This document shows, piece after piece, positions 1-64,000 of a DNA stretch of 64,000 bases (the first letter of the stretch is position 1; each line of letters opens with the position of its first letter). The translations under genes were made by a program, and so were the position numbers. The stretch spans positions 27,846 through 91,845 of the forward strand of contig JAYUJH010000016.1 of assembly GCA_043765375.1 (NCBI GenBank), read 5' to 3'. This stretch comes from Alphaproteobacteria bacterium. GTDB taxonomy: Bacteria; Pseudomonadota; Alphaproteobacteria; Rickettsiales; UBA998. Below the pieces are notes generated by a model that saw nothing but the letters and a program-made list of their open reading frames with translations, had not been told where the DNA came from and did not search any database.

Positions 1-349
1 GATAGCGAATGATGCAATATTAGTGGAATTATTGGAATTGCCCGCATTCGCTGAATTGCCTATGTTGGGAAAAATTGGGTTAGGAAAAATTGGAAAAGAT
101 GCCCTCTCTTCCCAAGTAGCACTATCTGCGCAAATAGTCCCCTCTTCCCAAATAGCCCTCTCTTCTCAAATAGATAGAGTGATAATTAATGCGGATAATA
201 TTCACATTATAGATTTCAAAACGGGGGAACATGCAAATGATGATGGTTATGCAAATATGCACCAATTGCAACTTGGTGCATATCAAGCGATGTTGAGCAA
301 TTTATATCCTAATCATCATATTATCACTAGTTTATTTTATGTTATATAA
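1..349 (+). CDS. C-terminal fragment (5' end outside window) of an AddB-like PD-(D/E)xK nuclease/helicase subunit
   Basis: The reading frame is open from the window edge. The motif DRVIINADNIHIIDFKTGE followed by QLQLGAYQAML resembles the RecB-type nuclease motif (IDYKTG ... QL.lY) of alphaproteobacterial AddB. It contains GKIGLGKIGK and SSQ(V/I)AL microrepeats. Confidence 0.5.
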   Translation, partial: IANDAILVELLELPAFAELPMLGKIGLGKIGKDALSSQVALSAQIVPSSQIALSSQIDRVIINADNIHIIDFKTGEHANDDGYANMHQLQLGAYQAMLSNLYPNHHIITSLFYVI

Positions 350-455
350 CTATAGCACTACATATTTTTATGAATTTTACATGTATAATATTCGTAAAAA
401 TAAAGTGCTATAATGCGAATTCTAACCTTATGATTATTCGTAAATGATTAACGCA

Positions 456-2774
456 TCAACCAGATTGTAAAAATCTTGTTGTTGAGTCATAACCAAATAT
501 TTGCATTAAACTTTGTAAATGCTCGTTTAATCGTATATTGCCACCGCCAAAACTACCATTTCCAAAGTCATCGCCCGCATCATGGCTATGTTTATTAAAA
601 TGTATCTCCGCCTCCATTCGTGCCGCTTTGAGCAAATCACCTTGCGATTCTAACTGCAAAAACTTAAACACAGGCGCACCCGTTTGTTTAGTGCCAAGCA
701 AATCCCCTGCTCCCCGCAATTGCCAATCCGCCTCGGCTATCACAAAGCCATCATTAGTTTGACGCATTGTTTTGAGCCGTTCTTGGGCAATTTTTGTGCA
801 ATTTTCATCATAAAGCAAAACGCAGCGTGAAGGCTTGTCACTTCTGCCAACTCGCCCCCGCAATTGATGCAATGTTGCCAAACCAAACCGTTCTGCATTC
901 TCAATAATCATAATGGTGGCATCTGGAATATTCACGCCAACCTCCACCACTGTTGTTGCCACTAAAATACGCAATTCGCCGCTAAGAAATGCTTGCATAA
1001 CAGCTTCCCGCTCTGCCATCGCCATGCGCCCGTGCATCAACCCGACTATATTATGATTATTATTATGGTGATGATGACCCGCAAACCAAACTTGTAGCGC
1101 ATCAAACCGAGATTGCGCTGCTTGCAATGCTGCAAGTTGCGGGGCTACTTGCAATGTTTCATCGCTTGCATCTTCCACAAGGGGGCATATCCAATATATT
1201 TTCTCGCCTGATTCCACTGCCCGAATTAACCCCACCAGCACTTCATTTAAGCGTTTTAAGCCAACTAGGCGTGTATCAATCGCTTGTCTGCCCGCTGGTT
1301 TTTGTTTGAGTAATGAAATATCCATATCACCAAAATGCGCCATGGCAAGCGAGCGTGGAATTGGGGTTGCCGTCATCAGCAACAAATGTGGTGCGAATGC
1401 TTGCCGTTGTTCATTCTCGCCCCCTCTCTTCTCACCCACGCCTTTTCCACCTCCGCCCTTCTCACTTAAGCTAAGGCGTTGCGCCACGCCAAACCGATGT
1501 TGTTCATCAATGATTGCAAGCCCGAGATTGGCAAACTCTACCTTTTCTTGAAATAGTGCATGTGTGCCAATAATCATCGCTTTAGGGCAGTTTTTTATTT
1601 GTTCATAAGCAATGGAGCGTTGCCGAGGATTAAGGCTTCCTGCTAAAAATATCATCTCAAAACCATCAATCTCAGCAATTCCTTGCAATCTTAACAACTC
1701 AGTGATTGCGTGGAAATGTTGACGAGCGAGAATCTCCGTTGGTGCCATAATCGCTGCTTGATAGCCACATTGCACCGCTGCTAACATGGCGAGTGCGGCA
1801 ATAATCGTTTTGCCTGCACCAACATCACCTTGCAACAACCGCAACATTCGCACATCGCTTGAAATATCAGTGTTAATATCTTGTAGCACCTGCATCTGCC
1901 CTTCAGTTAGGGTGAATGGTAGGCTTGCGATTGCTTGCTGCACTGCGACATTATCCAACATTTGCATTTTTGGCGCACTGAGTTTTTGCTGAGTTGTGCG
2001 CAATGAACGCAAACTTAGTTGTTGCGCTAATGCTTCATCATAAGCGAGGCGTTGCTTGGCTTTGATTAAATCGTCTAAATCTTTGGGGTTGTGCAATGTT
2101 GTAATCGCCTGATTGAAACTTGTCCAACCGTGATGCGAGATTGTGCTGGATAATTGCCATTCTGGTGCTTCGGGCAGATTTTTGAGTATCTCCCTTGCCC
2201 AGCGTCCAAACATTTTTGAAGATATTCCTTCAGTTGCAGGATAAATCGCCTCAAAATTGCATAAATCCGCCATGTTATTTGCCTTGCCGATAATATCAGG
2301 GTGATTCATTTGCCACATTCCATCATAACGTTGCAAATGTCCGCCCACCATGATTTCTTCGCCCTCGGGCAATTGATGCAACAAATATCTAGGCTCTGCC
2401 TTGAAGAATACCAGCAACACACTCCCCGTTGCATCTTCGCATTGCACACGATGTGGGGTTCTGGGTGGAGTTCTGGGCGAGGCTTGGATTTTAGATTGAT
2501 AAGCGGTTTTTTTATAAGGTGCTGGCAGATGCTGCAACACTTTCAAACGCAAATTATTATATCCCGCTTTTGCCTCTGATAGTGGCGTGATGGTGCGACG
2601 ATCAATATAATCATACGGCAAGTGAAATAATAATTGCGCAAAAGTTGCATATCCAACCGCGTCCTTATTATTTAAGCGATTGGGAGAGAAATATTTTTGC
2701 AAAATTGCTTGATATTTCTCGCCAATTCCCTTTTGCATTGCAATATTTTGTTTGAGGTAATTGTTAATTTCCAT
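456..2774 (-). CDS. recG: ATP-dependent DNA helicase RecG
   Basis: Walker A GDVGAGKT, motif II IIDEQHRFG, MTATPIPRS and QLRGRVGR are present, and the length (772 aa) fits. Low-complexity inserts (GGGGKGVGEKRGGENEQRQ; HHHHNNNHN) interrupt the helicase core. Confidence 0.92.
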   Translation of the reverse strand: MEINNYLKQNIAMQKGIGEKYQAILQKYFSPNRLNNKDAVGYATFAQLLFHLPYDYIDRRTITPLSEAKAGYNNLRLKVLQHLPAPYKKTAYQSKIQASPRTPPRTPHRVQCEDATGSVLLVFFKAEPRYLLHQLPEGEEIMVGGHLQRYDGMWQMNHPDIIGKANNMADLCNFEAIYPATEGISSKMFGRWAREILKNLPEAPEWQLSSTISHHGWTSFNQAITTLHNPKDLDDLIKAKQRLAYDEALAQQLSLRSLRTTQQKLSAPKMQMLDNVAVQQAIASLPFTLTEGQMQVLQDINTDISSDVRMLRLLQGDVGAGKTIIAALAMLAAVQCGYQAAIMAPTEILARQHFHAITELLRLQGIAEIDGFEMIFLAGSLNPRQRSIAYEQIKNCPKAMIIGTHALFQEKVEFANLGLAIIDEQHRFGVAQRLSLSEKGGGGKGVGEKRGGENEQRQAFAPHLLLMTATPIPRSLAMAHFGDMDISLLKQKPAGRQAIDTRLVGLKRLNEVLVGLIRAVESGEKIYWICPLVEDASDETLQVAPQLAALQAAQSRFDALQVWFAGHHHHNNNHNIVGLMHGRMAMAEREAVMQAFLSGELRILVATTVVEVGVNIPDATIMIIENAERFGLATLHQLRGRVGRSDKPSRCVLLYDENCTKIAQERLKTMRQTNDGFVIAEADWQLRGAGDLLGTKQTGAPVFKFLQLESQGDLLKAARMEAEIHFNKHSHDAGDDFGNGSFGGGNIRLNEHLQSLMQIFGYDSTTRFLQSG

Positions 2775-2883
2775 AATTATTGACGCCTAACCTGATATGC
2801 TACCCGATATGCTCCCCTATATGAATATATCAAAATAAAATATTTTCCTTGGAATTATTTTTAATCTAAGCTAAATAGCAACT

Positions 2884-3480
2884 ATGAAAACAAAACCTAT
2901 TTTTATTATAATTAACGTTATTTGCGCCATAATTGCAATCTCAAATATCAATATTAACGCTGCAAATGCGGCTAGCAACATGAAACCGCAAGCAAAACCA
3001 GCCTATAAACATACGCAAGTTGTAGGTTATCTTGAAAAAGTTAGGGTTATGAATGTTGATACTATCTTTAACGCCAAGATGGATACAGGGGCGGATACTT
3101 CCTCTATGCACGCTAATATTGTGGATTTGAAACGCAATAGAGAAACTGAAGATGGCAAGGGTTATGTTATTTTTACGTTAGACACGGAAGGCAGCAAGAA
3201 AACCAATCATATTAAACGCCCGCTGGAGCGAATGGTTCGCATCAAAATGCGGGGGGAAGCTGGTGGGTATCAACGCCGCCCCGTGATAGGAATGGTGTTT
3301 TGTATCGCAGGTGTGCCAGTGCGTGAAGAAGTGAACTTAAGCAACCGTGAGAACTTCAAATATGATTTGCTGGTTGGGCGTAATATGATTGCCAAAGCAG
3401 GGTTATTGATTGATTCCAACAAAAAATATACCTCAAAACCAAATTGTATTGAGAAGAAAATTGAAGAAAAAAACAGTTAA
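2884..3480 (+). CDS. Secreted retropepsin-like aspartic protease family protein (COG4067/DUF785, the so-called ATP-dependent zinc protease family)
   Basis: An N-terminal signal peptide is present. The motif VGYLEKVRV...AKMDTGADTSSMHA...LLVGRNMI matches this family's aspartyl-protease-like core. Confidence 0.6.
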   Translation: MKTKPIFIIINVICAIIAISNININAANAASNMKPQAKPAYKHTQVVGYLEKVRVMNVDTIFNAKMDTGADTSSMHANIVDLKRNRETEDGKGYVIFTLDTEGSKKTNHIKRPLERMVRIKMRGEAGGYQRRPVIGMVFCIAGVPVREEVNLSNRENFKYDLLVGRNMIAKAGLLIDSNKKYTSKPNCIEKKIEEKNS

Positions 3481-3510
3481 ATAATATAATTCAAATAGCG
3501 TATTTATAGA

Positions 3511-4329
3511 GTGAAATATTCCTCATCGCCTGTGAAATTAATTCGTGATTTGCGCAAAAATGGTCATTTGTTGCAGCAGATAACTTGGCGCGATGTGCTA
3601 GCTCGCTATCAAGGTTCAGCTCTTGGGGTGATATGGAGTTTTGCCACCCCATTATTGATGCTTAGCGTTTATAGTTTGGTGTTTGGCGTGATATTTAAGT
3701 CACGGTTTGGGGCGGAAGATGCTGGGGTTCAACATAGCTTTGCGCTAACATTATTTTCAGGGTTAATCATTCACGGCTGGGTTGCCGAATGTTTGGTTCG
3801 CACCCCCACCATCATCACGCAACATGTTTCATATGTCAAAAAAGTTGTGTTTCCGCTGGAGATTTTGCCATTAATGGTGGTTGCATCTAGCGCATTTCAT
3901 TTGTTGATAAGCGTGGTGATTTTGCTTGCAGGATTGTTAATCACTGAACATGCTTTGCCAATTAGTGTGATATATGTGCCGTTATTATTGCTATGTTATG
4001 CACCATTGCTATGCGGAGTTAGCTTTGTGCTGGCATCACTTGGGACTTATTTGCGTGATATTGCGCAATTAACGCAATTATTTTCCACCATATTAATGTT
4101 TATGTCACCAATATTTTATCCCGCAAGTGCTTTGCCTGAGTGGTTGCAACCTTATTTATGGCTTAACCCACTTGGCTTGGTGGTGGAGCAGTTTCGTGGG
4201 GCAATTATTTTTGGTGCCACCCCTGATTTTAGCGTTTTGGCGGTGATGTTTGTGGTGAATATGGCGTTGATGCAACTTGGATTTTTGTGGTTTCAACGCA
4301 CTCGCAAGGGTTTCGCTGATATATTATAG
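3511..4329 (+). CDS. ABC-2 type polysaccharide/O-antigen exporter permease (Wzm/KpsM-like), with no adjacent ATPase
   Basis: The N-terminus (LIRDLRKNGHLLQQITWRDVLARYQGSALGVIWSF) is typical of ABC-2 permeases. About 6 hydrophobic helices are present and the length is 272 aa. Confidence 0.75.
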   Translation: MKYSSSPVKLIRDLRKNGHLLQQITWRDVLARYQGSALGVIWSFATPLLMLSVYSLVFGVIFKSRFGAEDAGVQHSFALTLFSGLIIHGWVAECLVRTPTIITQHVSYVKKVVFPLEILPLMVVASSAFHLLISVVILLAGLLITEHALPISVIYVPLLLLCYAPLLCGVSFVLASLGTYLRDIAQLTQLFSTILMFMSPIFYPASALPEWLQPYLWLNPLGLVVEQFRGAIIFGATPDFSVLAVMFVVNMALMQLGFLWFQRTRKGFADIL

Positions 4330-4402
4330 GTTGGACTCCAGCCTTTGGCTACGCCTCCCTTCGGGTGCTGAAGTGACGGGCAGTAGTATGTCGGTTCACC
4401 AG
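4329..4402. repeat. Intergenic palindromic repeat element (dispersed family copy)
   Basis: It contains gctacgcctcccttcggg, which matches the reverse complement of ccccgaagggaagcgtagc at about 9232-9250. It lies between convergent genes. Confidence 0.5.
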
Positions 4403-4411
4403 AACAACAAA

Positions 4412-5866
4412 TCAGGTTGCAACGCCCACTAATGGCAATAACTCAATTGTTTCATGTGATAATGTTGCCACGGGATATGCGCAATAATCTGCGGCATAAG
4501 CGGCGGTGGGGCGGTGATTTCCACTTGCACCAACGCCACCAAATGGTGAATTGCTTGCTGCACCTGTTAATGGTCGGTTGAAATTGACAAGCCCTGCCCG
4601 CAACCGTGGATAAACATAATCCCAATTGGCAACATCATCAGCGATTAACCCCGCGGATAAACCATAGCGAGTTTGGTTGGCAATTGCTATTGCTTGCTCT
4701 ATCGTATCCACCTTGATTAATTGCAATAATGCGCCGAAAATCTCTAAATCTATATTGTTTTGAGCAACACTATTTTTGTTAATATCATTTGAATTGATAT
4801 TAGTTGTATCAATAATTCCTGCGTTAATGAAAGGCATATTTTCATGCAATCGTTTAGTTTCCAACAATATGCGCCCGCCTTGTTGCTGCAATATTTGCTG
4901 CCCCTGCAACACATTATCCGCCTGAATATTGTTAATCATGCAACCCATATAAGGCTCGGGGGAATCATTTGGTGCGCCAATAATAATACTTGCTGCCATC
5001 GCCATTGTTGCTTCTAGCACTGCATTGCTGCTGCTGGAATTGATCATAATCAAACGGCGTGCGCAGGTGCATCGCTGCCCTGTGGTGGCAAAAGCGGAAT
5101 CAATGATAATGCTAGCGGCGGCTTGTGCATCGGCAACATCTGCAACAATTAGCGGATTATTGCCCCCCATTTCTAGTGCAAGCAGAACTTCGGGGCGACC
5201 AGCCAATGATTGATGTATTTTTTGACCAGTCGCATAGCTGCCCGTGAATAATATGCCATCAATATCTTGGTGATTGGTGAGGGCTGCCCCCACTTCACGC
5301 CCGCCTTGCAATAACTGCACTACGTAACTTGCGAAACCCGCTTGATGCAACAATGAAATTAGCAATTCGCCACATGCGGGAGTTTCCTCGCTTGGTTTGA
5401 GTATAACCACATTACCCGCAAGCAAACATGGCACAATATGACCATTTGCAAGGTGCATTGGGAAGTTATAGGGGGATAATATCGCCATGATACCATGGGG
5501 GCGGTGCGTGACAATGCGTTGCAAACCACCATCAATGGTTGAGATATCCAATCCTGTGCGTTTATGATATGAGTTGATGGAGATAGTGATTTTGCTAATT
5601 AATGCTCCCGCCTCTGCATTAGCTTCACGGTATATTTTGCCTGTTTCAAGCGCAATTAAATTAGCAATTTTAGAACGATTTTGTTGCAATATTTGTGCAT
5701 AATTTTGTAGCAACCCTATGCGTTCATCAAGTGTGGTAAGTTTCCATTTGTGGAATGCTTGGCGAGCCTTGGCTATAGATTGCTCTATGATTGCCAAATT
5801 GGCTATTTCACCTTGCCATATTGCATCACCAGTGGCGGGGTTGAATGAGGTTAATATTTGCGTCAT
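4412..5866 (-). CDS. astD: N-succinylglutamate 5-semialdehyde dehydrogenase (aldehyde dehydrogenase family)
   Basis: There are long collinear matches to AstD motifs: PYNFPMHLANGHIVPCLLAGN, LEMGGNNPLIV, TGQRCTCARRL and NFNRPLTGAASNSPFGGVGASGNHRPTAAYAADYCAYP. An asparagine-rich insert lies near residue 350. Confidence 0.85.
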   Translation of the reverse strand: MTQILTSFNPATGDAIWQGEIANLAIIEQSIAKARQAFHKWKLTTLDERIGLLQNYAQILQQNRSKIANLIALETGKIYREANAEAGALISKITISINSYHKRTGLDISTIDGGLQRIVTHRPHGIMAILSPYNFPMHLANGHIVPCLLAGNVVILKPSEETPACGELLISLLHQAGFASYVVQLLQGGREVGAALTNHQDIDGILFTGSYATGQKIHQSLAGRPEVLLALEMGGNNPLIVADVADAQAAASIIIDSAFATTGQRCTCARRLIMINSSSSNAVLEATMAMAASIIIGAPNDSPEPYMGCMINNIQADNVLQGQQILQQQGGRILLETKRLHENMPFINAGIIDTTNINSNDINKNSVAQNNIDLEIFGALLQLIKVDTIEQAIAIANQTRYGLSAGLIADDVANWDYVYPRLRAGLVNFNRPLTGAASNSPFGGVGASGNHRPTAAYAADYCAYPVATLSHETIELLPLVGVAT

Positions 5867-5902
5867 GAAGGTGAACTCCGATTATTTTAACAATTAGGTT
5901 AG

Positions 5903-6952
5903 TTATTGATTGGTTATTTCTATATATTCTGCCAGTAATATTTTCGCTTTGCCTGAATCAATTGCCTCTGTTGCGAGTTGCATTGCTTGGCTTAGAGTTT
6001 CGCAATGTTCAGCCACAATCAGCCCCGCTGCTGCGTTCAACAATACGATATCACGATATGCTGCGATATTACCAGTTTTTTTGCCACTAAACAAGGCTTG
6101 CATAGCAACCGCATTTTCGGCGGGTAGCCCGCCCTTAAGGCTATCCTCCGTGCAAAATGCAATGCCATAATCATTGGGGTTTAAGGTGAACTCGGTGATT
6201 TCGCCATTATGTAATTGCACAATTTGGCTGGTGGTGGTGGTGGTGATTTCGTCCATACCATCATTGCCATGCACCAACCATGCTTTATGCGCCCCTAATT
6301 TATGCAATGTTTCTGCCATAGGGCGTAACCATTTTGCATCATAAACGCCAATTAATTGGCGGGTGGTGCGGGCAGGATTGGCGAGAGGCCCCAGCAAGTT
6401 GAAGATGGTGCGAAGCCCTAGCTCCTTGCGCACATCAGCCACATGGCGCATTGCAGGGTGATATAAAGGTGCCATTAAGTGACAAAAGTTTAGTTGTTGC
6501 AATGCTTGTTGTTGCAATTGCTCTGATGCGTCTATGCGCACGCCTAAATGTTGCAATACGTCAGATGAACCTGATGCGGAGGTGATGCTGCGATTGCCAT
6601 GTTTAATCACTTTCACGCCACAGCTTGCGATTACTATAGCGGTTGCGGTGGAGATGTTGAAGGTTCTCTTGCCATCACCTCCTGTTCCGCAGGTATCAAG
6701 CGCATTCATAGCCTCAGCCTCGCCAATATTTCCACCAAACTTGATGGATTTATGGCGCATAACATTTGCCCCTGCGGCAAGCTCCGCCACGGTTTCTCCT
6801 TTGGCTCGCAATCCCATCAAAAATGCAGCAATTTGTGCGGGAGTCGCCCCGCCACTCATGATGATATGAAAAGCACGCTCTGCCAATTCATATTCCAAAT
6901 CACGCCCATATGCTAGTTCGGTAAGGATATCTTGAATCTGATTTGAACCCAT
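5903..6952 (-). CDS. trpD: Anthranilate phosphoribosyltransferase
   Basis: The motifs DTCGTGGDGKRTFNISTA and KHGNRSITSASGSSDVL are present, and the length (349 aa) fits. Confidence 0.9.
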   Translation of the reverse strand: MGSNQIQDILTELAYGRDLEYELAERAFHIIMSGGATPAQIAAFLMGLRAKGETVAELAAGANVMRHKSIKFGGNIGEAEAMNALDTCGTGGDGKRTFNISTATAIVIASCGVKVIKHGNRSITSASGSSDVLQHLGVRIDASEQLQQQALQQLNFCHLMAPLYHPAMRHVADVRKELGLRTIFNLLGPLANPARTTRQLIGVYDAKWLRPMAETLHKLGAHKAWLVHGNDGMDEITTTTTSQIVQLHNGEITEFTLNPNDYGIAFCTEDSLKGGLPAENAVAMQALFSGKKTGNIAAYRDIVLLNAAAGLIVAEHCETLSQAMQLATEAIDSGKAKILLAEYIEITNQ

Positions 6953-6971
6953 TTATATTTTTTTGTCCTAA

Positions 6972-7685
6972 TTATAGCTTTTTGCCAATCAACATGTGAC
7001 GTTTGCACCCATATCCTTTGATTTTTTCCACAACAACGCCATGTTGCTGCAATGATTGTCGCACTGAACTGGCTGCGGTGAATGTTGCAAATGTTCCCTG
7101 CGGTTTTAATGTGCGGGCAACATGTTTTAATATATCATCATTCCACATATCAGGGTTTTTGGCGGGAGCAAATCCGTCTAAGAACCAAGCATTAATGCTT
7201 GCATCATTAATTTGTTGCACCCCACAAATTGCCTCCATAAATATCAGGATTAATTGTATATTATGGCTCAAATGCAATGGATATACGCCATAAAGCGGTG
7301 ATGGATATTGCGACCGCCACTGCCGTGATTCTTCCGCAATACCCAATTTTTGATGTAATTCCAACAAATCAGCTGCGGAGATTGGGTGTTTTTCAATTGA
7401 GATATATGTAAGTTTGGCGGATTTATGCGCCAATTTCTGCCATAATTGCGTGGTGAGATGGAAGTTTAATCCTGTGCCAAAGCCAAGCTCGGCAATGGTG
7501 AAATCTGTTGTTTGTGCAAATCTTTCATGCAGTCCGTTGCCTCGCAATGAAACATAATCTATTTCCTCAAATGCGTGGTTTGGCATGTAATATACGTCAT
7601 CATAATCACAAGATATTGGTGTGTAATCTGATGATTGGGTGCTAAAGCTAAGGCGGGCGGGGCTGATTGCATACATGTGATGCAA
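6972..7685 (-). CDS. mnmC: Stand-alone tRNA mnm5s2U methyltransferase domain (MnmC C-terminal/DUF752-like)
   Basis: The motifs ELGFGTGLNF and DAWFLDGFAPAKNPDMW are diagnostic of the MnmC SAM-methyltransferase domain. No FAD-oxidoreductase half is present. Confidence 0.75.
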   Translation of the reverse strand: MHHMYAISPARLSFSTQSSDYTPISCDYDDVYYMPNHAFEEIDYVSLRGNGLHERFAQTTDFTIAELGFGTGLNFHLTTQLWQKLAHKSAKLTYISIEKHPISAADLLELHQKLGIAEESRQWRSQYPSPLYGVYPLHLSHNIQLILIFMEAICGVQQINDASINAWFLDGFAPAKNPDMWNDDILKHVARTLKPQGTFATFTAASSVRQSLQQHGVVVEKIKGYGCKRHMLIGKKL

Positions 7686-7716
7686 CCGATATATAATTTA
7701 CGCGGTTATGTCAAGT

Positions 7717-8094
7717 TTATGCGCTAATATCAAGCAAATTACCAAGCATTTCATTTGCTGCTTTTAGCACCTTCAAGCTACCTTGGAAGTTATAAGTTGC
7801 CAATTTTTGCTGGATTAGCTCATCTTCCGCACTAACATTTGGTGCTTGCAATGATAAATCTGGATTGCCGCCGTCAACTGATGTAACCGTGGCAGGGCTG
7901 CGCTCAACAATGCTCGCTTTTACGCCACCACCGCTGCTGCCACCATTACCAACATTCAAATTGATTGATGATTGCGTCACATCTGTTGGGATATAACCAG
8001 TCGTTGTTGCGTTCGCCACATTATTTGCACTATTATTCAAGCGCAAACTTGCTGCATTTAACCCTGATATTGCAATATTTATTGATGTATCCAT
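7717..8094 (-). CDS. Flagellar basal-body rod protein-like small protein (FlgB/FlgC-type N- and C-terminal motifs)
   Basis: The N-terminus ISGLNAASLRLNNSANNVANATTTGY matches the rod-protein signature (ANNxAN..T.GY). The C-terminus LIQQKLATYNFQGSLKVLKAANEMLGNLLDI resembles the Flg_bbr_C helix. No other flagellar genes lie in the window. Confidence 0.5.
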   Translation of the reverse strand: MDTSINIAISGLNAASLRLNNSANNVANATTTGYIPTDVTQSSINLNVGNGGSSGGGVKASIVERSPATVTSVDGGNPDLSLQAPNVSAEDELIQQKLATYNFQGSLKVLKAANEMLGNLLDISA

Positions 8095-8120
8095 AAGATA
8101 ATGTTATAACATATAACCCA

Positions 8121-8135
8121 TTAACAAACAATTAA
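8121..8135. promoter_or_regulatory. TTAA-N7-TTAA motif (CtrA-box-like) in the 49-bp divergent region between the rod-like gene and nadA
   Basis: The sequence ttaacaaacaattaa fits the CtrA half-site spacing exactly. In this AT-rich DNA a few such motifs per window are expected by chance. Confidence 0.25.
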
Positions 8136-8143
8136 AATTAATT

Positions 8144-9160
8144 ATGCAAAATAATATCACAACATCATCAAGCTCCCTAACTCCTTTGTCTATTCTAGCG
8201 ATGGAAGATGAAATTAAGCGAATGCGCCGTGAAATGAATGCGGTCATTCTCGCACATTATTATCAAAATGATGATTTGCAAGATATAGCGGATTTTGTGG
8301 GGGATTCCTTGGATTTGGCACGCAAAGCTGCATCAACTGATGCTGATGTAATTGTGTTTTGTGGTGTGAAGTTCATGGCGGAGGGGGCGAAAATCCTTAA
8401 CCCAAGCAAAAAAGTGTTGCTGCCAGATATGAAAGCTGGTTGCTCGCTGGAAACTTCCTGCCCCGCCCCCGCTTTTGCTGAGTTTCGTGCGGCTCACCCA
8501 GAGCATATCGCTGTGACATATATTAATTGTTCCGCCGATGTGAAGGCGTTGACGGATATCATAGTTACATCATCAAATGCGGAGGCAATTATTGCCCAGA
8601 TTCCCGCTAATCAACCAATAATATTTGCCCCAGATAAGCATTTGGGGGCGTATCTTGCCAAGAAAACGGGGCGGGAAATGTTGCTGTGGGACGGTTCTTG
8701 CATGGTGCATGAGAGATTCTCAGAGATAGAATTAATCAAGCTGAAAGTTGCGCACCCAAATGCGCATATTATCGCTCACCCAGAATGCCCCGAAGCATTG
8801 CTCAAGCACGCGCATCATATTGGTTCAACATCGTCACTGCTCAAGTTCACGGAGGCTAACCCTGCGTCCGAGTTTATTGTGTTGACTGAGAGCGGGATTA
8901 TTCACCAGATGCGGCAACGCTCACATGGCAGTATGTTTTATGATGTGCCGATGTTGTTGGAAAATAATGTTTTGGAGGGGGGACAAAATGAGGTTGGTTG
9001 CGCTATGTGCAATCAATGCCCATATATGAAGATGAATACGATTGAGAAATTATATCTGTGCATGAAACATCAAACGCCCGAGTTGCATATGCCAACTAAA
9101 TTGATGGAGCAGGCTCGCAAACCATTGCAGCGTATGTTGGAGATGTCTGTTGGGGTTTAG
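8144..9160 (+). CDS. nadA: Quinolinate synthase A
   Basis: The motifs ILAHYYQNDDLQDIADFVGDSL, FCGVKFMAE, TYINCSA and HPECP are typical of NadA. Confidence 0.9.
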   Translation: MQNNITTSSSSLTPLSILAMEDEIKRMRREMNAVILAHYYQNDDLQDIADFVGDSLDLARKAASTDADVIVFCGVKFMAEGAKILNPSKKVLLPDMKAGCSLETSCPAPAFAEFRAAHPEHIAVTYINCSADVKALTDIIVTSSNAEAIIAQIPANQPIIFAPDKHLGAYLAKKTGREMLLWDGSCMVHERFSEIELIKLKVAHPNAHIIAHPECPEALLKHAHHIGSTSSLLKFTEANPASEFIVLTESGIIHQMRQRSHGSMFYDVPMLLENNVLEGGQNEVGCAMCNQCPYMKMNTIEKLYLCMKHQTPELHMPTKLMEQARKPLQRMLEMSVGV

Positions 9161-9214
9161 ATTTTTTTGAGGGGCTAGGTGATAGGGGTTAGGGTTTAGG
9201 GTGCAGCGTATAGT

Positions 9215-9264
9215 GAGTTCGTCATACCATACCCCGAAGGGAAGCGTAGCAAAATACTGGTATC
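9215..9264. repeat. Intergenic palindromic repeat element (dispersed family copy)
   Basis: The sequence gagttcgtcataccataccccgaagggaagcgtagcaaaatactggtatc shares the GAGTTCGTCATA head with copies at about 13265 and 34298, and the ccgaaggga core with 4329-4402. Confidence 0.5.
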
Positions 9265-9403
9265 AATTATTCATGCCTAATAAATGAAACATATTAGTTT
9301 CCATTCTAAAAAGTTAAGTTCTAACATCACCATGTTTAACAAATATTAACCATTATAATGCTAAAATATACATAATTATTTTAATTAATATATGGTTTAA
9401 GCA

Positions 9404-11299
9404 ATGGCTAAATATAATCAATCCAACTTTATGCCACTAAAATATTCTCACGGTTTTTCACTGATTGAGTTGTCAATAGTGTTGGTTATTATTGCTATCA
9501 TCGCAGGAATGAGTATGTCCATTGGGTTAACTCAAATGAAAATCGCTAAGGTGAGCAACACTGAAAACACTATTGATAATGTCAAAATCGCCCTTGCTAC
9601 TTATAAAGCCAAAGCAGGACGCTTACCTTGCCCTGCCAACCCCACACTTGGCACAACTGCACCGAATTATGGCTTGGAGGCTGCACCTTGTGATGTGGCT
9701 TGCCCCGCTGGTTTGACTTGCCCAGATGCAGTGCAGGCGCAAGGAGCAATTCCATTCAAAACTATTAATCTTTCAGAATCTGCGGCTTATGATTCATGGA
9801 ATAACAAGTTGAGCTATATTGTGGATAGATCATTAACTATGAGTGCGAACGCAAGTGATGATGGTCACATTCCGATTATGGATAGCAACGCTAACGAAAT
9901 AACCAACTCGCCAGTATTTGGTAAAGTAACTTATGTAGTGCTAAGCCATGGTGCAGACGGCAAAGGAGCTTATACAAATGGGGGAGTTTTGCGTGCCGCT
10001 TGTGGAGTTACGGAGGGAGATAGTGAAAATTGCAATGGTGACGCGGTTATAACATCTCGCGCCGTCAACGCATCTAGCAATGTTGCCAATAGCGCCAATT
10101 TTTATGATGATTATGTTGAGTGGGAGGTGCAGAAACATATCGTCCGATTCCCTACATTTGAAGAAATGTCAGTTAGCCAATCAGTTTGGGTGGGAGAACA
10201 AAATACATGCGTAATAAAAGAAGATGGACAAATCGCTTGCACTGGTTCAAATGGTTTTGGAGAACATGGAATTGGTAATTATAGTTCATCAAATGTTTTT
10301 AGAAACATTTCAGGCGGTGATAATTTTCATTCAATTGGTCATGGTGATAACAATGCCGTTTGTGCGATTAGGGATGATAATTTAGCACTATGCTGGGGAC
10401 AGAATTATCGGAATAGCATAAGCATATTAGGAATTAATAGCAACGTTTCTTATCAATTGACTCCCACTTTGATATATGGCGGGTATACTAATTGGACTTA
10501 TGCCATGGTTGATACCGATGGTGGATGTGGAATTATCAGCGGGGTAGCTTATTGTTGGGGAGACAATGCAAATGGACAAATTGGTGATGGAACTAGTTCT
10601 GCTAGTCCATTTCCAGTTTTAGTTTCGGGTGGATTTAATGATTGGAAAAAAATATCAACTGGTGGTGGTAGTCCGAGCACTTTTTCATGTGGGATACGCG
10701 CTAATGGTAAAATATATTGCTGGGGAGGGGGATCTTTAGGGCATATAGGCAATGGCACTCTGAGCGATTATAATACTCCGCAGGAAGTTTTGCAAGATAA
10801 CGGTTTATCTCCTGGTTTTTCAGATTGGAAGTTTTTGCGGGGCAATGGTTCAGCAAATTGCGCAATAAGAGCAGGGGGTCTGCTTTATTGCTGGGGTAAA
10901 AATAATGAAGGGCAAATTGGTGATGGCACTACAACAAACCGCTCACTCCCTGTTCGTATTGGGTTGCCATATAATGATTGGCGCGCAGTATGGTCTGGAG
11001 CAGCTAGCACTTGTGCTATTCGTGGGCAAGGATTACTTTATTGCTGGGGTAAAAACGATAAAGCTCAAGCAACGGGAGTGGTGAGTGGTAACATATTAAC
11101 GCCAACGCCAGTTGCCACAACCATTAGGGATTGGAGATATGTTTCCACAAGGGGCTATGCTCATACATGCGGACTTCGTTCAAATGGCAATTTATATTGT
11201 TGGGGCAGTAACGAATATGGGGCATTTGGCAATGGAACAACTAGTAGCACGCCTGCATCACCAACTTTGATAACTGGTATAAAAGGAAAAATATTATGA
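9404..11299 (+). CDS. Prepilin-type N-terminal cleavage/methylation domain + GspG-like pilin domain fused to a 7-repeat RCC1 beta-propeller (paralog A)
   Basis: The class III signal is G17|FSLIE22 followed by the hydrophobic helix LSIVLVIIAIIAG. A pilin-like DSWNNKLSY motif is present (compare DPWGNPY of GspG). Seven repeats of the C.(I/L)R..G.LYCWG.N..GQ(I/L)GDG type fill the C-terminal half. Confidence 0.8.
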   Translation: MAKYNQSNFMPLKYSHGFSLIELSIVLVIIAIIAGMSMSIGLTQMKIAKVSNTENTIDNVKIALATYKAKAGRLPCPANPTLGTTAPNYGLEAAPCDVACPAGLTCPDAVQAQGAIPFKTINLSESAAYDSWNNKLSYIVDRSLTMSANASDDGHIPIMDSNANEITNSPVFGKVTYVVLSHGADGKGAYTNGGVLRAACGVTEGDSENCNGDAVITSRAVNASSNVANSANFYDDYVEWEVQKHIVRFPTFEEMSVSQSVWVGEQNTCVIKEDGQIACTGSNGFGEHGIGNYSSSNVFRNISGGDNFHSIGHGDNNAVCAIRDDNLALCWGQNYRNSISILGINSNVSYQLTPTLIYGGYTNWTYAMVDTDGGCGIISGVAYCWGDNANGQIGDGTSSASPFPVLVSGGFNDWKKISTGGGSPSTFSCGIRANGKIYCWGGGSLGHIGNGTLSDYNTPQEVLQDNGLSPGFSDWKFLRGNGSANCAIRAGGLLYCWGKNNEGQIGDGTTTNRSLPVRIGLPYNDWRAVWSGAASTCAIRGQGLLYCWGKNDKAQATGVVSGNILTPTPVATTIRDWRYVSTRGYAHTCGLRSNGNLYCWGSNEYGAFGNGTTSSTPASPTLITGIKGKIL

Positions 11300-13233
11300 C
11301 AACTCAATTCTTAGTTAAATATTCATCATCTCAAGCAAAACAATATGGTTTCTCCCTTGTTGAACTATCCATCATCATTGCGGTGTTTGCTGTTGTGATT
11401 ACGTCATTGCTTTCTGGCAGTGGCATCAAAACTGAAAATAGTGATGTTATATCAGTCAAAGCGGAGCTTGATAATGTTGAGTCGGCACTAGCATTTTTTC
11501 AAAAAAGCAATGGTTTTCTGCCCTGCCCTGCTAGCCGCACCGCCGCCCCGAGCAATGCAGCTTATGGGGTGAGTGTGGATTGCACCAACACCGCTGCCAA
11601 CCCCGCAGATGGGACGATTAATATAGGGGCAAGCGGTGATATTTATCAGGTTCGGGTGGGGACAATTCCAACTCGCACCCTCGGGCTTGCTGATTCCGCC
11701 GCATTAGACCCGTGGGGTAATCGTTTGAGTTATATGATTATTCGTTCATTAGGAGTGAGTTCTACGTCATACTCCAGCTTCAACCCAACGCAAAACACAG
11801 ACTTTTTTCAAATTGTTAACAAGACTAGAGCGGTAATTTATGGCAGCAACACTTCAGAAATCGTTAAATATGCAGTGTTAAGCCATGGTGCAGATGGGCA
11901 AGGCGCATTCAACAAAAATGGTATTCAGGGGCTTGCTTGCGGTGGCTCTGCTGCTGATGCAGAAAATTGTAACGCAACCAAGCAAATCATGGTTGATGGC
12001 GTGAGTGATGTGGTGCAAACAAATAATTCAACATATTATAATGATTATGTTCGCTATGGTGGCGCTACTGCACCATTCCCCCCCCCCCCTATAGCATCAA
12101 CTGGAGCGATATTTATTGCGACGCACTCACGTGGCACTTGCATCATCACGGGCGATGGCAAATTATTATGCACGGGCTATAATGATAATGCGCTAACTGG
12201 TAGGGGGCATCATAACAACACCATACTCACCACCATTTTTGAGGAAATTATCGGTGGGGGTAAATGGCGAACCGTTAATTTGGGATATAACACCACCGCA
12301 TGTGGCATTAAAGATGATAATAGAATATATTGCTGGGGTGATAATGTTTATGGCGCACTGGGAAACCTGCCTGTTGGCTTGAATCAATTCAAGGATAATC
12401 CAACAGAAATTGATGGAGGATATAATGATTGGACGGCGTTAAGTGCGGAAGATGCGATGAGTTGCGGCATTCGTGATGGTGGCAAACTTTTTTGCTGGGG
12501 AACTGGATATTATGGCAATGTTGCCTCAACTGGGCAGGAATTAAGCGCAATTCCTAAACGAGCTGCCGACGCATATAATAATTTTGTCGCAGTTAGTGTT
12601 TCTGATTGGTCCCCTTTATATGTTAGTATTTGTGGAATTACAACTGATGGAAAACTCTATTGTTGGGGTGATAACTCCCTCGGCACACTCGGTGATGACA
12701 CATGGGTTGCTAAACTAGAACCAGTTGAAGTGATGACTTCCCATTATGGTGGCATAGCAGATTGGCAAAATGTTGATATTGGACATGGTAATGTTTGCGC
12801 AGTCAGAGCAAGTGGGCAGCTTTATTGTTGGGGCAATGCGGATAGAGGCGGAATTGGCTATGGCTGGGCTTCCCCCGCCTATCCTAATTTGAAAAAACCA
12901 TTAGCATTGCAAGGTGGGAAACCAACGCCGTTCATTGCATTAGCGCACGGCAATTCATGTGGTGCAAGCGGTGGCATTGCCTATTGCGCAGGTAAAGATG
13001 ATTATGGGCAATCAACAGGAGAAGCAACTTGGGACGCAACGGGATATAAACCAGTGGTGCTTGGCGGGGCTATTAACAACTTTAGATATGTTAGCCCGAG
13101 TGGTGGCAATCACACATGCGGATTGACAACCAATGGCAAATTATATTGCTGGGGGATTAATGATCTAGGACAATTCGGCGATGGTGCAACTTCGCCTTTA
13201 GTTGCACCACCAACATTAATTGCACTGCCTTAA
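11296..13233 (+). CDS. Prepilin-type N-terminal domain + GspG-like pilin domain fused to a 7-repeat RCC1 beta-propeller (paralog B)
   Basis: The class III signal is G18|FSLVE23 plus a hydrophobic helix. The motif DPWGNRLSY is present, along with seven RCC1-type repeats (for example TDGKLYCWGDNSLGTLGDD). The start overlaps the stop of paralog A by 4 nt (ATGA). Confidence 0.8.
   Translation: MTTQFLVKYSSSQAKQYGFSLVELSIIIAVFAVVITSLLSGSGIKTENSDVISVKAELDNVESALAFFQKSNGFLPCPASRTAAPSNAAYGVSVDCTNTAANPADGTINIGASGDIYQVRVGTIPTRTLGLADSAALDPWGNRLSYMIIRSLGVSSTSYSSFNPTQNTDFFQIVNKTRAVIYGSNTSEIVKYAVLSHGADGQGAFNKNGIQGLACGGSAADAENCNATKQIMVDGVSDVVQTNNSTYYNDYVRYGGATAPFPPPPIASTGAIFIATHSRGTCIITGDGKLLCTGYNDNALTGRGHHNNTILTTIFEEIIGGGKWRTVNLGYNTTACGIKDDNRIYCWGDNVYGALGNLPVGLNQFKDNPTEIDGGYNDWTALSAEDAMSCGIRDGGKLFCWGTGYYGNVASTGQELSAIPKRAADAYNNFVAVSVSDWSPLYVSICGITTDGKLYCWGDNSLGTLGDDTWVAKLEPVEVMTSHYGGIADWQNVDIGHGNVCAVRASGQLYCWGNADRGGIGYGWASPAYPNLKKPLALQGGKPTPFIALAHGNSCGASGGIAYCAGKDDYGQSTGEATWDATGYKPVVLGGAINNFRYVSPSGGNHTCGLTTNGKLYCWGINDLGQFGDGATSPLVAPPTLIALP
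12078..12089 (+). repeat. C12 homopolymer tract inside paralog B, encoding FPPPP at the pilin/propeller hinge
   Basis: Read directly: cca ttc ccc ccc ccc cct. It is the longest homopolymer I noticed in the window. Confidence 0.85.
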
Positions 13234-13237
13234 TTAT

Positions 13238-13289
13238 GTGAGGAGGAGGGGAGATGAGATTTTTGAGTTCGTCATAGCAGCCTCCTCAC
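13238..13289. repeat. Inverted repeat (gtgaggagg ... cctcctcac) with an embedded GAGTTCGTCATA repeat head, between convergent genes
   Basis: The 9-bp arms lie at about 13238-13246 and 13281-13289, and the right arm overlaps the stop codon of the glycosyltransferase. The 34-nt loop is too large for a canonical intrinsic terminator. Confidence 0.45.
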
Positions 13290-14467
13290 CCCTCTAAAAT
13301 CTCACCATAAATATCTAATGTTTTTTGCTGCATCGCTTGCAGCGAGAAATTATTTATCACATTAGTTTCTGCAAGGTAGCGCATCTCAGATTTGCGCTCA
13401 TCACTCATGCTCAACGCCTCATTAATTGCACTAGTAATCGCCGTAAAATCATCAGACGGAACAAGCCACCCTGTGCTGCCATGCAAAATTGTTTCACACG
13501 CACCGCCGTGATTAGTGGCGATAACCAACTTCGCCATCGCCCCCGCTTCCGCTGCAACTCGCCCGAAAGCCTCAGGTTTTTGCGACGGACAAAGCACCAA
13601 CTCACACAAAGCATAAGCCTCGGGCATGGCGTTGGTTGCTGGAACAAAACGCACATTTGCACCCAAATCAAGCTGCACTGTAAGCTGTTGTAATTCCTGA
13701 TAATATTTAGGGTGCTTATCCGCATCACCTGAGAAAATACAGAAAAAATCTCGGTGCGGCAAGGCATGGAGCGCACGCAAAACCATATCCTGCCCCTTCC
13801 AACGGGTGAACCTTGCGGGCATAAATAATATTGGTTTATCCACCTCAACCAGCTTCCATTCCTGCAATAACCGCCCGATATTCGCCTCCGCAATATTGGC
13901 TGGATTGAACTTATCTAAGTCAACCCCCCGATGGATAACTCGCACCACATTATCGCCAACATCGTAATTACGCCAAATATGTTCAGCGATAAAATTGGAT
14001 ACCGCAATCACTTTTTCACCCCTTGTCATTATGGCATTATATCGCTTGCGCAAATTGGCAAATGGTGGTTGCAAGCCATAAAGCCCATGAAATGTGGTCA
14101 CAAACTTAGTATTGGTGGCCTTGCAAGCAGCAAGCGCACTCCAAGCGGGCGCACGAGAGCGAGCATGAACGAGGCTGACTTTATGTTTGCGTATCAATTG
14201 TTGCAATGCAAAATTATTCTGCCAAATGCTCAGTGGATTTTTGGAATGAACGGGCAGTTGCACGTGAATTGCTCCCATTTTTTGCAACGCCTCCACCTGC
14301 CTGCCCCCGTTTGAAACCACAATCGCCGTTGCCCCCGCATTAATAATCGCCTGCGCAATATCAATCGTCCCCCGTTCCACCCCCCCCATATTTAAGGCAG
14401 GCAATATTTGCATAATGGTTTTACCATTTAGAGAAAAAGCTATGGTTCTGTTGGTGAGGTTATTCAT
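13286..14467 (-). CDS. Glycosyltransferase family 4 (GT-B fold)
   Basis: A GGVERG N-terminal motif is present. The C-terminal EAFGRVAAEAGAMAKLVIATNHGGACETI segment is the E-x7-E region typical of GT4/GT1. Confidence 0.8.
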   Translation of the reverse strand: MNNLTNRTIAFSLNGKTIMQILPALNMGGVERGTIDIAQAIINAGATAIVVSNGGRQVEALQKMGAIHVQLPVHSKNPLSIWQNNFALQQLIRKHKVSLVHARSRAPAWSALAACKATNTKFVTTFHGLYGLQPPFANLRKRYNAIMTRGEKVIAVSNFIAEHIWRNYDVGDNVVRVIHRGVDLDKFNPANIAEANIGRLLQEWKLVEVDKPILFMPARFTRWKGQDMVLRALHALPHRDFFCIFSGDADKHPKYYQELQQLTVQLDLGANVRFVPATNAMPEAYALCELVLCPSQKPEAFGRVAAEAGAMAKLVIATNHGGACETILHGSTGWLVPSDDFTAITSAINEALSMSDERKSEMRYLAETNVINNFSLQAMQQKTLDIYGEILEG

Positions 14468-15273
14468 GATCTGTATTGTGTAAAATCATCTGTGAGTGAG
14501 CTAAAATCAAACTCTGATTTAATTGAATTAATAGTTTTATCTATCCTTTGTTGAATTATCTGATAATAATCAGGATTGATTTCATATGCAATGTATCTTC
14601 TTCCATTTCTTATGCAAGACTCCACAGTTGTTCCAGAGCCAGCAAATGGGTCACAAACAACACCACCAACAGGGCAACTAGCTTTTATTATTCTATCAAT
14701 AATTTCAAGTGGCTTTTGTGTTGGGTGATTTTCACGCTGCGCATGTATCTTATGCAACCTAGAAACTGCCCATAAATCTTTAGGGTTATAACCAACTTCT
14801 AGCCATTTTTTCCCAACAAATATTGACCTGCTCCTAGCTTTTTTTGTTTCTTCATCGTATGCTATTCTGATTGCATCTAAATCAAAATAATAGTTTTTAT
14901 TTTTAACAAAAAATCCGATAGTATCATGCACAGAAGAGTATTTTCTAACGCTGCCTCCCATACTTGGGACTTTACGATCCCATATAATTTCATTAACCAT
15001 AATCATATGTTTTTTCAAAAATACAAATATTTCAGGGCTATATTTCCAAGTTGTAAAAATATATAAACTGCCAGTTTCTTTGAGTTTAGGTAAAATTAAT
15101 AACAACCATTTTTCTGTCCATTCCAAAAACTCCTTTTCTGGTTTTTTATCAGAATCATTACCATAATCTTTACCCAAACCATAAGGAGGATCAGCCACTA
15201 TTAAATCAAGCGAATTGTCTGGAAGTGCTGCTATTCCGTCTAAAGCATCTATATTTTCTAAAATATTCATCAT
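14464..15273 (-). CDS. Beta-class DNA methyltransferase (N6_N4_Mtase family; DPPY suggests N6-adenine)
   Basis: Motif IV IVADPPYG precedes motif I DPFAGSGTT, and HPTQKP is present. The gene is visibly more AT-rich than its flanks. Confidence 0.85.
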   Translation of the reverse strand: MMNILENIDALDGIAALPDNSLDLIVADPPYGLGKDYGNDSDKKPEKEFLEWTEKWLLLILPKLKETGSLYIFTTWKYSPEIFVFLKKHMIMVNEIIWDRKVPSMGGSVRKYSSVHDTIGFFVKNKNYYFDLDAIRIAYDEETKKARSRSIFVGKKWLEVGYNPKDLWAVSRLHKIHAQRENHPTQKPLEIIDRIIKASCPVGGVVCDPFAGSGTTVESCIRNGRRYIAYEINPDYYQIIQQRIDKTINSIKSEFDFSSLTDDFTQYRS

Positions 15274-15284
15274 ATTTCCTCTAA

Positions 15285-15887
15285 TCAGTTCAATATAATA
15301 CTTTTAGAATGTATTTTTAATAACCCTAAAAAATCCTCACGAGAGCGTAATACTTCTCTATGGTGATATTGTGATTGGATTTTATCGTTTCTAGGATTAA
15401 CATAAATTGGCAAAAATTGTGGACTAAAAACATGCACTGCTTCTTTATCAAAGTGAATAGTTGTATTTTCAAAAGAAAAACCAAAACAACAATATATTAG
15501 CCTATAATCATTGTTAGCCCTATATTGCATATAAAGTTTTTCAACGGCGGCAATATCATTTTTGTTAGCTTTTCCAGCAATGTTATGTATTTTAATATTA
15601 ACAAAATAACGTATATCGTCTTTATACAAAATGCAATCATGCAAACACGTATCAGACATTTCATTATCTACTTTGGTAAGACCAAGAACTTGTTTATGAT
15701 ATCTTGTTTGCTGCGTAATAACCTGCTCAACAATCCATGCAACAGAGCGTGTATGAGGCTTCAAACCATATGGCAATATTTCTGGATTGGTAATATCAAA
15801 AGAAGGAATAATTTTTAACACATTTAAGAATGTATTTTTGACAATTGCCATTTCTTGGTTAATTAGATTTATCTCATCATCAATCAT
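15285..15887 (-). CDS. Candidate type II restriction endonuclease partner of the methyltransferase
   Basis: It lies 11 nt upstream of the methyltransferase on the same strand and is equally AT-rich. A possible PD-(D/E)xK-like segment is DCILYKDDIRYFVNIK. I do not recognise a named enzyme family. Confidence 0.4.
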   Translation of the reverse strand: MIDDEINLINQEMAIVKNTFLNVLKIIPSFDITNPEILPYGLKPHTRSVAWIVEQVITQQTRYHKQVLGLTKVDNEMSDTCLHDCILYKDDIRYFVNIKIHNIAGKANKNDIAAVEKLYMQYRANNDYRLIYCCFGFSFENTTIHFDKEAVHVFSPQFLPIYVNPRNDKIQSQYHHREVLRSREDFLGLLKIHSKSIILN

Positions 15888-15888
15888 C

Positions 15889-16929
15889 TTACTTCCCCTT
15901 GCCCATCACAATATCGCACCAACTTTGATTAGCGAGATACCACTCAATTGTTTGGCGCAAGCCTGTTTCAAAGCCATATTTACGGGTGAAACCAAGCTGT
16001 GCCACCGCCTTGGAATCATCAATTGCATAACGCCTATCATGTCCCTTACGGTCTTGCACATGAGTGATTAATTCTGCATATGTGCCACCATTATCGGGGG
16101 GGCTATTACGAGGACAAAGCTCATCAAGAATTGCACAAATTGCCTGCACCACTTGCATATTATTGCGCTCAGCATTGCCACCAAAACAATAATTCTCACC
16201 TGCAACGCCTTTGCGCCACGCTAGCAACACCCCGTTTGCGTGATCTTCCACATGAATCCAATCACGAATATTCATACCATCGCCATAAACTGGGAGGGCT
16301 TTTGATTGCAACGCATTCATAATCATCAGTGGAATTAGCTTCTCAGGAAATTGCCGCTTGCCATAATTATTGGTGCAGTTGGTGGTGATTGTCGGCAAGC
16401 CATAAGTGTGAAACCACGCTCGCACCAAATGATCAGCGGCGGCTTTGCTCGCTGAATAAGGTGAGTTTGGCGCATATGGATATTCCTCATGAAACTTGCC
16501 CACCTCCCCAAGCGTTCCAAATACTTCATCAGTTGAGATATGCACAAAACGAAATTGCGCTTTATCATGCGGTTGCAAACCTTCATAATAGGCGCGCGCC
16601 GCTTCTAGCAATGTGTAAGTTCCAATAATATTAGTTTGAATAAAGTCATTCGGCGCAAGAATTGAGTTATCCACATGTGATTCTGCGGCAAAATTGAGAA
16701 TTGCATTTGGTTGATGCTTGGCGAATAATCCTGCTACTAACTCACCATCAATGATTGAACCATGCACCAACTCATAAGAATTAGCGGGAAGATGCTCCAA
16801 GTTTTCCGCAAATCCAGCATAGGTTAATGCGTCTAGCACCACCACATAAACGCCCTGCTCCACCAACATTTCCACCGCTGTTGAACCAATAAAACCCGCA
16901 CCACCTGTTAATATCACTTTATTTTGCAT
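15889..16929 (-). CDS. rfbB: dTDP-glucose 4,6-dehydratase
   Basis: The Rossmann motif TGGAGFIGS, the catalytic motif YSASKAA and the segment ISTDEVFG are present, and the length (346 aa) fits. Confidence 0.9.
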   Translation of the reverse strand: MQNKVILTGGAGFIGSTAVEMLVEQGVYVVVLDALTYAGFAENLEHLPANSYELVHGSIIDGELVAGLFAKHQPNAILNFAAESHVDNSILAPNDFIQTNIIGTYTLLEAARAYYEGLQPHDKAQFRFVHISTDEVFGTLGEVGKFHEEYPYAPNSPYSASKAAADHLVRAWFHTYGLPTITTNCTNNYGKRQFPEKLIPLMIMNALQSKALPVYGDGMNIRDWIHVEDHANGVLLAWRKGVAGENYCFGGNAERNNMQVVQAICAILDELCPRNSPPDNGGTYAELITHVQDRKGHDRRYAIDDSKAVAQLGFTRKYGFETGLRQTIEWYLANQSWCDIVMGKGK

Positions 16930-16954
16930 ATAAATTATCTCCCCGCCTCATATG

Positions 16955-17353
16955 TTATTTATTTTGCTCATCGCCCTGATTTGAAAGAATATCCTGCGGA
17001 ACTTCATCTCGCAAAACTTCATCTCCAACAATCACATCTTTGATAATGTCGTCATCTATCGTGCGGACATAAGCATCATTAATGCGCTTAATCCCAATTA
17101 TTCCAGCAATGCCACCAACTAGCAACCCACACAACAAAAATGCAGGTTTGCTATTGAAATATTTATCAAGGTAATAGCCACCAACCCCACCAACGGCGAC
17201 TGTCGCCACTAATTCCGCCACCATATTCAAAGCAACCGAGCTATTTGCATGTGGCTCATTTGGTTTATCCTCCCACACATCACTTTGACGCAAGCCTGCA
17301 ATTTTTGCGCTTAATTGTTCTAATGTCAATTTAGTTTCGTTTGAGTTATCCAT
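16955..17353 (-). CDS. AtpI/AtpZ-like small membrane protein (ATP synthase protein I family), not next to atp genes
   Basis: Two hydrophobic helices (VAELVATVAVGGVGGYYLDKYF and AFLLCGLLVGGIAGIIGI) resemble the alphaproteobacterial AtpI pattern. Confidence 0.4.
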   Translation of the reverse strand: MDNSNETKLTLEQLSAKIAGLRQSDVWEDKPNEPHANSSVALNMVAELVATVAVGGVGGYYLDKYFNSKPAFLLCGLLVGGIAGIIGIKRINDAYVRTIDDDIIKDVIVGDEVLRDEVPQDILSNQGDEQNK

Positions 17354-17370
17354 AAATTAGCCAAAATACA

Positions 17371-18333
17371 CTATTTAACAAAAGAATTATTCAATATAGC
17401 AGCCGCACCAATCAAAGCATTGCGGCTGTGTGAAAGCATGATATAAGTTGGAATGCTACTTATATATTCCTTAAATCTACCCTTTGCTTCAAAACGGCTA
17501 CGAAACGGACTTAAATCAAATAATTCCTCCAATTGTGGAGCAACGCCTCCACCAATATATACCCCACCAAACGCCCCTATATTCAAAGCATGATTGCCCG
17601 CAAAACTGCCAAGCATTCCGCAAAATGTGAATATTGTATCACGACATGACCCAGCACCCATTTTTGCTTGCCATGCAATTTCTTCCGCTTTGAGAGTGAT
17701 TTTTGGCAAATTATGCAATTCCAAACGCAATTCATGCAACAAACTTAAGCCCGTTCCACTGACAAAATCTTCGGTGCGCACATGATTGTTACGCAGCGTT
17801 CGTGCCATTTTGTAAAGCTCAATTTCTTCATCTGTATTAGGGCAGAAATCTGCATTCCCCCCCTCGCCTTGGATTGCCACCCACCCGCCTAGGTGATTAG
17901 GTAATAATCCTGAAACGCCAAGCCCTGTCCCCGGCCCCAACACTGAAATTGGCATATTTGGCGTGACTTTCTGCGCCCCACCAATTTGCTTAACATTTTG
18001 CGCCAATAAATGCGGAACTGACATTGCAAGTGCGGTGAAATCATTGGTTAAGCGCAAATGTTGCAAATGAAAATGCTTTTGATAATCGCTCACCGAGAAT
18101 CGCCAATCAATGTTAGTTAGCGCAACTTCATCAAGATGGGCAGGGCCAGCCACCGCCAAACAAGCATTTATTGGTTCAATTCCAACTTCGGTGATATAAT
18201 GCTCCATCACCTTACCAAGCGATTTGAACCCATCATTTTGATATTTGCGTGGTTCAATCAGCTCCACCTCACCAGCTTTACACATTGCAAAGCGGGAGTT
18301 TGTCCCACCAATATCAGCCACTAAATTATACAT
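17371..18333 (-). CDS. glk: Glucokinase
   Basis: The N-terminal ADIGGTNSRFA motif, the length (320 aa) and the adjacency to edd support the call. Confidence 0.88.
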   Translation of the reverse strand: MYNLVADIGGTNSRFAMCKAGEVELIEPRKYQNDGFKSLGKVMEHYITEVGIEPINACLAVAGPAHLDEVALTNIDWRFSVSDYQKHFHLQHLRLTNDFTALAMSVPHLLAQNVKQIGGAQKVTPNMPISVLGPGTGLGVSGLLPNHLGGWVAIQGEGGNADFCPNTDEEIELYKMARTLRNNHVRTEDFVSGTGLSLLHELRLELHNLPKITLKAEEIAWQAKMGAGSCRDTIFTFCGMLGSFAGNHALNIGAFGGVYIGGGVAPQLEELFDLSPFRSRFEAKGRFKEYISSIPTYIMLSHSRNALIGAAAILNNSFVK

Positions 18334-18364
18334 TATTTATTCTCCGTAAATATTTTGCCCTAAT

Positions 18365-18454
18365 GATTGAAAACCCAAAGGTTAAAGTGCTAAGGATTAA
18401 AATCCTAAAAACTATAGTGCTAAAGATTGAGATACCAAAAGTTAAAACTAAACC
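18365..18454. repeat. Three degenerate ~30-bp tandem repeats between edd and glk
   Basis: The units are gattgaaaacccaaaggttaaagtgctaag / gattaaaatcctaaaaactatagtgctaaa / gattgagataccaaaagttaaaactaaacc. The last unit overlaps the edd stop. Confidence 0.6.
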
Positions 18455-20259
18455 ACAAAACTTGCACCTTGCTCAGCCTCACTCACCAACCCACGCACGC
18501 TTGCGAATAATTTCCGCCCAAGCAAATATGGCTGGGTGGATTCAGGCGCAATTTTTGTCACTTCACGGCTTGCCCACTCGGTTGCTTCCACCAGTGCTTC
18601 CAGCGTTCCATTGACTGCATCTAAGCGTATTATGTCACCATTTCGCACCTTGCCAAGCGCACCACCCGCCATAACTTCAGGCGAAACATGGATTGCCGCT
18701 GGAACTTTACCCGACGCACCAGACATTCGCCCATCAGTGACAAGTGCCACCTTGAATCCCATATTTTGTAGCACCCCAAGCGGAGGTGTTAGCTTATGCA
18801 ATTCAGGCATTCCGCACGCTTGCGCCCCCTGACCTATCACCACCGCTATCATATCACCGCCAAGCTCACCCGCCTTAAATGCTGCTTGCAATTCCTCCTG
18901 CGAGGTGAACACTCTTGCGGGAGCTTCCACCACTAAATGCTCAGGCTTCAACGCCGATGTTTTGATTACGCACCGCCCGAGATTGCCCTGCAAAAGCCTT
19001 GTTCCACCATCAGCTGCAAATGGTGCATCAGGCGAGGCAAGCACGCTTAAATTATTGGAAACTTTAGGGCAAGGCTGCCATTTAAGTTTGTCATTTTCTA
19101 AAACCGCTTCAACTGCATAATGCGCCATTCCCTGACCCATCACCGTTTGCACATCATCATGTAGCAAGCCATGTTGCAATAGTGAGTTAATCAGCACCGC
19201 CATTCCACCCGCTGCATGAAAATGATTTACATCAGCATCACCATTAGGATAAATACGGCATAGTAACGGAATTGCGCTAGAGATTACGTCCATATCGCTC
19301 CAATTTATAATAATACCCGCCGCCCGAGCAATTGCAATCAAGTGAATTGTATGATTAGTTGAACCACCCGTTGCCATCAACCCGATGATACCATTAACAA
19401 TCGCCCGCTCATCAATAATTTCATAAAGCGGGCGAGGCGCACCAGATTGCACTGTTTGCGCTAAAATTACACGAGTAGCTTCCTTGGTTAATTCATCACG
19501 CAGTGGGGTATATGGATTGACAAATGAAGAATTAGGCAATTGCACTCCCATCATTTCAACCAGCATTTGGTTGCTGTTCGCCGTGCCGTAAAATGTGCAA
19601 GTTCCCGCTGAATGATATGACGCAGATTCCGCCGCTAGCAATTCATCACGCCCAACTTCACCCCGAGCATAAGCCTCACGAATGCGAACTTTTTCCTTGT
19701 TTGGCAAGCCTGAAGGCATAGGCCCTGCTGGCACAAATATGCTAGGCAGATAACCAAATTGCAACGCTCCCATCAACATTCCAGGGACAATTTTATCGCA
19801 CAAACCCAGATACATCGCCGCATCAAACATATTATGGGATAGCGAAATCGCCGTTGACATCGCAATCACATCACGGCTAAATAGCGAAAACTCCATACCC
19901 ACTTGCCCTTGAGTCACCCCGTCACACATGGCAGGAGTTGCACCCGCCACTTGCGCCACCGCTCCTAGCCTTTGCGCCTCTGATTTAATAATTGCGGGAT
20001 AATGTTGGTATGGCTGATGCGCCGAAAGCATATCATTATATGAAGTTACAATCGCAATATTTGGGGTTGGCCCTTTGAGTTTATCTTTTTCATCACTGCT
20101 ACAGGCGGCAAAACCATGTGCTAAGTTCCCACATGAAAGCACATTGCGATAAGGCGATTGCGCCCCCGCTTCCATCATCGCTTGCAAATATGGCGTGCGT
20201 GTTGGCTTGCTCCTTGCGATGATTTGCTTGGTGATGTCAGAAATTGCTTTGATTGTCAT
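18448..20259 (-). CDS. edd: Phosphogluconate dehydratase (Entner-Doudoroff)
   Basis: It belongs to the IlvD/Edd family and has the Edd-typical length of 603 aa. The motifs [13 protein letters not shown] and [21 protein letters not shown] are present. It is paired with glk. Confidence 0.88.
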
Positions 20260-20411
20260 GATGCGCTAATGATATGTTTATTAATTTTTAGCAACTTAAC
20301 AAAATATTGCACATAACGCAACATTTTTAGAAAAACTTCTAGGTTTTATTGTTGCTTACTGCAAATGACAATTTACTCCGCTTCCGCTAATCATGCGCAT
20401 CAATCATACTA

Positions 20412-21692
20412 CTAAAGCGGAATAGATATTTCACCCGAGGCAATGCGCATTAACAATAGAGCGGATAATTTGGCACGTTCGGATAAGCTGTCCAACAATA
20501 TATATTCTTGATCAGAATGGATTGCTCCACCTCTCACCCCGAGAGTATCAATATTGCTCAAGCCATAAGCTGCCATATTATTGCCGTCACAGCACCCACC
20601 AGATGCAACATGATTAATTGGGATATCCAACATTGCACCAGTTTCACGCAGTGCATTCCATAATTTTTCATCACGGGCAGTTATAGTTTTGGCGGGACGA
20701 GTAAAGCCACCATGCAATTGCAACTGATAATCATTATCAGCAAAATCACTGATAATGCGTCGCAATTCGCTCATCACAAAATCCTGTTGCTGATGATTTA
20801 TCACTCGCACATTAAAGCGTATAATTGCCAAATCAGGCACAACATTTAAGGCAGAACCACCTTCAATTTTTGCGACATTAATTGTCAATCCCGAGTTAAT
20901 ATTAGTTTCATTTTGGGAATTATTTTGTGAATTGCTTTGCACTTCATTTTGTGGGGCATTTTGTGCGCTATTCAAATCATTCAAACGACAAGCAATTTGC
21001 GCTGCTCGCACCACCGCATTACGCCCCAAATGATGCTCTCGCCCCGCATGTGCGGATTTTCCACGCACCACCAATACAAAATTACCCGTCCCCTTACGCT
21101 CCCCAACCAATGTTCCATCAGGTAGGCTTGGCTCATAAATCAAACCGATATGATTGCGTGAAGCTGCCTCCCGCAACAAAAAATCTGACCCAACAGAACC
21201 AATTTCCTCATCAGGATTTAGTAATATCTCAAACCCAATATTCTCAGCAAACGGGCTTTGTTCCAACGCCTCCAACGCTTTCAACATCACCACCAATCCG
21301 CCTTTCAAATCCGCAACTCCAGGGCCATTAATGATGTTATCGCCGATTAATTTTGGCGTTTGAAATGAATGATTTACCCCAAATACCGTATCATAATGAC
21401 CACCTAAAAACACTTGGAACTTTGCATCAGGACGCTTGCGCAACCGCAATGCCTTGCCAAGCGCAACTTCCACCACCTCGCCATTTGCATCAACTGATTG
21501 CGTGGGAGGCAAAGCAATTTCCTCCATTTCCGCACCTAGCCAATAAAAATTATCACGCAACACACCGAGCATTTTCTCCAACCCTTGCAGATTATAACTG
21601 CCCGAATTGATTTTTGACCAATCATAGGTGAGCTGTTTCATATGCTCCAATTGGCTATCAATAAAATCTAAATATGGCTTAAAATTATTCAT
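20412..21692 (-). CDS. M20 family metallopeptidase (carboxypeptidase G2 / deacylase-like)
   Basis: The motifs GGHYDTV, NPDEEIGS and GKSAHAG are typical of M20 enzymes. An asparagine/glutamine-rich insert (NAPQNEVQSNSQNNSQNETN) is present. Confidence 0.75.
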   Translation of the reverse strand: MNNFKPYLDFIDSQLEHMKQLTYDWSKINSGSYNLQGLEKMLGVLRDNFYWLGAEMEEIALPPTQSVDANGEVVEVALGKALRLRKRPDAKFQVFLGGHYDTVFGVNHSFQTPKLIGDNIINGPGVADLKGGLVVMLKALEALEQSPFAENIGFEILLNPDEEIGSVGSDFLLREAASRNHIGLIYEPSLPDGTLVGERKGTGNFVLVVRGKSAHAGREHHLGRNAVVRAAQIACRLNDLNSAQNAPQNEVQSNSQNNSQNETNINSGLTINVAKIEGGSALNVVPDLAIIRFNVRVINHQQQDFVMSELRRIISDFADNDYQLQLHGGFTRPAKTITARDEKLWNALRETGAMLDIPINHVASGGCCDGNNMAAYGLSNIDTLGVRGGAIHSDQEYILLDSLSERAKLSALLLMRIASGEISIPL

Positions 21693-21700
21693 GATGTGAT

Positions 21701-22312
21701 TTATTTTTGAGAGTTATATAACCATGGTGCGGTGGCAGCATTTTTGCGTTCAAAAGCATCAATTGCGGTTGCATGCTCTAGCGTCAAACCAATATCATCT
21801 AACCCACCAAGCAAACATTTTTTGCGAAAATCATCAACTTCAAATGCAAATATTGCATTGCCAGCGGTGATTTTTTGCGCATTCAAATCAACCGTAATTT
21901 CCTCACCTAATGCTGCATATTCTGCGATTTTATCCACTTCCGCTTGAGGCAAAATAACGGGTAAGATACCATTCTTGAAACAATTTCCAAAGAAAATATC
22001 AGCAAATGATGGAGCAATTATGCAACGAATACCGAAATCTAGCAACGCCCATGGCGCATGTTCACGGCTTGACCCGCAACCGAAATTATCCCCCGCTACA
22101 ATGATTTTTGCGTGGTTAAATGGCGCACGATGCAACACAAAATCTTCATTTTTATCGCCATCAACATTATATCGCATTTCAAAAAACAAGCCTTCTGATA
22201 AGCCTGTGCGTTTAATGGTGGTTAAAAATTGCTTAGGAATTATCATGTCAGTATCAATATTTTGCAACAATAAAGGTGCAGCAACGGAGGTAACAATATT
22301 AAATGGCAACAT
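21701..22312 (-). CDS. leuD: 3-isopropylmalate dehydratase small subunit
   Basis: The motifs [13 protein letters not shown] and [17 protein letters not shown] are present and the length is 203 aa. No leuC is adjacent. Confidence 0.88.
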
Positions 22313-22400
22313 ATTCTAAAAACCCTTATAAAAAACAATGTAAATATATTTAATTGCATAATAAAAATCAACATATTAATATATTTATTTAGCAATAATT

Positions 22401-22433
22401 GAGCCATGGATACCAGCCTGCGCTGGTATGACA
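22401..22433. repeat. Short palindromic repeat unit (ataccag-N6-ctggtatgac)
   Basis: The hairpin arms lie at 22410-22416 and 22423-22429. The unit shares the ...GGTATGAC motif with the copy at 9215-9264 (read in reverse complement). The 63-aa ORF over it is a translation artefact. Confidence 0.5.
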
Positions 22434-22464
22434 AATATCTTTATTAGTTATACTGTTACAATGA

Positions 22465-23823
22465 TTAATACGGAGTATAAACTTCTACCATCAGCAAGCC
22501 ACGCACGATTTTGTCCCGAGCATCTTCCACTTTTTCTACAATATCCAATGTGATGACATCTTTATTATTAATATCAACCGCATAATCTAGCGCACCTTCC
22601 TTTAGCCCTAGATATTTTATTCCCGCCTTCCACTTGCCACTAAATGAGGAAATTAGCGTTTCATATACCGCTTTATCCACCCGCTTAATCATTGAGGTGA
22701 CCACGGTTTTGGGGAATAAACTATTTTGATTGCTATCAACCCCAATTGCATAATGCCCCATTTCTTCGGCCGCCTCTAGCACCCCAATGCTTGAACCACC
22801 CGCCGCTGCAAAAATCACATTTACGCCATCGTTAAATTGTTTTTTGGCGAGTATTTTAGCACGTTCAGGGCTGCTCCACGCACTTGGATCTGTTCCCACT
22901 ACATCTTTTTCCATCACAATATTTGGGTTAGCATATTTAGCCCCTTGATAATATCCTAGCGCAAAATTATTAATGATTGGCACGTCCATTCCACCAATAA
23001 AACCAATATGATTATTGCCCGCAATGTTTGCAGCGATGATGCCAACCAAAAATGCCCCCTCATGATCCTTGAAGCTGAGTGATTGCACGTTGGGATATAT
23101 TGGTGGGATAATTCCATCAATCACGGTGAACTTAACTTCGGGATATTCCGCAGCAATCGTTAATACTGGCACAATATTTTGAAAGCCCACAGCGATGATG
23201 TGAGTTGCGCCGTCTTTAATTATCTTGCGAAATGCGACGACATAATCCTGCCCCGCTGTAATTTTATGCTCCACACAGCTAATACCAACTTTATCTTTAG
23301 CTTGCTCTGCACCGAGGCGAACCAAATCAATGAAGCCTTGGTCACCCGCTTTGCCCGTGAACTCATAAATAATTGCGGGACGAAATGAATCATTATGTTC
23401 ATTTTTGCTATATTGATTATTGTTATTTTCATTTTTGTTGGCGATTAAGTCAGGGCTAAAATTGCGGGGCAATTCACGGGGGGGTTCGCCGCTTAAATCA
23501 TCATTCATATCAGCGTTTATATCAATGATAGGGCTTTGAATGGTGGGGCTTTGAATGGTGGGGCTTTGGGAGGGGGGGCTTTGGTTGGTTGATTTTTGAG
23601 TTTCTGTTTTTTTAGTATCTATTTTCTGAGTGGCTAGTTTTTGATTTTCTTTTTTGAGGGAGGAGGAAGTATGAATGTCAGCTTGTTGTTTGGCTGTGTT
23701 ATTTGTTATGTCTATTGACACATCATTTTCAGCACCACGAGCGAGCGCAACGCCATAATCCGCAAATAATAATAACATTAACATAATAATCAAACGAATT
23801 AACAACTTAAAACTCACCTTCAC
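22465..23823 (-). CDS. BMP family (PnrA/Med-like) ABC transporter substrate-binding lipoprotein with a long low-complexity N-terminal extension
   Basis: The C-terminal ~300 aa match the BMP family (IIAVGF, GFIGGMDVP, FAAAGGS, IGVDSNQ). The N-terminal part contains the SPTIQSPTIQSPI 15-bp repeats. Confidence 0.75.
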   Translation of the reverse strand: MKVSFKLLIRLIIMLMLLLFADYGVALARGAENDVSIDITNNTAKQQADIHTSSSLKKENQKLATQKIDTKKTETQKSTNQSPPSQSPTIQSPTIQSPIIDINADMNDDLSGEPPRELPRNFSPDLIANKNENNNNQYSKNEHNDSFRPAIIYEFTGKAGDQGFIDLVRLGAEQAKDKVGISCVEHKITAGQDYVVAFRKIIKDGATHIIAVGFQNIVPVLTIAAEYPEVKFTVIDGIIPPIYPNVQSLSFKDHEGAFLVGIIAANIAGNNHIGFIGGMDVPIINNFALGYYQGAKYANPNIVMEKDVVGTDPSAWSSPERAKILAKKQFNDGVNVIFAAAGGSSIGVLEAAEEMGHYAIGVDSNQNSLFPKTVVTSMIKRVDKAVYETLISSFSGKWKAGIKYLGLKEGALDYAVDINNKDVITLDIVEKVEDARDKIVRGLLMVEVYTPY

Positions 23824-24031
23824 ATATAATTATGATATTCCAACTTAAGGTATTTTGAATGCGGACACGATGCCTTATCTAATTTTTCAACGCCTAAACA
23901 TTTTATAACATTACGTATTTTATAACATATAAAAAAATTAAAATATTATTATTTGCCTATATATACATGTTTTGTTGTTGTTTAGCAACCAATCATCATA
24001 AACCACCTTCAAATTACTATTATTTTTGCAC

Positions 24032-24940
24032 TTACCCACGCAAAAAATCCGCCATATCCTCCGCTAATTGCCGACCCATATGGCGCAATCCACTCAATTG
24101 ATGCGTTTGCAACCAACTCGCATCATGTGCTGCAATCATGCCCCGCAAGTTAATTATGCCCTTATCCAAAGTTGCATATGCGGCAATCGGAGTGCGACAA
24201 CTACCATCAAGCAAGCGCAACAAATGACGCTCCACCGAAACACATGAATGAGTTATATCGTGATTTATCTGCTCCAATAATTCAATCATCGCAAAATCTG
24301 TGCTGCGACATTGCATACCAATCGCCCCTTGCGACACGGCGGGCAATATTTCCGTAATCTCAATTGGGTGCGCATTAGGGTGAGTGATGCTCAACCTATC
24401 CAACCCCGCTTGCGCTAGCAATGTTGCATCAACTATACCCTCCTCCAGCTTGGCGAGGCGACGCTGCACATTGCCACGATAATTCACCACATTAATATCA
24501 GGGCGCAAATGCTTGACTTGCACTGCTCGGCGCAATGAAGACGTGCCAAGAATTGCGTTTTGAGGCAAAGTTGCAATGGTTGAGGCGTGAGGCGAAAGCA
24601 ATGTATCCCGCACATCATCGCGGGGCAGCATTGCGGGAATAATCAAGCCATCAGGCAGAATTGTTGCCACATCTTTCATGGAATGCACAGCAATATCAAT
24701 TGCACCACCAAGCAATGCTTGCTCAATTTCTTTGGTGAATAGCCCTTTATTGCCAATCTCGGAGAGGTTACCCAACAGATACGCATCGCCCGATGTTTGA
24801 AATGTTTTGATTATGATTTGTAAATGAGTGCTATGCGCAATTAATTCATCACGAACCATTTCCGCCTGACGCACTGCCAACGCACTAGAACGAGAACCGA
24901 TTATTATGTGGTGGTTTTCAAGCATCAGACAAATCTTCAA
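24032..24940 (-). CDS. hemC: Hydroxymethylbilane synthase (porphobilinogen deaminase)
   Basis: The motifs IIIGSRSSALAVRQAE, GDGLFTKEIE-like (NKGLFTKEIEQAL), HSMKD, GTSSLRR and GSCRTPIAA are present. The true start may be the internal Met at about 24925. Confidence 0.9.
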   Translation of the reverse strand: MKICLMLENHHIIIGSRSSALAVRQAEMVRDELIAHSTHLQIIIKTFQTSGDAYLLGNLSEIGNKGLFTKEIEQALLGGAIDIAVHSMKDVATILPDGLIIPAMLPRDDVRDTLLSPHASTIATLPQNAILGTSSLRRAVQVKHLRPDINVVNYRGNVQRRLAKLEEGIVDATLLAQAGLDRLSITHPNAHPIEITEILPAVSQGAIGMQCRSTDFAMIELLEQINHDITHSCVSVERHLLRLLDGSCRTPIAAYATLDKGIINLRGMIAAHDASWLQTHQLSGLRHMGRQLAEDMADFLRG

Positions 24941-25391
24941 ATCTCACTATTTTATTGTTATTTTTGCTATGCAATATTCCTAACTTATTTTTTTTAATTA
25001 TTTTGTTAGCTTGCGCATATCCAGCTTTTGGGTGTTTTGTGACAACAACTAAAACTCGTGTTTTATTATTATACTCAGTTTTATCTTTCAAATACTGATA
25101 AGTTGTTACAAGCTGATTTGCCGCCTTAACAAAATCAGTTCCTTTTAGCTCAATAATAATTTGCCCAACTCCAACTTTTTGCAATAAGTAGTCAGCCGAT
25201 TGTTGATTATTACCATATTTGTTTTTTATCACATAATTATCTATTCGTATTTTTTTATAATCACTTTCATCAGTATTACTAAAAGTAATTTTAGTGCTTT
25301 TGTTGTCTGTTACAACAATCAATGTATGATTTTTATTAGTATCTGGATTTTTGCAATAATCAACGTATTCATTTGGAAACTGGTAATTCAT
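24918..25391 (-). CDS. Small (157 aa) protein with a PD-(D/E)xK-type motif, partner of the upstream ATPase
   Basis: The segment D67-x13-E81-L-K83 (SADYLLQKVGVGQIIIELKG) has beta-hairpin-like spacing and is followed by a helix (FVKAANQLVTTYQYL). The gene is very AT-rich. It starts 5 nt after the ATPase stop, and its 3' end overlaps the annotated hemC start. Confidence 0.5.
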   Translation of the reverse strand: MNYQFPNEYVDYCKNPDTNKNHTLIVVTDNKSTKITFSNTDESDYKKIRIDNYVIKNKYGNNQQSADYLLQKVGVGQIIIELKGTDFVKAANQLVTTYQYLKDKTEYNNKTRVLVVVTKHPKAGYAQANKIIKKNKLGILHSKNNNKIVRFEDLSDA

Positions 25392-25396
25392 TAATG

Positions 25397-26644
25397 TTAC
25401 TCTAATTCTATTTCTGCAAGTTTTTGGATTTCTTCAATAATTATGTCTGATGCGCTATCCAAATATTCTTCCTCAATAATCCCATCACTATCAATTAAGT
25501 TATGGCTTTTGCCATCTTTCATTTCATAAACATTGATATTTTTGCGGGGCAACCAATATTCACGGGGGATTATTTTGGCAATTTTATCCAATTTTTCTGC
25601 ATCATCTTTGAATTGTTCAGAAAGTCTTCCTGCTTCAAGAAGTGAGTTTAATTGTGAGAGAATATAAGGGCTATGGGTGGTGATGAACGTATGTTGTATA
25701 TTTTTACTAATAGCAGTTTTTGAGCGCATTAGTTTAGTCACAGTTTCCTTATTTGATAATTCAACAATAAACTTAGCAATAATTCCTTGCGTTTCAGGAA
25801 ACAAATGTGCTTCTGGCTCTTCTATTACAACAAAATCATGTCTATAATTATATAAATAATCAAATGATGCAAGCAATGGATATAATTCCTTTTGTCCCGA
25901 CGAAGAATTAGTTAGAGAAACTTTACGCCCGTCATCACTAACGATGAAAATATTACGGTTATCTCTGACTATTTTTCCTTTCAAGGTATTATTTGCATCT
26001 TTTGTTATAAAGTAATCAAATTTTTCACCATTTATTTTTCGGATTTTTCCATCTGCTAACATCGCATAAAGACTCCCAAATTTATTGAGTATTACGTCTG
26101 GATTTTCTGACATCAATATATCAGCACTTTTAGAGCGATCTATAAAATAGCTTCTACCATCTGGAATGAATAGATTACGATATGGAATGTTTTGCCTTCT
26201 AAACAATCTACTTGCGCTCATTCTCAATCTAGAACTAATGATAAAATCATCTTCGTTAGATTTTTGCTTGTTAAATGCCTCATCAATTTTAGCATATAAT
26301 ACAATTAATTTATTAGACAGGGTAATTTGTAATTCTTTTTTTATCCCCAATATTTTTATAGAGTAACCATTAGTTTCAAACTTAATCTCAAATCTTTTAT
26401 CAGTAAAAGAATCTTTTTCAAACAAAATATAAAAATTATTCTTAATATACTGTTTTACTTGCTGAACAGAATTAACTTCATCGCTTTCAATTTCAATCTT
26501 TAGAAAACTTTCACTAAAAAAATAAATCAACTTACCCAACAAACTTTTCCCGCTGGAGTTAGCACCAATCAACACGGTCAAGTTGCTGATTTCCATATTA
26601 ATATTAGTTAAGCAACCGAAGTTTTTAACAATTATATGAGCCAT
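25397..26644 (-). CDS. Soluble ABC-type ATPase of the AAA_15/AAA_21 (OLD/AriA/PtuA-like) class
   Basis: It has Walker A GANSSGKS (K33), the signature-like motif SSGQKE, Walker B/D-loop FVVIEEPEAHLFP and the H-loop ITTHSPY. A long insert separates Walker A from the signature. There are no TM segments and no transporter partner. Confidence 0.8.
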   Translation of the reverse strand: MAHIIVKNFGCLTNINMEISNLTVLIGANSSGKSLLGKLIYFFSESFLKIEIESDEVNSVQQVKQYIKNNFYILFEKDSFTDKRFEIKFETNGYSIKILGIKKELQITLSNKLIVLYAKIDEAFNKQKSNEDDFIISSRLRMSASRLFRRQNIPYRNLFIPDGRSYFIDRSKSADILMSENPDVILNKFGSLYAMLADGKIRKINGEKFDYFITKDANNTLKGKIVRDNRNIFIVSDDGRKVSLTNSSSGQKELYPLLASFDYLYNYRHDFVVIEEPEAHLFPETQGIIAKFIVELSNKETVTKLMRSKTAISKNIQHTFITTHSPYILSQLNSLLEAGRLSEQFKDDAEKLDKIAKIIPREYWLPRKNINVYEMKDGKSHNLIDSDGIIEEEYLDSASDIIIEEIQKLAEIELE

Positions 26645-26678
26645 ATTTGCCTCTGCCTACCCACCAAAATGTAACTAA

Positions 26679-27008
26679 TTATTGTTTAACAGGTTTCGCT
26701 GGAGCTTTTTCTAGGGTTTTCGCTGGAGCTTTTAGTTTAGGCGTGGTTGGCTTCTTTATGCTTGCTCCACTAGTTTTTTTCATACCAATTCCGCTTGGTT
26801 TTGCTGCCCTGCCACCGCTTGTGATACATTCTTTGATGGAAGAATATGGCGTAAAGTTCTTGGTTCTACCATAGTGCATTGAGCCTTTTTCGTGACAAAT
26901 ACCCGTTGAGCTTTTCTTCACCGCTGGTTCTGCTGCATTTGCGCTAGTTGCCGTTATGGCGAAACAAAGCGTTAGTATGATAATTGTGTTTTTAATGGCT
27001 TTTGACAT
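26679..27008 (-). CDS. Small secreted protein with a Cys/His motif and a lysine/proline-rich tail
   Basis: It has a signal peptide (…ATSANA|AEP), the motif SSTGICHEKGSMHYGRTKNFTPYSSIKECITSGGR and then a KKPTTPKLKAPAKTLEKAPAKPVKQ tail. It starts 4 nt after the guaB stop. Confidence 0.55.
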   Translation of the reverse strand: MSKAIKNTIIILTLCFAITATSANAAEPAVKKSSTGICHEKGSMHYGRTKNFTPYSSIKECITSGGRAAKPSGIGMKKTSGASIKKPTTPKLKAPAKTLEKAPAKPVKQ

Positions 27009-27012
27009 AATA

Positions 27013-28545
<1,533 letters not shown>

Positions 28546-28690
28546 TTATGCAAAAAGTCACATAAAAACTTGCATATTTTGAATTATTATGTCATTTACT
28601 TATGTGAATTATCAATTATTGTGATGAATAAATATTATATAGGCTTTATTATATAGACTTGCGCCTATACATGTTTATTATCAAATCACG

Positions 28691-30058
28691 ATGCAAAACA
28701 ATGGTGCAAAAATGGCGACTAATATGGCAAATGAACTAGCAAATAAGCAAGATTTTCAAATAACTGAAACAGCAGTGACGGGTGAAGCTAAAGGCTTGAC
28801 TCGCATATTTGAGGTGATAATCAACCATCAAGTAATGGATAAAAAAATTGATGCAGAATTGCTAGAAGTTGGCAAAAAAGTTAATATTGCTGGGTTTCGT
28901 GCGGGGAAAGTGCCACTTAATGTGTTGCGTCAGAAATATAAAGATAATGTGTTGCGTGATGCGTTGAACGAAACGGTGGAAGCAGCTTTGCAAACAACGA
29001 TTACTCAACATAATATAACTCCTGCTTTGATGCCTGATATTAAAGTGGATAATTATGAAGAGGGTGTAGATATTAAAATCGCTATAACGATTGATATTAT
29101 GCCTGAAGTTGATGACATTGATTTCAGCAAAATAACGCTGGAAAAGCCAATAATTGAGATTGATGACGCAGAATTAGAGCGGGAATTGGGCGTGATTGCC
29201 AAGGGCAACCAAAGTTTGGTGGATAAAGAAGGTGATGCAATGGCTGAAAATGGTGACGTGGTCAATTTTGATTTCAAGGGCTATGTTGACGGCGTGGCGT
29301 TTGAAGGCGGCGAGGCGACATATTTTGATTTGGAGCTTGGTTCAAAACGCTTTATTGATGGGTTTGAAGCGCAATTAATCGGCTGCAAAGCTGGTGATGC
29401 TAAAGATGTTATAGTCACATTCCCTGAAAATTATGGCAAAGCGGATTTGTCAGGCAAGGAAGCTCGGTTTGAAGTGAAGATACACAAGGTTCAAGTTGGG
29501 GTTGCGGCAGAAATTAATGACGAGTTTGCGCAAAAAATGCGGTTTGAAAATGTTGAAGATTTGCGTCAAGCATTCAAAGGAATGATGATGGAGCAGCATC
29601 AAGGGGCAACCCGTGATTTCATTAAAAAGAAATTATTTGATCAGCTAGAGCAATTGTGCAGTTTTGATGTGCCAGCGAAAATGTTGGCGTTGGAAGCACA
29701 GGAAATTGAGCGACAAACCAAAAATAATGATGAAAAAATTGAGCAAGATGAATGCACAAAAATTGCTAAGCGTCGTGTTCAGTTGGGGATTTTGCTCTCC
29801 ACCACTGCCAAGCGTAACGGAATCACGGTGACGAGTGATGAGCTAAATCAAGCATTGCAAGCTCGCCTAGCTGCATATCCTGATAATCAGAAGCAAGTTA
29901 TTGATTTTTATCGCAAAAATCCAGAAAAAGTTCAAGCGTTAGGTGGGCCAATTTTGGAAGAGAAAACGGTTGATTTTATATTGAGCAAAGCAATAATTGT
30001 GGAGAAAACTTATTCCATTGAAGAGTTTATTAAATTGGAAGAAAGCGAAGCAGCATAA
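28691..30058 (+). CDS. tig: Trigger factor
   Basis: The motif GFRAGKVP is present, together with an FKBP-type middle domain (FDFKGYVDGVAFEGG). It sits upstream of clpP. Confidence 0.9.
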   Translation: MQNNGAKMATNMANELANKQDFQITETAVTGEAKGLTRIFEVIINHQVMDKKIDAELLEVGKKVNIAGFRAGKVPLNVLRQKYKDNVLRDALNETVEAALQTTITQHNITPALMPDIKVDNYEEGVDIKIAITIDIMPEVDDIDFSKITLEKPIIEIDDAELERELGVIAKGNQSLVDKEGDAMAENGDVVNFDFKGYVDGVAFEGGEATYFDLELGSKRFIDGFEAQLIGCKAGDAKDVIVTFPENYGKADLSGKEARFEVKIHKVQVGVAAEINDEFAQKMRFENVEDLRQAFKGMMMEQHQGATRDFIKKKLFDQLEQLCSFDVPAKMLALEAQEIERQTKNNDEKIEQDECTKIAKRRVQLGILLSTTAKRNGITVTSDELNQALQARLAAYPDNQKQVIDFYRKNPEKVQALGGPILEEKTVDFILSKAIIVEKTYSIEEFIKLEESEAA

Positions 30059-30113
30059 ACTATTTGTTAATGAATAAATGTGTATATAGTTAAAAATAAA
30101 TTGGGGAATATAA

Positions 30114-30758
30114 ATGATTTTTTCAAAAGATGATATGTTAGATGCTTACGCAGATTTAGTTCCAATGGTGGTTGAGCAAACCAACCGAGGCGAGCGTTCG
30201 TATGATATTTTCTCACGCCTGCTGAAAGAGCGGATTATATTCCTAACTGGTCAAGTGCATGATGGAATGTCTACGCTGATTGTGGCGCAATTGCTATTTT
30301 TGGAATCAGAAAATCCTGATAAGGAAATATCAATGTATATTAATTCTCCGGGAGGAGTTGTTACTTCTGGCTTGGCGATTTATGATACAATGCAATATAT
30401 TCGCCCGAAAATATCAACTCTTTGCATTGGGCAAGCGGCTAGTATGGGGTCATTATTGCTGACTGCAGGCGAGAAGGGCAAGCGTTACGTCACGCCGAAT
30501 GCACGCATTATGATTCATCAACCATCTGGCGGGTATCGTGGGCAAGCGACTGATATTGAGATTCATGCGCAGGAAATATTAAACCTGAAGAAACGTTTGA
30601 ATAATTTATATGTGCATCATACGGGGCAGAAATTACCGATGATTGAAAAATCAATGGAGCGTGATAATTTCATGAGTGCGGAAGATGCTTTGAAGTTTGG
30701 CTTGGTTGATGAAATAATTAATGTTCGCCAAACCAAAGAAAAGCCTGTGAAAGAATAA
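30114..30758 (+). CDS. clpP: ATP-dependent Clp protease proteolytic subunit
   Basis: The motifs [26 protein letters not shown] (catalytic Ser) and IMIHQPSGG are present. Confidence 0.95.
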
Positions 30759-30797
30759 ATATTGAAATATTCATATAGATTTATAACATAATTTTAT

Positions 30798-31919
30798 ATG
30801 ACAGCGTTATATATTCATTGGCCATTTTGCAAAAAGAAATGTCCCTATTGTGATTTCAATTCTCATGTGCGCTCAAATGTTGAATATGATGATTGGCAAA
30901 AAGCATTATTTAATGAAATGCAATATATGGCAGAAATTAGCAATGTTAAAAATGTTAGTAGCATTTTTTTTGGGGGAGGAACTCCGTCACTAATGCCAGT
31001 GTCGTTAGTTAGTGCGTTAATTAATGAAGCAGAGCGAATATTTGGATTTGATGGCGATATTGAAATCACGCTGGAAGCTAACCCAACTTCATTTGAGGCG
31101 GATAAGTTCAAGCAGTTCAAAGCGGCGGGAGTGAACCGATTATCGCTTGGAGTTCAGGCTTTGAACGATGCGGATTTAGCATTTTTAGGGCGGGAACATT
31201 CGGCGAAAGAGGCGATAAATGTGTTGGATATGGCGCAAAAAATCTTCACCCGCTTTTCGTTTGATTTGATTTATGCTCGCCCCAACCAAACACCAACAAA
31301 GTGGCGAGGTGAATTGACGGAAGCCCTGCAATTTTTGCCCACTCACCTTTCATTATATCAACTAACGATTGAGGAGGATACGCCATTTGCTCGCCTACAT
31401 GCTGCCCGCAAGTTTGCTTTGCCCGATGAAGATTGCGCAATTGAACTTTATGAAATCACCGAAGAATTATGCAATATCAATAGCTTGCATTCTTATGAAG
31501 TTTCAAATTATGCGGCAACAAATCAACAAAGTTCGCATAATTTAACCTATTGGCGGGGCGGTGATTATATTGGAATTGGAGCGGGAGCGCATGGTAGGAT
31601 TTTGGATCATGACGGGCAGTGGTTTGCAACCCAGACTTACAAAAGACCTGAGAGATGGCTGGAGCGTGCGAGCAAAAATCGTCATGCGATTGAAATTATG
31701 CAGCCTTTGAGTGCGATTGAACGGGCGGAGGAAATATTGCTAACGGGGTTGCGCCTGCGTGAGGGTATTGAAATTGCCAAGATTGCGCCCGCCCTGAATG
31801 TGGCAAAAATGCAACTTCTTGCCGAAATGAATCTGATAAATATAACGCATACGCACATCATTATCAGCAAAAATGGGCAATTGTTGATAGAAAATATTGC
31901 ACGGGAGCTGATATTATAA
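30798..31919 (+). CDS. hemW: Radical SAM heme chaperone HemW (HemN-like)
   Basis: The N-terminus YIHWPFCKKKCPYCDF carries the CxxxCxxC motif. GGGTPS is present and the length is 373 aa. Confidence 0.85.
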   Translation: MTALYIHWPFCKKKCPYCDFNSHVRSNVEYDDWQKALFNEMQYMAEISNVKNVSSIFFGGGTPSLMPVSLVSALINEAERIFGFDGDIEITLEANPTSFEADKFKQFKAAGVNRLSLGVQALNDADLAFLGREHSAKEAINVLDMAQKIFTRFSFDLIYARPNQTPTKWRGELTEALQFLPTHLSLYQLTIEEDTPFARLHAARKFALPDEDCAIELYEITEELCNINSLHSYEVSNYAATNQQSSHNLTYWRGGDYIGIGAGAHGRILDHDGQWFATQTYKRPERWLERASKNRHAIEIMQPLSAIERAEEILLTGLRLREGIEIAKIAPALNVAKMQLLAEMNLINITHTHIIISKNGQLLIENIARELIL

Positions 31920-31925
31920 TAATAT

Positions 31926-32975
31926 GTGGTTGAAAATATTGTCATAAGGTTAAATATAATGAGTGAACTAATCAGTAAATCATCTAATTCGTTAATGAGC
32001 AATTCCTCAATAAGCATAACTTCAATATATAATATGTCAATTATACCAGCTATTATGGTTGGGTTAAGCGTCGTCGGATTGGGCGTTTTCGGATTGGGCG
32101 TATTTGCTTTTGGTGGGAATGCGAATGCGCAATATCTGCAAGTGCCATCATCGCAAGTTACACAACAAAATGTTGCACCACAAAATGTTGGAACGCAACC
32201 CGCAACAATGAACACACCCGCAATCATTAATACGCCCGTGATTAATAATGTTCAAGATACGGTAAAAAACTTAGCTGCACCGAACTCAGCAGCACAAAAT
32301 GGATTTGCACCGAGTGGATTAAAGCTAAATGAGATTGCACCTGCAAATAACATGTCAATGCCCGTAACAAATCCCGTAGCTAGACCGTTGATAAATCCAA
32401 TGAATAACACGATATCAAATCAATTATCGCCTCTGGAACTAGCTCCAGCAATAGTTGCACCAGCAAATATTTCTCCAGAGCAGGCGCAGCAACAGACGCA
32501 AGATTTTTTGCCTGAAACTTTTGTGAATCCAAGCCAGATTCCAGCAAATAATGAGCCAACAAATAATCAGCCAAATGTTTCTGCGCCAGTGACTTCATCA
32601 CCAATGACATCAACGCCAACATATGTTAAAAATGGCGGAGAAATAATAGATTTGCAACCAGTTGCCACCGCATCATTCCCTTATCTGAGTGGTGGAATTG
32701 GTGCAGATGAAGTTGCTAACATGCAATCGCAAAAAATGAATTATAATTTTCACATTATGAGTGCGGACAAAACAGGACATTTTACTGGTGAAATTGCGCT
32801 AACCATCAAAAATGGAAGCGGAGCAACCTTATTTGCGAGTGATGCGGGGCCGTTATTTTATGCGACTCTGCCGAATGGAAATTACACGGTGATGGGTGAA
32901 CGTGAGGGCGTGGTCAAATCACAAAAAATTAGTGTGAGGCAAGGCAACCCAGCGCATATTCATTTTGGTTGGTAA
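31926..32975 (+). CDS. Membrane/secreted protein with a P/N/Q-rich linker and a C-terminal carboxypeptidase-regulatory-like beta domain
   Basis: A hydrophobic segment with a GLGVFGLGVF repeat is present. The C-terminal GGIGADE...ALTIKNGSGATLF...ATLPNGNYTVMGEREG segment resembles CarboxypepD_reg-like proteins. The true start is probably an internal Met. Confidence 0.45.
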   Translation: MVENIVIRLNIMSELISKSSNSLMSNSSISITSIYNMSIIPAIMVGLSVVGLGVFGLGVFAFGGNANAQYLQVPSSQVTQQNVAPQNVGTQPATMNTPAIINTPVINNVQDTVKNLAAPNSAAQNGFAPSGLKLNEIAPANNMSMPVTNPVARPLINPMNNTISNQLSPLELAPAIVAPANISPEQAQQQTQDFLPETFVNPSQIPANNEPTNNQPNVSAPVTSSPMTSTPTYVKNGGEIIDLQPVATASFPYLSGGIGADEVANMQSQKMNYNFHIMSADKTGHFTGEIALTIKNGSGATLFASDAGPLFYATLPNGNYTVMGEREGVVKSQKISVRQGNPAHIHFGW

Positions 32976-33000
32976 TTATGACTGCTGAAAGTAATAAATA

Positions 33001-34233
33001 TTGGGTAAAAACATAGATATGATGGATTTGTTTCAACAAGTTCAACATGATTATTTCACGCCGAGCAATAATAATGTTGCAAATGTGGTTTATGATGAAA
33101 ATCCGCTTTATGGTTCGCTTGCTGATGAATCAGTGCTGAATATTTTGCGCTTAATTCGCTCAGAAAATGTGGGGCCAATCACATTTTTCAAATTGCTAAC
33201 TCGCTATAAAACGGTGGAGAAAGCTATAGCTGCCTTGCCAATGCTTGCACTTCGTGGTGGAGCAAAACGTGATATTCGGTTATGTAGTTTGGAGGTGGCG
33301 CAGGCAGAAATTGAGGCAACAAAATCTTTTGGTGCAACATTCGTGCCTTATGGGCATATATATTATCCTAAATTATTAATGCAAATTGCTGATGCTCCAC
33401 CAATATTAACGGTGAAGGGACACCCGCATTTGCTTAACTCCAAGCCAATTTTAGCGATTATTGGCGCACGCAACGCATCAGGTAATGCTTGCCGTTTTGC
33501 TGCTAATATTGCCACAGAGTTAGGCAAATCAAATTATATTGTAGCATCTGGGTTGGCTCGGGGAATTGATACTTACGCGCATCAAGGGGCAATTGATAGC
33601 GGGACTATCGGGGTGATAGCTGGTGGAATTAACCAGATATATCCTGCTGAAAACAAAGCATTATTTGAGAAAATGGCAGAATTAGGGGTGATAGTCACGG
33701 AATATGCGTTTGGAACTCCGCCACAAAATCGCTTTTTTCCTGCTCGCAACCGTTTGATTGCTGGAATGGCAAAAGCGGTAGTAGTGGTTGAAGCGGCGAG
33801 TAAATCAGGCTCGCTTATCACCGCTAAATATGCACTGGAATATAACCGTGAGATTTTCGCCGTCCCTGGATTTCCGCTAGATCCTCGCTCAGCAGGGACT
33901 AACCACTTAATTCAGCAAGGGGCAATGCTAGTATCATCGGCACATGATGTGGTGGATTATATGGCAACTCGCCCACAATTTATGCGTGATTGTCATTCTA
34001 TCGCATCATATTATCTGGGCGAAAACGAGAATGACGATGATGATCAAACACTTGATGTTGAACGTGATATGATTTTGAGTTTGCTCGGTCATACGCCGTT
34101 AATGATTGAGGATATTTTGCAAATGACGAATATCGCTCCCAAAATTGTCAATGTGATTTTGCTGGAACTGGAGATTGCGGGCATGACTAATCATCATATT
34201 AATGGTGGAATTAGTCGCAAATATGATGATTAA
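33001..34233 (+). CDS. dprA: DNA-processing protein DprA (Smf)
   Basis: The motifs IIGARNAS, SGLARGIDTYAHQGA, FPARNRLIAG and VVVEAASKSGSLITA are present. Confidence 0.9.
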   Translation: MGKNIDMMDLFQQVQHDYFTPSNNNVANVVYDENPLYGSLADESVLNILRLIRSENVGPITFFKLLTRYKTVEKAIAALPMLALRGGAKRDIRLCSLEVAQAEIEATKSFGATFVPYGHIYYPKLLMQIADAPPILTVKGHPHLLNSKPILAIIGARNASGNACRFAANIATELGKSNYIVASGLARGIDTYAHQGAIDSGTIGVIAGGINQIYPAENKALFEKMAELGVIVTEYAFGTPPQNRFFPARNRLIAGMAKAVVVVEAASKSGSLITAKYALEYNREIFAVPGFPLDPRSAGTNHLIQQGAMLVSSAHDVVDYMATRPQFMRDCHSIASYYLGENENDDDDQTLDVERDMILSLLGHTPLMIEDILQMTNIAPKIVNVILLELEIAGMTNHHINGGISRKYDD

Positions 34234-34240
34234 AATATGA

Positions 34241-34412
34241 GAGCTTCACTTTAGGAGTGATGCTAAGTGAATGTGTTGTTGTGCCTGTGTATTGTGCATT
34301 CGTCATTGCGAGAGAAGCGAAGCAATCCAGAAAACTGCTTATGTGATTGAATTGCCACGTCAGACTTACGTCCTCATCGCAATGACCATGTCACTCCTAA
34401 TGTGAAACCCTC
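34241..34412. mobile_element. ~170-bp nested-palindrome MITE/RPE-like intergenic element
   Basis: The outer inverted repeat tcactttaggagtga (34246-34260) pairs with tcactcctaatgtga (34391-34405), matching 14 of 15 positions. The inner inverted repeat gtcattgcgag (34302-34312) pairs with ctcatcgcaatgac (34373-34386). The element has no ORF and contains the ttcgtcat head shared with other intergenic copies. Confidence 0.6.
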
Positions 34413-34460
34413 TAAAATATAGATTGGCATATTTCATGGTGCAAATATTATCTCACAGTC

Positions 34461-34530
34461 CAACTTTCATGGCGTAACTTACACGGCGCAACTTGCATGA
34501 TGCAACCTTCATGGTGCAACCGTGCGGGTG
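34461..34530. repeat. Five degenerate 14-bp tandem repeats spanning the 3' end of the kinase gene
   Basis: The units are caactttcatggcg / taacttacacggcg / caacttgcatgatg / caaccttcatggtg / caaccgtgcgggtg. Confidence 0.55.
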
Positions 34531-36062
34531 ATTTCCTTCAATTTGGCTGCAAGTTGCTTGAGAGTGAAGGGTTTTGCGAGAAAATGAAACTCACGATTAC
34601 TGCTTACCCCCCCTGCGAAAGCGTCCTCGGCGTAACCTGAGATAAACACCACTTGCACCTTGCTCATTTGCTCGGGGAATTGCGCATCTAAGGTTTCAAT
34701 CATGGTGGGGCCATTCATTGCGGGCATTACCACATCGCTGATAATCACCTCAATGCGATCTTTGTTGGCGGCATAAACCTCTAGCCCATTTTCAGCACAA
34801 TCGGCTGCAATCACCTCATATCCTTTGTTTTGCAACGCTCTTGCTGCAAAAATACGAACTGGAGTTTCATCTTCCACCAGCAAAATTGTCGCTGCTCCTG
34901 TTAAATCTTGAGTGTCATTTATAATAGCGGTTGCGATATTTTTGCTTAATTCATCGTTATCAAGCAATCGTGGGAAGTAAATATGAAAAATTGTTCCTGC
35001 GCCTTCTTGCGTTTGCAAATAAATATATCCGCCCGTTTGTTTGACAATTCCATAAACGGTGGATAACCCCAAACCAGTGCCACTGCCAACTTCTTTGGTG
35101 GAGAAAAATGGCTCAAAGATGTTGTCAATCACGGATTCAGGAATGCCTGTTCCACTATCTTCTATGATGATTGCCACATAATCACCATCTATTGCTACGT
35201 CCTCTTGCGGGGGAATATGCAGAGATTTATCTAACATATTTTGTTGGTTAATGGTGATATTGCGAGTTTTAATGGATAATGTTCCACCATTTTTCATTGC
35301 ATCACGAGCATTAACTGCTAGGTTGATTAATACTTGTTCAAATTGCCCTTGGTCGGCTTTGATTGCCCATAAATCACGCTGATGATGAGTGATTAACTCA
35401 ATATTTTCACCAATCAAGCGGCGTATCAGGTTGGATAATTCCGCAATCACATCAACTAAATCTATGCGCTTTGGCTGCAATGTTTGACGGCGTGAAAATG
35501 CTAGCAATTGCCGCACCAAATTGGCCGCTCGGTTAGCATTTTGTTTGACTTGGATAATATCAGCAAATGACGGGTCACCAGCGGGGTGACGCAATAATAG
35601 CAAATCACAAAAGCCGATCATAGCGGTGAGGAGATTATTGAAATCATGAGCAATTCCACCCGCTAACTGCCCAACTGCTTGCATTTTTTGCGAATGAGCA
35701 AAACGCATTTCCAAGTTTTTCTGCTCGGTTACATCATGGATAAACAAAAATATGCGCTTTGATTCCCCCTCCAAATGCAACATATTAAGCATGATATTCA
35801 CCTCAATTTCACCTATTTTTAAGGTAAATGGCGAAGGTGGAGCATTATTAAAAGTATTTTTTAGCAACCATTCAAATGATTGCCGTTCATTTTCCACCAA
35901 ATAATGGAAGAAATGCGTTTGGCAAGGCGAATGGCGAATAATTTTCTCAAATGCTTCATTTTGATAAATCACTGCTGCGCTAGCGTCAATTTCCACCATC
36001 GGGATTGGCGCATTGGCAAGCAATAATTCCAAAGTTTTATCTTTTGTAGCAAATAATTTCAT
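34509..36062 (-). CDS. cckA: Hybrid sensor histidine kinase/response regulator, CckA-like (PAS + HisKA + HATPase_c + REC), lacking TM segments
   Basis: The H-box [23 protein letters not shown] is typical of CckA. The N-box [12 protein letters not shown], the G-boxes DSGTGI and GTGLGLS, and a C-terminal receiver (ILLVEDE...DVVMP...K) are present. Confidence 0.75.
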
Positions 36063-36071
36063 AATATTTTT

Positions 36072-37070
36072 TTACCCAGAAATCATGTTAGCTAAGACGA
36101 TTTTACCAAGAGTGATTTTTGGTGAATTATCATGATTATGAATATAAAAATGCGAAATATTAGTCGCAATAATAGCCCCATTTTTGCCCTTAAACTCCAA
36201 AAAATCATGGTTAAATGCGGCTTTGTTGAAATGTAGCGGGCTATAATTTTCAACATTTGCGACAAAATCAGTGATTTTTCTATCCACCAATTTATGTGCA
36301 TCAACTGCCCCAACCAAACGAGCAAACCCATCAGTGCAAGCCATGATTTCGCTATCATTATCCAGCAAATAAGCGATTTCGTCTTGATTGGTAAATAAAT
36401 CATTGAGTAATTGCTTGGCATCTTCTGCGCTGAAGTTACTATTTTCGCTAACATTATTGCGATTAACTTGAAATGTTCTTGCGCTCACGAAAAAATAACC
36501 TGACGGGCGAGGAAGTGGCGTTAGCGAAATACGAACTAATTCACGCTCATTTTCAATATCAATAAATACATCAATATCACAAGTTTGACGCTTGATTAAA
36601 GCCTCGTTTAATATCTCCAAATTGCCCTGCGAGTTCTCACTTTGCGCTATTATATTATCTAACACAAGCGAATTATTTTTGATTAAATCGGGGAATAATT
36701 TATAAAACTTGCTATCTGCATAATATAATTGATCTTCCTTGCTGATGATTAGCGAAAATAATTTGCCATTGCGAAAGGCTGAAGAAAATAGCGCGTTTTG
36801 AAACTCAATTGAAGTGACAAGGTCTAAATGTTTTTGAATGGCGATGATGGAGTGAATGCTCACCCCCGCCATGATGCACATGATGGTGATGATTGCGCCA
36901 ACAACTCCTATTTTATTATGTAAATCTAGTGCAAACAAAGCCATTACAAGCAGGGCTGCAATCAAATAATGAGTGGCAGCCTTCCACAGCGTGCCGTTGC
37001 GCTTACGATAAACGAAATCAGATTCCGCCTTAAACTTTTCATCAACATTCACTTCATAATAACGGGTCAT
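36072..37070 (-). CDS. Membrane-anchored sensor module (2 TM + PAS-like regions), probably the N-terminal part of the CckA-like kinase
   Basis: Two hydrophobic helices are present (HYLIAALLVMALFAL; VVGAIITIMCIMAGVSIHSIIAI), with no output domain. It is in the same reading frame as the downstream kinase ORF, separated by TAA plus 3 codons. Confidence 0.55.
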   Translation of the reverse strand: MTRYYEVNVDEKFKAESDFVYRKRNGTLWKAATHYLIAALLVMALFALDLHNKIGVVGAIITIMCIMAGVSIHSIIAIQKHLDLVTSIEFQNALFSSAFRNGKLFSLIISKEDQLYYADSKFYKLFPDLIKNNSLVLDNIIAQSENSQGNLEILNEALIKRQTCDIDVFIDIENERELVRISLTPLPRPSGYFFVSARTFQVNRNNVSENSNFSAEDAKQLLNDLFTNQDEIAYLLDNDSEIMACTDGFARLVGAVDAHKLVDRKITDFVANVENYSPLHFNKAAFNHDFLEFKGKNGAIIATNISHFYIHNHDNSPKITLGKIVLANMISG

Positions 37071-37241
37071 TATTTTTTCAATCTATAAAAATTATTAGTA
37101 TTTAACAAAGCATATAATTATGTTTATTTGGTTAATTTTTTACTTATTTTTGTAAAATAGTTAGGTTGTGTTCTAATTTCGCTGATGCACTAGCGAAATC
37201 ATAACATAACCTTATCTAATATAACCTCATTTAACACAACC

Positions 37242-37973
37242 TCATTTAATGAAGTCCATTAATTCTAACACTTCAATGCGGTGGTTGGGTAATTGTGGAA
37301 TTGCACGCACATCGGGGCTGGAGAAAATAACCATACCACCTTTGTCAGCGTGAGAGTTTAACAGCCCGCAAAGTAAATTAATTCCGCTTGCATCTAAATG
37401 GTTGAATGGCTCGTCTAAAATCCATAATGTTGCGGGGATTAGCAATAATCGTGTGAGTGCAACTCGGCGTTTCCACCCACTAGAGAGGTCAGATACACGA
37501 TGTTGGAGATATGGTTTTAATTGCATATAATGTATGCTAGCGGGCAGGCGTTGTGGTTGCCCCCATAATGTTGCGATATATTCTAATTGTCGTTGCACGG
37601 TTAGAGTTGGAATTAAACCATTAGCATCACCAAGCCATATCATTTTACCGTCATAATCCTCGGGGCGATTAATTGGCAAGCCACAAAATGTTAAATCACC
37701 GCTTTCAATATGATGCAAGCCCGCTAATTGTTTGAGAAATGTGGTTTTACCTGTGCCATTTGGGGCAGTAACGGCTATGATTGCCCCTTCAGTTAGAGTT
37801 AGGGTAACATTCTCATAGAGCATCACTCCTTGCATTTGCGCCGATATATTATTAAGCGTTAGCGTTGTCTGTGGCAGCTGTGGTAGCTGTGGATTTTGTG
37901 GGTTTTGCTGGTGAATGTGTGTTGATTGTTCCATATTATTAAAATATCTAGCAATAAAACCATTAATACACAA
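37242..37973 (-). CDS. ccmA: Heme exporter ATP-binding protein CcmA
   Basis: Walker A APNGTGKTT, the signature LSSGWKRRVALTRLL and Walker B LWILDEP are present. It has a short ABC architecture of ~200 aa after a QNPQNPQLPQLPQ N-terminal extension. Confidence 0.7.
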   Translation of the reverse strand: MCINGFIARYFNNMEQSTHIHQQNPQNPQLPQLPQTTLTLNNISAQMQGVMLYENVTLTLTEGAIIAVTAPNGTGKTTFLKQLAGLHHIESGDLTFCGLPINRPEDYDGKMIWLGDANGLIPTLTVQRQLEYIATLWGQPQRLPASIHYMQLKPYLQHRVSDLSSGWKRRVALTRLLLIPATLWILDEPFNHLDASGINLLCGLLNSHADKGGMVIFSSPDVRAIPQLPNHRIEVLELMDFIK

Positions 37974-38052
37974 ATATAACTTGCATAATTATAATAAAAA
38001 ATTAAAAGTTTTATTATAATAATTCATATTCATTGATAAATCAGGGGAATAA

Positions 38053-40767
38053 ATGGCGCAGCATCAATCATTAGATAGTTTTAAGTCACTGGATAGTTTC
38101 AAAGCACGCTCAATCCTAAATGTAGGGGCGCAGGAATATGTTTATTATTCTTTGCCAATAGCAGCGAAAGCATTGGGTTTTGAATTGGATAATATGCCAT
38201 ATTCGTTGAAAGTTTTGTTTGAAAATATGTTGCGTTATGAAGATGGAAATACGGTTACAAAATCTGATATCCAAGCATTTGCAGATTGGCTGAAAACTGG
38301 AAAATCGGAGCATGAAATTGCCTATCGCCCTGCTCGTGTGCTGATGCAGGATTTTACAGGCGTTCCCGCCGTGGTGGATTTGGCGGCGATGCGTGATGCA
38401 GTAGCCCGCAAAGGTGGCAATTCAAGCGTGATTAACCCGCTTTCACCCGTTGATTTGGTGATTGACCATTCGGTGATGGTGGATAATTATGGTGAAGCTG
38501 ATTCATATGCGAAAAATGTTGCGCTAGAGATGGAGCGCAATGGTGAGCGATATGAGTTTTTGCGCTGGGGGCAAGATGCGTTTGCTAACTTCAGAGTTGT
38601 GCCACCAGGGACAGGGATTTGTCATCAAGTTAATCTTGAATATTTAGCGCAAGGTGTGTGGACAAAAGAGGAGCATGGTGCCAATGGAAAGTTAGAAGTT
38701 GTTGCTTATCCTGATACACTCGTTGGAACTGACAGCCATACAACTATGATTAATGGTTTGGGCGTTCTAGGTTGGGGCGTTGGCGGGATTGAAGCGGAAG
38801 CAGCAATGCTTGGGCAGCCCGTTTCTATGCTAATTCCCGATGTGATTGGGTTCAAGCTGGAAGGCGCACTTGCTGAGGGCGTAACCGCAACTGACCTTGT
38901 GCTAACAGCGGTTGAAATATTGCGCAAAGCTGGGGTTGTCGGCAAGTTTGTTGAGTTCTACGGCTCGGGCTTGGCGAATATGTCATTGGCGGATCGGGCG
39001 ACGATTGCGAATATGGCACCTGAATATGGCGCAACTTGTGGAATATTCCCAATAGATTCTGAGACAATTGCTTATTTGCATTTGAGCGGACGTGAAGAAC
39101 AGCGCATTGCATTGGTGGAAGCATATGCTAAGGCGCAAGGAATGTGGCGTAATGATTCAGCAAAAATCAAGTTTAGTGATGAATTATATCTCAATATTAG
39201 CGATGTTTTGCCTTGCATTTCGGGGCCAAAACGCCCGCAAGATAAGATTTTGCTAACAAATGCGGTGGCATCATTTGTGAAAGAACTGCCAAGCCTAAAT
39301 GTGGGAACACATGCGTCAACGGATAAAATCGCTGTGAAGGATAAGGATTTTGCAATTAGCCATGGCGATGTGGTGATTGCAGCAATCACGAGTTGCACCA
39401 ACACTTCCAACCCTAGCGTGATGATAGCGGCGGGATTAGTTGCTCGCAAAGCTCGCGCGCTTGGTTTGCAGGTGAAGCCGTGGGTTAAAACCTCGCTCGC
39501 CCCTGGCTCTAAGGTAGTGACGGAATATCTGAAGGCAGCGGGCTTGCAAGAGGATTTGGACGCAATGGGTTTCAATCTAGTGGGCTATGGTTGCACCACT
39601 TGCATTGGTAATTCAGGGCCTTTAATGAGTGAGATTGAGGATATTGTTAAATCAGAGAAGCTGGTCGTTGCCTCGGTTTTGTCGGGCAATCGCAATTTTG
39701 AAGGGCGAGTTCACCCGCTGGTGAAGGCTAATTATCTTGCATCGCCTCCATTAGTGGTGGCTTATGCTTTGGCAGGGTCGTTATACATTGATATAACCAA
39801 AGATATGTTGGGGACGGATACTAATGGCAAGCCCGTTTATTTGGCGGATATTTGGCCAAGCAATGCCGAAATAAAGCAAGTGGTGCAAAAATGTGTCACT
39901 CGTGATATGTTTATGCGTAAATATAAAGATGTGTTTAGTGGTGATGAATTGTGGCAAGCAATCAAACCCGCCAAAAGCAACACTTACTCATGGAACAGTG
40001 CAAGCACTTATGTGCAGCACCCACCATTTTTTGAAGATGCAACGATGGATTTAAGCGACATTCACGGAGCGAAATTATTGGCAATTTTGGGGGATAGCGT
40101 CACAACTGACCATATTTCACCCGCTGGAAACATTGCAAACAACTCTCCCGCAGCGCAATATTTGCAGGCGAACAAAGTTGAGCGAGTGGATTTCAATTCT
40201 TATGGTGCTAGGCGTGGCAACCATGAAGTGATGATGCGTGGCACATTTGCCAATATACGTATCAAAAATGAGATGTTGCAAGGAGTTGAGGGCGGGTTAA
40301 CCAAATATATTCCATCTGGTGAACAAATGGCGATATATGATGCAGCAATGCGTTATCAAGCAGATGGCACGCCACTTGTTATTATGGCAGGCAAGGAATA
40401 TGGCACGGGTTCATCTCGTGATTGGGCAGCCAAAGGCACAAGATTGCTTGGCGTGAAGGCGGTGATTGCTGAGAGTTTTGAACGAATCCACCGCTCCAAT
40501 TTAGTGGGAATGGGGATCTTGCCCCTAGTTTTCAATGATGGATTAACTCGCCATGATTTGAAATTAACTGGCGATGAAACTTTTGCCTTTAGCGGAATTG
40601 GCAAGTTAAGCCCCGCTTGCAATATTGGGTGCGAAATTAAATATGCAAATGGTGAGGTTAAAAATATCAATTTATTATGCCGTATTGACACACAAAATGA
40701 GCTGGAATATTATAAATCAGGCGGAATATTGCAATATGTAATGTTAGGTTTGACAAATGCTGCATAA
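38053..40767 (+). CDS. acnA: Aconitate hydratase A
   Basis: The length is 904 aa. The motifs VGTDSHTTM, ITSCTNTSNP, GCTTCIGNSG and GSSRDWAAKG are present. An SLDSFK x2 duplication lies at the N-terminus. Confidence 0.95.
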   Translation: MAQHQSLDSFKSLDSFKARSILNVGAQEYVYYSLPIAAKALGFELDNMPYSLKVLFENMLRYEDGNTVTKSDIQAFADWLKTGKSEHEIAYRPARVLMQDFTGVPAVVDLAAMRDAVARKGGNSSVINPLSPVDLVIDHSVMVDNYGEADSYAKNVALEMERNGERYEFLRWGQDAFANFRVVPPGTGICHQVNLEYLAQGVWTKEEHGANGKLEVVAYPDTLVGTDSHTTMINGLGVLGWGVGGIEAEAAMLGQPVSMLIPDVIGFKLEGALAEGVTATDLVLTAVEILRKAGVVGKFVEFYGSGLANMSLADRATIANMAPEYGATCGIFPIDSETIAYLHLSGREEQRIALVEAYAKAQGMWRNDSAKIKFSDELYLNISDVLPCISGPKRPQDKILLTNAVASFVKELPSLNVGTHASTDKIAVKDKDFAISHGDVVIAAITSCTNTSNPSVMIAAGLVARKARALGLQVKPWVKTSLAPGSKVVTEYLKAAGLQEDLDAMGFNLVGYGCTTCIGNSGPLMSEIEDIVKSEKLVVASVLSGNRNFEGRVHPLVKANYLASPPLVVAYALAGSLYIDITKDMLGTDTNGKPVYLADIWPSNAEIKQVVQKCVTRDMFMRKYKDVFSGDELWQAIKPAKSNTYSWNSASTYVQHPPFFEDATMDLSDIHGAKLLAILGDSVTTDHISPAGNIANNSPAAQYLQANKVERVDFNSYGARRGNHEVMMRGTFANIRIKNEMLQGVEGGLTKYIPSGEQMAIYDAAMRYQADGTPLVIMAGKEYGTGSSRDWAAKGTRLLGVKAVIAESFERIHRSNLVGMGILPLVFNDGLTRHDLKLTGDETFAFSGIGKLSPACNIGCEIKYANGEVKNINLLCRIDTQNELEYYKSGGILQYVMLGLTNAA

Positions 40768-40819
40768 ATCTATATTTTAAGATTAATATGAAAATCAAAG
40801 TAAAAGTGGGTGCTATTGC

Positions 40820-41173
40820 ATGAATACAGATAAATATGATCCAGATAATATTTCCCGAATCATTATGTTGATTTATGGAACGATGGAACATGGTGGGCCA
40901 TTTTGGTGTTATGTAGCGGTGAAGCCAAGCATGTATGACGCTTTCAAATCCGCTGAAACTGGTGGAACGTTGGATTTATATGAGTTTGAGCCATATGGTG
41001 AAATTATTGTTTCAGCGGAGGGCGAAGTTCCACCCGATGAAGTGACGATCAAAGTTGCGGAAATGTATGGCACTGACCCTAGCACATTCTTTCAACCAAT
41101 TGACCCTAAAAAAGTTATTGCGGAAAAAATCCAAGAACTGAAAGATATGGAAGAGCAACAGGCAAACGGTTAG
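40820..41173 (+). CDS. Hypothetical acidic protein (117 aa)
   Basis: The ORF has coding-like composition. I recognise no motif. Confidence 0.35.
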   Translation: MNTDKYDPDNISRIIMLIYGTMEHGGPFWCYVAVKPSMYDAFKSAETGGTLDLYEFEPYGEIIVSAEGEVPPDEVTIKVAEMYGTDPSTFFQPIDPKKVIAEKIQELKDMEEQQANG

Positions 41174-41243
41174 AATAAATATTGAACGAGGCTTTAGGCA
41201 AGACAAAACAATATTTGAGAGAATATAACATTAAAATATAGTT

Positions 41244-42089
41244 GTGTTGCGGGGGCTGTATTTTAGCAAAAGTTCGTTTGAATGTGTTAATATATATGTA
41301 TATATGACAAAATTAACAATATTAGGGTGTGGTGCATCATCTGGCGTGCCAATAATAGGTTGTGAATGTGCAGTTTGTTGTTCAGATAATCCGAAAAACA
41401 AGCGATTGCGGGCGAGCGTGGTGTTTGAAAATGAGAGCGGTTCAAAGCTACTGATTGATGCGTCACCTGATTTGCGTCAACAGGCACTAGCGAATAATAT
41501 AACCCAAGTTGATGGTTTGATAATCACTCACGCACATGCTGACCATTGCCACGGGCTTGATGATTTTCGCCCGTTTAACTTCAGTAAAAATGATGCGATA
41601 GATTTGGTTGCAACACAATATACTATGAATGAGCTAAAAGAACGGTTCGCCTATGTTTTCAAGGAGCATAAGCACCAATATGGTTGGTATAAACCCGCAT
41701 TTAATGAGCGAATAATAGATGTGCAAAATGCGCCTGCGTCAGTTGAAGTGGCTGGCATGAAGACAATTATTTTTCAACAAACTCATGGCAGAATTAACAC
41801 GCTCGGGGTGCGAGTGGGTGATATCGCTTATTCTACTGATGTAAATCACTTGAGTGATGCGGCGTTTGCAGCATTGGCGGGCGTGGAAATATGGGTGGTG
41901 GATTGCCTGCGTTATACGCCTGCGCCCACTCATTCGCATTTGGAGCAAACCTTAAAATGGATTGAGCGGGTGAAACCTAAGAGGGCAATCTTAACTCACA
42001 TGGCGCATGAAATAGGTTATGATGAGTTGCGTCACATTTTACCCACCAACGTTGAACCAGCTTATGATGGCATGATTTTGGAAGTATAA
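41244..42089 (+). CDS. MBL-fold metallo-hydrolase (PhnP-like)
   Basis: The motif ITHAHADH and the N-terminus LTILGCGASSGVP are present. The likely true start is the ATG at about 41304. Confidence 0.7.
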   Translation: MLRGLYFSKSSFECVNIYVYMTKLTILGCGASSGVPIIGCECAVCCSDNPKNKRLRASVVFENESGSKLLIDASPDLRQQALANNITQVDGLIITHAHADHCHGLDDFRPFNFSKNDAIDLVATQYTMNELKERFAYVFKEHKHQYGWYKPAFNERIIDVQNAPASVEVAGMKTIIFQQTHGRINTLGVRVGDIAYSTDVNHLSDAAFAALAGVEIWVVDCLRYTPAPTHSHLEQTLKWIERVKPKRAILTHMAHEIGYDELRHILPTNVEPAYDGMILEV

Positions 42090-42130
42090 TTGATATTTTC
42101 ATTTGCCAGTTTTTAATTCATCAATTATAA

Positions 42131-44131
42131 GTGCAAGTTATGTTTAATAAAATATTGATAGCAAATCGTGGCGAAATCGCCCTTAGAGTCATGCAAACCT
42201 GCCGTAAAATGGGGATAAAAACCGTTGCGGTTTATTCTGAGGCGGATACTAACTCACGCCATGTGAAAGAGGCTGATGAGGCAATTTATATTGGCCCGTC
42301 GCCATCAGCACAAAGTTACCTCAATATACCCGCAATACTTGACGCAGTTGACCAAACGGGGGCGCAAGCGGTTCACCCCGGATATGGTTTTTTGTCAGAA
42401 AATCCACTATTCGCTGAAGCATTGGAAAAGCGGGGAGTTGCTTTGATTGGCCCTTCATCATCGGCAATTCGGGCGATGGGTGACAAAATTGAATCCAAAA
42501 AATTGGCTAAAAAAGCTGGCGTAAATGTTGTCCCCGGGGGGATTGATGCGGTTAGCACTTTAACGGAAGCCAAGAAACAATCGGCAAAAATTGGCTATCC
42601 TGTGATGATTAAAGCAGCGGCGGGCGGTGGTGGCAAGGGCATGCGAGTGGCATGGTCAGAAGATGAGCTAAAAGATGGAATGCGCCTTGCATCATCGGAA
42701 GCACGTTCAAGTTTTGGTGATGCAAGGGTGTTTATTGAAAAGTTTTTTGATAATCCTCGCCATATTGAGATTCAAATATTAGCGGATAAGCATGGTAATA
42801 TTGTGCATTTGGGTGAGCGTGAATGTTCAATTCAACGCCGTCATCAAAAGGTGATTGAGGAAGCTCCGAGTTCTTTTGTTGATCCAGCGTTACGGGCGAA
42901 AATGGGGCGACAATCAGTTGCTCTTGCCAAAAAAGTGGGCTATTTTTCAGTTGGAACTGTTGAGTTTATTGTTGATGACAAGAAAAACTTTTACTTTCTG
43001 GAGATGAATACAAGATTGCAAGTTGAACATCGTGTGACGGAATTAATCACTGATATTGATTTAGTGGAATGGATGATTAGGATAGCAGATGGTGACAAGC
43101 TAGATTTTGCACAAAAAGATGTGCAATTTAATGGTTGGGCGTTTGAATCACGGGTTTATGCGGAAGACCCTAAGCGTGGATTTTTACCTTCCATCGGGCG
43201 CATAACTCGCTATGAAGAGCCGCAAGCGCAAGCTGATGAACGCATTTTAATTGATACGGGTATTTATGGCGGGGGTGAGGTGAGCATGTTTTATGACCCG
43301 ATGATTGCCAAAGTTTGCACCCACGCAAGCAATCGTCCCGCTGCGTTAGAGAGCATGAAATCTGCATTGGCAGCTTATGTGGTGGAAGGGGTTGCGCATA
43401 ATATTAGCTTTTTGCAATCAATTCTCAATCATGACCGCTTCAAACGGGGAGATATCTCCACTAATTTTATTGCACAGGAATATCCCGAGGGTTACGCCAA
43501 ATCAACACTTACAGATGAAAATCTGCGAGTGTTTATTGGCGTTGGAGTATTCGCATATCTCAAAGATGCAAATAGGGCGGCGCAAACAACGGGGCAGTTG
43601 GCGGGCTATCATCGTGTGATTGCAGCTCGTTGGGTGGTGCATATTGATGGCAGTGATTATCCAATTATTGCAACAAAAGTTGATGGTGGATATGATATTA
43701 GCTTTGGCACTGGCGTTGCAACAGTTCGTTCAAATTGGGAGCTAGGGCGGAGATTATTTCAAGGGACGGTTAATGATGAGCCAATTAGTGTGCAAATCAA
43801 GCCAATAACGGAAGGGTTTGAGCTACATTATGGCGGTTCAGAAACTAAAGTGAAAGTGCGAACGCCACGGGTGGCAGAACTTGCGGTGCATATGCCAAAA
43901 ACTGATGAAGCGGATAATCGCAATCAACTTTATGCACCGATAACTGGGTTGGTGGCAAGCGTTGGTGTGAAAGAAGGGGATCAAGTTTATGCGGGGCAGG
44001 AATTGCTGAGCATTGAGGCGATGAAAATGCAAAATATTTTCAAAGCGTCGCATGATTCAATTGTGCGCAAATTATATGTTGAGGCAGGCAAGACAATTCG
44101 TGCAAATCAGTTGATGATTGAGTTTGAATGA
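42131..44131 (+). CDS. pccA: Biotin-dependent acyl-CoA carboxylase alpha subunit (propionyl-CoA carboxylase PccA-like)
   Basis: It has a biotin carboxylase N-terminus (KILIANRGEIA), the ATP-grasp motif GGGGKGMR and a C-terminal biotinyl motif EAMKMQN. The length is 666 aa. The likely start is the ATG at about 42140. Confidence 0.85.
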   Translation: MQVMFNKILIANRGEIALRVMQTCRKMGIKTVAVYSEADTNSRHVKEADEAIYIGPSPSAQSYLNIPAILDAVDQTGAQAVHPGYGFLSENPLFAEALEKRGVALIGPSSSAIRAMGDKIESKKLAKKAGVNVVPGGIDAVSTLTEAKKQSAKIGYPVMIKAAAGGGGKGMRVAWSEDELKDGMRLASSEARSSFGDARVFIEKFFDNPRHIEIQILADKHGNIVHLGERECSIQRRHQKVIEEAPSSFVDPALRAKMGRQSVALAKKVGYFSVGTVEFIVDDKKNFYFLEMNTRLQVEHRVTELITDIDLVEWMIRIADGDKLDFAQKDVQFNGWAFESRVYAEDPKRGFLPSIGRITRYEEPQAQADERILIDTGIYGGGEVSMFYDPMIAKVCTHASNRPAALESMKSALAAYVVEGVAHNISFLQSILNHDRFKRGDISTNFIAQEYPEGYAKSTLTDENLRVFIGVGVFAYLKDANRAAQTTGQLAGYHRVIAARWVVHIDGSDYPIIATKVDGGYDISFGTGVATVRSNWELGRRLFQGTVNDEPISVQIKPITEGFELHYGGSETKVKVRTPRVAELAVHMPKTDEADNRNQLYAPITGLVASVGVKEGDQVYAGQELLSIEAMKMQNIFKASHDSIVRKLYVEAGKTIRANQLMIEFE

Positions 44132-44140
44132 TGGATATGA

Positions 44141-44461
44141 GTGGTTATTATGACTGATAATTTGGTGATTTTTGAACAATATAATATCCGCAGAATATAT
44201 GATGATAAAACCGAAACATGGTTTTTCTCAGTGATTGATGTGGTGCAAGCATTGATTGAACAAGCTGATTATCAGGCTGCGAGGAAATATTGGAACAAGT
44301 TAAAGCAAAGATTGAGCGAAGAAGGAAGTGAACTGGTGACAAATTGTCACCAGTTGAAAATGACGGCAAATGACGGCAAAGTGCGCTTAACCGATGTTGC
44401 AAATGCGCAAACATTATTGCGATTAATTCAATCTAAAACAAAAAATATTGCTATTAAATGA
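44141..44461 (+). CDS. Truncated Bro-N/DinD-like DNA-binding domain protein (probable remnant of a mobile-element gene)
   Basis: The segment FEQYNIRRIYDDKTETWFFSVIDVVQAL...YWNKLKQRL...LKMTANDGKVRLTDVANAQTLLRLIQS matches the Bro-N family core. It ends where full-length members continue (IPSPKAEPFK...). Confidence 0.55.
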   Translation: MVIMTDNLVIFEQYNIRRIYDDKTETWFFSVIDVVQALIEQADYQAARKYWNKLKQRLSEEGSELVTNCHQLKMTANDGKVRLTDVANAQTLLRLIQSKTKNIAIK

Positions 44462-45585
44462 CAAATGTTGCAACATTAAAGGTTGATTTGCAAGTATTGG
44501 TTGCTAATTGGCAAACTCTTTCACGGTTGCATGGTGGCGAAAAACCAGATATGACGGCTGCGGTGGTGAAGGCAAATGCTTATGGGTTGGGAGCGGTGCA
44601 AGCGGTTGAATCCTTGCAAAATGCTGGGTGCAAGCATTTTTTTGTTGCCACATTAAGCGAGGCGATTGCTTTACGGCAAAATATTAATATAGCCAAAGAG
44701 GCATTCAAGCCTGAGATATATGTTTTTCAAGGCGTGCTTAAAGGCGAAGAAAGCGAATATCTGCATCATGAATTACACCCTATCATCAACCATGTTGCGG
44801 GTTTGAAAGCGTGGCTTGCGGTGCAAAATGATGCAAAGGCAAAATCCGCTATTATTAATATTGATTCTGGTATGAACCGTCTGGGGTTGAGTGCATCAGA
44901 TTTGGACGATGAAACAATATTGCAAATGGCGAAATCCCTAAAAGCGGATTTACTGATGACGCATTATGCTTGTGCATCGGATTTGAGCCACCCAAAAAAT
45001 GCACATCAATTTGAGGTGATGAAGCGGGTGGAAAAACAATTGCCACATTTAACTACCTGCTATGCGAACTCGGCAGCACATTTTCTGCCCCGCAATTATC
45101 ATGGTGCAATATCTCGCCCCGGTTGCGCCCTTTATGGGATTAACCCGCTGGATAATAATACAGCTTGCCATTCATCGTCGCAAATGCAGCCAGTTGCCGA
45201 GCTTTCTGCTCCAATTTTGCAATTGCGAACTTTGCATAAATCAGAGGTGATTGGATATGGCGCAACCGAAACTCTGCCCAAAGGTGCAATTATATTGACG
45301 GCAGGAATTGGTTATGCTGATGGGATTCACCGCCAAGCAAGCCATAGTTTATATGGGTTTATGGGGGAGCATCGCTTGCCACAAATTGGGCGCATCACGA
45401 TGGATATGACCTGCTATAATGCAAGCAATGTGCCGCAATCTGTGTTGGAGAGCGCAAGCAGCCTCATGATAATAGATAAAACACAGCAAACCGTTAATGA
45501 TTTAGCGAGTATTTATAACACAATCGGCTATGAAGTGCTGACCTCAATTGGCGAACGTGTTAAAAGGGAATATACCACAAAATAA
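44458..45585 (+). CDS. alr: Alanine racemase
   Basis: The PLP lysine motif AVVKANAYGLG is present and the length is 375 aa. The start overlaps the preceding ORF by 4 nt. Confidence 0.85.
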   Translation: MTNVATLKVDLQVLVANWQTLSRLHGGEKPDMTAAVVKANAYGLGAVQAVESLQNAGCKHFFVATLSEAIALRQNINIAKEAFKPEIYVFQGVLKGEESEYLHHELHPIINHVAGLKAWLAVQNDAKAKSAIINIDSGMNRLGLSASDLDDETILQMAKSLKADLLMTHYACASDLSHPKNAHQFEVMKRVEKQLPHLTTCYANSAAHFLPRNYHGAISRPGCALYGINPLDNNTACHSSSQMQPVAELSAPILQLRTLHKSEVIGYGATETLPKGAIILTAGIGYADGIHRQASHSLYGFMGEHRLPQIGRITMDMTCYNASNVPQSVLESASSLMIIDKTQQTVNDLASIYNTIGYEVLTSIGERVKREYTTK

Positions 45586-45662
45586 AAAATCTTATATAGT
45601 TAAAAACCCTATACAGTTGCAGATAAACGCACTATATATGGAGTGTAATATATGGATTTTTT

Positions 45663-47048
45663 ATGAAAATATCACCAAACGAAATGTCACCAAACGAAAC
45701 ATCGCCTCAAGCAGTGCTTACCAATACAAAATCGCCCCTAGCACCGCAAGAATATGCTATATTACCCGCCATTAAAGGGGTGCAGATATCCACCATTAAT
45801 GCTGGAATAAAATATCAAGGGCGGGACGAAATGCTATTAATGAGTTTTGTTGATGCCCATAATAGTAATAATTATAATAATGATGAAGATAGTGGGGCGC
45901 ATATTGCTGGTGTTTATACACGTTCGCAAACTGCTGCTGCACCCGTTGCATGGTGTCGGGCGGCTTGTGCTGGTGGCAAAATCAAAGCATTGCTGGTGAA
46001 TGCGGGTAATGCAAACGCATTTACGGGGGCAAAAGGTGTTGCGGATACGCAAATATTGGCTGAAACAGTCGCCAAACATTTGAATTGTGACGCTGAAGAC
46101 GTGATGATTTGCTCCACGGGAGTGATTGGTGAGTTTTTACCGATTGACAAAATGGTGCAAGGGATTCACGGCTTGATTGATGGCTTGATTGATGGCTTAA
46201 AAACATCGCAAGATAAATCTGCAACCCTTGATGCAACTTTTGGCGCAAATGGTGATTGTTGGGCAAAAGCCGCAAAAACTATTATGACAACCGATACATT
46301 CCCAAAAATTCTTACTCGCACAGTGAAAATTGGTGATACTACCGTTAATATCAATGGAATTGCCAAAGGGTCTGGTATGATTGCCCCTGACATGGCGACA
46401 ATGCTTGGTTTTATTGTTACTGATGCCAACTTGCCGTCATATGTGTTGCAACCATTACTCTCTCGTTATGCACAAAAAACTTTCAATTCCATCACGGTGG
46501 ATAGTGATACTTCAACGAATGATACATTGCTATTAATCGCAACGGGGGCAGCTTCACATGCGCCAATAAGCAATGCAGGTGATGAATTACTGGACGATTT
46601 CAAGGCGGGATTGCGTGATTTAATGCAAGATTTGGCGATACAAATTATATGTGATGGCGAGGGTGCAACTAAACTTATCACGATTAATGTGAGTGGTGCT
46701 GAAAATGAAGAATCCGCAAGAATAATTGGGTTAGCAGTTGCCAATTCTCCGTTAGTCAAAACCGCATTAGCCGCAGGCGATCCAAATTGGGGGCGCATTA
46801 TCGCCGCAATTGGTAAATCTGAACGCTGGGTCAATGAGCATAATATCACCTTGCATATTGGTGATGAATTAGTTGCAAGCGGGGCGTGCGTTGCCGCATC
46901 TTACTCGGAGGCAAAGGCAAAGCAACATTTAGCATTATCACATGTAAATCTACATATTAATGTGGGAGTGGGTGAAGGCAAAGCTACTGTGTGGACGTGC
47001 GACCTAACCGAAGATTATATCAAAATTAACGCTAATTACAGAACATAA
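45663..47048 (+). CDS. argJ: Bifunctional glutamate N-acetyltransferase/amino-acid acetyltransferase ArgJ
   Basis: The autoprocessing site PDMATMLGFIVTDA and the motifs SITVDSDTSTND and DPNWGRI are present. It contains SPNE(M/T) and GLID microduplications. Confidence 0.9.
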   Translation: MKISPNEMSPNETSPQAVLTNTKSPLAPQEYAILPAIKGVQISTINAGIKYQGRDEMLLMSFVDAHNSNNYNNDEDSGAHIAGVYTRSQTAAAPVAWCRAACAGGKIKALLVNAGNANAFTGAKGVADTQILAETVAKHLNCDAEDVMICSTGVIGEFLPIDKMVQGIHGLIDGLIDGLKTSQDKSATLDATFGANGDCWAKAAKTIMTTDTFPKILTRTVKIGDTTVNINGIAKGSGMIAPDMATMLGFIVTDANLPSYVLQPLLSRYAQKTFNSITVDSDTSTNDTLLLIATGAASHAPISNAGDELLDDFKAGLRDLMQDLAIQIICDGEGATKLITINVSGAENEESARIIGLAVANSPLVKTALAAGDPNWGRIIAAIGKSERWVNEHNITLHIGDELVASGACVAASYSEAKAKQHLALSHVNLHINVGVGEGKATVWTCDLTEDYIKINANYRT

Positions 47049-47055
47049 AGAAATC

Positions 47056-47793
47056 ATGAAAATATTTATCCTTATATTTGTTTTAACAATTCATATTAAT
47101 GTGATGGTTGGTGGTGCAATTGATGGTGCAAATGCACAAACGCAATATACGCCACCAGCTCCAGCAATAAAACAGCAAACTCCAGTGATGCAGCAACCGC
47201 AACAGGCACAGCCACAACAACGGGCGCAACAACAACTGGCTCAACAACGGCAAATCATGCCAACTCACCAAATCATCAAGGAGCGTAGCAAAATATCCTA
47301 TTCCAGCAAAGTTAATGGGCAGTTGATGGAAGGTGATTTCAAAGATTATAACGCATTAATTAGTTTCAATCCGCAAATGCCACAAAATAGCTATTTGCGT
47401 TTTAACTTCAAGCTATCACCGCAAACAATTTCCACTAACAACGCCAATATTCCGCAGGGTATTTTGGGAGCGCAATTGGCGCAACTGGGTATTTCTATTC
47501 CCGCAACATTTGAGGCAAGGGAGCTGGAGATAATTAGTGGCAATGATTATCGGGGGCGAGGGGTGCTGAGCCTGATGGGGCAGCAACAAGTGATTGAGTT
47601 TCAATTATTGGTGATTAATGGTGATGAGCCGTTATTTGGTGATGAGCAAGGGGTGGTGAGTTTCACTACTTATTTCAATATTAATCGCTTAAAGTTTGGA
47701 CGATTCAAAGGCGAAGCCGCATCGGGTTATAAAGTCTCTAACGACATCACCATCACCGCCAATTTAGTAACCAAAGTTATCGCAAAACGATAG
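47056..47793 (+). CDS. Secreted YceI-like domain protein with a Q-rich linker
   Basis: A signal peptide is present. The segment KISYSSKVNGQLMEGDFKDYNALISFNPQ resembles the YceI beta-barrel N-terminal pattern. Confidence 0.45.
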   Translation: MKIFILIFVLTIHINVMVGGAIDGANAQTQYTPPAPAIKQQTPVMQQPQQAQPQQRAQQQLAQQRQIMPTHQIIKERSKISYSSKVNGQLMEGDFKDYNALISFNPQMPQNSYLRFNFKLSPQTISTNNANIPQGILGAQLAQLGISIPATFEARELEIISGNDYRGRGVLSLMGQQQVIEFQLLVINGDEPLFGDEQGVVSFTTYFNINRLKFGRFKGEAASGYKVSNDITITANLVTKVIAKR

Positions 47794-47865
47794 GATAATC
47801 AGTTCCACAAAACACGAAACCCCCAAAATATAAAAAACTCTATAAAACATAAAACTCCACAAACA

Positions 47866-47902
47866 ATGAAACCCTATAAATAATGAAACCCTATAAATAA
47901 TG
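47866..47902 (+). repeat. 17-bp tandem duplication of the ccmE start region, creating two MKPYK* mini-ORFs chained by TAATG overlaps
   Basis: The sequence reads ATGAAACCCTATAAATA x2 and is directly followed by ATGAAAGCAAG, the ccmE start at 47900. Confidence 0.7.
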
Positions 47903-48331
47903 AAAGCAAGACATCAAAGATTGTTGTTTTTCACTATCATGCTCGCAATTAGTGGCAGTGCGTTGGCCGTTTTTTTGAACCGTATTGAGGATAATATCAT
48001 TTATTTTTATTCTCCAACTGACATTATCACAACCCCGCCTCCATCAATTAAGTTTATTCGGGCGGGTGGATTGGTGGTTGAAGGGAGTGTAAAAATTGTG
48101 GAAGAAAACGCAGAGTTCATCATCACAGATGGGGCGCAACAAATCACAGTGAAATATGTGGGAGCATTGCCAAGCCTGTTTCGTGCGGGACAGGGAATAA
48201 TCGCTGAAGGATTTTTTAAGGAAGGGGTGATGAAGGCGGATAAGATTCTAGCTAAGCATGATGAAAAATATATGCCACCAGAGATTGCAAAATCATTGAA
48301 GAAAACTAATCACTGGCGGGAGATGAAGTGA
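47900..48331 (+). CDS. ccmE: Cytochrome c-type biogenesis heme chaperone CcmE
   Basis: An N-terminal TM anchor is present, along with the heme-binding histidine context LAKHDEKYMPPE. Confidence 0.9.
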   Translation: MKARHQRLLFFTIMLAISGSALAVFLNRIEDNIIYFYSPTDIITTPPPSIKFIRAGGLVVEGSVKIVEENAEFIITDGAQQITVKYVGALPSLFRAGQGIIAEGFFKEGVMKADKILAKHDEKYMPPEIAKSLKKTNHWREMK

Positions 48332-50529
48332 TGTCCCTGCCCTCTGCCTTAAATGCGTATATTTCAGCTATGTTAGCACCATTTGGCACAACTATGTTAG
48401 AATTAGTGATTTTAGCATCATTTGCGCAGTTTGCGTTGATGTTTTTTCGCAAAACCGCCTATCAAAAATTGGGGCAAAAATTGGGGCAAAAATGGGAGCA
48501 AACATCACTTCAACCATCACTCGCATTATGCAACGCAACATTGCTGATGATTGCTTTTATTGCCCTGATTTATGGTTTTGCAACTTCCAATTTTGGCTTG
48601 GAGTTGGTGGTGCTGCATTCGCACACGCAAAAACCGATGCTCTATAAAATCACCGCAACTTGGGGCAATCATGAAGGTTCAATGCTGCTATGGTGCTTGA
48701 TTTTATCATTATATAGTGCATATATGTCGCTTAGATTGCGAGAGTTTCGTCCTGTAGCATTGGCAATTATGGGTTTAATGCAAATATTATTTGTTGGTTA
48801 TTTGCGCATATTTTCCAACCCTTTTGCCGAAATGATTTCCGCCGTCACTGAGGGGCAGGGCTTCAACCCGTTATTGCAAGATTTTGGGCTTGCCATTCAC
48901 CCCCCTATTTTATATGCGGGATATGTTGGGTTTGCTGCATCTTTTGCGCTAGCGATTGCGATTTTGTTGCATAAAAATAGTGATACTCAGGCAAAAACTA
49001 TTCAAGCGAAACCAGTTAATTTTGGTAATATTTTGCACCCTTATATCATGTTTCCATGGGCGATGCTCACCGCAGGAATTGCCATGGGGAGCTGGTGGGC
49101 TTATCGTGAATTAGGCTGGGGCGGGTGGTGGTTTTGGGATCCTGTAGAAAATGTTGCTTTGCTGCCATGGTTATGCGCCACCGCTTTGTTTCATGCTAAT
49201 CTGATTTTGCGAAAAACTGGAAATATGCCCCGTTATGTGCTGCTGCTTGCCATCACCTGCTTTGCTTTGAGTGTTATTGGCACATTTTTAGTGCGCTCTG
49301 GCTTGCTTAATTCGGTGCATAGCTTTGCGAGTGACCCAACGAGGGGAGTTGCTATTTGCGCCATCATGATGGTGATAACCACGCTAGGAATTGGGGCTTA
49401 TTTGCGTGGAGCGGGACGATTTGCACCCGCTAAACCGTGCAAATTATTCTCCAAGGAAACGTTAATATTAGCGAATAATTTGTTGTTGCTGCTCACTACT
49501 GCTATGATTTTTCTAGCAACTTTTTATCCATTCATCATTGAGGCGATTAGCGACAAGCGCATCACGATTGGAGCAGAATATTTTAGCCAAATATTTGCGG
49601 CGTTGATGTTGCCAATGATTGCTGGCTGCGCTCTTAGCAATTATCTAGCATGGAGCGATGCAAATGATTTACAAAATATTAATTATGATGGTGAAATTAC
49701 GCATAATAAAACAAAGCATAGCAACATAACGAAACGCAAAAAACAATTATTCATCACATTAATTGAGTCCACCATAATCACTTCCATCGCCTGCTATTTT
49801 CTCGGGAACTTAAGCCTAGGGAACTTAAGTATCATGCTAGTACTTGGAGTTTTTTGCGGAATATGGCTAATGCTTGCCACGCTGAAAACCACGATTGCGA
49901 GGGCTTATAATCGCACAATAAATATACGACAAATACCCATGTTGCTTGGGCATTTAGGTTTGGGGTTATTTGTGTTAAGCGTAACATTATTTGGAGCTTA
50001 TCATCAATCTGCTGAGTTTGTGATGCAAAAAAATGATGTGCGAACGGCATTTGGTGATTATCAAGTTAGCTTGAATAATGTAGAATTTGGCGAAGGTGAG
50101 AATTATGTTTGGCAGCAAGGTGATGTCCGTATTTTACATGATAATCACGAATTGCAACTAACTCCCGAGGAGCGTTATTATGCAGTTGAGGAGCAATTCA
50201 CCACGGAAGCAGCGATTAAGCATTTTGCAACATATGATTTATATGTTACAATGCGAAGGATTAACGATAATGTTAGCGTTAATGGTGATAGTAATGGTAA
50301 TCGTAATAATAATGATGCAAAAAATGCAACTAACACAGAACTGCCGCAACAAAAATATATGATTTATATATATTTTAACCCCGCAATGATATTTTTGTGG
50401 TTAAGTGTTGCAATGATGGTTATTGCTGGAGTTATTGCCAGTTATAATGTAAGAAACAAGCCTTGTAATCCAAAAAATTACAACCCAAAAACTCGCAATT
50501 CAAAAACTTACATGCAAATAGAGAAATAA
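48328..50529 (+). CDS. ccmF: Cytochrome c heme lyase subunit CcmF
   Basis: It is a multi-TM protein with the WGGWWFWDPVEN tryptophan-rich motif. The length is 733 aa and includes low-complexity inserts. The start overlaps the ccmE stop by 4 nt. Confidence 0.9.
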   Translation: MMSLPSALNAYISAMLAPFGTTMLELVILASFAQFALMFFRKTAYQKLGQKLGQKWEQTSLQPSLALCNATLLMIAFIALIYGFATSNFGLELVVLHSHTQKPMLYKITATWGNHEGSMLLWCLILSLYSAYMSLRLREFRPVALAIMGLMQILFVGYLRIFSNPFAEMISAVTEGQGFNPLLQDFGLAIHPPILYAGYVGFAASFALAIAILLHKNSDTQAKTIQAKPVNFGNILHPYIMFPWAMLTAGIAMGSWWAYRELGWGGWWFWDPVENVALLPWLCATALFHANLILRKTGNMPRYVLLLAITCFALSVIGTFLVRSGLLNSVHSFASDPTRGVAICAIMMVITTLGIGAYLRGAGRFAPAKPCKLFSKETLILANNLLLLLTTAMIFLATFYPFIIEAISDKRITIGAEYFSQIFAALMLPMIAGCALSNYLAWSDANDLQNINYDGEITHNKTKHSNITKRKKQLFITLIESTIITSIACYFLGNLSLGNLSIMLVLGVFCGIWLMLATLKTTIARAYNRTINIRQIPMLLGHLGLGLFVLSVTLFGAYHQSAEFVMQKNDVRTAFGDYQVSLNNVEFGEGENYVWQQGDVRILHDNHELQLTPEERYYAVEEQFTTEAAIKHFATYDLYVTMRRINDNVSVNGDSNGNRNNNDAKNATNTELPQQKYMIYIYFNPAMIFLWLSVAMMVIAGVIASYNVRNKPCNPKNYNPKTRNSKTYMQIEK

Positions 50530-50537
50530 AAAATATC

Positions 50538-51131
50538 ATGCTCCAATTTAATAGCCCCGTTCAATTCCCGGCCAACTGGCAGCGAACTTCAAGCCCAACG
50601 ATTAATCGCTTATTTGCGCAAAATATTGATCTTGCACAAGCGATATTATATCTTGAAGATGAGTTGAAAACCATCAATGCTGATACCGCAATATTATTTA
50701 GCAATTACGATAATATGAGCAATGATGCAAAACGTAGCAAGCGAGGGCATTCTGAGGGAGTTGGTTTGCGCTTTAACTTTAATGATGCAACAATTTTCAT
50801 GGGTTGTGATAAATGGGCAGCCTGCCCGCAAAATATATACGCGCTTTCAAATAGTTTGCGTAATATTCGTTTGATTGGCGATGCAGGAACAATCAGCCTG
50901 ACGCAATTGTTGAATTGTTGCAATATCAAGGAAAAACGTCGCTCTAATGTTGTATCTCCATCTACTGACCCTGCCGATTGGCTGTTGGTGCTTGGGCTTG
51001 GAAGCACCGCTACATTAAGTGATGCTAATGCGGTTTATCGCGCCCGAGTCAAACTGGTTCATGGTGATGAAGATGCTTTTATTGAGCTTAATCAAGCGAT
51101 TGAACAAGCACGTTTGCATTTGAAAGATTGA
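50538..51131 (+). CDS. Hypothetical protein with a degenerate J-domain-like C-terminus, inserted between ccmF and ccmG
   Basis: The C-terminal WLLVLGLGSTATLSDANAVYRARVKLVHGDEDAFIELNQAIEQAR segment resembles a J-domain helix I-III layout, with HGD where HPD is expected. Confidence 0.4.
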   Translation: MLQFNSPVQFPANWQRTSSPTINRLFAQNIDLAQAILYLEDELKTINADTAILFSNYDNMSNDAKRSKRGHSEGVGLRFNFNDATIFMGCDKWAACPQNIYALSNSLRNIRLIGDAGTISLTQLLNCCNIKEKRRSNVVSPSTDPADWLLVLGLGSTATLSDANAVYRARVKLVHGDEDAFIELNQAIEQARLHLKD

Positions 51132-51163
51132 TGTTTAGGGCGTAACATTTAAGGAATAATATT

Positions 51164-51745
51164 TTGAGCAAGAAACCAATAAAAATTATATTAATATGCT
51201 TTTGGGTAATTGTGCTGATTTTCATGGTGAATGTGGGTGTTGGACGCTTCACAACTATATCAGGCGAAAACTTAATTGGCAAAAAATCATATCCAATTAT
51301 GACTAACCCAGTTGAAGGATTTACGCCGTTTCCTAAGGATTTTTCGCAAGCGAAGCATGATATGTTTTTGCTGAACTTTTTTGCAACTTGGTGCGCGCCA
51401 TGCCAAAAAGAACACCCTAATTTAATAAAATTATCAAAGGATTATGAGGTTCACATTATGGGGGTGGTAACTCGTGATTCCCCTAAGCGAATTACTGATT
51501 ATTTGCGTGAAAACGGCAATCCTTATGATTATTTAGGGGTGGATAAAATGGATATAACTGCGGTTAATTATCAAGTAAAAGGCATTCCAGAATCTTATTT
51601 GGTTGCTAGAGATGGTAAAGTTATTGCGTTTTATTCGGGATTTTTAAGTGAGCAAGTTTTGGCGGAGAAGTTTATTCCACATCTGAAAACACGTTTGAAA
51701 TTGCGTAAAAAAATCGCTCCAGAACCAACTCCGCCCGCTGAATGA
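51164..51745 (+). CDS. ccmG: Thiol:disulfide interchange protein CcmG/DsbE
   Basis: An N-terminal TM anchor, the thioredoxin motif WCAPCQ and the segment GIPESYLV are present. Confidence 0.8.
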   Translation: MSKKPIKIILICFWVIVLIFMVNVGVGRFTTISGENLIGKKSYPIMTNPVEGFTPFPKDFSQAKHDMFLLNFFATWCAPCQKEHPNLIKLSKDYEVHIMGVVTRDSPKRITDYLRENGNPYDYLGVDKMDITAVNYQVKGIPESYLVARDGKVIAFYSGFLSEQVLAEKFIPHLKTRLKLRKKIAPEPTPPAE

Positions 51746-52065
51746 TAAATTGTGATAGCACCACAGAGTTTTACGGCGTTTCAAATGCGGTGGCGCAAAA
51801 ATTGCATTGCGTTGTGTGTGCGGGGCAGAATATCGCTTCATCAGATGCAGCATTTGCACAAAATGTGCGAGCGGATATTTGTCAATATGCCCATGAAGGA
51901 TTAAATGAAACAGAAATTACCACAAAAATCGTTGCAGATTATGGCGAGAACATTAACCCAACTAACATGCAAAGTTTTGATATGTTGGGTTTGAATATCG
52001 CATTATTAGCATTGATGATTTTTGGTTTGGTCATCATCAAGCGCATCACCAATAACGGCAAATAA
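51742..52065 (+). CDS. ccmH: Cytochrome c-type biogenesis protein CcmH (CycL)
   Basis: The segment LHCVVCAGQNIASSDAAFAQNVRADI (CxxC motif) and a C-terminal TM helix are present. The start overlaps the ccmG stop. Confidence 0.7.
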   Translation: MINCDSTTEFYGVSNAVAQKLHCVVCAGQNIASSDAAFAQNVRADICQYAHEGLNETEITTKIVADYGENINPTNMQSFDMLGLNIALLALMIFGLVIIKRITNNGK

Positions 52066-52074
52066 TAATCGCAA

Positions 52075-52620
52075 TTATTCTATTAATTTCAAATTGCGCA
52101 ACAAATCATAATCCGCATTGTCGGTGGTGATTTTGAGCGCACCATTTTCATCTTGACGATGCGGAAGTAGTGGCTTGACACTAAACGGCTTGAATTGTGA
52201 ATCAATATATGCACCATCTTCAATTGATAGGTTCGTATGTATAATCGTCCCTTCCACATGTGCGCTTGCATAAATACAAACTTTGGGAGAGCGAATCACC
52301 CCATGCACCGAGCCGTAAATATGCACCTCGCCCCCCGCCATAATATCACCCGTTATTTGCCCATTAGGACGCACATAAATAATTTCCGATTTAACATTTC
52401 CATCAATTCTTCCATCAATATCCAGCACTCCATCTGACATGATATTGCCTAAAATGCACATATCACCCGAAATTATGCTTGGTATAATTTTGCGAGCATT
52501 AATCGTTGCATCACTTTTGAAGATATTATCATCTTTGTTGTTTTGAGTTTTATTATTTGAGGCCTTGTTATTTGAAGCCTTGTTATTTGAAGCCTTGTTA
52601 TTTGAAGATTTTTGAAACAT
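52075..52620 (-). CDS. Bactofilin family cytoskeletal protein
   Basis: It has a beta-helical repeat pattern (SGDMCILGNIMSDGVLDIDGRIDGNV...GDIMAGGEVHIYGSVHGVI). An N-terminal (ASNNK)x4 repeat is present. Confidence 0.8.
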   Translation of the reverse strand: MFQKSSNNKASNNKASNNKASNNKTQNNKDDNIFKSDATINARKIIPSIISGDMCILGNIMSDGVLDIDGRIDGNVKSEIIYVRPNGQITGDIMAGGEVHIYGSVHGVIRSPKVCIYASAHVEGTIIHTNLSIEDGAYIDSQFKPFSVKPLLPHRQDENGALKITTDNADYDLLRNLKLIE

Positions 52621-53818
52621 AATTACCTGCCGTTAAAAACTTATCTGGATTAATTGGAATATTATGATGACGAACTTCATAATGCAAATGATGCCCCGTT
52701 GAACGCCCCGTTGTGCCTTGCAACCCTATCACATCACCCGCTTGAATCTTCTGCCCAACTGCAACATTAATTTTGCTCAAATGGCTATAACGGCTAGCGA
52801 TTGAATTACCATGGTCAATCTCAATCGTTTTGCCATATGCCCCGATATGCCCCGCCAAACGCACTCGCCCCGCTGCGGTTGCCTTGATTTTCGCTCCAAT
52901 TGGTGCGGAAAAATCTATACCAGTATGGTTGGCAAGTGTGCGCCTGAATGGATCAATTCGTCCGCCAAATCCGCTAGTTCGCTTGGCACGATCCACAGGA
53001 ATGCGAGTTGGCAACTCATCAATCAAGCCAACTAATTCGTTCAAATATATTACTTCATTTAATGTTTGTTGCTCAGTTAATTTTGCATTAGATATATCAT
53101 CATTGGATAAACTATTATTTAGCGGTTGATAAGCCCCACCTTGCCCTTGATTGCCCTGCCCTGCATTATTATTGCCCGCATTATTACCATCTTTTGCTAG
53201 CATTTTTTGCATACGATAATCCAATATGCGTGACATTTTATCATTCATACCCGTGATTCCCAATGCTTTATGCAATGCCCGAGCCTTGGATTTTGTTAGC
53301 AAATAAACCTCATTCATAAACTCAGTTCGCTGCAACTCTGATTGTTGCAACTGAGTTTCCAAAAAATTAACTCGCTCCAATAATGGGTTGCTCTGCCCTG
53401 CCACCGCATTATCCGCTATATTCACATTTTGATATTGCTCCAGCACAAATTGAGCGTAATCACTCATATTACCATCAGTTGCACCATCTTCACCCATTTT
53501 AATTAAATCACGTTTAAGCAACACAAAATCATTATGGATTTTTTCATTTTCCGCTTCAGCATTTTCAATCACATGTTCTTGCTGCGCAATTTCGTCTGAT
53601 GCTTGAATATATCGTCCAATGGAATATGAAATTAGTGCAACCGTGCCAAGCAATGCAAATGCAATCCCACATTGTTGACGAATTGAGATTGCATAATGTC
53701 CAACCGCATGTTCGGAGATAACAACAATATTTTTAGCGTTAAATAAACGCTTTAATCTTTTGGCAAACCCAGCAAATATTGATGGTTTTGCACTTTTATT
53801 ATGTTTTATTTTCGCCAT
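52598..53818 (-). CDS. M23 family metallopeptidase with an N-terminal TM anchor and coiled coil (LmdC/EnvC-like layout)
   Basis: The motifs HTGIDFSAPIGAKIKATAAGRV and GHHLHYEV are present. The 3' end overlaps the bactofilin start by 23 nt. Confidence 0.85.
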   Translation of the reverse strand: MAKIKHNKSAKPSIFAGFAKRLKRLFNAKNIVVISEHAVGHYAISIRQQCGIAFALLGTVALISYSIGRYIQASDEIAQQEHVIENAEAENEKIHNDFVLLKRDLIKMGEDGATDGNMSDYAQFVLEQYQNVNIADNAVAGQSNPLLERVNFLETQLQQSELQRTEFMNEVYLLTKSKARALHKALGITGMNDKMSRILDYRMQKMLAKDGNNAGNNNAGQGNQGQGGAYQPLNNSLSNDDISNAKLTEQQTLNEVIYLNELVGLIDELPTRIPVDRAKRTSGFGGRIDPFRRTLANHTGIDFSAPIGAKIKATAAGRVRLAGHIGAYGKTIEIDHGNSIASRYSHLSKINVAVGQKIQAGDVIGLQGTTGRSTGHHLHYEVRHHNIPINPDKFLTAGNYVSKIFK

Positions 53819-53956
53819 AATTAACTTGAAAAATCATTCCATATAGGTTGAAAACATACATGGTTTTACTCAATTTGGTTTATCATAGCAAGCCTTTTAA
53901 TTCTCACTATAATTATCAACATAATTCTCACCCGAAATTATGCACCAATCACTTGG

Positions 53957-54859
53957 CTATGAAATAACAGGGCGAACCCCTATTAAATGGCAGATTGCCT
54001 TGGTTAAATTAGCCCGATTAAGCGTATAAAAATGGAACTCGTCAACCCCTTCCAAGCGCAACCTCCTGCATAATGAAGCGGTGACATAAGCCGCTGTTTG
54101 TTGATATAAATTATCATCACCCTCAATATTTGCAAATAACTGATTTAGCCAGTTTGGCACTTCCGCCCCGCACATTTTGGCAAAACGTTGCAATTGCGAA
54201 ATGTTATTCACAGGTAAAATCCCCGGAACTATTGGCGCATTAATTCCAACCTGCCTTGCTCGCTCCACAAAGCGCAAATATGTATCAGCCTCAAAGAAAA
54301 ATTGCGTAATAGCTCTGGTTGCGCCCGCTTCAATTTTATCTTTGAGATAATATATATCACTCTCTAATGAGCTTGCTTGTGGGTGTCCTTCAGGATAGGC
54401 GGCAACACTTATTTCAAAATCATGCAACTCGCACAATCCTGCGACTAAATCCACCCCATAAGCATAACCATCTGGGTGCGGCAAATATGGCACATTATCA
54501 GGGCAATCACCACGCAATGCAACAATATGACGCACGCCCGAGTTCCAATAATCATCAGCAACTGCATTAATTTCAAAACGTGATGCACCAACGCATGTGA
54601 GATGCGCTGCGGGGTTCATTCCGGTTTCATTTAATATGCGTTTAATGGTGCTATGCGTGCGCTCCCGAGTGCTGCCTCCCGCTCCATAAGTCACAGAAAC
54701 AAATGATGGATTAAGGGGGGCAAGCTCATTAACTGATTGCCATAGTGACTTTTCTGCAACATCATCTTTGGGTGGGAAAAACTCAAACGAAATCGCTTTT
54801 GGCGGGGTTACATAAAACTCATATAGCTTTTGTTGCAATGTTTCTTGAAAAACTGTCAT
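53957..54859 (-). CDS. metF: Methylenetetrahydrofolate reductase
   Basis: The motifs SFEFFPPK, VTYGAGGSTR, LTCVG and ALRGD are present. Confidence 0.9.
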   Translation of the reverse strand: MTVFQETLQQKLYEFYVTPPKAISFEFFPPKDDVAEKSLWQSVNELAPLNPSFVSVTYGAGGSTRERTHSTIKRILNETGMNPAAHLTCVGASRFEINAVADDYWNSGVRHIVALRGDCPDNVPYLPHPDGYAYGVDLVAGLCELHDFEISVAAYPEGHPQASSLESDIYYLKDKIEAGATRAITQFFFEADTYLRFVERARQVGINAPIVPGILPVNNISQLQRFAKMCGAEVPNWLNQLFANIEGDDNLYQQTAAYVTASLCRRLRLEGVDEFHFYTLNRANLTKAICHLIGVRPVIS

Positions 54860-54957
54860 TATTAAGTTTCGCCTTCATGATTAAATTATGTATTTTTAAC
54901 CAAATTAATGTTTAATTAAAGCATATATAGTTAAGTTTTAGCTATTCATGTGCAATT

Positions 54958-55779
54958 TTGTGTTGTATGGAATGTAAAATTATATATTATTATTTTTTTG
55001 TTGTGGTAAAAATGTTTATATCTCGTAAAATATTGTCATTATTTTTAAGCATATGGTTGGTTGCGATGCCTGCCATGGTTACTGCACAAAACATTACGGC
55101 ACAAAATATCAATACGCAAATCACAATGGCGCAAAATGAAGCTGAGCAAGAGATTTCTGACCCGTCGGAAGTTTTTGACCCGTTGGAATCAGTTAATCGT
55201 GTGACGCATGATTTTAATGAGTTTCTAGATGTGTGGGTGTTGCAACCGAAAATTAGATTTTACAAATGGGCAGTTCCCGTTGAAGCCCGTCAAAAAGTTT
55301 CCAACGTGTTTCGCAATCTCCGTATGCCAATAATATTTTTTAATTCAGTGCTGCAAGCTGACCCTGAAAACGCATTTTCTGCATTATGGACGTTTTTGTT
55401 GAACTCAACCCTTGGAATTGGTGGAATATTTGATTTTGCAGGAACGGCGACTGACCTAGTGGTGCGAACTGAAGATTTTGGGCAAACCTTGGGTTATTGG
55501 GGATTTGGTGAAGGCTTTTATGTGGTATTGCCAATTTTAGGCCCTTCAAATCTGCGTGATATGTTTGGCTTGAGTGCTGATTTTTACGCTGATCCATATA
55601 ATATATTAAGTTCTAGGGAAGCAATTATTGTTCGGATGGTGTTGGAAGGGTTAGATAAACGCTACCTCGCCGATGATGCAATTAATGATGTGTATGCTAC
55701 GTCGTTGGATACATATAGCACATTCCGCAGCGCACATACGCAATATCGCCGAAACTTAATTCAAAATAACGCAAAATAA
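54958..55779 (+). CDS. mlaA: MlaA/VacJ family outer-membrane lipoprotein
   Basis: The segments DPLESVNRVTHDFNEFLD and NVFRNLRMPIIFFNSVLQ are present. The likely true start is the internal Met (MFISRKIL...), about 54 nt downstream. Confidence 0.85.
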   Translation: MCCMECKIIYYYFFVVVKMFISRKILSLFLSIWLVAMPAMVTAQNITAQNINTQITMAQNEAEQEISDPSEVFDPLESVNRVTHDFNEFLDVWVLQPKIRFYKWAVPVEARQKVSNVFRNLRMPIIFFNSVLQADPENAFSALWTFLLNSTLGIGGIFDFAGTATDLVVRTEDFGQTLGYWGFGEGFYVVLPILGPSNLRDMFGLSADFYADPYNILSSREAIIVRMVLEGLDKRYLADDAINDVYATSLDTYSTFRSAHTQYRRNLIQNNAK

Positions 55780-55809
55780 TCATTATAACCAAAAGTTTGA
55801 GAAAATCAC

Positions 55810-56400
55810 ATGCGCAAAATATCCAGTTTTATATGTTTGTTAATAATGCTGAGCTTCAATTCAGCAATCGCCGCAACACCTGAAAATATGTTTGTCACCA
55901 AAGTGGCAGATGAAGTGATGCAGGCTATCAAAAAAGGGGGTGGAGAAGTGGCAATTTCAAGCGGATTGCAAAAAACTTTCGCCAATTATGTTGATTTGCC
56001 GTGGATATCAAACTTTGTGCTGGGTAGGCATGCAAGGGCAGCTACTCCAGCGCAAAAGCAATTATTTATTGCGTCTTATAAAGATTTTATGATTAAAAGC
56101 TATGCTTCCCGCCTTAAAAATTATTCGGGCGAAACTTATAAAATCACCAATCAACAAGCTATTTCTACGGATAAATCACAATTGCGTATGGAAGTTCAAC
56201 GTAAAAACGCCGCCCCAATTTTGATTGATTATAAGATTCACAAAGTGGGTTCTGATTTCAAGATTTATGATATGGCAGTGGAAGGAATTAGCTTGATAAC
56301 TACGCAACGAGCGGAATTTGATGCAGTGATTGAGCGCAAAGGGCTTGATGAGTTGATAGCTGCCTTGCAAAAATCCAATTCCCAAAAAGCCAAGTTTTGA
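55810..56400 (+). CDS. mlaC: Phospholipid-binding protein MlaC (Ttg2D family)
   Basis: A signal peptide is present. The segment D.PWISNFVLGRHARAATPAQKQLFIASYKDFMIKSYASRL matches the family. It sits next to mlaA. Confidence 0.7.
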   Translation: MRKISSFICLLIMLSFNSAIAATPENMFVTKVADEVMQAIKKGGGEVAISSGLQKTFANYVDLPWISNFVLGRHARAATPAQKQLFIASYKDFMIKSYASRLKNYSGETYKITNQQAISTDKSQLRMEVQRKNAAPILIDYKIHKVGSDFKIYDMAVEGISLITTQRAEFDAVIERKGLDELIAALQKSNSQKAKF

Positions 56401-56439
56401 AAAATAAAATCTTAAAAATAAATTATAATAGGTGATAAT

Positions 56440-57000
56440 ATGAAGATTGATGGCGTTTCAATACGGGTTGGCAATGTTTTAGAGCATAAAAAACAATTAT
56501 GGGTTGTAACCAAAACTCAACATGTTAAACCAGGAAAAGGCGGTGCATTCAACCAAGTTGAAATGAAAGATATTCGCCATGGAACTAAATTAAATGAGCG
56601 ATTTCGTTCAGATGAATCAGTGGAACGTGTGCGCCTTGACCAAGTGGATTATCAGTTTCTTTATGAAGAGGGCGAAAATCTGATATTCATGAACCAAGCT
56701 GATTATGAACAAATATCACTACCAGCAGATTTGCTAGGAGATAGTTTGGCGTTTTTGGAGGGTAGCATGATGGTGACGTTAGAGCTTTATGAAAATGAGC
56801 CAATTAGCGTGACTTTGCCACAACATGTGACGCTAGAAATTAGCGAAACTGAGCCAGTGATTAAAGGGCAAACGGCTTCATCATCTTATAAACCCGCAAT
56901 ATTAAGCAATGGTGTGCGCATCACTGTTCCGCCATTTATTAGCGTTGGTGACAAAATTATAGTGGATACCGGCGAAGTTTGTTATGTTGAGCGGGCATAA
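56440..57000 (+). CDS. efp: Elongation factor P
   Basis: The motif [10 protein letters not shown] and the OB-domain layout are present. The length is 186 aa. Confidence 0.95.
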
Positions 57001-57006
57001 AAAATC

Positions 57007-57831
57007 ATGAATAATCAATATCAAATACGCTACCCTCTCAGCAGTTCCGCTTTAATCAACGTGATGATTGGTGCGGTGCAAAAAACTACAATGCACATCT
57101 TGCGAGATTTTGGTGAAGTCGGCAACTTGCAAATATCCAAAAAGGGAGCGATGGATTTTGTCACCGCCACTGACCGAAAAGTTGAAAAAATCCTCTATGA
57201 AAACTTGAAAAAAGCTCGTCCCGATATTGGCTTTATCATGGAAGAAGGGGGTGAAATTGCGGGCAGAAGTGAATATAGCTTTGTGATTGACCCTATAGAC
57301 GGTACCACCAATTTTTGTCACGCAATACCTTATTTTTGCGTTTCAGTTGGGGTGCAAAAAGTCACAGAATATGGCACAGAACTTGTTGCTGGTGTGATTT
57401 ATGACCCCATACATGATGAAGTTTTCATGGCGGAAGCGGGCAAAGGCGCATTTGTTAATCAACGGCGATTGGTAGTTTCTAAACGCAGCACAGATTTTTA
57501 TTTTGTCACAGGGACTTCACGCAAAAAAGGACAACATTCCCGCGAATGTTCAATCCTTGCTGATTATGCTGATGGAATTGATTCAGTTTTAAGGCGTGCT
57601 GGAGCTTCCGCACTTGACCTCGCTTATGTTGCTGCGGGCAGATATGACGCTGCATGGTTTCCCAAATTGCAAAAATGGGATATGGCAGCAGGGATCATCA
57701 TTGTGAGGGAAGCGGGCGGAATAATTTGCCTGCCAAGTGGCGAAGAAGGCTACCCCTATGATGAGCTTGCCATTTTTGCAGGCAGCCCCGACGCACACAG
57801 AACCATGATGAACCATGTTAAACAAAAATAA
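57007..57831 (+). CDS. suhB: Inositol monophosphatase family protein (SuhB-like)
   Basis: The motifs VIDPIDGTTNF and KWDMAAG are present. Confidence 0.85.
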   Translation: MNNQYQIRYPLSSSALINVMIGAVQKTTMHILRDFGEVGNLQISKKGAMDFVTATDRKVEKILYENLKKARPDIGFIMEEGGEIAGRSEYSFVIDPIDGTTNFCHAIPYFCVSVGVQKVTEYGTELVAGVIYDPIHDEVFMAEAGKGAFVNQRRLVVSKRSTDFYFVTGTSRKKGQHSRECSILADYADGIDSVLRRAGASALDLAYVAAGRYDAAWFPKLQKWDMAAGIIIVREAGGIICLPSGEEGYPYDELAIFAGSPDAHRTMMNHVKQK

Positions 57832-57934
57832 TGCAACCCATAATAAAACGAATAGAAATAACATTTGCAGTTTTGCAAATAACAGTTTATCAAAAATACA
57901 GACATTAATGTTAAGGCATAATTATATTTAGCGT

Positions 57935-60145
57935 ATGAAACACAAACATATTAACTCTAAAAAAATATTACTAGCTTTGTTTGCAGCAACTCAATTGATG
58001 AGCAATGATGCGCAGGCTCGCAGGCTAGTTCCAGAAAGCCCAAGCGTTGAAGTGAGGTTGGAAGCGTTACGGATTTTGCAAAACTCCATTCAAAATGAGC
58101 TATATTCTCCGCCATCTTCAGATGGAATCGTTGCGTCCGCGCCCTTAAAGTCTGCGCCTTATAAAGCCACTCCATTCAAGCCAGCCCAATTCAAGCCAGC
58201 TACTAATTACACCAAGCCCATAGCTCCGTCAGTGGTAGCGACAACGCCAGTAATTCCAGCAAAAATAATTGCAAAGCCTGAGATGGTTGCGCCAGTGAAA
58301 GTTGCAGCGAAGCCTATAATAGCGAAGCCCGCAATAGCACAGCCAGCCATAGTTCCGCTAGCCATAGTCCCACCAGTTATAATTCCTAGCCCTGTGGTAG
58401 AGAAAAAAATCGTAGCCACGCCGATTATTAAGCAGCCTCAACCGCCAACAATCGCTAAAGTAATTCCGCCAAGAGTGGACATGCCAAAAATTGATATGGT
58501 GAAAGTTGCTGAGCCGCTTAAGGAAATAGCTCCAATTGCAATAGAAAAATCCGCGGTTACGCCAGCCCTTGTTGACAAAAAAGATTTGCCGAAAAAAATT
58601 GAAACGCCAATAATTGCGCCGTCATTAATTGAAAAAACCTTGCCGTCAATGCCCGCAAAACTGCCTGATAATAAAGTGTTATTGCCACTTGAAATTATTG
58701 AAGAAGATTCTAAGAAAGCGAATAAAGTAATTGGTGAAGAATTAAGCCTTGATGAATTATTAGGCGAGGAAACTCCGAAGCCAGCAAAGGAAATCACTAA
58801 ACTTAAGAAAATAAATGCACCAGAAGAGCTAAAAAAATCAAGTAAATTGCCAGAGCCTGAAATCCCAGCATTAGAGCCAGATTTCGTCGATATTGCGAGC
58901 AATATTAAGGATAATAATGCGCCCCAAATTGATGAGAAACTGATTGGCGAGCCGCTAATTAACAAAGACTTGCAAGAATTGCCGAAAAACTTGGAGGAAT
59001 TGGAAAATATCAAACCTATTGCACCACTAACTCCACCCGCCATAGCAGCGAAAACAGCGAAAGACCCCTTTCACGTTCCCGCGCCTAAAAATGAGTTAAC
59101 CGCAGATTTGTCTGTTGAAAAATTACCAATAGCAGATTTGCCAGTCACAAAATTAGTGGATAAAAATGCACCACCAGTTGATATGCCATTAGATTTGGCT
59201 GATATTGAAGAGGGTTCAAAATCGGTTCCTGATGTGGTGAAAAAGTCTGCAATTGAACCGTTAATTTCGGAAAAAAACACGCCTAAATCACCAGAAAAGC
59301 TCCCAATACAAACCACGCAACAATCACCAGAAAAAGTGGGAAAAATAGTTGAAAATCAAGCTGCAAAAGAAGGTATATTGCCTAATTTAAGCACTGGATT
59401 TGCATCATTTTTGGGTGAGCCGAAAGCGAAAAAAACAGCTCCAATTGTGCCAGCTGAAAAATCAGCGAAACCAAATATAGCTCCGCCAGTTGATGAATTG
59501 CCTAACTTACCAACATTTAATGATGCAGCTCCTCCCGTTGATGGGCCATTATCTAGTGATAATTCCGCACCTGAGGAAGGCGATTTAGCAAATGAAAAAC
59601 TGCCAACCTTACCAACATTTGCTGATAATAGGGCGGTTCAAGCTAATAATGAACCATTGCCGACATTACCATTTGGTGAACCAGTTGTTGAACCAGAGAA
59701 AATAATTCCAAAAGTTGCAACTCCAAAACTGCCTGTAAAAAAAGAGCAGCAAATTGCCATGTTGCCTGATGAAATATCTAAATCAACAGCAATTTCTGAA
59801 CCAAAAATAGCACAAAATAATGCAGTGCAAAATGATAAAGGCAATGCGTTGACGGTGGTGTTCTCACAATCAGAGACAGAGGTTCCGCTAGGGTCACAAC
59901 AACCTTTAATTGCACTAGCTAAACAATTAGTTGCGAATAATTCTGAAAATATCAAAATAATAGCTTATGCCTCGGGCAGTAACGATCAGGTGAGTGTTGC
60001 CCGACGAATCTCGTTGGCGCGTGCCTTGGCAGTGCGAGCATTTATGATTGATTTAGGCGTTTCAAACACTAGCATTTCCGTGAAAGCGATGGGCAATGAT
60101 ATTCCGTCTGGTTCGCCAGAACGTGCAGATATTATCGTTAATTAA
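57935..60145 (+). CDS. Large proline/lysine-rich periodic protein with a C-terminal OmpA-like peptidoglycan-binding domain
   Basis: A signal peptide is present. About 600 aa of P/K/I/A-rich repeats follow (KP.IAKPAIAQPAIVP...). The C-terminal IIAYASG...RRISLARALAVRAFMIDLGV segment is typical of OmpA_C. Confidence 0.7.
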   Translation: MKHKHINSKKILLALFAATQLMSNDAQARRLVPESPSVEVRLEALRILQNSIQNELYSPPSSDGIVASAPLKSAPYKATPFKPAQFKPATNYTKPIAPSVVATTPVIPAKIIAKPEMVAPVKVAAKPIIAKPAIAQPAIVPLAIVPPVIIPSPVVEKKIVATPIIKQPQPPTIAKVIPPRVDMPKIDMVKVAEPLKEIAPIAIEKSAVTPALVDKKDLPKKIETPIIAPSLIEKTLPSMPAKLPDNKVLLPLEIIEEDSKKANKVIGEELSLDELLGEETPKPAKEITKLKKINAPEELKKSSKLPEPEIPALEPDFVDIASNIKDNNAPQIDEKLIGEPLINKDLQELPKNLEELENIKPIAPLTPPAIAAKTAKDPFHVPAPKNELTADLSVEKLPIADLPVTKLVDKNAPPVDMPLDLADIEEGSKSVPDVVKKSAIEPLISEKNTPKSPEKLPIQTTQQSPEKVGKIVENQAAKEGILPNLSTGFASFLGEPKAKKTAPIVPAEKSAKPNIAPPVDELPNLPTFNDAAPPVDGPLSSDNSAPEEGDLANEKLPTLPTFADNRAVQANNEPLPTLPFGEPVVEPEKIIPKVATPKLPVKKEQQIAMLPDEISKSTAISEPKIAQNNAVQNDKGNALTVVFSQSETEVPLGSQQPLIALAKQLVANNSENIKIIAYASGSNDQVSVARRISLARALAVRAFMIDLGVSNTSISVKAMGNDIPSGSPERADIIVN

Positions 60146-60157
60146 CCTTGTGAACTA

Positions 60158-60853
60158 ATGATGGATTGTGCATCGGCTCTGGACAAAATAACCGCAGAAA
60201 TTGCAAATGCGAATATTTCGCATCAAGTGACAATTGAGGCGGTAAGCAAGCAGCAGCCACAATATAAAATACAATCGCTATTAGAGCATGGTCATAGAGT
60301 TTTTGCGGAAAACAAGGTGCAAGAAGCTAAGCAGCATTGGGAGCATCTGCGAGAGCTATATACGGACGTAAAATTGCACCTAATAGGAGCATTGCAACGC
60401 AATAAAGTTCGCCAAGCGGTTGCATTATTTGACGTGATAGAAACGATTGATAGCATGAAACTAGCGCATGAAACGGCGATTGAAGCGCAAAAAATCAACA
60501 AACAACAGCATATTATGTTGCAGGTGAATATTGGGGCGGAAGCGCAAAAATCAGGAGTGATGCTCACAGATTTGCATGAACTTGTGGATTTTTGTGTTAA
60601 TAATCAATGGCTTGAGCTTAACGGGCTGATGTGTATTCCACCATATTATTTAGCCCCAGAACCATATTTTGCGCAGATGCAAACTTTGCAACAGCAATTT
60701 CAATTGCCACATTTAAGCATGGGAATGAGTAGCGATTATATGAGTGCAATTAATTTTGGTGCAACTCATGTGCGTTTGGGGACGGTATTATTTGGTGAGA
60801 GGAACTCGCCACATGACAAAACTTCATCAGGCGAGAGGCAAAATGACGCATAA
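60158..60853 (+). CDS. yggS: YggS family pyridoxal-phosphate homeostasis protein
   Basis: The motifs AVSKQQP (PLP Lys), FAENKVQE, HLIGALQRNK and SMGMSSDY are present. Confidence 0.85.
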   Translation: MMDCASALDKITAEIANANISHQVTIEAVSKQQPQYKIQSLLEHGHRVFAENKVQEAKQHWEHLRELYTDVKLHLIGALQRNKVRQAVALFDVIETIDSMKLAHETAIEAQKINKQQHIMLQVNIGAEAQKSGVMLTDLHELVDFCVNNQWLELNGLMCIPPYYLAPEPYFAQMQTLQQQFQLPHLSMGMSSDYMSAINFGATHVRLGTVLFGERNSPHDKTSSGERQNDA

Positions 60854-60866
60854 CTCAAAAAAAACA

Positions 60867-60895
60867 TTGACAGGTTGGCAAAAAATGGCTATTAC
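60867..60895 (+). promoter_or_regulatory. Possible sigma70-type promoter upstream of rpsD (TTGACA-17 nt-TATTAC)
   Basis: A -35 TTGACA lies at about 60867-60872 and a -10-like TATTAC at about 60890-60895, roughly 40 nt before the rpsD GTG. This is based on the motif only. Confidence 0.3.
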
Positions 60896-60933
60896 ACATG
60901 GTTTAATATAGTAAATTAAGGTGTGGTTTAATT

Positions 60934-61551
60934 GTGAGCAAGCGTATTCAGGCTAAATATAAATTAAGTAGAAGAATGGGTGAAAATATCTGGGGTAGAG
61001 CCAAAGATCCCGTCATCAAACGTTCATACGGCCCAGGTCAGCACGGTGCTGCGCGTCGCCGCAAACTCTCCGATTATGGCTTGCAATTGCGTGCCAAACA
61101 AAAATTGAAAGGCTATTATGGTAGCATATCTGAAAAACAATTTTTGCGTATTTATAAAGAAGCAGTTCGCTTGAAAGGTGACACATCTGAGAATCTGGTT
61201 GGATTGTTAGAGTGTCGCTTGTCAAGTTTTATTTATCGCATGGGCGTTGTGCCAACGGTATTTGCCTCACGTCAATTCGTTAATCATGGCCATGTTTTGG
61301 TTAATGGCAAAAAAGTTAATATTCCAAGTTATACGCTAAAAGTTGGTGATGTGGTGACAGTTAAAGACGCATCTCGCCAGATTCCAATGGTGCTGGAAGC
61401 GTTGCAAAATGCTGAACGCAAAGCACCAGAATATATTGAGATGGACGAGAAAAACATGAGCGCAAAAATGCTGCGTAAGCCAGCTTTCATGGAGATTCCT
61501 TATCCCGTTACTATGGAGCCTAACTTGGTGGTAGAGTTTTATTCAAGATAA
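60934..61551 (+). CDS. rpsD: 30S ribosomal protein S4
   Basis: The segments [12 protein letters not shown] and LERRLD-like ([13 protein letters not shown]) and an S4 RNA-binding domain are present. The length is 205 aa. Confidence 0.95.
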
Positions 61552-61575
61552 TTTTAACTTGGTTAATATCGTGCT

Positions 61576-62118
61576 ATGTCAATTTATTTCAAAAAAATAT
61601 TATCGGTTTTGTTGATAACAATATTAGTGGGTTGCACTGATTATAACATTGAAACACCAGAAATTGATAATAGTGCGATATTAATGATGAATGTTGGGGC
61701 AATAAATATTGTTCCTTATGAAGGTGCGGAATCAAATATACTACCAATTGCGGCTTCTGCATTAACAAAGCAATGGTTTGAGCGCAAAATAAAAATATCA
61801 AATAAAGGTGAGGCGAGGTTTGAGGTTGAAATAGCTGATGCACGAACTTATGTTGACAGGGCATCAAATGTGAAGTTCAATGCTTACACTACCGAGATAA
61901 AAGTGAATTATAAATTATATGAATCGCAACAAAACTTGGCCAGTATGGTTGCTAATTCCAGTTTGAAGATGACTCGTGAAGTGAAAAAAGATGTTTCAAT
62001 TGGTGATGAAGATAAGTTTTTCGCTAATAATAATCGTCAATTGGTTGACAGAATGAACCGAGAATTTCCTGCTCAGATTGAGAAATATTTCTCTGAGAAG
62101 ATTTTGATGACACGATAA
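61576..62118 (+). CDS. Hypothetical lipoprotein
   Basis: A signal peptide with lipobox LVGC is present. I recognise no family. Confidence 0.45.
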   Translation: MSIYFKKILSVLLITILVGCTDYNIETPEIDNSAILMMNVGAINIVPYEGAESNILPIAASALTKQWFERKIKISNKGEARFEVEIADARTYVDRASNVKFNAYTTEIKVNYKLYESQQNLASMVANSSLKMTREVKKDVSIGDEDKFFANNNRQLVDRMNREFPAQIEKYFSEKILMTR

Positions 62119-63035
62119 TGTCTATTTATTTGCCAATTGCTCAAATGTCCGTTGACATTTTTATGCTTTTAGCATTGGGAGGGGGCGCTGGTATTTTATC
62201 AGGATTATTCGGAATTGGTGGCGGATTCTTAATAACTCCATTGCTAATATTTGGTGGAGTTCCGCCCGCTATTGCCGTTTCAAGCGTTGCAACTCAAATG
62301 ATTGCCTCCTCCATTTCTGGATTTAGCTCACATTGGCGCAATAATAATGTTGATTTTCGTATGGGTTGCTTGCTGTTAATCGGCGGATTTATTGGCTCTA
62401 GTTTGGGGGTTTATTTATTTAGTTACCTCCAAAAATTAGGGCAAATTGATATTGTCATCTCAATTGGATATGTTATATTACTTAGCATAATAGGTGGAAT
62501 GATGGCGTTTGAAAGCGTTAATGCAATATTGCGCAAAAAAATAGTTGCAAGCGACGAGCCAACTATAAATATTCAGCAATCAAAATTACCTTGGATTGTG
62601 TATTTCCCTCATTCTAACCTGCATATCAGCATCATAATTCCATTACTCACGAGCATTTTTATTGGGATTTTCGTCTCAATGCTTGGAGTTGGAGGCGGTT
62701 TTTTTATGATACCCGCCATGATTTATATCTTCAAAATGCCTGCAAAGATTGTAGTTGGCACATCGCTGTTTCAAATGATTTTCATATCCGCTAATGTGAC
62801 ATTTTTGCAAGCAATCACCACGCAAACTGTGGATATTTTCCTAGCGGGTCTGTTGTTAATTGGTTCGTCAATCGGAGCGCAGCTGGGGATTCGCCTCACC
62901 ACAAAATTACCAACTGAATATTTGCGCTCAATTCTTGCATTAATTGTGCTTGGAATTGCGCTCCAATTGGCGTTGAAACTGACATTAACGCCCACTGATT
63001 TATATGAAATGCTCTTAATTCGTAACAACTTATAA
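62118..63035 (+). CDS. TauE/SafE (DUF81) family anion exporter permease
   Basis: It has about 8 TM helices and repeated GGGFL(I/M)(T/I)P motifs in both halves. Confidence 0.7.
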   Translation: MSIYLPIAQMSVDIFMLLALGGGAGILSGLFGIGGGFLITPLLIFGGVPPAIAVSSVATQMIASSISGFSSHWRNNNVDFRMGCLLLIGGFIGSSLGVYLFSYLQKLGQIDIVISIGYVILLSIIGGMMAFESVNAILRKKIVASDEPTINIQQSKLPWIVYFPHSNLHISIIIPLLTSIFIGIFVSMLGVGGGFFMIPAMIYIFKMPAKIVVGTSLFQMIFISANVTFLQAITTQTVDIFLAGLLLIGSSIGAQLGIRLTTKLPTEYLRSILALIVLGIALQLALKLTLTPTDLYEMLLIRNNL

Positions 63036-63056
63036 TTCGTAATAGATAGGCAAAAT

Positions 63057-63191
63057 ATGAAAATAATTTTATTGCTAATTTGCTGTCTAACCATCAATTC
63101 ATGCGGGATTCAAGGGAACTTAGTGCGCCCGAAAGACATTCAGCAATATGAAAACAAAAAGGAGAATAATCGTGGATCACTTCCATTATAA
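63057..63191 (+). CDS. Small (44 aa) lipoprotein, LptM/YifL-like, not in the ORF track
   Basis: The hand translation is MKIILLLICCLTINSCGIQGNLVRPKDIQQYENKKENNRGSLPL. It has the lipobox INSC followed by a G.(Q/K)G.L..P motif. It sits immediately upstream of lysA, as in many proteobacteria, and overlaps the lysA start by about 20 nt. Confidence 0.5.
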   Translation: MKIILLLICCLTINSCGIQGNLVRPKDIQQYENKKENNRGSLPL

Positions 63192-64000
63192 AAATCAAAC
63201 TTTGCACGCAGAAAATGTAGCAATTGCAACGATTGCCGAGCAAGTTGGAACGCCGTTTTATTGCTATTCCACAGCAACTTTGCGCCATCATATGCAGGTG
63301 ATGCGGGCAAGCCTTGCACCGCTAAACCCCAAAATATGTTTTGCGGTCAAAGCAAATGGTAATCCGCATATTTTGGATGTTTTGCGAGATGAAGGAGCGG
63401 GCGCAGACGTGGTTTCAGCGGGTGAAATCCGTGTTGCATTGAAAGCAGGAATTGCGCCACAAAATATTGTTTTTTCAGGGGTTGGCAAAACCAAGGCGGA
63501 GATGCAATTTGCTTGTGCGCAAAATATTTTTCAGTTTAATGTGGAATCATTGGCGGAATTGCACTCCTTGAACGAAGTTGCAGGCGAGATGCAAGTTAAG
63601 GCTCGCATCGCCATTCGTGTGAACCCCGATGTTGACGCTGGCACGCATGAAAAAATTACCACAGGGCGCAAGGATTCCAAGTTTGGGATTGATATTGAAG
63701 TCGCACCCGCTGTTTATGAAGTAGCAAAAAGTCTGCCAAATATTATAATTCAAGGGGTTTCGGTGCATATTGGTTCACAACTGACTAACCTTGCACCATT
63801 TGCACAAGCGTTCAAACGAGTGAGACATTTTGTGGAAATGATGCGGGCAAATGGCTATGCGCTGCCCGTAATAGATTTAGGGGGGGGGCTTGGAATACCC
63901 TATGATTTGGCTGAAAAAACTCCACCAACTCCACAACAATATGGGGCAGTTATTGCTGAAATAATGAGTGGGTTGCAAGCTGATTATGTGTTTGAACCAG
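63172..64000 (+). CDS. lysA: Diaminopimelate decarboxylase (3' end outside window)
   Basis: The GTG start was translated by hand: VDHFHYKNQTLHAENVAIATIAEQVGTPFYCYS...ICFAVKANGN (PLP Lys)...HIGSQ...DLGGGLGIPY. The ORF is open to the window end, so it is absent from the track. Confidence 0.85.
   Translation, partial: MDHFHYKNQTLHAENVAIATIAEQVGTPFYCYSTATLRHHMQVMRASLAPLNPKICFAVKANGNPHILDVLRDEGAGADVVSAGEIRVALKAGIAPQNIVFSGVGKTKAEMQFACAQNIFQFNVESLAELHSLNEVAGEMQVKARIAIRVNPDVDAGTHEKITTGRKDSKFGIDIEVAPAVYEVAKSLPNIIIQGVSVHIGSQLTNLAPFAQAFKRVRHFVEMMRANGYALPVIDLGGGLGIPYDLAEKTPPTPQQYGAVIAEIMSGLQADYVFEP

Follow-up and report, generated by a model that had tools for sequence, protein, structure and literature searches.

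The locus studied here contains two adjacent genes, whose features are listed in Table 1. Hereinafter, the window means the whole 64-kb stretch of DNA that was analysed. The start of the second gene overlaps the stop of the first one by 4 nt (ATGA). The encoded proteins, P1 and P2, are 33% identical in the alignment, and their genes retain about 50% DNA identity along the entire length, with no recent gene conversion. Judged by their sequences, P1 and P2 are tandem paralogs, as claimed in the preliminary description of this DNA, which also gave the coordinates, the lengths and the ATGA overlap exactly. The GC content of the spacer between nadA and gene 1 is 0.317 overall and 0.213 over the last 150 bp, in agreement with its earlier characterization as AT-rich. 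The spacer presumably contains the promoter and the RBS of the two-gene unit; no convincing sigma-70 match was found within the spacer itself. The "repeat element" ascribed to it does not hold up: the only repeat in the spacer is an imperfect direct one of 12 nt, GTT(G/A)GGGTTTAG, with no further copy in the rest of the window.

Table 1. Features of the two-gene locus (coordinates are those of the window).
Feature	Coordinates	Strand	Description and basis
Spacer nadA / gene 1	9161..9403		243 bp, AT-rich
Gene 1 (P1)	9404..11299	+	ORF, 631 aa; modular pilin-like; N_methyl + RCC1/RCC1_2/WD40_RLD
P1 leader peptide	9404..9454	+	aa 1–17, last residue Gly17; sequence and family-wide conservation
P1 pilin module	9455..10129	+	aa 18–242; alpha1, small beta head, conserved Cys76/96/200/210
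P1 linker	10130..10189	+	about aa 243–262; low pLDDT
P1 RCC1-like propeller	10190..11296	+	about aa 263–631; seven blades, seven C-x(8-10)-C pairs
Gene 2 (P2)	11296..13233	+	ORF, 645 aa; modular pilin-like paralog of P1
P2 leader peptide	11296..11349	+	aa 1–18, last residue Gly18; sequence
P2 pilin module	11350..12057	+	aa 19–254; Cys77/96/215/225; alignments
P2 linker, proline-rich ATAPFPPPPIASTGA	12058..12111	+	sequence; gap-rich, unconserved alignment region
P2 RCC1-like propeller	12112..13230	+	seven blades, seven Cys pairs

Both proteins start with a class III signal, that is, a hydrophilic leader ending with Gly, followed by about 20 hydrophobic residues with Glu at position +5. The signal reads ...KYSHG/FSLIELSIVLVIIAIIAG in P1 (G17/FSLIE) and ...AKQYG/FSLVELSIIIAVFAVVI in P2 (G18/FSLVE), the slash marking the end of the leader. 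Cleavage of P1 by a prepilin peptidase is predicted between G17 and F18. P1 also has an internal Met10, and with a start there the leader would shorten to 8 aa. The Pfam N_methyl profile scored 27.6 bits in P1 and 20.9 bits in P2, the latter marginally below the cut-off of 21.2; for TIGR02532 (cut-off 16.3) the scores were 26.6 bits in P1 and 11.5 bits, under the cut-off, in P2.

In the AF2 model of P1 (mean pLDDT 79.4), the alpha1 helix spans about 52 residues (model residues 20–71) and is followed by a beta head of 4–6 strands, modelled at medium confidence only. Comparison of the module profile with PDB yielded Geopilin, TcpA, GspG and PilE, matched along the entire alpha1 at E values between 2e-9 and 1e-4; these sequence-profile matches to pilins cover alpha1 alone. 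The best structural match of the module in Foldseek was the type IVb pilin CofA (probability 0.99, E 0.022), further matches being gonococcal pilin, PilA1 and GspG. Of the lollipop fold, the helix is clear, and the structural likeness of the head to pilins is weak (TM 0.35–0.41, best E 0.022). The head contains 6 Cys in P1 and 4 in P2, forming 2–3 pairs, so that calling it "cysteine-rich" was an overstatement. A C-x9-C loop closes the head at its C-terminal end and resembles the D-region of pilins. Columns referred to as conserved or invariant in the module are those from family alignments A1–A3. The N-terminal module appears to be a genuine pilin-type module, more than a membrane anchor.

We considered and rejected the assignment of P1 and P2 to the GspG major pseudopilins. 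The TIGR01710 scores were 28.1 bits (P1) and 15.0 bits (P2) against the cut-off of 88.85, with the alignments restricted to profile positions 1–61 and not reaching the head. The Pfam family T2SSG (PF08334) had no match in either protein at E<=1. The description of the D.W.N..Y motif as GspG-like does not hold up either; the hhalign match of the module to a GspG is confined to positions 4–70, within alpha1.

The linker of P1 is probably flexible according to the model, with pLDDT below 50 at residues 245–252 and low on either flank. The C-terminal part of both proteins is a seven-bladed RCC1-like propeller. RCC1, RCC1_2 and WD40_RLD all score above the Pfam cut-offs in P1 and P2 (WD40_RLD, 151.6 and 208.8 bits, respectively, with the cut-off of 150; RCC1_2, E=1e-32), and RCC1_2 is matched in 6 stretches of P2. 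The motif C-x(8-10)-C[W/T/A]G occurs exactly seven times in each protein. The P1 propeller is modelled with pLDDT about 90 as 28 strands in 7 blades, and Foldseek matched it to UVR8, HERC2 and RCC1 with E down to 6.5e-28, the value for UVR8 (TM 0.89, rmsd 2.5 A). Hence the domain search, the Cys motifs and the model agree on the seven RCC1 repeats of the preliminary description, and the fusion of a prepilin-type module with a complete propeller is real. All 14 propeller cysteines of each protein are paired, one pair per blade; together with the pairing in the head this points to an extracytoplasmic destination. The nearest relatives of the propellers are extracellular proteins with Sec or lipoprotein signals, often carrying Big_2 or EGF domains. 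They come from Myxococcota, Bdellovibrionota, Chloroflexota and Saccharibacteria and include 828-aa RCC1 proteins of Saccharibacteria, 28–30% identical to the propeller from the window.

The pilin module defines a large unnamed family of at least 3,573 clusters (50% identity clusters, E<=1e-30), whose globular part is covered by no Pfam model. Motif conservation was counted in the best 150 family representatives, of which 140 carry the motif. Among these 140, position −1 is occupied by G in 126 and by A in 14, position +1 by F in 111 and by Y in 25, and position +5 by E in 135; overall, about 95% of them share G-1, F/Y+1 and E+5. One family member, P0060, lacks E+5 in the alignment. Standalone members have about 250 aa, and at three loci (L003, L005 and L038) genes for proteins of 257–262 aa directly adjoin the fused ones. 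The fusion to RCC1 had been considered unusual; it is in fact common in the family, being present in 43 of the best 150 representative clusters. Other fusion partners are NHL, PQQ, LamG, phage tail collar, C4, Lcl_C and CopC modules. The family includes giant proteins of 2,141 and 4,430 aa with 27 and 61 RCC1 motifs, respectively, and one member is annotated from a Rickettsiales MAG. In an array of such genes at locus L001 the pilin module is homogenised and the propellers differ, forming a mosaic of blocks with 100% and 50% identity. Such concerted evolution would be predicted for a carrier that has to fit into a single filament.

As had been stated earlier, there is no pilus machinery near the P1 and P2 genes. 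Neither the approximately 55 ORFs of the window nor the next 10 kb downstream yielded a pil, gsp or tad gene, and no prepilin peptidase, ATPase, platform or secretin gene was found in these approximately 74 kb of the 492-kb contig. Similarly, the 10-kb flanks of the fused genes at loci of five other genomes yielded no pilus machinery. A search with a GspK-like operon protein, which is an insensitive and indirect one, retrieved no member on any fusion-bearing contig. A link to machinery is provided by two distant standalone members, P0172 and P0194, which align with 94% of the module at 27–30% identity (E 1e-27 and 4e-21). Their genes are the second-to-last or the last pilin genes of operons that encode an MshL-like secretin, a TPR protein, an MshEN+T2SSE ATPase, a GspF-like platform and a GspK-like pilin without E5.

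We suggest, with a probability of roughly 60%, that P1 and P2 are modular (pseudo)pilins, probably located at the filament tip, with the disulfide-stabilised propeller serving as a ligand-binding head. The hydrophobic alpha1N segment would insert each protein into the inner membrane, where the prepilin peptidase would cut off the leader of 17–18 residues after Gly and N-methylate Phe1. Through the pilin module of about 225 aa, with its Glu5, the protein would then dock into a filament whose builders, a GspE/MshE-type ATPase, a GspF-type platform and a secretin, are all putatively encoded elsewhere in the genome. [quoted passage not shown] Given such a bulky domain on a flexible linker, the subunit is most likely situated at the filament tip or sparsely on the surface. 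The propeller may act as an adhesin or a lectin-like head, and since the two paralogs share the carrier design and have diverged to 33% identity, they probably have two binding specificities. The filament-tip adhesin of the preliminary description seems the most reasonable reading, given the pilin-type signal and alpha1, the conserved processing and assembly residues, the modular family, the operon link of its distant members, the paired cysteines, the homogenised carrier of the L001 array and the precedents of PilB, PilC and PilX2 considered below. Counting against it are the absence of machinery genes from the approximately 74 kb and from the flanks of the fused genes in the five other genomes, the negative GspK-like search, the P2 signal scores under the cut-offs, the weak structural likeness of the head to pilins and the loss of E+5 in P0060.

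The pilin module could, instead, be a pseudopilin-type anchor only. The propeller would then stay attached to the inner membrane, or to a short pseudopilus in the periplasm, without ever being displayed on a surface filament, and would act in the periplasm, e.g. by binding envelope glycans or partner proteins. The genes are indeed apart from any machinery at all seven fused-family loci examined, the GspE/GspF/secretin system of the operon-linked relatives could be a pilus as well as a T2SS-like pseudopilus, and the alpha1 profile matches GspG too. However, an anchor alone would need neither G-1 nor E+5, residues that serve processing and polymerisation, and therefore their conservation in the family speaks for processing and assembly. 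Moreover, the lectin, tail collar, Lcl_C and propeller modules that serve as fusion partners in the family are typically outward-facing binders, and PilB, PilC, PilX2 and CofB are displayed on the surface. We consider the anchor explanation rather unlikely. It is improbable that P1 and P2 are exoproteins which, once cleaved, a type 4 filament or a T2SS-like machine expels into the medium. That the proteins end up outside the cytoplasm is indicated by their export signal and paired cysteines, and the giant family members are hard to fit in a filament; but the hydrophobic alpha1N is kept after cleavage and, if not buried in a filament or a membrane, would render a free protein insoluble, the linker has no apparent second cleavage site, and no precedent was found in the literature searched.

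The RCC1 repeats had also evoked an analogy with LegG1 and the Ran pathway, in which the proteins would be eukaryote-like effectors of the LegG1/PpgA type, delivered to the host cell and acting on the Ran GTPase. RCC1 effectors of Legionella, soluble proteins which a type IV secretion system translocates and which activate host Ran, are known from the literature, and the Rickettsiales MAG contributes a family member. Nevertheless, this possibility seems very remote: a protein with a class III signal and a membrane helix cannot be a soluble translocated effector, the pairing of the fourteen propeller cysteines points to an oxidising compartment and not to the host cytosol, the closest propeller relatives are extracellular proteins of free-living bacteria, and in other family members the same pilin carrier bears an NHL, LamG or tail-collar module in place of RCC1. 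Generally, bacterial RCC1 repeats should not by default be treated as a sign of eukaryote-targeting effectors.

An extension of the tip-adhesin reading, which we regard as quite unlikely, is that in small-genome uncultivated Alphaproteobacteria the pilin–propeller subunits replace the tip complex of PilY1 and minor pilins, with the paralogs being exchangeable cassettes. Gene conversion would keep the carrier uniform while the propellers are swapped or diversify; the mosaic of the L001 array suggests such carrier conversion with propeller exchange. If true, this would make the specificity for hosts, prey or surfaces variable, in a propeller-based counterpart of the antigenic variation of pilins.

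The proposal that P1 and P2 are modular pilins gives a large unannotated family a name and a testable role, that of pilin-type carriers displaying propellers and lectins. To our knowledge, the modular pilin principle has so far been experimentally shown only in monoderms, and the family would widen it to uncultivated diderm lineages. If the propellers are tip adhesins, they are candidates for the way in which these bacteria recognise surfaces, hosts or prey.

The architecture of P1 and P2, which the preliminary description did not recall as characterised, is not new in kind. Combinations of IPR012902 with IPR000408/PF13540, i.e. N_methyl–RCC1, are among the 264 modular-pilin architectures catalogued in Dataset S1 of Raynaud et al. 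2021 (PMC8179133). Modular pilins are composed of a class III signal, a small pilin module, a short linker and a bulky binding domain (PMC8179133). The same arrangement is seen in P1 and P2, which have the IPR012902 motif module, the linker and a domain not specific to T4P, and the pilin module exists in the standalone form. Two modular pilins of S. sanguinis, PilB with a vWA module and PilC with a LamG lectin module, are adhesins (PMC8179133, PMC9934059), and LamG also occurs in the family of the P1/P2 pilin module. In contrast to the modular pilins of Raynaud et al. 2021, the pilin module of P1 and P2 has about 225 aa instead of about 100–130 aa, contains four conserved cysteines and belongs to a separate unnamed family; further, P1 and P2 come from a diderm, probably alphaproteobacterial MAG and are encoded by tandem paralogs far from machinery.

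The RCC1 propeller itself has a precedent in the T4P-2 minor pilin PilX2 of Nanosynbacter lyticus TM7x, whose RCC1 propeller is heptabladed. Host binding requires PilX2 and falls by half on its deletion, and PilX2 was proposed to be a filament adhesin (bioRxiv 10.1101/2024.11.25.624915). Like P1 and P2, it combines an N-terminal hydrophobic helix with a seven-bladed RCC1 propeller. The N-terminal modules differ, however, and the prepilin signal, of the textbook type in P1 and P2, is lacking in PilX2 and in the 828-aa Saccharibacteria proteins. In addition, PilX2 belongs to a monoderm, and its gene lies inside a pilin locus.

A plausible functional analogue of P1 and P2 is provided by the PilY1/PilC tip adhesins of type IVa pili (IPR008707), which place a beta-propeller at the pilus tip, where it serves adhesion or sensing. 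PilY1 itself is no pilin, and four minor pilins form the complex that holds it, whereas in P1 and P2 the carrier and the propeller, which belongs to another family, form one polypeptide. The identity of P1 or P2 with PilY1/PilC was rejected, as there is no PilC/PilY1 Pfam match at E<=1 and the proteins have their own pilin module. CofB/TcpB of type IVb pili and GspK of T2SS also join a pilin domain to additional domains, C-terminal or inserted, and are tip-located assembly initiators; the best structural match of the P1 pilin module, CofA, is a type IVb pilin as well. However, their additional domains are system-specific folds and their genes are inside the machinery operon, whereas P1 and P2 have a generic propeller and their genes are apart from machinery. 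Finally, E5 is absent from GspK and retained in P1 and P2.

Two tandem genes encode P1 and P2, in each of which a prepilin signal, an alpha1 helix and a small beta head (together, the pilin module) are followed by a linker and an RCC1 propeller. The stop codon of the first gene overlaps the start codon of the second in the sequence ATGA. The P1 N-terminus consists of MAKYNQSNFMPLKYSHG before and FSLIELSIVLVIIAIIAG after the predicted cleavage site, and that of P2, of MTTQFLVKYSSSQAKQYG and FSLVELSIIIAVFAVVI, respectively. The Pfam N_methyl model scores 27.6 bits for P1 and 20.9 for P2 (cut-off 21.2); the NCBIfam TIGR02532 scores are 26.6 and 11.5 (cut-off 16.3). Coordinates, overlap, and the N_methyl and RCC1 domain matches thus bear out the tandem fusions reported in the preliminary description. 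The spacer upstream of P1 is 243 bp long with the GC content of 0.317, falling to 0.213 in the last 150 bp. The "repeat element" noted there is only a trivial 12-nt imperfect direct repeat with no further copy in the window. The window contains no tRNA and no Rfam family.

The C-terminal 370 residues of both proteins match RCC1, RCC1_2 and WD40_RLD far above the Pfam cut-offs, and the motif C-x(8-10)-C[W/T/A]G occurs exactly seven times in each protein. The AF2 model of P1, built with 23 family sequences as input (mean pLDDT 79.4), has a 52-residue helix (residues 20–71), a small beta head, a low-confidence linker at about 243–262, and a propeller of 28 strands forming seven blades (pLDDT about 90). 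The best Foldseek matches of the propeller in PDB are UVR8, the HERC2 RLDs and RCC1 (E-value down to 6.5e-28, TM-score 0.89, rmsd 2.5 Å). The seven-bladed propeller claimed initially is thereby established by motifs, model and structural match alike. All cysteines (20 in P1 and 18 in P2) are paired by sequence: one C-x(8-10)-C pair per propeller blade and two or three more pairs in the pilin head, which ends with a C-x9-C loop resembling the pilin D-region. These pairs would form disulfides. Because of the cysteine pairing and the export signal, the evidence points to an oxidising, extracytoplasmic location of the propeller. A scan of genome contigs yielded relatives at the propeller level only, and a metagenome scan added six contigs too short to inform on gene context; propeller relatives from Myxococcota, Bdellovibrionota, Chloroflexota and Saccharibacteria are extracellular in character.

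A separate model of the pilin module reaches pLDDT 77.9. Its best PDB match is weak: CofA from the type IVb pilus of ETEC (probability 0.99, E-value 0.022, TM-score 0.35–0.41), followed by weak structural matches to gonococcal pilin, PilA1 and GspG. At the sequence level, the module profile aligns along the entire alpha1 with Geopilin, TcpA, GspG, PilE and others (E-values from 2e-9 to 1e-4). A D.W.N..Y motif had been described as GspG-like; since the profile-profile alignment with a GspG ends at position 70, this motif is no evidence of head homology. No Pfam model covers the head. Residues invariant in the family alignment of the head are P75-C76-P77, C96, D130, W132, Y138, S181, G188, C200, N209-C210 and D236. 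The module has no plasmid homologues.

A word-index search with P1 returned about 22 full-length relatives (580–650 aa, 31–54% identity), labelled in JGI just as [quoted passage not shown]; just two homologues come with a taxonomic label, one being from a Rickettsiales MAG and the other from an Alphaproteobacteria MAG. When 1.84 billion representatives were searched exhaustively by HMMER with the module profile, 3,573 clusters matched at E≤1e-30, 8,590 at E≤1e-10, and 75,920 at E≤1e-3, the last tier reflecting generic alpha1 similarity. Among the best 150 representatives, 43 have at least four RCC1-type motifs, 45 are standalone modules, and 62 carry other C-terminal modules. Pfam analysis of 61 of these 62 found NHL and PQQ propellers, LamG lectin, phage tail collar, collagen-IV C4, Lcl_C and CopC domains. 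The class III motif is present in 140 of the best 150, with G (126) or A (14) at position −1, mainly F (111) or Y (25) at +1, and E at +5 in 135. The 43 RCC1-type members include two giants, P0399 (4,430 aa, 61 RCC1-type CWG motifs) and P0415 (2,141 aa, 27 motifs), which would be prepilin-signal proteins with many tandem propellers.

The window belongs to a metagenomic contig of 492,215 bp (ENA ERZ27314324 k141_232442). Its approximately 55 ORFs in the window are housekeeping genes (recG, trpD, mnmC, nadA, a GT4 glycosyltransferase, a DNA methyltransferase, edd/glk, clpP, tig, dprA, acnA, ccmEF, mlaAC, efp and others). As the preliminary description stated, no pilus machinery is nearby: Pfam and NCBIfam identified no pil, gsp or tad genes among these ORFs, and there is none in the 10 kb downstream past the window. 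Fused relatives at five other loci are likewise orphans. One of these loci (L001), with fused genes in a tandem of three, is syntenic with the window (mnmC, a small Flg-rod-like gene, nadA); the others contain two fused copies (L002), a standalone and three fused genes (L003), or one standalone and one fused gene (L005 and L038). In the last three, the standalone module of 257–262 aa adjoins the fused genes.

Two more distant standalone members, P0172 and P0194 (27–30% identity over 94% of the module), are encoded inside machinery operons together with a secretin resembling MshL (236 bits), a TPR protein, a GspF-like platform, an ATPase that combines MshEN and T2SSE domains (GspE 457 bits), and proteins of unknown function. 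Three pilins are encoded there: a GspK-like pilin without E5, the family pilin, and a GFTLIE-type pilin; the GspK-like one shares an LPCP...LPW motif with the family. Since P0172 and P0194 sit in such operons, the module family is tied, judging by gene neighbourhood, to a putative GspE/MshE-type type 4 filament machine. A profile search with the GspK-like protein gave 134 matches, none on fusion-bearing contigs, this test being insensitive. In basal Rickettsiales, published phylogenomics found genes for type IV pili/T2SS to be widespread (PMC10847448). The organism of the window is tentatively placed in Alphaproteobacteria.

The operons at L040 and L041 represent an uncharacterised type 4 filament system, in which four proteins without a family accompany the secretin, TPR protein, ATPase, platform and pilins. 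Their GspK-like pilins are 375–531 aa long, and the 134 relatives (from Azonexus, Dechloromonas and MAGs) are annotated merely as hypothetical. At L042, a 286-aa standalone family pilin (P0137) is followed by a 716-aa protein with a GFALIV start lacking E5, the YPCPAS motif as in P0137, and a faint LamG match; machinery is far from this pair.

P1 and P2 would best be read as modular (pseudo)pilins, which would be inserted into the membrane, cleaved at the leader, and polymerised via alpha1 of the pilin module by a machine encoded elsewhere. A 40-kDa propeller on a flexible linker could fit at the filament tip or, at low density, along the shaft. The propeller would act as a binding head, and the divergent paralogs may provide two specificities. 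Alternatively, the proteins could be a membrane or periplasmic tether never displayed at the surface, which we consider unlikely: conservation of the class III motif in the family speaks for cleavage by prepilin peptidase and assembly into filaments, not for a simple membrane anchor. A released exoprotein is distinctly improbable. A Ran-targeting effector in the manner of LegG1, which the preliminary description cited as acting on host Ran pathways, is hardly credible, being contradicted by the class III signal, the paired cysteines, the extracellular propeller relatives, and the fact that lectin and tail-collar modules can take the propeller's place. Overall, the observation described initially is confirmed and its interpretation is partly supported.

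Coordinates of the described features (sequence, positions, strand, feature)
Window	9404-11299	+	P1 ORF, 631 aa
Window	11296-13233	+	P2 ORF, 645 aa
Window	2884-3480	+	Retropepsin-like aspartic peptidase, RloA/RimB type
Window	7717-8094	-	125-aa Flg-like ORF
Window	24918-26644	-	415-aa AAA_15/AAA_21 (AbiEii/OLD-like) ATPase and adjoining 157-aa ORF without a family
Window	28691-34233	+	Region of tig, clpP and radical-SAM gene
Window	30798-31919	+	Radical-SAM gene
Window	31926-32975	+	349-aa ORF without a Pfam family
L001	6166-11917		P0036, P0004, P0001, tandem fused paralogs
L002	5925-7793		Fused gene
L002	10001-11863		Fused gene
L040	1498-11317		Type 4 filament operon
L041	208-10735		Type 4 filament operon
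L042	10001-13032		P0137 and 716-aa protein

The three tandem paralogs at L001 (JGI 3300044941, Ga0484952_000034) are mosaic. The DNA of P0004 and P0001 is 100% identical along some 660 nt within the pilin module and about 50% identical in the propeller; between P0036 and P0004, identity is about 48% for the pilin module and 97–98% across much of the second half of the propeller. This suggests possible gene conversion or module exchange, or else an assembly artefact. On the 1.9-Mb JGI contig of L002 (Ga0484951_000001), two fused genes are separated by nrdR, pssA and psd. As their DNA is 100% identical apart from the first about 60 nt, a very recent duplication is indicated by the sequence comparison.

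Several other genes of the window deserve mention. The 125-aa ORF shows N- and C-terminal motifs of flagellar rod/hook proteins (families FlgK, FlgC and FlgB), all below the cut-off, and is isolated between mnmC and nadA, an arrangement kept at L001; the window has no further flagellar genes. Downstream of tig and clpP lies the radical-SAM gene, not clpX, followed by the 349-aa ORF and dprA. The ATPase and its neighbour, directly upstream of hemC and surrounded by housekeeping genes, may represent a small inserted module of the defence or toxin-antitoxin-like type. The peptidase gene adjoins recG; its top match is RloA3 (102 bits, below the cut-off of 210).

The design of P1 and P2 is that of the "modular pilins" of Raynaud et al. 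2021 (PMC8179133), who listed more than 1,200 proteins in 264 architectures. S. sanguinis PilB (vWA) and PilC (LamG) have been shown by experiment to be adhesin pilins. The fusion was initially called unusual and uncharacterised, but Dataset S1 of Raynaud et al. already contains several IPR012902-IPR000408/PF13540 (RCC1) architectures, each counted once, and PilX2, a minor pilin of Saccharibacteria TM7x, has a heptabladed RCC1 propeller; deletion of PilX2 halved host binding and impaired competition (10.1101/2024.11.25.624915). The pilin-propeller principle would not surprise a pilus specialist, to whom the size and diversity of the unannotated propeller-bearing family and the hints that tandem copies exchange modules may be useful. 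PilX2 has no canonical prepilin signal, nor do the fetched 828-aa Saccharibacteria relatives, whereas the class III signal of P1 and P2 is a textbook one. PilY1, with its tip propeller, is a functional analogue, but it is not a pilin and its propeller belongs to another family. P1 and P2 are further set apart from known systems by the large four-cysteine pilin module with its head outside Pfam models, the diderm host, and the combination of tandem paralogy and orphan location.

Follow-up and report, generated by a model that had tools for sequence, protein, structure and literature searches.

A conserved ABC-type ATPase and predicted PD-(D/E)xK nuclease pair between guaB and hemC: a probable divergent variant of the ATPase-nuclease defense architecture

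The window, which is the whole 64,000-nt stretch of DNA that was analyzed, carries between guaB and hemC a cassette of two minus-strand genes: gene A, which encodes an ABC-type ATPase, and, downstream of it, gene B, which encodes a small predicted nuclease. Gene A and gene B form a real conserved two-gene module, being near-obligate and apparently translationally coupled neighbors in many phyla. This ATPase-nuclease module shares the design of Septu, PARIS, and HEC-02, and most likely serves in anti-phage or anti-mobile-DNA defense, a reading to which we give a probability of roughly 0.6. It is probably a divergent candidate variant of the ATPase-nuclease defense architecture that resembles the PADLOC candidate PDC-M29, and not a new kind of system.

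A first-pass annotation of this DNA had proposed that the two families are conserved neighbors in unrelated genomes, and this proves to be the case. A gene B homologue immediately follows the ATPase gene on the same strand in 78 of the 79 evaluable ATPase-anchored loci, which come from more than 10 phyla. (In the sample of 80 genome loci, 78 have the pair, one is cut by a contig end and is not evaluable, and one has a genuinely solitary ATPase gene.) The pair is also present in 3/3 metagenome loci and on about 49 IMG/VR viral or prophage contigs; in the same IMG/VR scan, remoter AAA_15 ATPases (E about 1e-23) occur without the small partner and so provide the scan with a built-in negative control. 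In most other loci (L001-L084), the ORFs of the pair abut or overlap, and the 5-nt spacing seen in the window suggests translational coupling. The distribution is patchy, with at least 520 matches among 185,579 species representatives, and a search of the PLSDB plasmids found no copy of the pair.

The features of the locus are collected in Table 1. Both ORFs and the 5-nt gap between them, the four motifs of the ATPase, and the D67-x13-E81-L-K83 motif had all been described from the sequence, and re-translation and coordinates confirm them. For gene A, the start that gives 415 aa is favored over the 399-aa start of one public gene call because the first 16 residues match the family consensus, invariant F9 included. 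At the other end of the cassette, the overlap with hemC assumes the hemC ATG at 24925, and with the TTG at 24940, farther upstream, as the start codon it would grow to 23 nt; an analogous overlap of 4 nt between the small gene and hemC is present in a syntenic relative (L087). The cassette had been placed between guaB and hemC, which is correct as to position but leaves out a 109-aa ORF (26679..27008, minus strand) between guaB and the ATPase gene. No terminator-like site was found on the minus strand from 28503 to 24918. There is a single weak promoter-like site (26659 to 26631, 10/12 matches), and the total of promoter-like sites in this region is not above that in shuffled sequence. Since no terminator separates the ATPase gene from guaB and the 109-aa ORF, guaB, the cassette, and hemC are probably transcribed together.

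Table 1. Features of the two-gene cassette and its borders, in window positions
Feature	Position	Strand	Basis
Small gene (gene B), 157 aa	24918..25391	-	ORF call
ATPase gene (gene A), 415 aa	25397..26644	-	ORF call
Intergenic spacer, 5 nt, gene A stop codon to gene B start	25392..25396	-	TAAcattaATG
Overlap of gene B end and hemC start codon, 8 nt, ATGCTTGA	24918..24925	-	sequence re-read; public gene call agrees on hemC start
Spacer upstream of ATPase gene, 34 nt, with GGCAGAGG, ribosome-binding-site-like	26645..26678	-	sequence
Walker A / P-loop GANSSGKS, residues 27-34, catalytic K33	26543..26566	-	re-translated; G27, G32, K33, S34 invariant in 23/23 ATPases
FIPDGRS motif, residues 159-165, consensus FIPAGRSFFT	26150..26170	-	P161, R164 invariant in 23/23
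ABC signature SSGQKE, residues 248-253, family consensus LSSGQQE	25886..25903	-	re-translated; S248, S249, G250, E253 invariant
Walker B and D-loop FVVIEEPEAHLFP, residues 271-283, catalytic acidic E275/E276	25796..25834	-	re-translated; E275, E276, P277, E278, A279 invariant in 23/23
H-loop ITTHSPY, residues 321-327, H324	25664..25684	-	re-translated; T322 to Y327 invariant in 23/23
D51, upstream conserved acidic residue, candidate third metal ligand	25239..25241	-	present in 73/74
Putative catalytic hairpin D67-x13-E81-L-K83, DYLLQKVGVGQIIIELK	25143..25193	-	re-translated; conservation and model
Q93, in helix after ExK strand	25113..25115	-	73/74; inside model helix 87-102

The low GC content reported for the cassette is also borne out, at 0.304 for the ATPase gene and 0.278 for the small gene, whereas guaB has 0.476 and hemC 0.470. 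Over the window's 59 ORFs, GC content averages 0.410 (sd 0.042), which puts the cassette 2.5 to 3.1 sd under the average. (The window's only other comparably AT-rich gene pair includes a type II DNA methyltransferase and is therefore probably an RM cassette.) An insertion into a housekeeping gene string had been proposed, and the 8-nt hemC overlap is in keeping with it. The insertion is not recent but old, because a relative whose GuaB is 85% identical shares the order guaB-ATPase-small gene-hemC, and no repeats, tRNA, or integrase were found in the flanks of the cassette. One position in the housekeeping string has been kept in these two diverged genomes, one of them on a 1.9-Mb contig. Identity to the relative is 47% for the ATPase and 49% for the small protein versus 68% for HemC, and 80 other hemC loci are without the cassette. 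The low GC content, the faster divergence than the flanks, and the patchy spread are signs of an accessory, fast-evolving module.

A look for homologues in defense islands had been suggested as a test; in the neighborhoods surveyed, they do not seem to sit there as a rule. Among the 280 proteins encoded within 4 genes of the pair in 34-36 loci, about 15-25 match defense models as a raw count, and most neighbors are housekeeping genes, with SRP54, Hsp70, and malate synthase among the commonest. The defense matches are scattered: the 144 proteins within 2 genes (36 loci) include one match each to a type III REase, DRT, MzaA, SoFic, ThsB, a type II MTase, and DolB, and the 136 proteins at 3-4 genes (34 loci) include one type III RM, DitA, HEC-05, and a few mad-like ATPases. 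The neighbor survey gave no third gene, such as another candidate effector, that is conserved beside the pair. One homologue adjoins BrnT/BrnA, an integrase, and a Rep gene. It should be noted that the authors of the PDC set find low co-localization generally for candidates derived from embedded genes (bioRxiv 10.1101/2024.01.29.577857).

Such a locus could also belong to a selfish addiction or stabilization cassette of a toxin-antitoxin-like type, in which the ATPase would restrain a nuclease toxin with no dedicated anti-phage role, and persistence would come from harmful loss together with the coupling of hemC expression to the cassette. The tight coupling of the two genes with the smaller nuclease gene downstream, the solo insertions scattered among housekeeping genes, and the homologue beside BrnT/BrnA, the integrase, and the Rep gene would all suit this explanation, and the 8-nt overlap with an essential gene, with no terminator, would make it costly to delete the cassette cleanly. 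However, nothing in the cassette looks like a labile antitoxin, the pair is not found on PLSDB plasmids although addiction modules are common on plasmids, and the known ABC-ATPase/nuclease pairs of such design (Septu, PARIS, HEC-02) are defense systems. We consider a purely selfish role unlikely, but it is hard to separate from defense because addiction and abortive-infection defense are not mutually exclusive.

Gene A encodes an ABC/SMC-type ATPase head of the OLD/PtuA/AriA/Rad50-like class, with the motif order, the insert, and the head fold of that class. Its family comprises 2585 scored homologues (~30% identity, full length), and the catalytic residues are all kept in 23/23 aligned ATPases. 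The FIPDGRS motif sits where a Q-loop is expected and may be its equivalent. Walker A and the signature lie 213 aa apart, with an insert of roughly 210 aa between them, in line with the first estimate of about 200, and a family-specific C-terminal domain occupies about residues 326-415. The assignment to an AAA_15/AAA_21 type with no transporter partner is upheld: no such partner was found for the ATPase, and the Pfam matches are AAA_15 at 1.8e-22 (80.9 bits, cutoff 32.1) and AAA_21 at 1.2e-18 (68.7 bits, cutoff 27). As anticipated, the fold is AriA/PtuA/OLD-like. Profile matches in the PDB are best for OLD 6p74 (8.7e-15), followed by PtuA (1e-12 to 3e-10) and GajA (2e-4). The AF2 model (pLDDT 84.6, pTM 0.87) has 191 Foldseek matches against the PDB at E <= 1e-3, of which the best 50 are OLD, Rad50, PtuA, GajA, SMC, and AriA heads; the top matches, with the retron-Eco8 OLD listed first and PtuA at TM 0.46/0.51, have E-values of 1e-9 to 1e-7.

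Gene B is best read, from its motif and predicted structure, as a minimal PD-(D/E)xK (restriction-endonuclease-like) nuclease, and most of its weak profile and fold matches are to members of that clan. An exhaustive search places it in a family of 77 representative clusters of about 130-175 aa, apart from three long repeat proteins that are spurious and some short fragments. In an alignment of 74 homologues, D67 and E81 occur in all, K83 in 73, G84 in 72, and L82 in 69. Because they are near-invariant across the 74 small proteins and the 23 ATPases, the D...ExK and ATPase motifs represent more than chance. The AF2 model of gene B (pLDDT 79.3, pTM 0.78) has a beta-rich N-terminal extension and a core of strand 68-72, strand 76-82, helix 87-102, strand 111-117, and helix 125-134, in which D67 lies just ahead of the first strand, E81 within the adjacent second strand, and K83 just past it. 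Gene B thus has the arrangement that defines a PD-(D/E)xK motif, an acidic residue followed 10-30 residues on by (D/E)xK, on adjacent strands. D51 may take part in metal binding, and Q93 is in a position that is presumably comparable with that of the Q in the RecB/Cas4-type QxxxY motif.

The PD-(D/E)xK assignment made in the first-pass annotation gains from motif conservation, whereas the profile and fold matches that bear on it are weak. The window copy of gene B has no Pfam family match at threshold, and its best PDB profile match is Cas4 4ic1 at a weak E of 0.035, in an alignment that spans the D...ExK motifs and puts D67, E81, and K83 on Cas4 motifs II and III. Family members give 22 weak Pfam matches to six families of the clan (NucS_C 7, HSDR_N 6, HSDR_N_2 4, PDDEXK_9 2, DUF2726 2, PDDEXK_3 1), the best at 5e-4 and none above the gathering score. 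Among the weak Foldseek matches in the PDB and BFVD, XPF/Mus81, REase, FokI, Nt.BspD6I, Mrr, VRR-NUC, MmcB, and RecU are frequent; none reaches E <= 1e-3, and TM-scores are 0.3-0.43.

Since some of these weak matches are to structure-specific proteins (NucS_C, XPF, Mus81, FANCM, RecU) and the gene A model fits Rad50/SMC heads about as well as defense ATPases, the cassette could instead serve cellular DNA maintenance or repair, as a miniature Rad50/SbcC-like ATPase with a structure-specific nuclease (Hjc/NucS/XPF type) that would act on aberrant and not on foreign DNA. The mostly housekeeping neighborhoods, the absence from PLSDB plasmids, and the synteny in the guaB-hemC string of two genomes that have diverged, one of them with the cassette on a 1.9-Mb contig, agree with such a role. 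However, a repair function fits less well with the very patchy spread and the many hemC loci that are without the cassette, with AT-rich genes that diverge much faster than their flanks, or with pairs on viral and prophage contigs and beside an integrase/Rep element; moreover, the sequence relatives are the PADLOC defense candidate PDC-M29, and the cassette has neither a long coiled coil nor an Mre11-like partner. Repair is a distinctly unlikely function. Very improbable is that gene B is no active nuclease but an adaptor, sensor, or DNA-binding subunit whose D...ExK residues are structural or binding residues, with an output such as ATP depletion or DNA clamping: the missing Pfam family and the low Foldseek scores would allow it, and inactive REase-fold sensors exist in ATPase-containing defense, as in the N-terminal domains of Menshen NsnA, but those domains have no PD-(D/E)xK motif (PMC12065111), whereas D67, E81, and K83 are kept in 73-74 of 74 gene B homologues across phyla and align with the Cas4 motifs, and no alternative effector gene is conserved beside the pair.

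For the defense reading, the closest named candidate is PDC-M29. The PDC ('phage defence candidate') systems of PADLOC-DB v2 were obtained by 'guilt-by-embedding': genes found inside BREX, DISARM, or type I RM loci served as seeds for clusters, and the models were made from these (Payne et al., bioRxiv 10.1101/2024.01.29.577857). The pair had been thought not assignable to any named system; in fact both genes match the PDC-M29 profiles by E-value (A 4.9e-23, B 1.6e-4). The two-gene layout is the same, with models of 410 (A) and 164 (B) positions compared with 415 and 157 aa here, and the match to PDC-M29A (residues 266-413 versus model positions 269-407 of 410) takes in the C-terminal domain. 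Across the family, 23/23 ATPases match A, and 38/74 and 6/74 small proteins match the two B models, with best E-values of 2e-31 (A) and 1.1e-12 (B). However, these scores are far under those expected of true members of a 410-position model, and a generic AAA_15-like 'AriA' model of PADLOC scores gene A equally well (3.6e-25). (The PADLOC 'AriA' models look like generic profiles, with 373 and 304 positions compared with 374 for Pfam AAA_15 and 304 for AAA_21.) Because the scores are modest and the generic model does equally well, the cassette appears to be a diverged sister branch of PDC-M29; under its own thresholds, PADLOC may or may not report it as that system. A literature search found no paper naming PDC-M29, and at least one other multi-gene PDC candidate showed no activity when tested (PMC12409345).

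That an ABC ATPase paired with a PD-(D/E)xK protein can defend is shown by HEC-02, in which an ABC ATPase and a NERD-type PD-(D/E)xK protein protect against phage and both genes are required (bioRxiv 10.1101/2024.01.29.577857). The cassette shares with HEC-02 the two-gene make-up and a separately encoded protein of the PD-(D/E)xK superfamily, and this validated precedent limits the novelty that had been claimed for such an effector. It is not HEC-02 itself: HEC-02A scores gene A at 6.7e-11, but only partially, over the N- and C-terminal ATPase core; the two HEC-02B models are each matched by 1 of 74 small proteins (E about 0.008-0.009); and the effector here is smaller, about 150 aa, and non-NERD. 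The likeness to Septu, including retron-associated PtuAB, lies in the operon order of ATPase and then small nuclease and in PtuA being among the best matches of gene A (Foldseek 8eea/8sux, TM 0.44-0.51). However, gene A is shorter (415 aa versus about 465-550 for PtuA) and scores 15.4 bits against the cutoff of 500 for the PtuA equivalog NCBIfam NF041760, so that the similarity is one of fold and of partial profile, and while PtuB is an HNH protein, gene B matches no HNH model of Pfam, PADLOC, or NCBIfam and carries the PD-(D/E)xK-like motif instead.

PARIS combines the ABC ATPase AriA with AriB, a DUF4435/Toprim nuclease (Nature 2024, PMC11464382). The cassette likewise has an AAA_15/AAA_21 ATPase with a separately encoded nuclease, and the AriA structures 8ux9, 8v45, and 8v46 are among the fold matches of gene A (E about 1e-7), but the predicted effector fold is PD-(D/E)xK, gene B matches neither Toprim nor DUF4435, and no AriB-like gene is present. 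OLD-family nucleases and GajA of Gabija share the ABC ATPase head, as seen in the best PDB and top Foldseek matches of gene A; in these proteins, however, the ATPase is fused to a Toprim nuclease, while the nuclease of the cassette is separate and of another predicted fold, and there is neither a Toprim domain nor a GajB-like helicase.

Several observations weigh against the defense reading. The match to PDC-M29 is modest, as for a diverged relative and not a clean member; association with defense genes is weak, among housekeeping neighbors and with no PLSDB plasmid copies; the position kept in a housekeeping string of two diverged genomes also fits a cellular function; and the matches behind the nuclease fold of gene B are weak.

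If the module does act in defense, PARIS provides the model for a mechanism in which an ATPase scaffold would restrain a nuclease until triggered. The gene A ATPase would oligomerize as its heads engage in a nucleotide-dependent way, like those of other ABC ATPases, and would bind the gene B nuclease and keep it inactive. When an invader is recognized, through a phage protein or through the ends or structures of foreign DNA, the nucleotide state of the ATPase would change, and this change would release or activate the PD-(D/E)xK subunit to cut nucleic acid, of which DNA is the likeliest substrate, with tRNA or other RNA also possible. Cleavage would halt the invader directly or through abortion of the infected cell. 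The module entered the guaB-hemC string of this lineage long ago, and there it is probably transcribed together with its housekeeping neighbors.

The AT-rich cassette between guaB and hemC consists of two genes, encoding an ABC-type ATPase and a small protein, that form a unit. With the ATPase as anchor, a scan that covered each GTDB species by one genome yielded at least 520 relatives, and the 80 loci that were kept are spread over Pseudomonadota, Bacteroidota, Cyanobacteriota, Acidobacteriota, Verrucomicrobiota, Chloroflexota, Planctomycetota, Armatimonadota, Spirochaetota, Ignavibacteriota, Cloacimonadota, and Hydrogenedentes. At 78 of these 80 loci, a small-protein homologue lies directly downstream of the ATPase on the same strand, as HMM searches over ORFs from all six frames showed. 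One exception (L071) is a contig that stops at the ATPase; the other, a cyanobacterial locus (L080, 2569-3858) with no small-protein homologue downstream, is the lone true solo ATPase among the 79 evaluable loci. The two families therefore co-occur in unrelated genomes of more than 10 phyla, as expected for the ATPase-nuclease module proposed in the first-pass annotation. Each of the first three ATPase homologues examined likewise had an overlapping ORF of 145-154 aa, homologous to the small protein and without a Pfam match. The pair is also present in about 49 IMG/VR viral or prophage contigs; that scan also picked up remoter AAA_15 ATPases (E ~1e-23), which lack the partner and serve as a negative control. 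(Some 30 of the IMG/VR contigs, L106-L138, are near-identical predicted viral contigs from human-gut samples 3300029xxx and 3300045988. They form a divergent sub-family, with matches to the family profiles at E ~1e-53 for the ATPase and ~1e-24 for the small protein, which points to a common gut phage or prophage as the carrier.) In the INPHARED phage collection there were two matches only, both unverified gut fragments, one of them with the pair. No recurrent third gene was found near the pair in the surveyed loci.

Features of the cassette and of the second AT-rich gene pair (window positions; motifs re-translated from coordinates)
Feature	Position	Strand	Details
ATPase ORF	25397..26644	-	415 aa, GC 0.304
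Walker A GANSSGKS	26543-26566	-	
ABC signature SSGQKE	25886-25903	-	
Walker B/D-loop FVVIEEPEAHLFP	25796-25834	-	
H-loop ITTHSPY	25664-25684	-	
Small-protein ORF	24918..25391	-	157 aa, GC 0.278
D67-x13-E81-L-K83 motif DYLLQKVGVGQIIIELK	25143-25193	-	
orf109	26679-27008	-	109 aa
orf109 16-nt tandem duplication	26694-26709 and 26718-26733		exact
Second AT-rich gene pair	14464-15887	-	
Type II DNA methyltransferase	14464..15273	-	269 aa, GC 0.325; PADLOC MTase_II 4.1e-132; public gene call Pfam N6_N4_Mtase
Protein beside methyltransferase	15285..15887	-	200 aa, GC 0.297; no match

The ORFs, motifs, 5-nt spacing between the two genes (TAAcattaATG), low GC, and hemC overlap of the first-pass annotation are all borne out; its sole omission is orf109, a 109-aa ORF between guaB and the ATPase gene. 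The genes guaB, orf109, ATPase, small gene, and hemC make up a co-directional string with gaps of 4, 34, 5, and -8 nt, the last being the overlap of the small gene's 3' end with the hemC ATG (24925), a start with which the public gene call agrees. No terminator-like sites were found between these genes on the cassette strand. The GC content of guaB (0.476) and hemC (0.470) contrasts with that of the cassette genes (0.304 and 0.278), and the background over 59 long ORFs of the window has a mean of 0.410 (sd 0.042). The lowest-GC long ORFs of the window are the two cassette genes and a second AT-rich pair, in which the 200-aa protein is probably the cognate restriction enzyme of the adjoining type II methyltransferase. 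The N-terminus of the orf109 product resembles a signal peptide, and its tail, where the tandem duplication lies, is rich in Lys, Pro, and Ala; its Cys-containing motif, GICHEKGSMHYGRTKNFTPYSSIKECITSGGR, is similar to the C-terminal end of phrog_37565 (2.1e-15). Because orf109 is absent from the syntenic relative L087, it lies outside the conserved module.

The ATPase matches Pfam AAA_15 (1.8e-22) and AAA_21 (1.2e-18), both above cutoff, and the family alignment favours the 415-aa version over the 399-aa public call. Invariant residues in an alignment of 23 sequences comprise G27, G32, K33, and S34 (Walker A), S248, S249, G250, and E253 (signature), E275 and E276 (Walker B), and H324, together with a family-specific FIPAGRSFFT motif. 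Against PDB sequences, the ATPase profile matches the OLD nuclease 6p74 (8.7e-15), PtuA of Septu and retron systems (1e-12 to 3e-10), and GajA (~2e-4). The AF2 model (pLDDT 84.6, pTM 0.87) gives Foldseek matches at E 1e-9 to 1e-7 to the retron-Eco8 OLD, Rad50, PtuA (TM 0.46/0.51), GajA, SMC heads, and AriA. These sequence and structural matches indicate a soluble ABC/SMC-type head of the OLD/PtuA/AriA class, with a short helical insert (~111-150) at the site of the long coiled coil of Rad50/SMC and a C-terminal domain of about 90 aa.

None of Pfam, NCBIfam, and PHROG provides an assignment for the small protein, and matches to PUB, PEX11, XepA, and other families were set aside as noise. A word-indexed search returned only the query itself; an exhaustive HMMER search at E <= 1e-3 brought in 77 representative clusters, almost all of ~130-175 aa, apart from a few short fragments and three long repeat proteins (P0132, P0148, and P0190) that were discarded as spurious. 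Among 74 aligned members, D67 and E81 are conserved in all, D51, K83, and Q93 in 73, N39 and G84 in 72, and P121 in 71. In the AF2 model (pLDDT 79.3, pTM 0.78), a beta-rich N-terminal part precedes a core of strand 68-72, strand 76-82, helix 87-102, strand 111-117, and helix 125-134; D67 lies directly before the first of these strands, E81 within the second, and K83 just past it, which corresponds to the canonical PD-(D/E)xK arrangement. The best PDB profile match, Cas4 SSO0001 (4ic1, E 0.035), is aligned exactly over raD...vELKG. Sub-threshold Pfam matches among the members are to NucS_C (7), HSDR_N (6), HSDR_N_2 (4), PDDEXK_9 (2), DUF2726 (2), and PDDEXK_3 (1), all of which we take to be families of the PD-(D/E)xK clan. 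Foldseek with the model found nothing at E <= 1e-3 in PDB or BFVD, and its lists were used solely as a pattern of folds recurring among weak matches: nucleases of the restriction-endonuclease fold recur in both, with XPF, Mus81, FANCM, EcoO109I, PspGI, FokI, Nt.BspD6I, and Cap4 in PDB and MmcB-like, Mrr, VRR-NUC, ERCC4, RecU, and DUF2726 proteins in BFVD. The restriction-endonuclease-like fold anticipated at first pass thus stands on motif and predicted topology, but not on a significant structural match of the AF2 model; with that qualification, assignment of the small protein to the PD-(D/E)xK fold is well supported. A main rival holds that this subunit is non-catalytic.

Comparison with named systems alters the claim of novelty. 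In PADLOC, the ATPase matches generic AriA-named models (3.6e-25) and, over its C-terminal domain, PDC-M29A (4.9e-23), a model of a multi-gene phage defence candidate; the sole match of the small protein is PDC-M29B (1.6e-4). These matches extend across the family: PDC-M29A is matched by 23 of 23 ATPases (best 2e-31), and two PDC-M29B models are matched by 38 and 6 of 74 small proteins (best 1.1e-12). Contrary to the first-pass claim, the pair is therefore not unassignable; the profile scores indicate homology and a common architecture, yet a diverged branch. The PDC systems are 145 untested candidates that trace back to genes found inside BREX, DISARM, or type I RM loci, and according to their authors co-localise with other defence systems less than enrichment-found ones do (bioRxiv 10.1101/2024.01.29.577857). 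Nor is an ATPase with a PD-(D/E)xK protein a new combination, since HEC-02, in which an ABC ATPase is paired with a NERD-type PD-(D/E)xK protein, has been validated, both genes being needed (bioRxiv 10.1101/2024.01.29.577857). Membership of HEC-02 itself was rejected on the matches to the HEC-02A and HEC-02B models. Septu and PARIS have their logic and ATPase class in common with the cassette, but their effectors are HNH and Toprim proteins, respectively, neither of which the cassette contains. Menshen was also rejected: it has three genes, with ParB-DUF262 as its sensor and PIN/BECR proteins as its effectors.

Residence of the homologues in defence islands finds little support in their surroundings. 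Housekeeping genes make up most neighbours of the homologous pairs (SRP54, at 5 loci, Hsp70, malate synthase, and others), with only sporadic matches to defence models (type III RM, DRT reverse transcriptase, MzaA, SoFic, ThsB, DolB, DitA, and HEC-05). Of 36 loci surveyed, 5 have SRP54/ffh directly beside the pair, probably through lineage synteny. At one locus (L001, 990-3360 and 106-982), a tyrosine integrase, DUF4224, a Rep_trans replication protein, and a BrnT/BrnA toxin-antitoxin lie beside the pair, which is thus carried there on a small integrative element. Searches of PLSDB plasmids found no copy of the pair.

The most unusual trait of the cassette is its long-term, AT-rich, fast-evolving residence inside the guaB-hemC string. 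No integrase, flanking direct repeat, tRNA, or Rfam family marks its insertion, and neither tRNA genes nor Rfam families at gathering threshold occur anywhere in the 64-kb window. The nearest relative of both proteins lies on a 1.9-Mb contig of JGI 3300044940 (L087, 8839-10453); for the small protein the margin is wide (6.4e-28, versus 3.6e-11 for the next match). Gene order there is identical, guaB-ATPase-small-hemC, with overlapping gene ends, so the insertion is old and shared. Identity to L087 is 85% for GuaB and 68% for HemC but 47% for the ATPase and 49% for the small protein; consequently, the cassette evolves much faster than its neighbours. The L087 cassette also has a GC of 0.31 and 0.26 between flanks of 0.48 and 0.46. 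Selection, silencing, or repeated replacement are possible reasons why low GC is kept despite long residence. A hemC-anchored metagenome scan of 80 more distant hemC loci (HemC 46-55% identical) found the cassette in none.

By analogy with PARIS (PMC11464382), Septu, and HEC-02, an oligomer of the ATPase may bind the small nuclease and hold it silent; an invader cue would alter the nucleotide state of the ATPase, and the nuclease would be freed or activated, the outcome being either direct degradation or abortive infection. A stoichiometric ATPase-nuclease complex would be in keeping with the tight translational coupling of the two genes, and docking or recognition of substrate may fall to the beta-rich N-terminus of the small protein, which is conserved at N39, D51, and often C13 and C53.

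Taken together, the module is real, intact, and widely conserved, and it is best described as a diverged PDC-M29-like ABC-ATPase/nuclease defence variant, not as something categorically new. We give a role in defence a probability of about 0.6; its other main rivals are that the cassette is an addiction module or has a DNA-maintenance role. A bolder reading, which we regard as rather doubtful in its full form, is that an ABC ATPase and a minimal PD-(D/E)xK protein of ~150 aa constitute a distinct family of immune complexes made of two proteins, carried by at least 520 species representatives from more than 10 phyla and by ~49 viral or prophage contigs, with a trigger and target unlike those of Septu, PARIS, or HEC-02, and that the copy of this alphaproteobacterium-like lineage has long been fixed in the essential guaB-...-hemC string and is translationally coupled to hemC. 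If so, expression and retention of a defence or addiction module would be tied to housekeeping genes.

If the pair is active, it would add another effector type, a very small PD-(D/E)xK protein, to the ABC-ATPase-controlled nucleases (Septu, PARIS, Gabija/OLD, and HEC-02), and its compact size (415 + 157 aa) makes it tractable for studies of the structure and mechanism by which ABC ATPases gate nucleases. Widespread and mostly alone among housekeeping genes, the family exemplifies defence candidates overlooked by screens for island enrichment. The synteny guaB-cassette-hemC, shared with the relative, is unusual, and the persisting low GC and faster divergence of the cassette than of its flanks prompt one to ask how essential operons come to contain foreign modules in fixed form.
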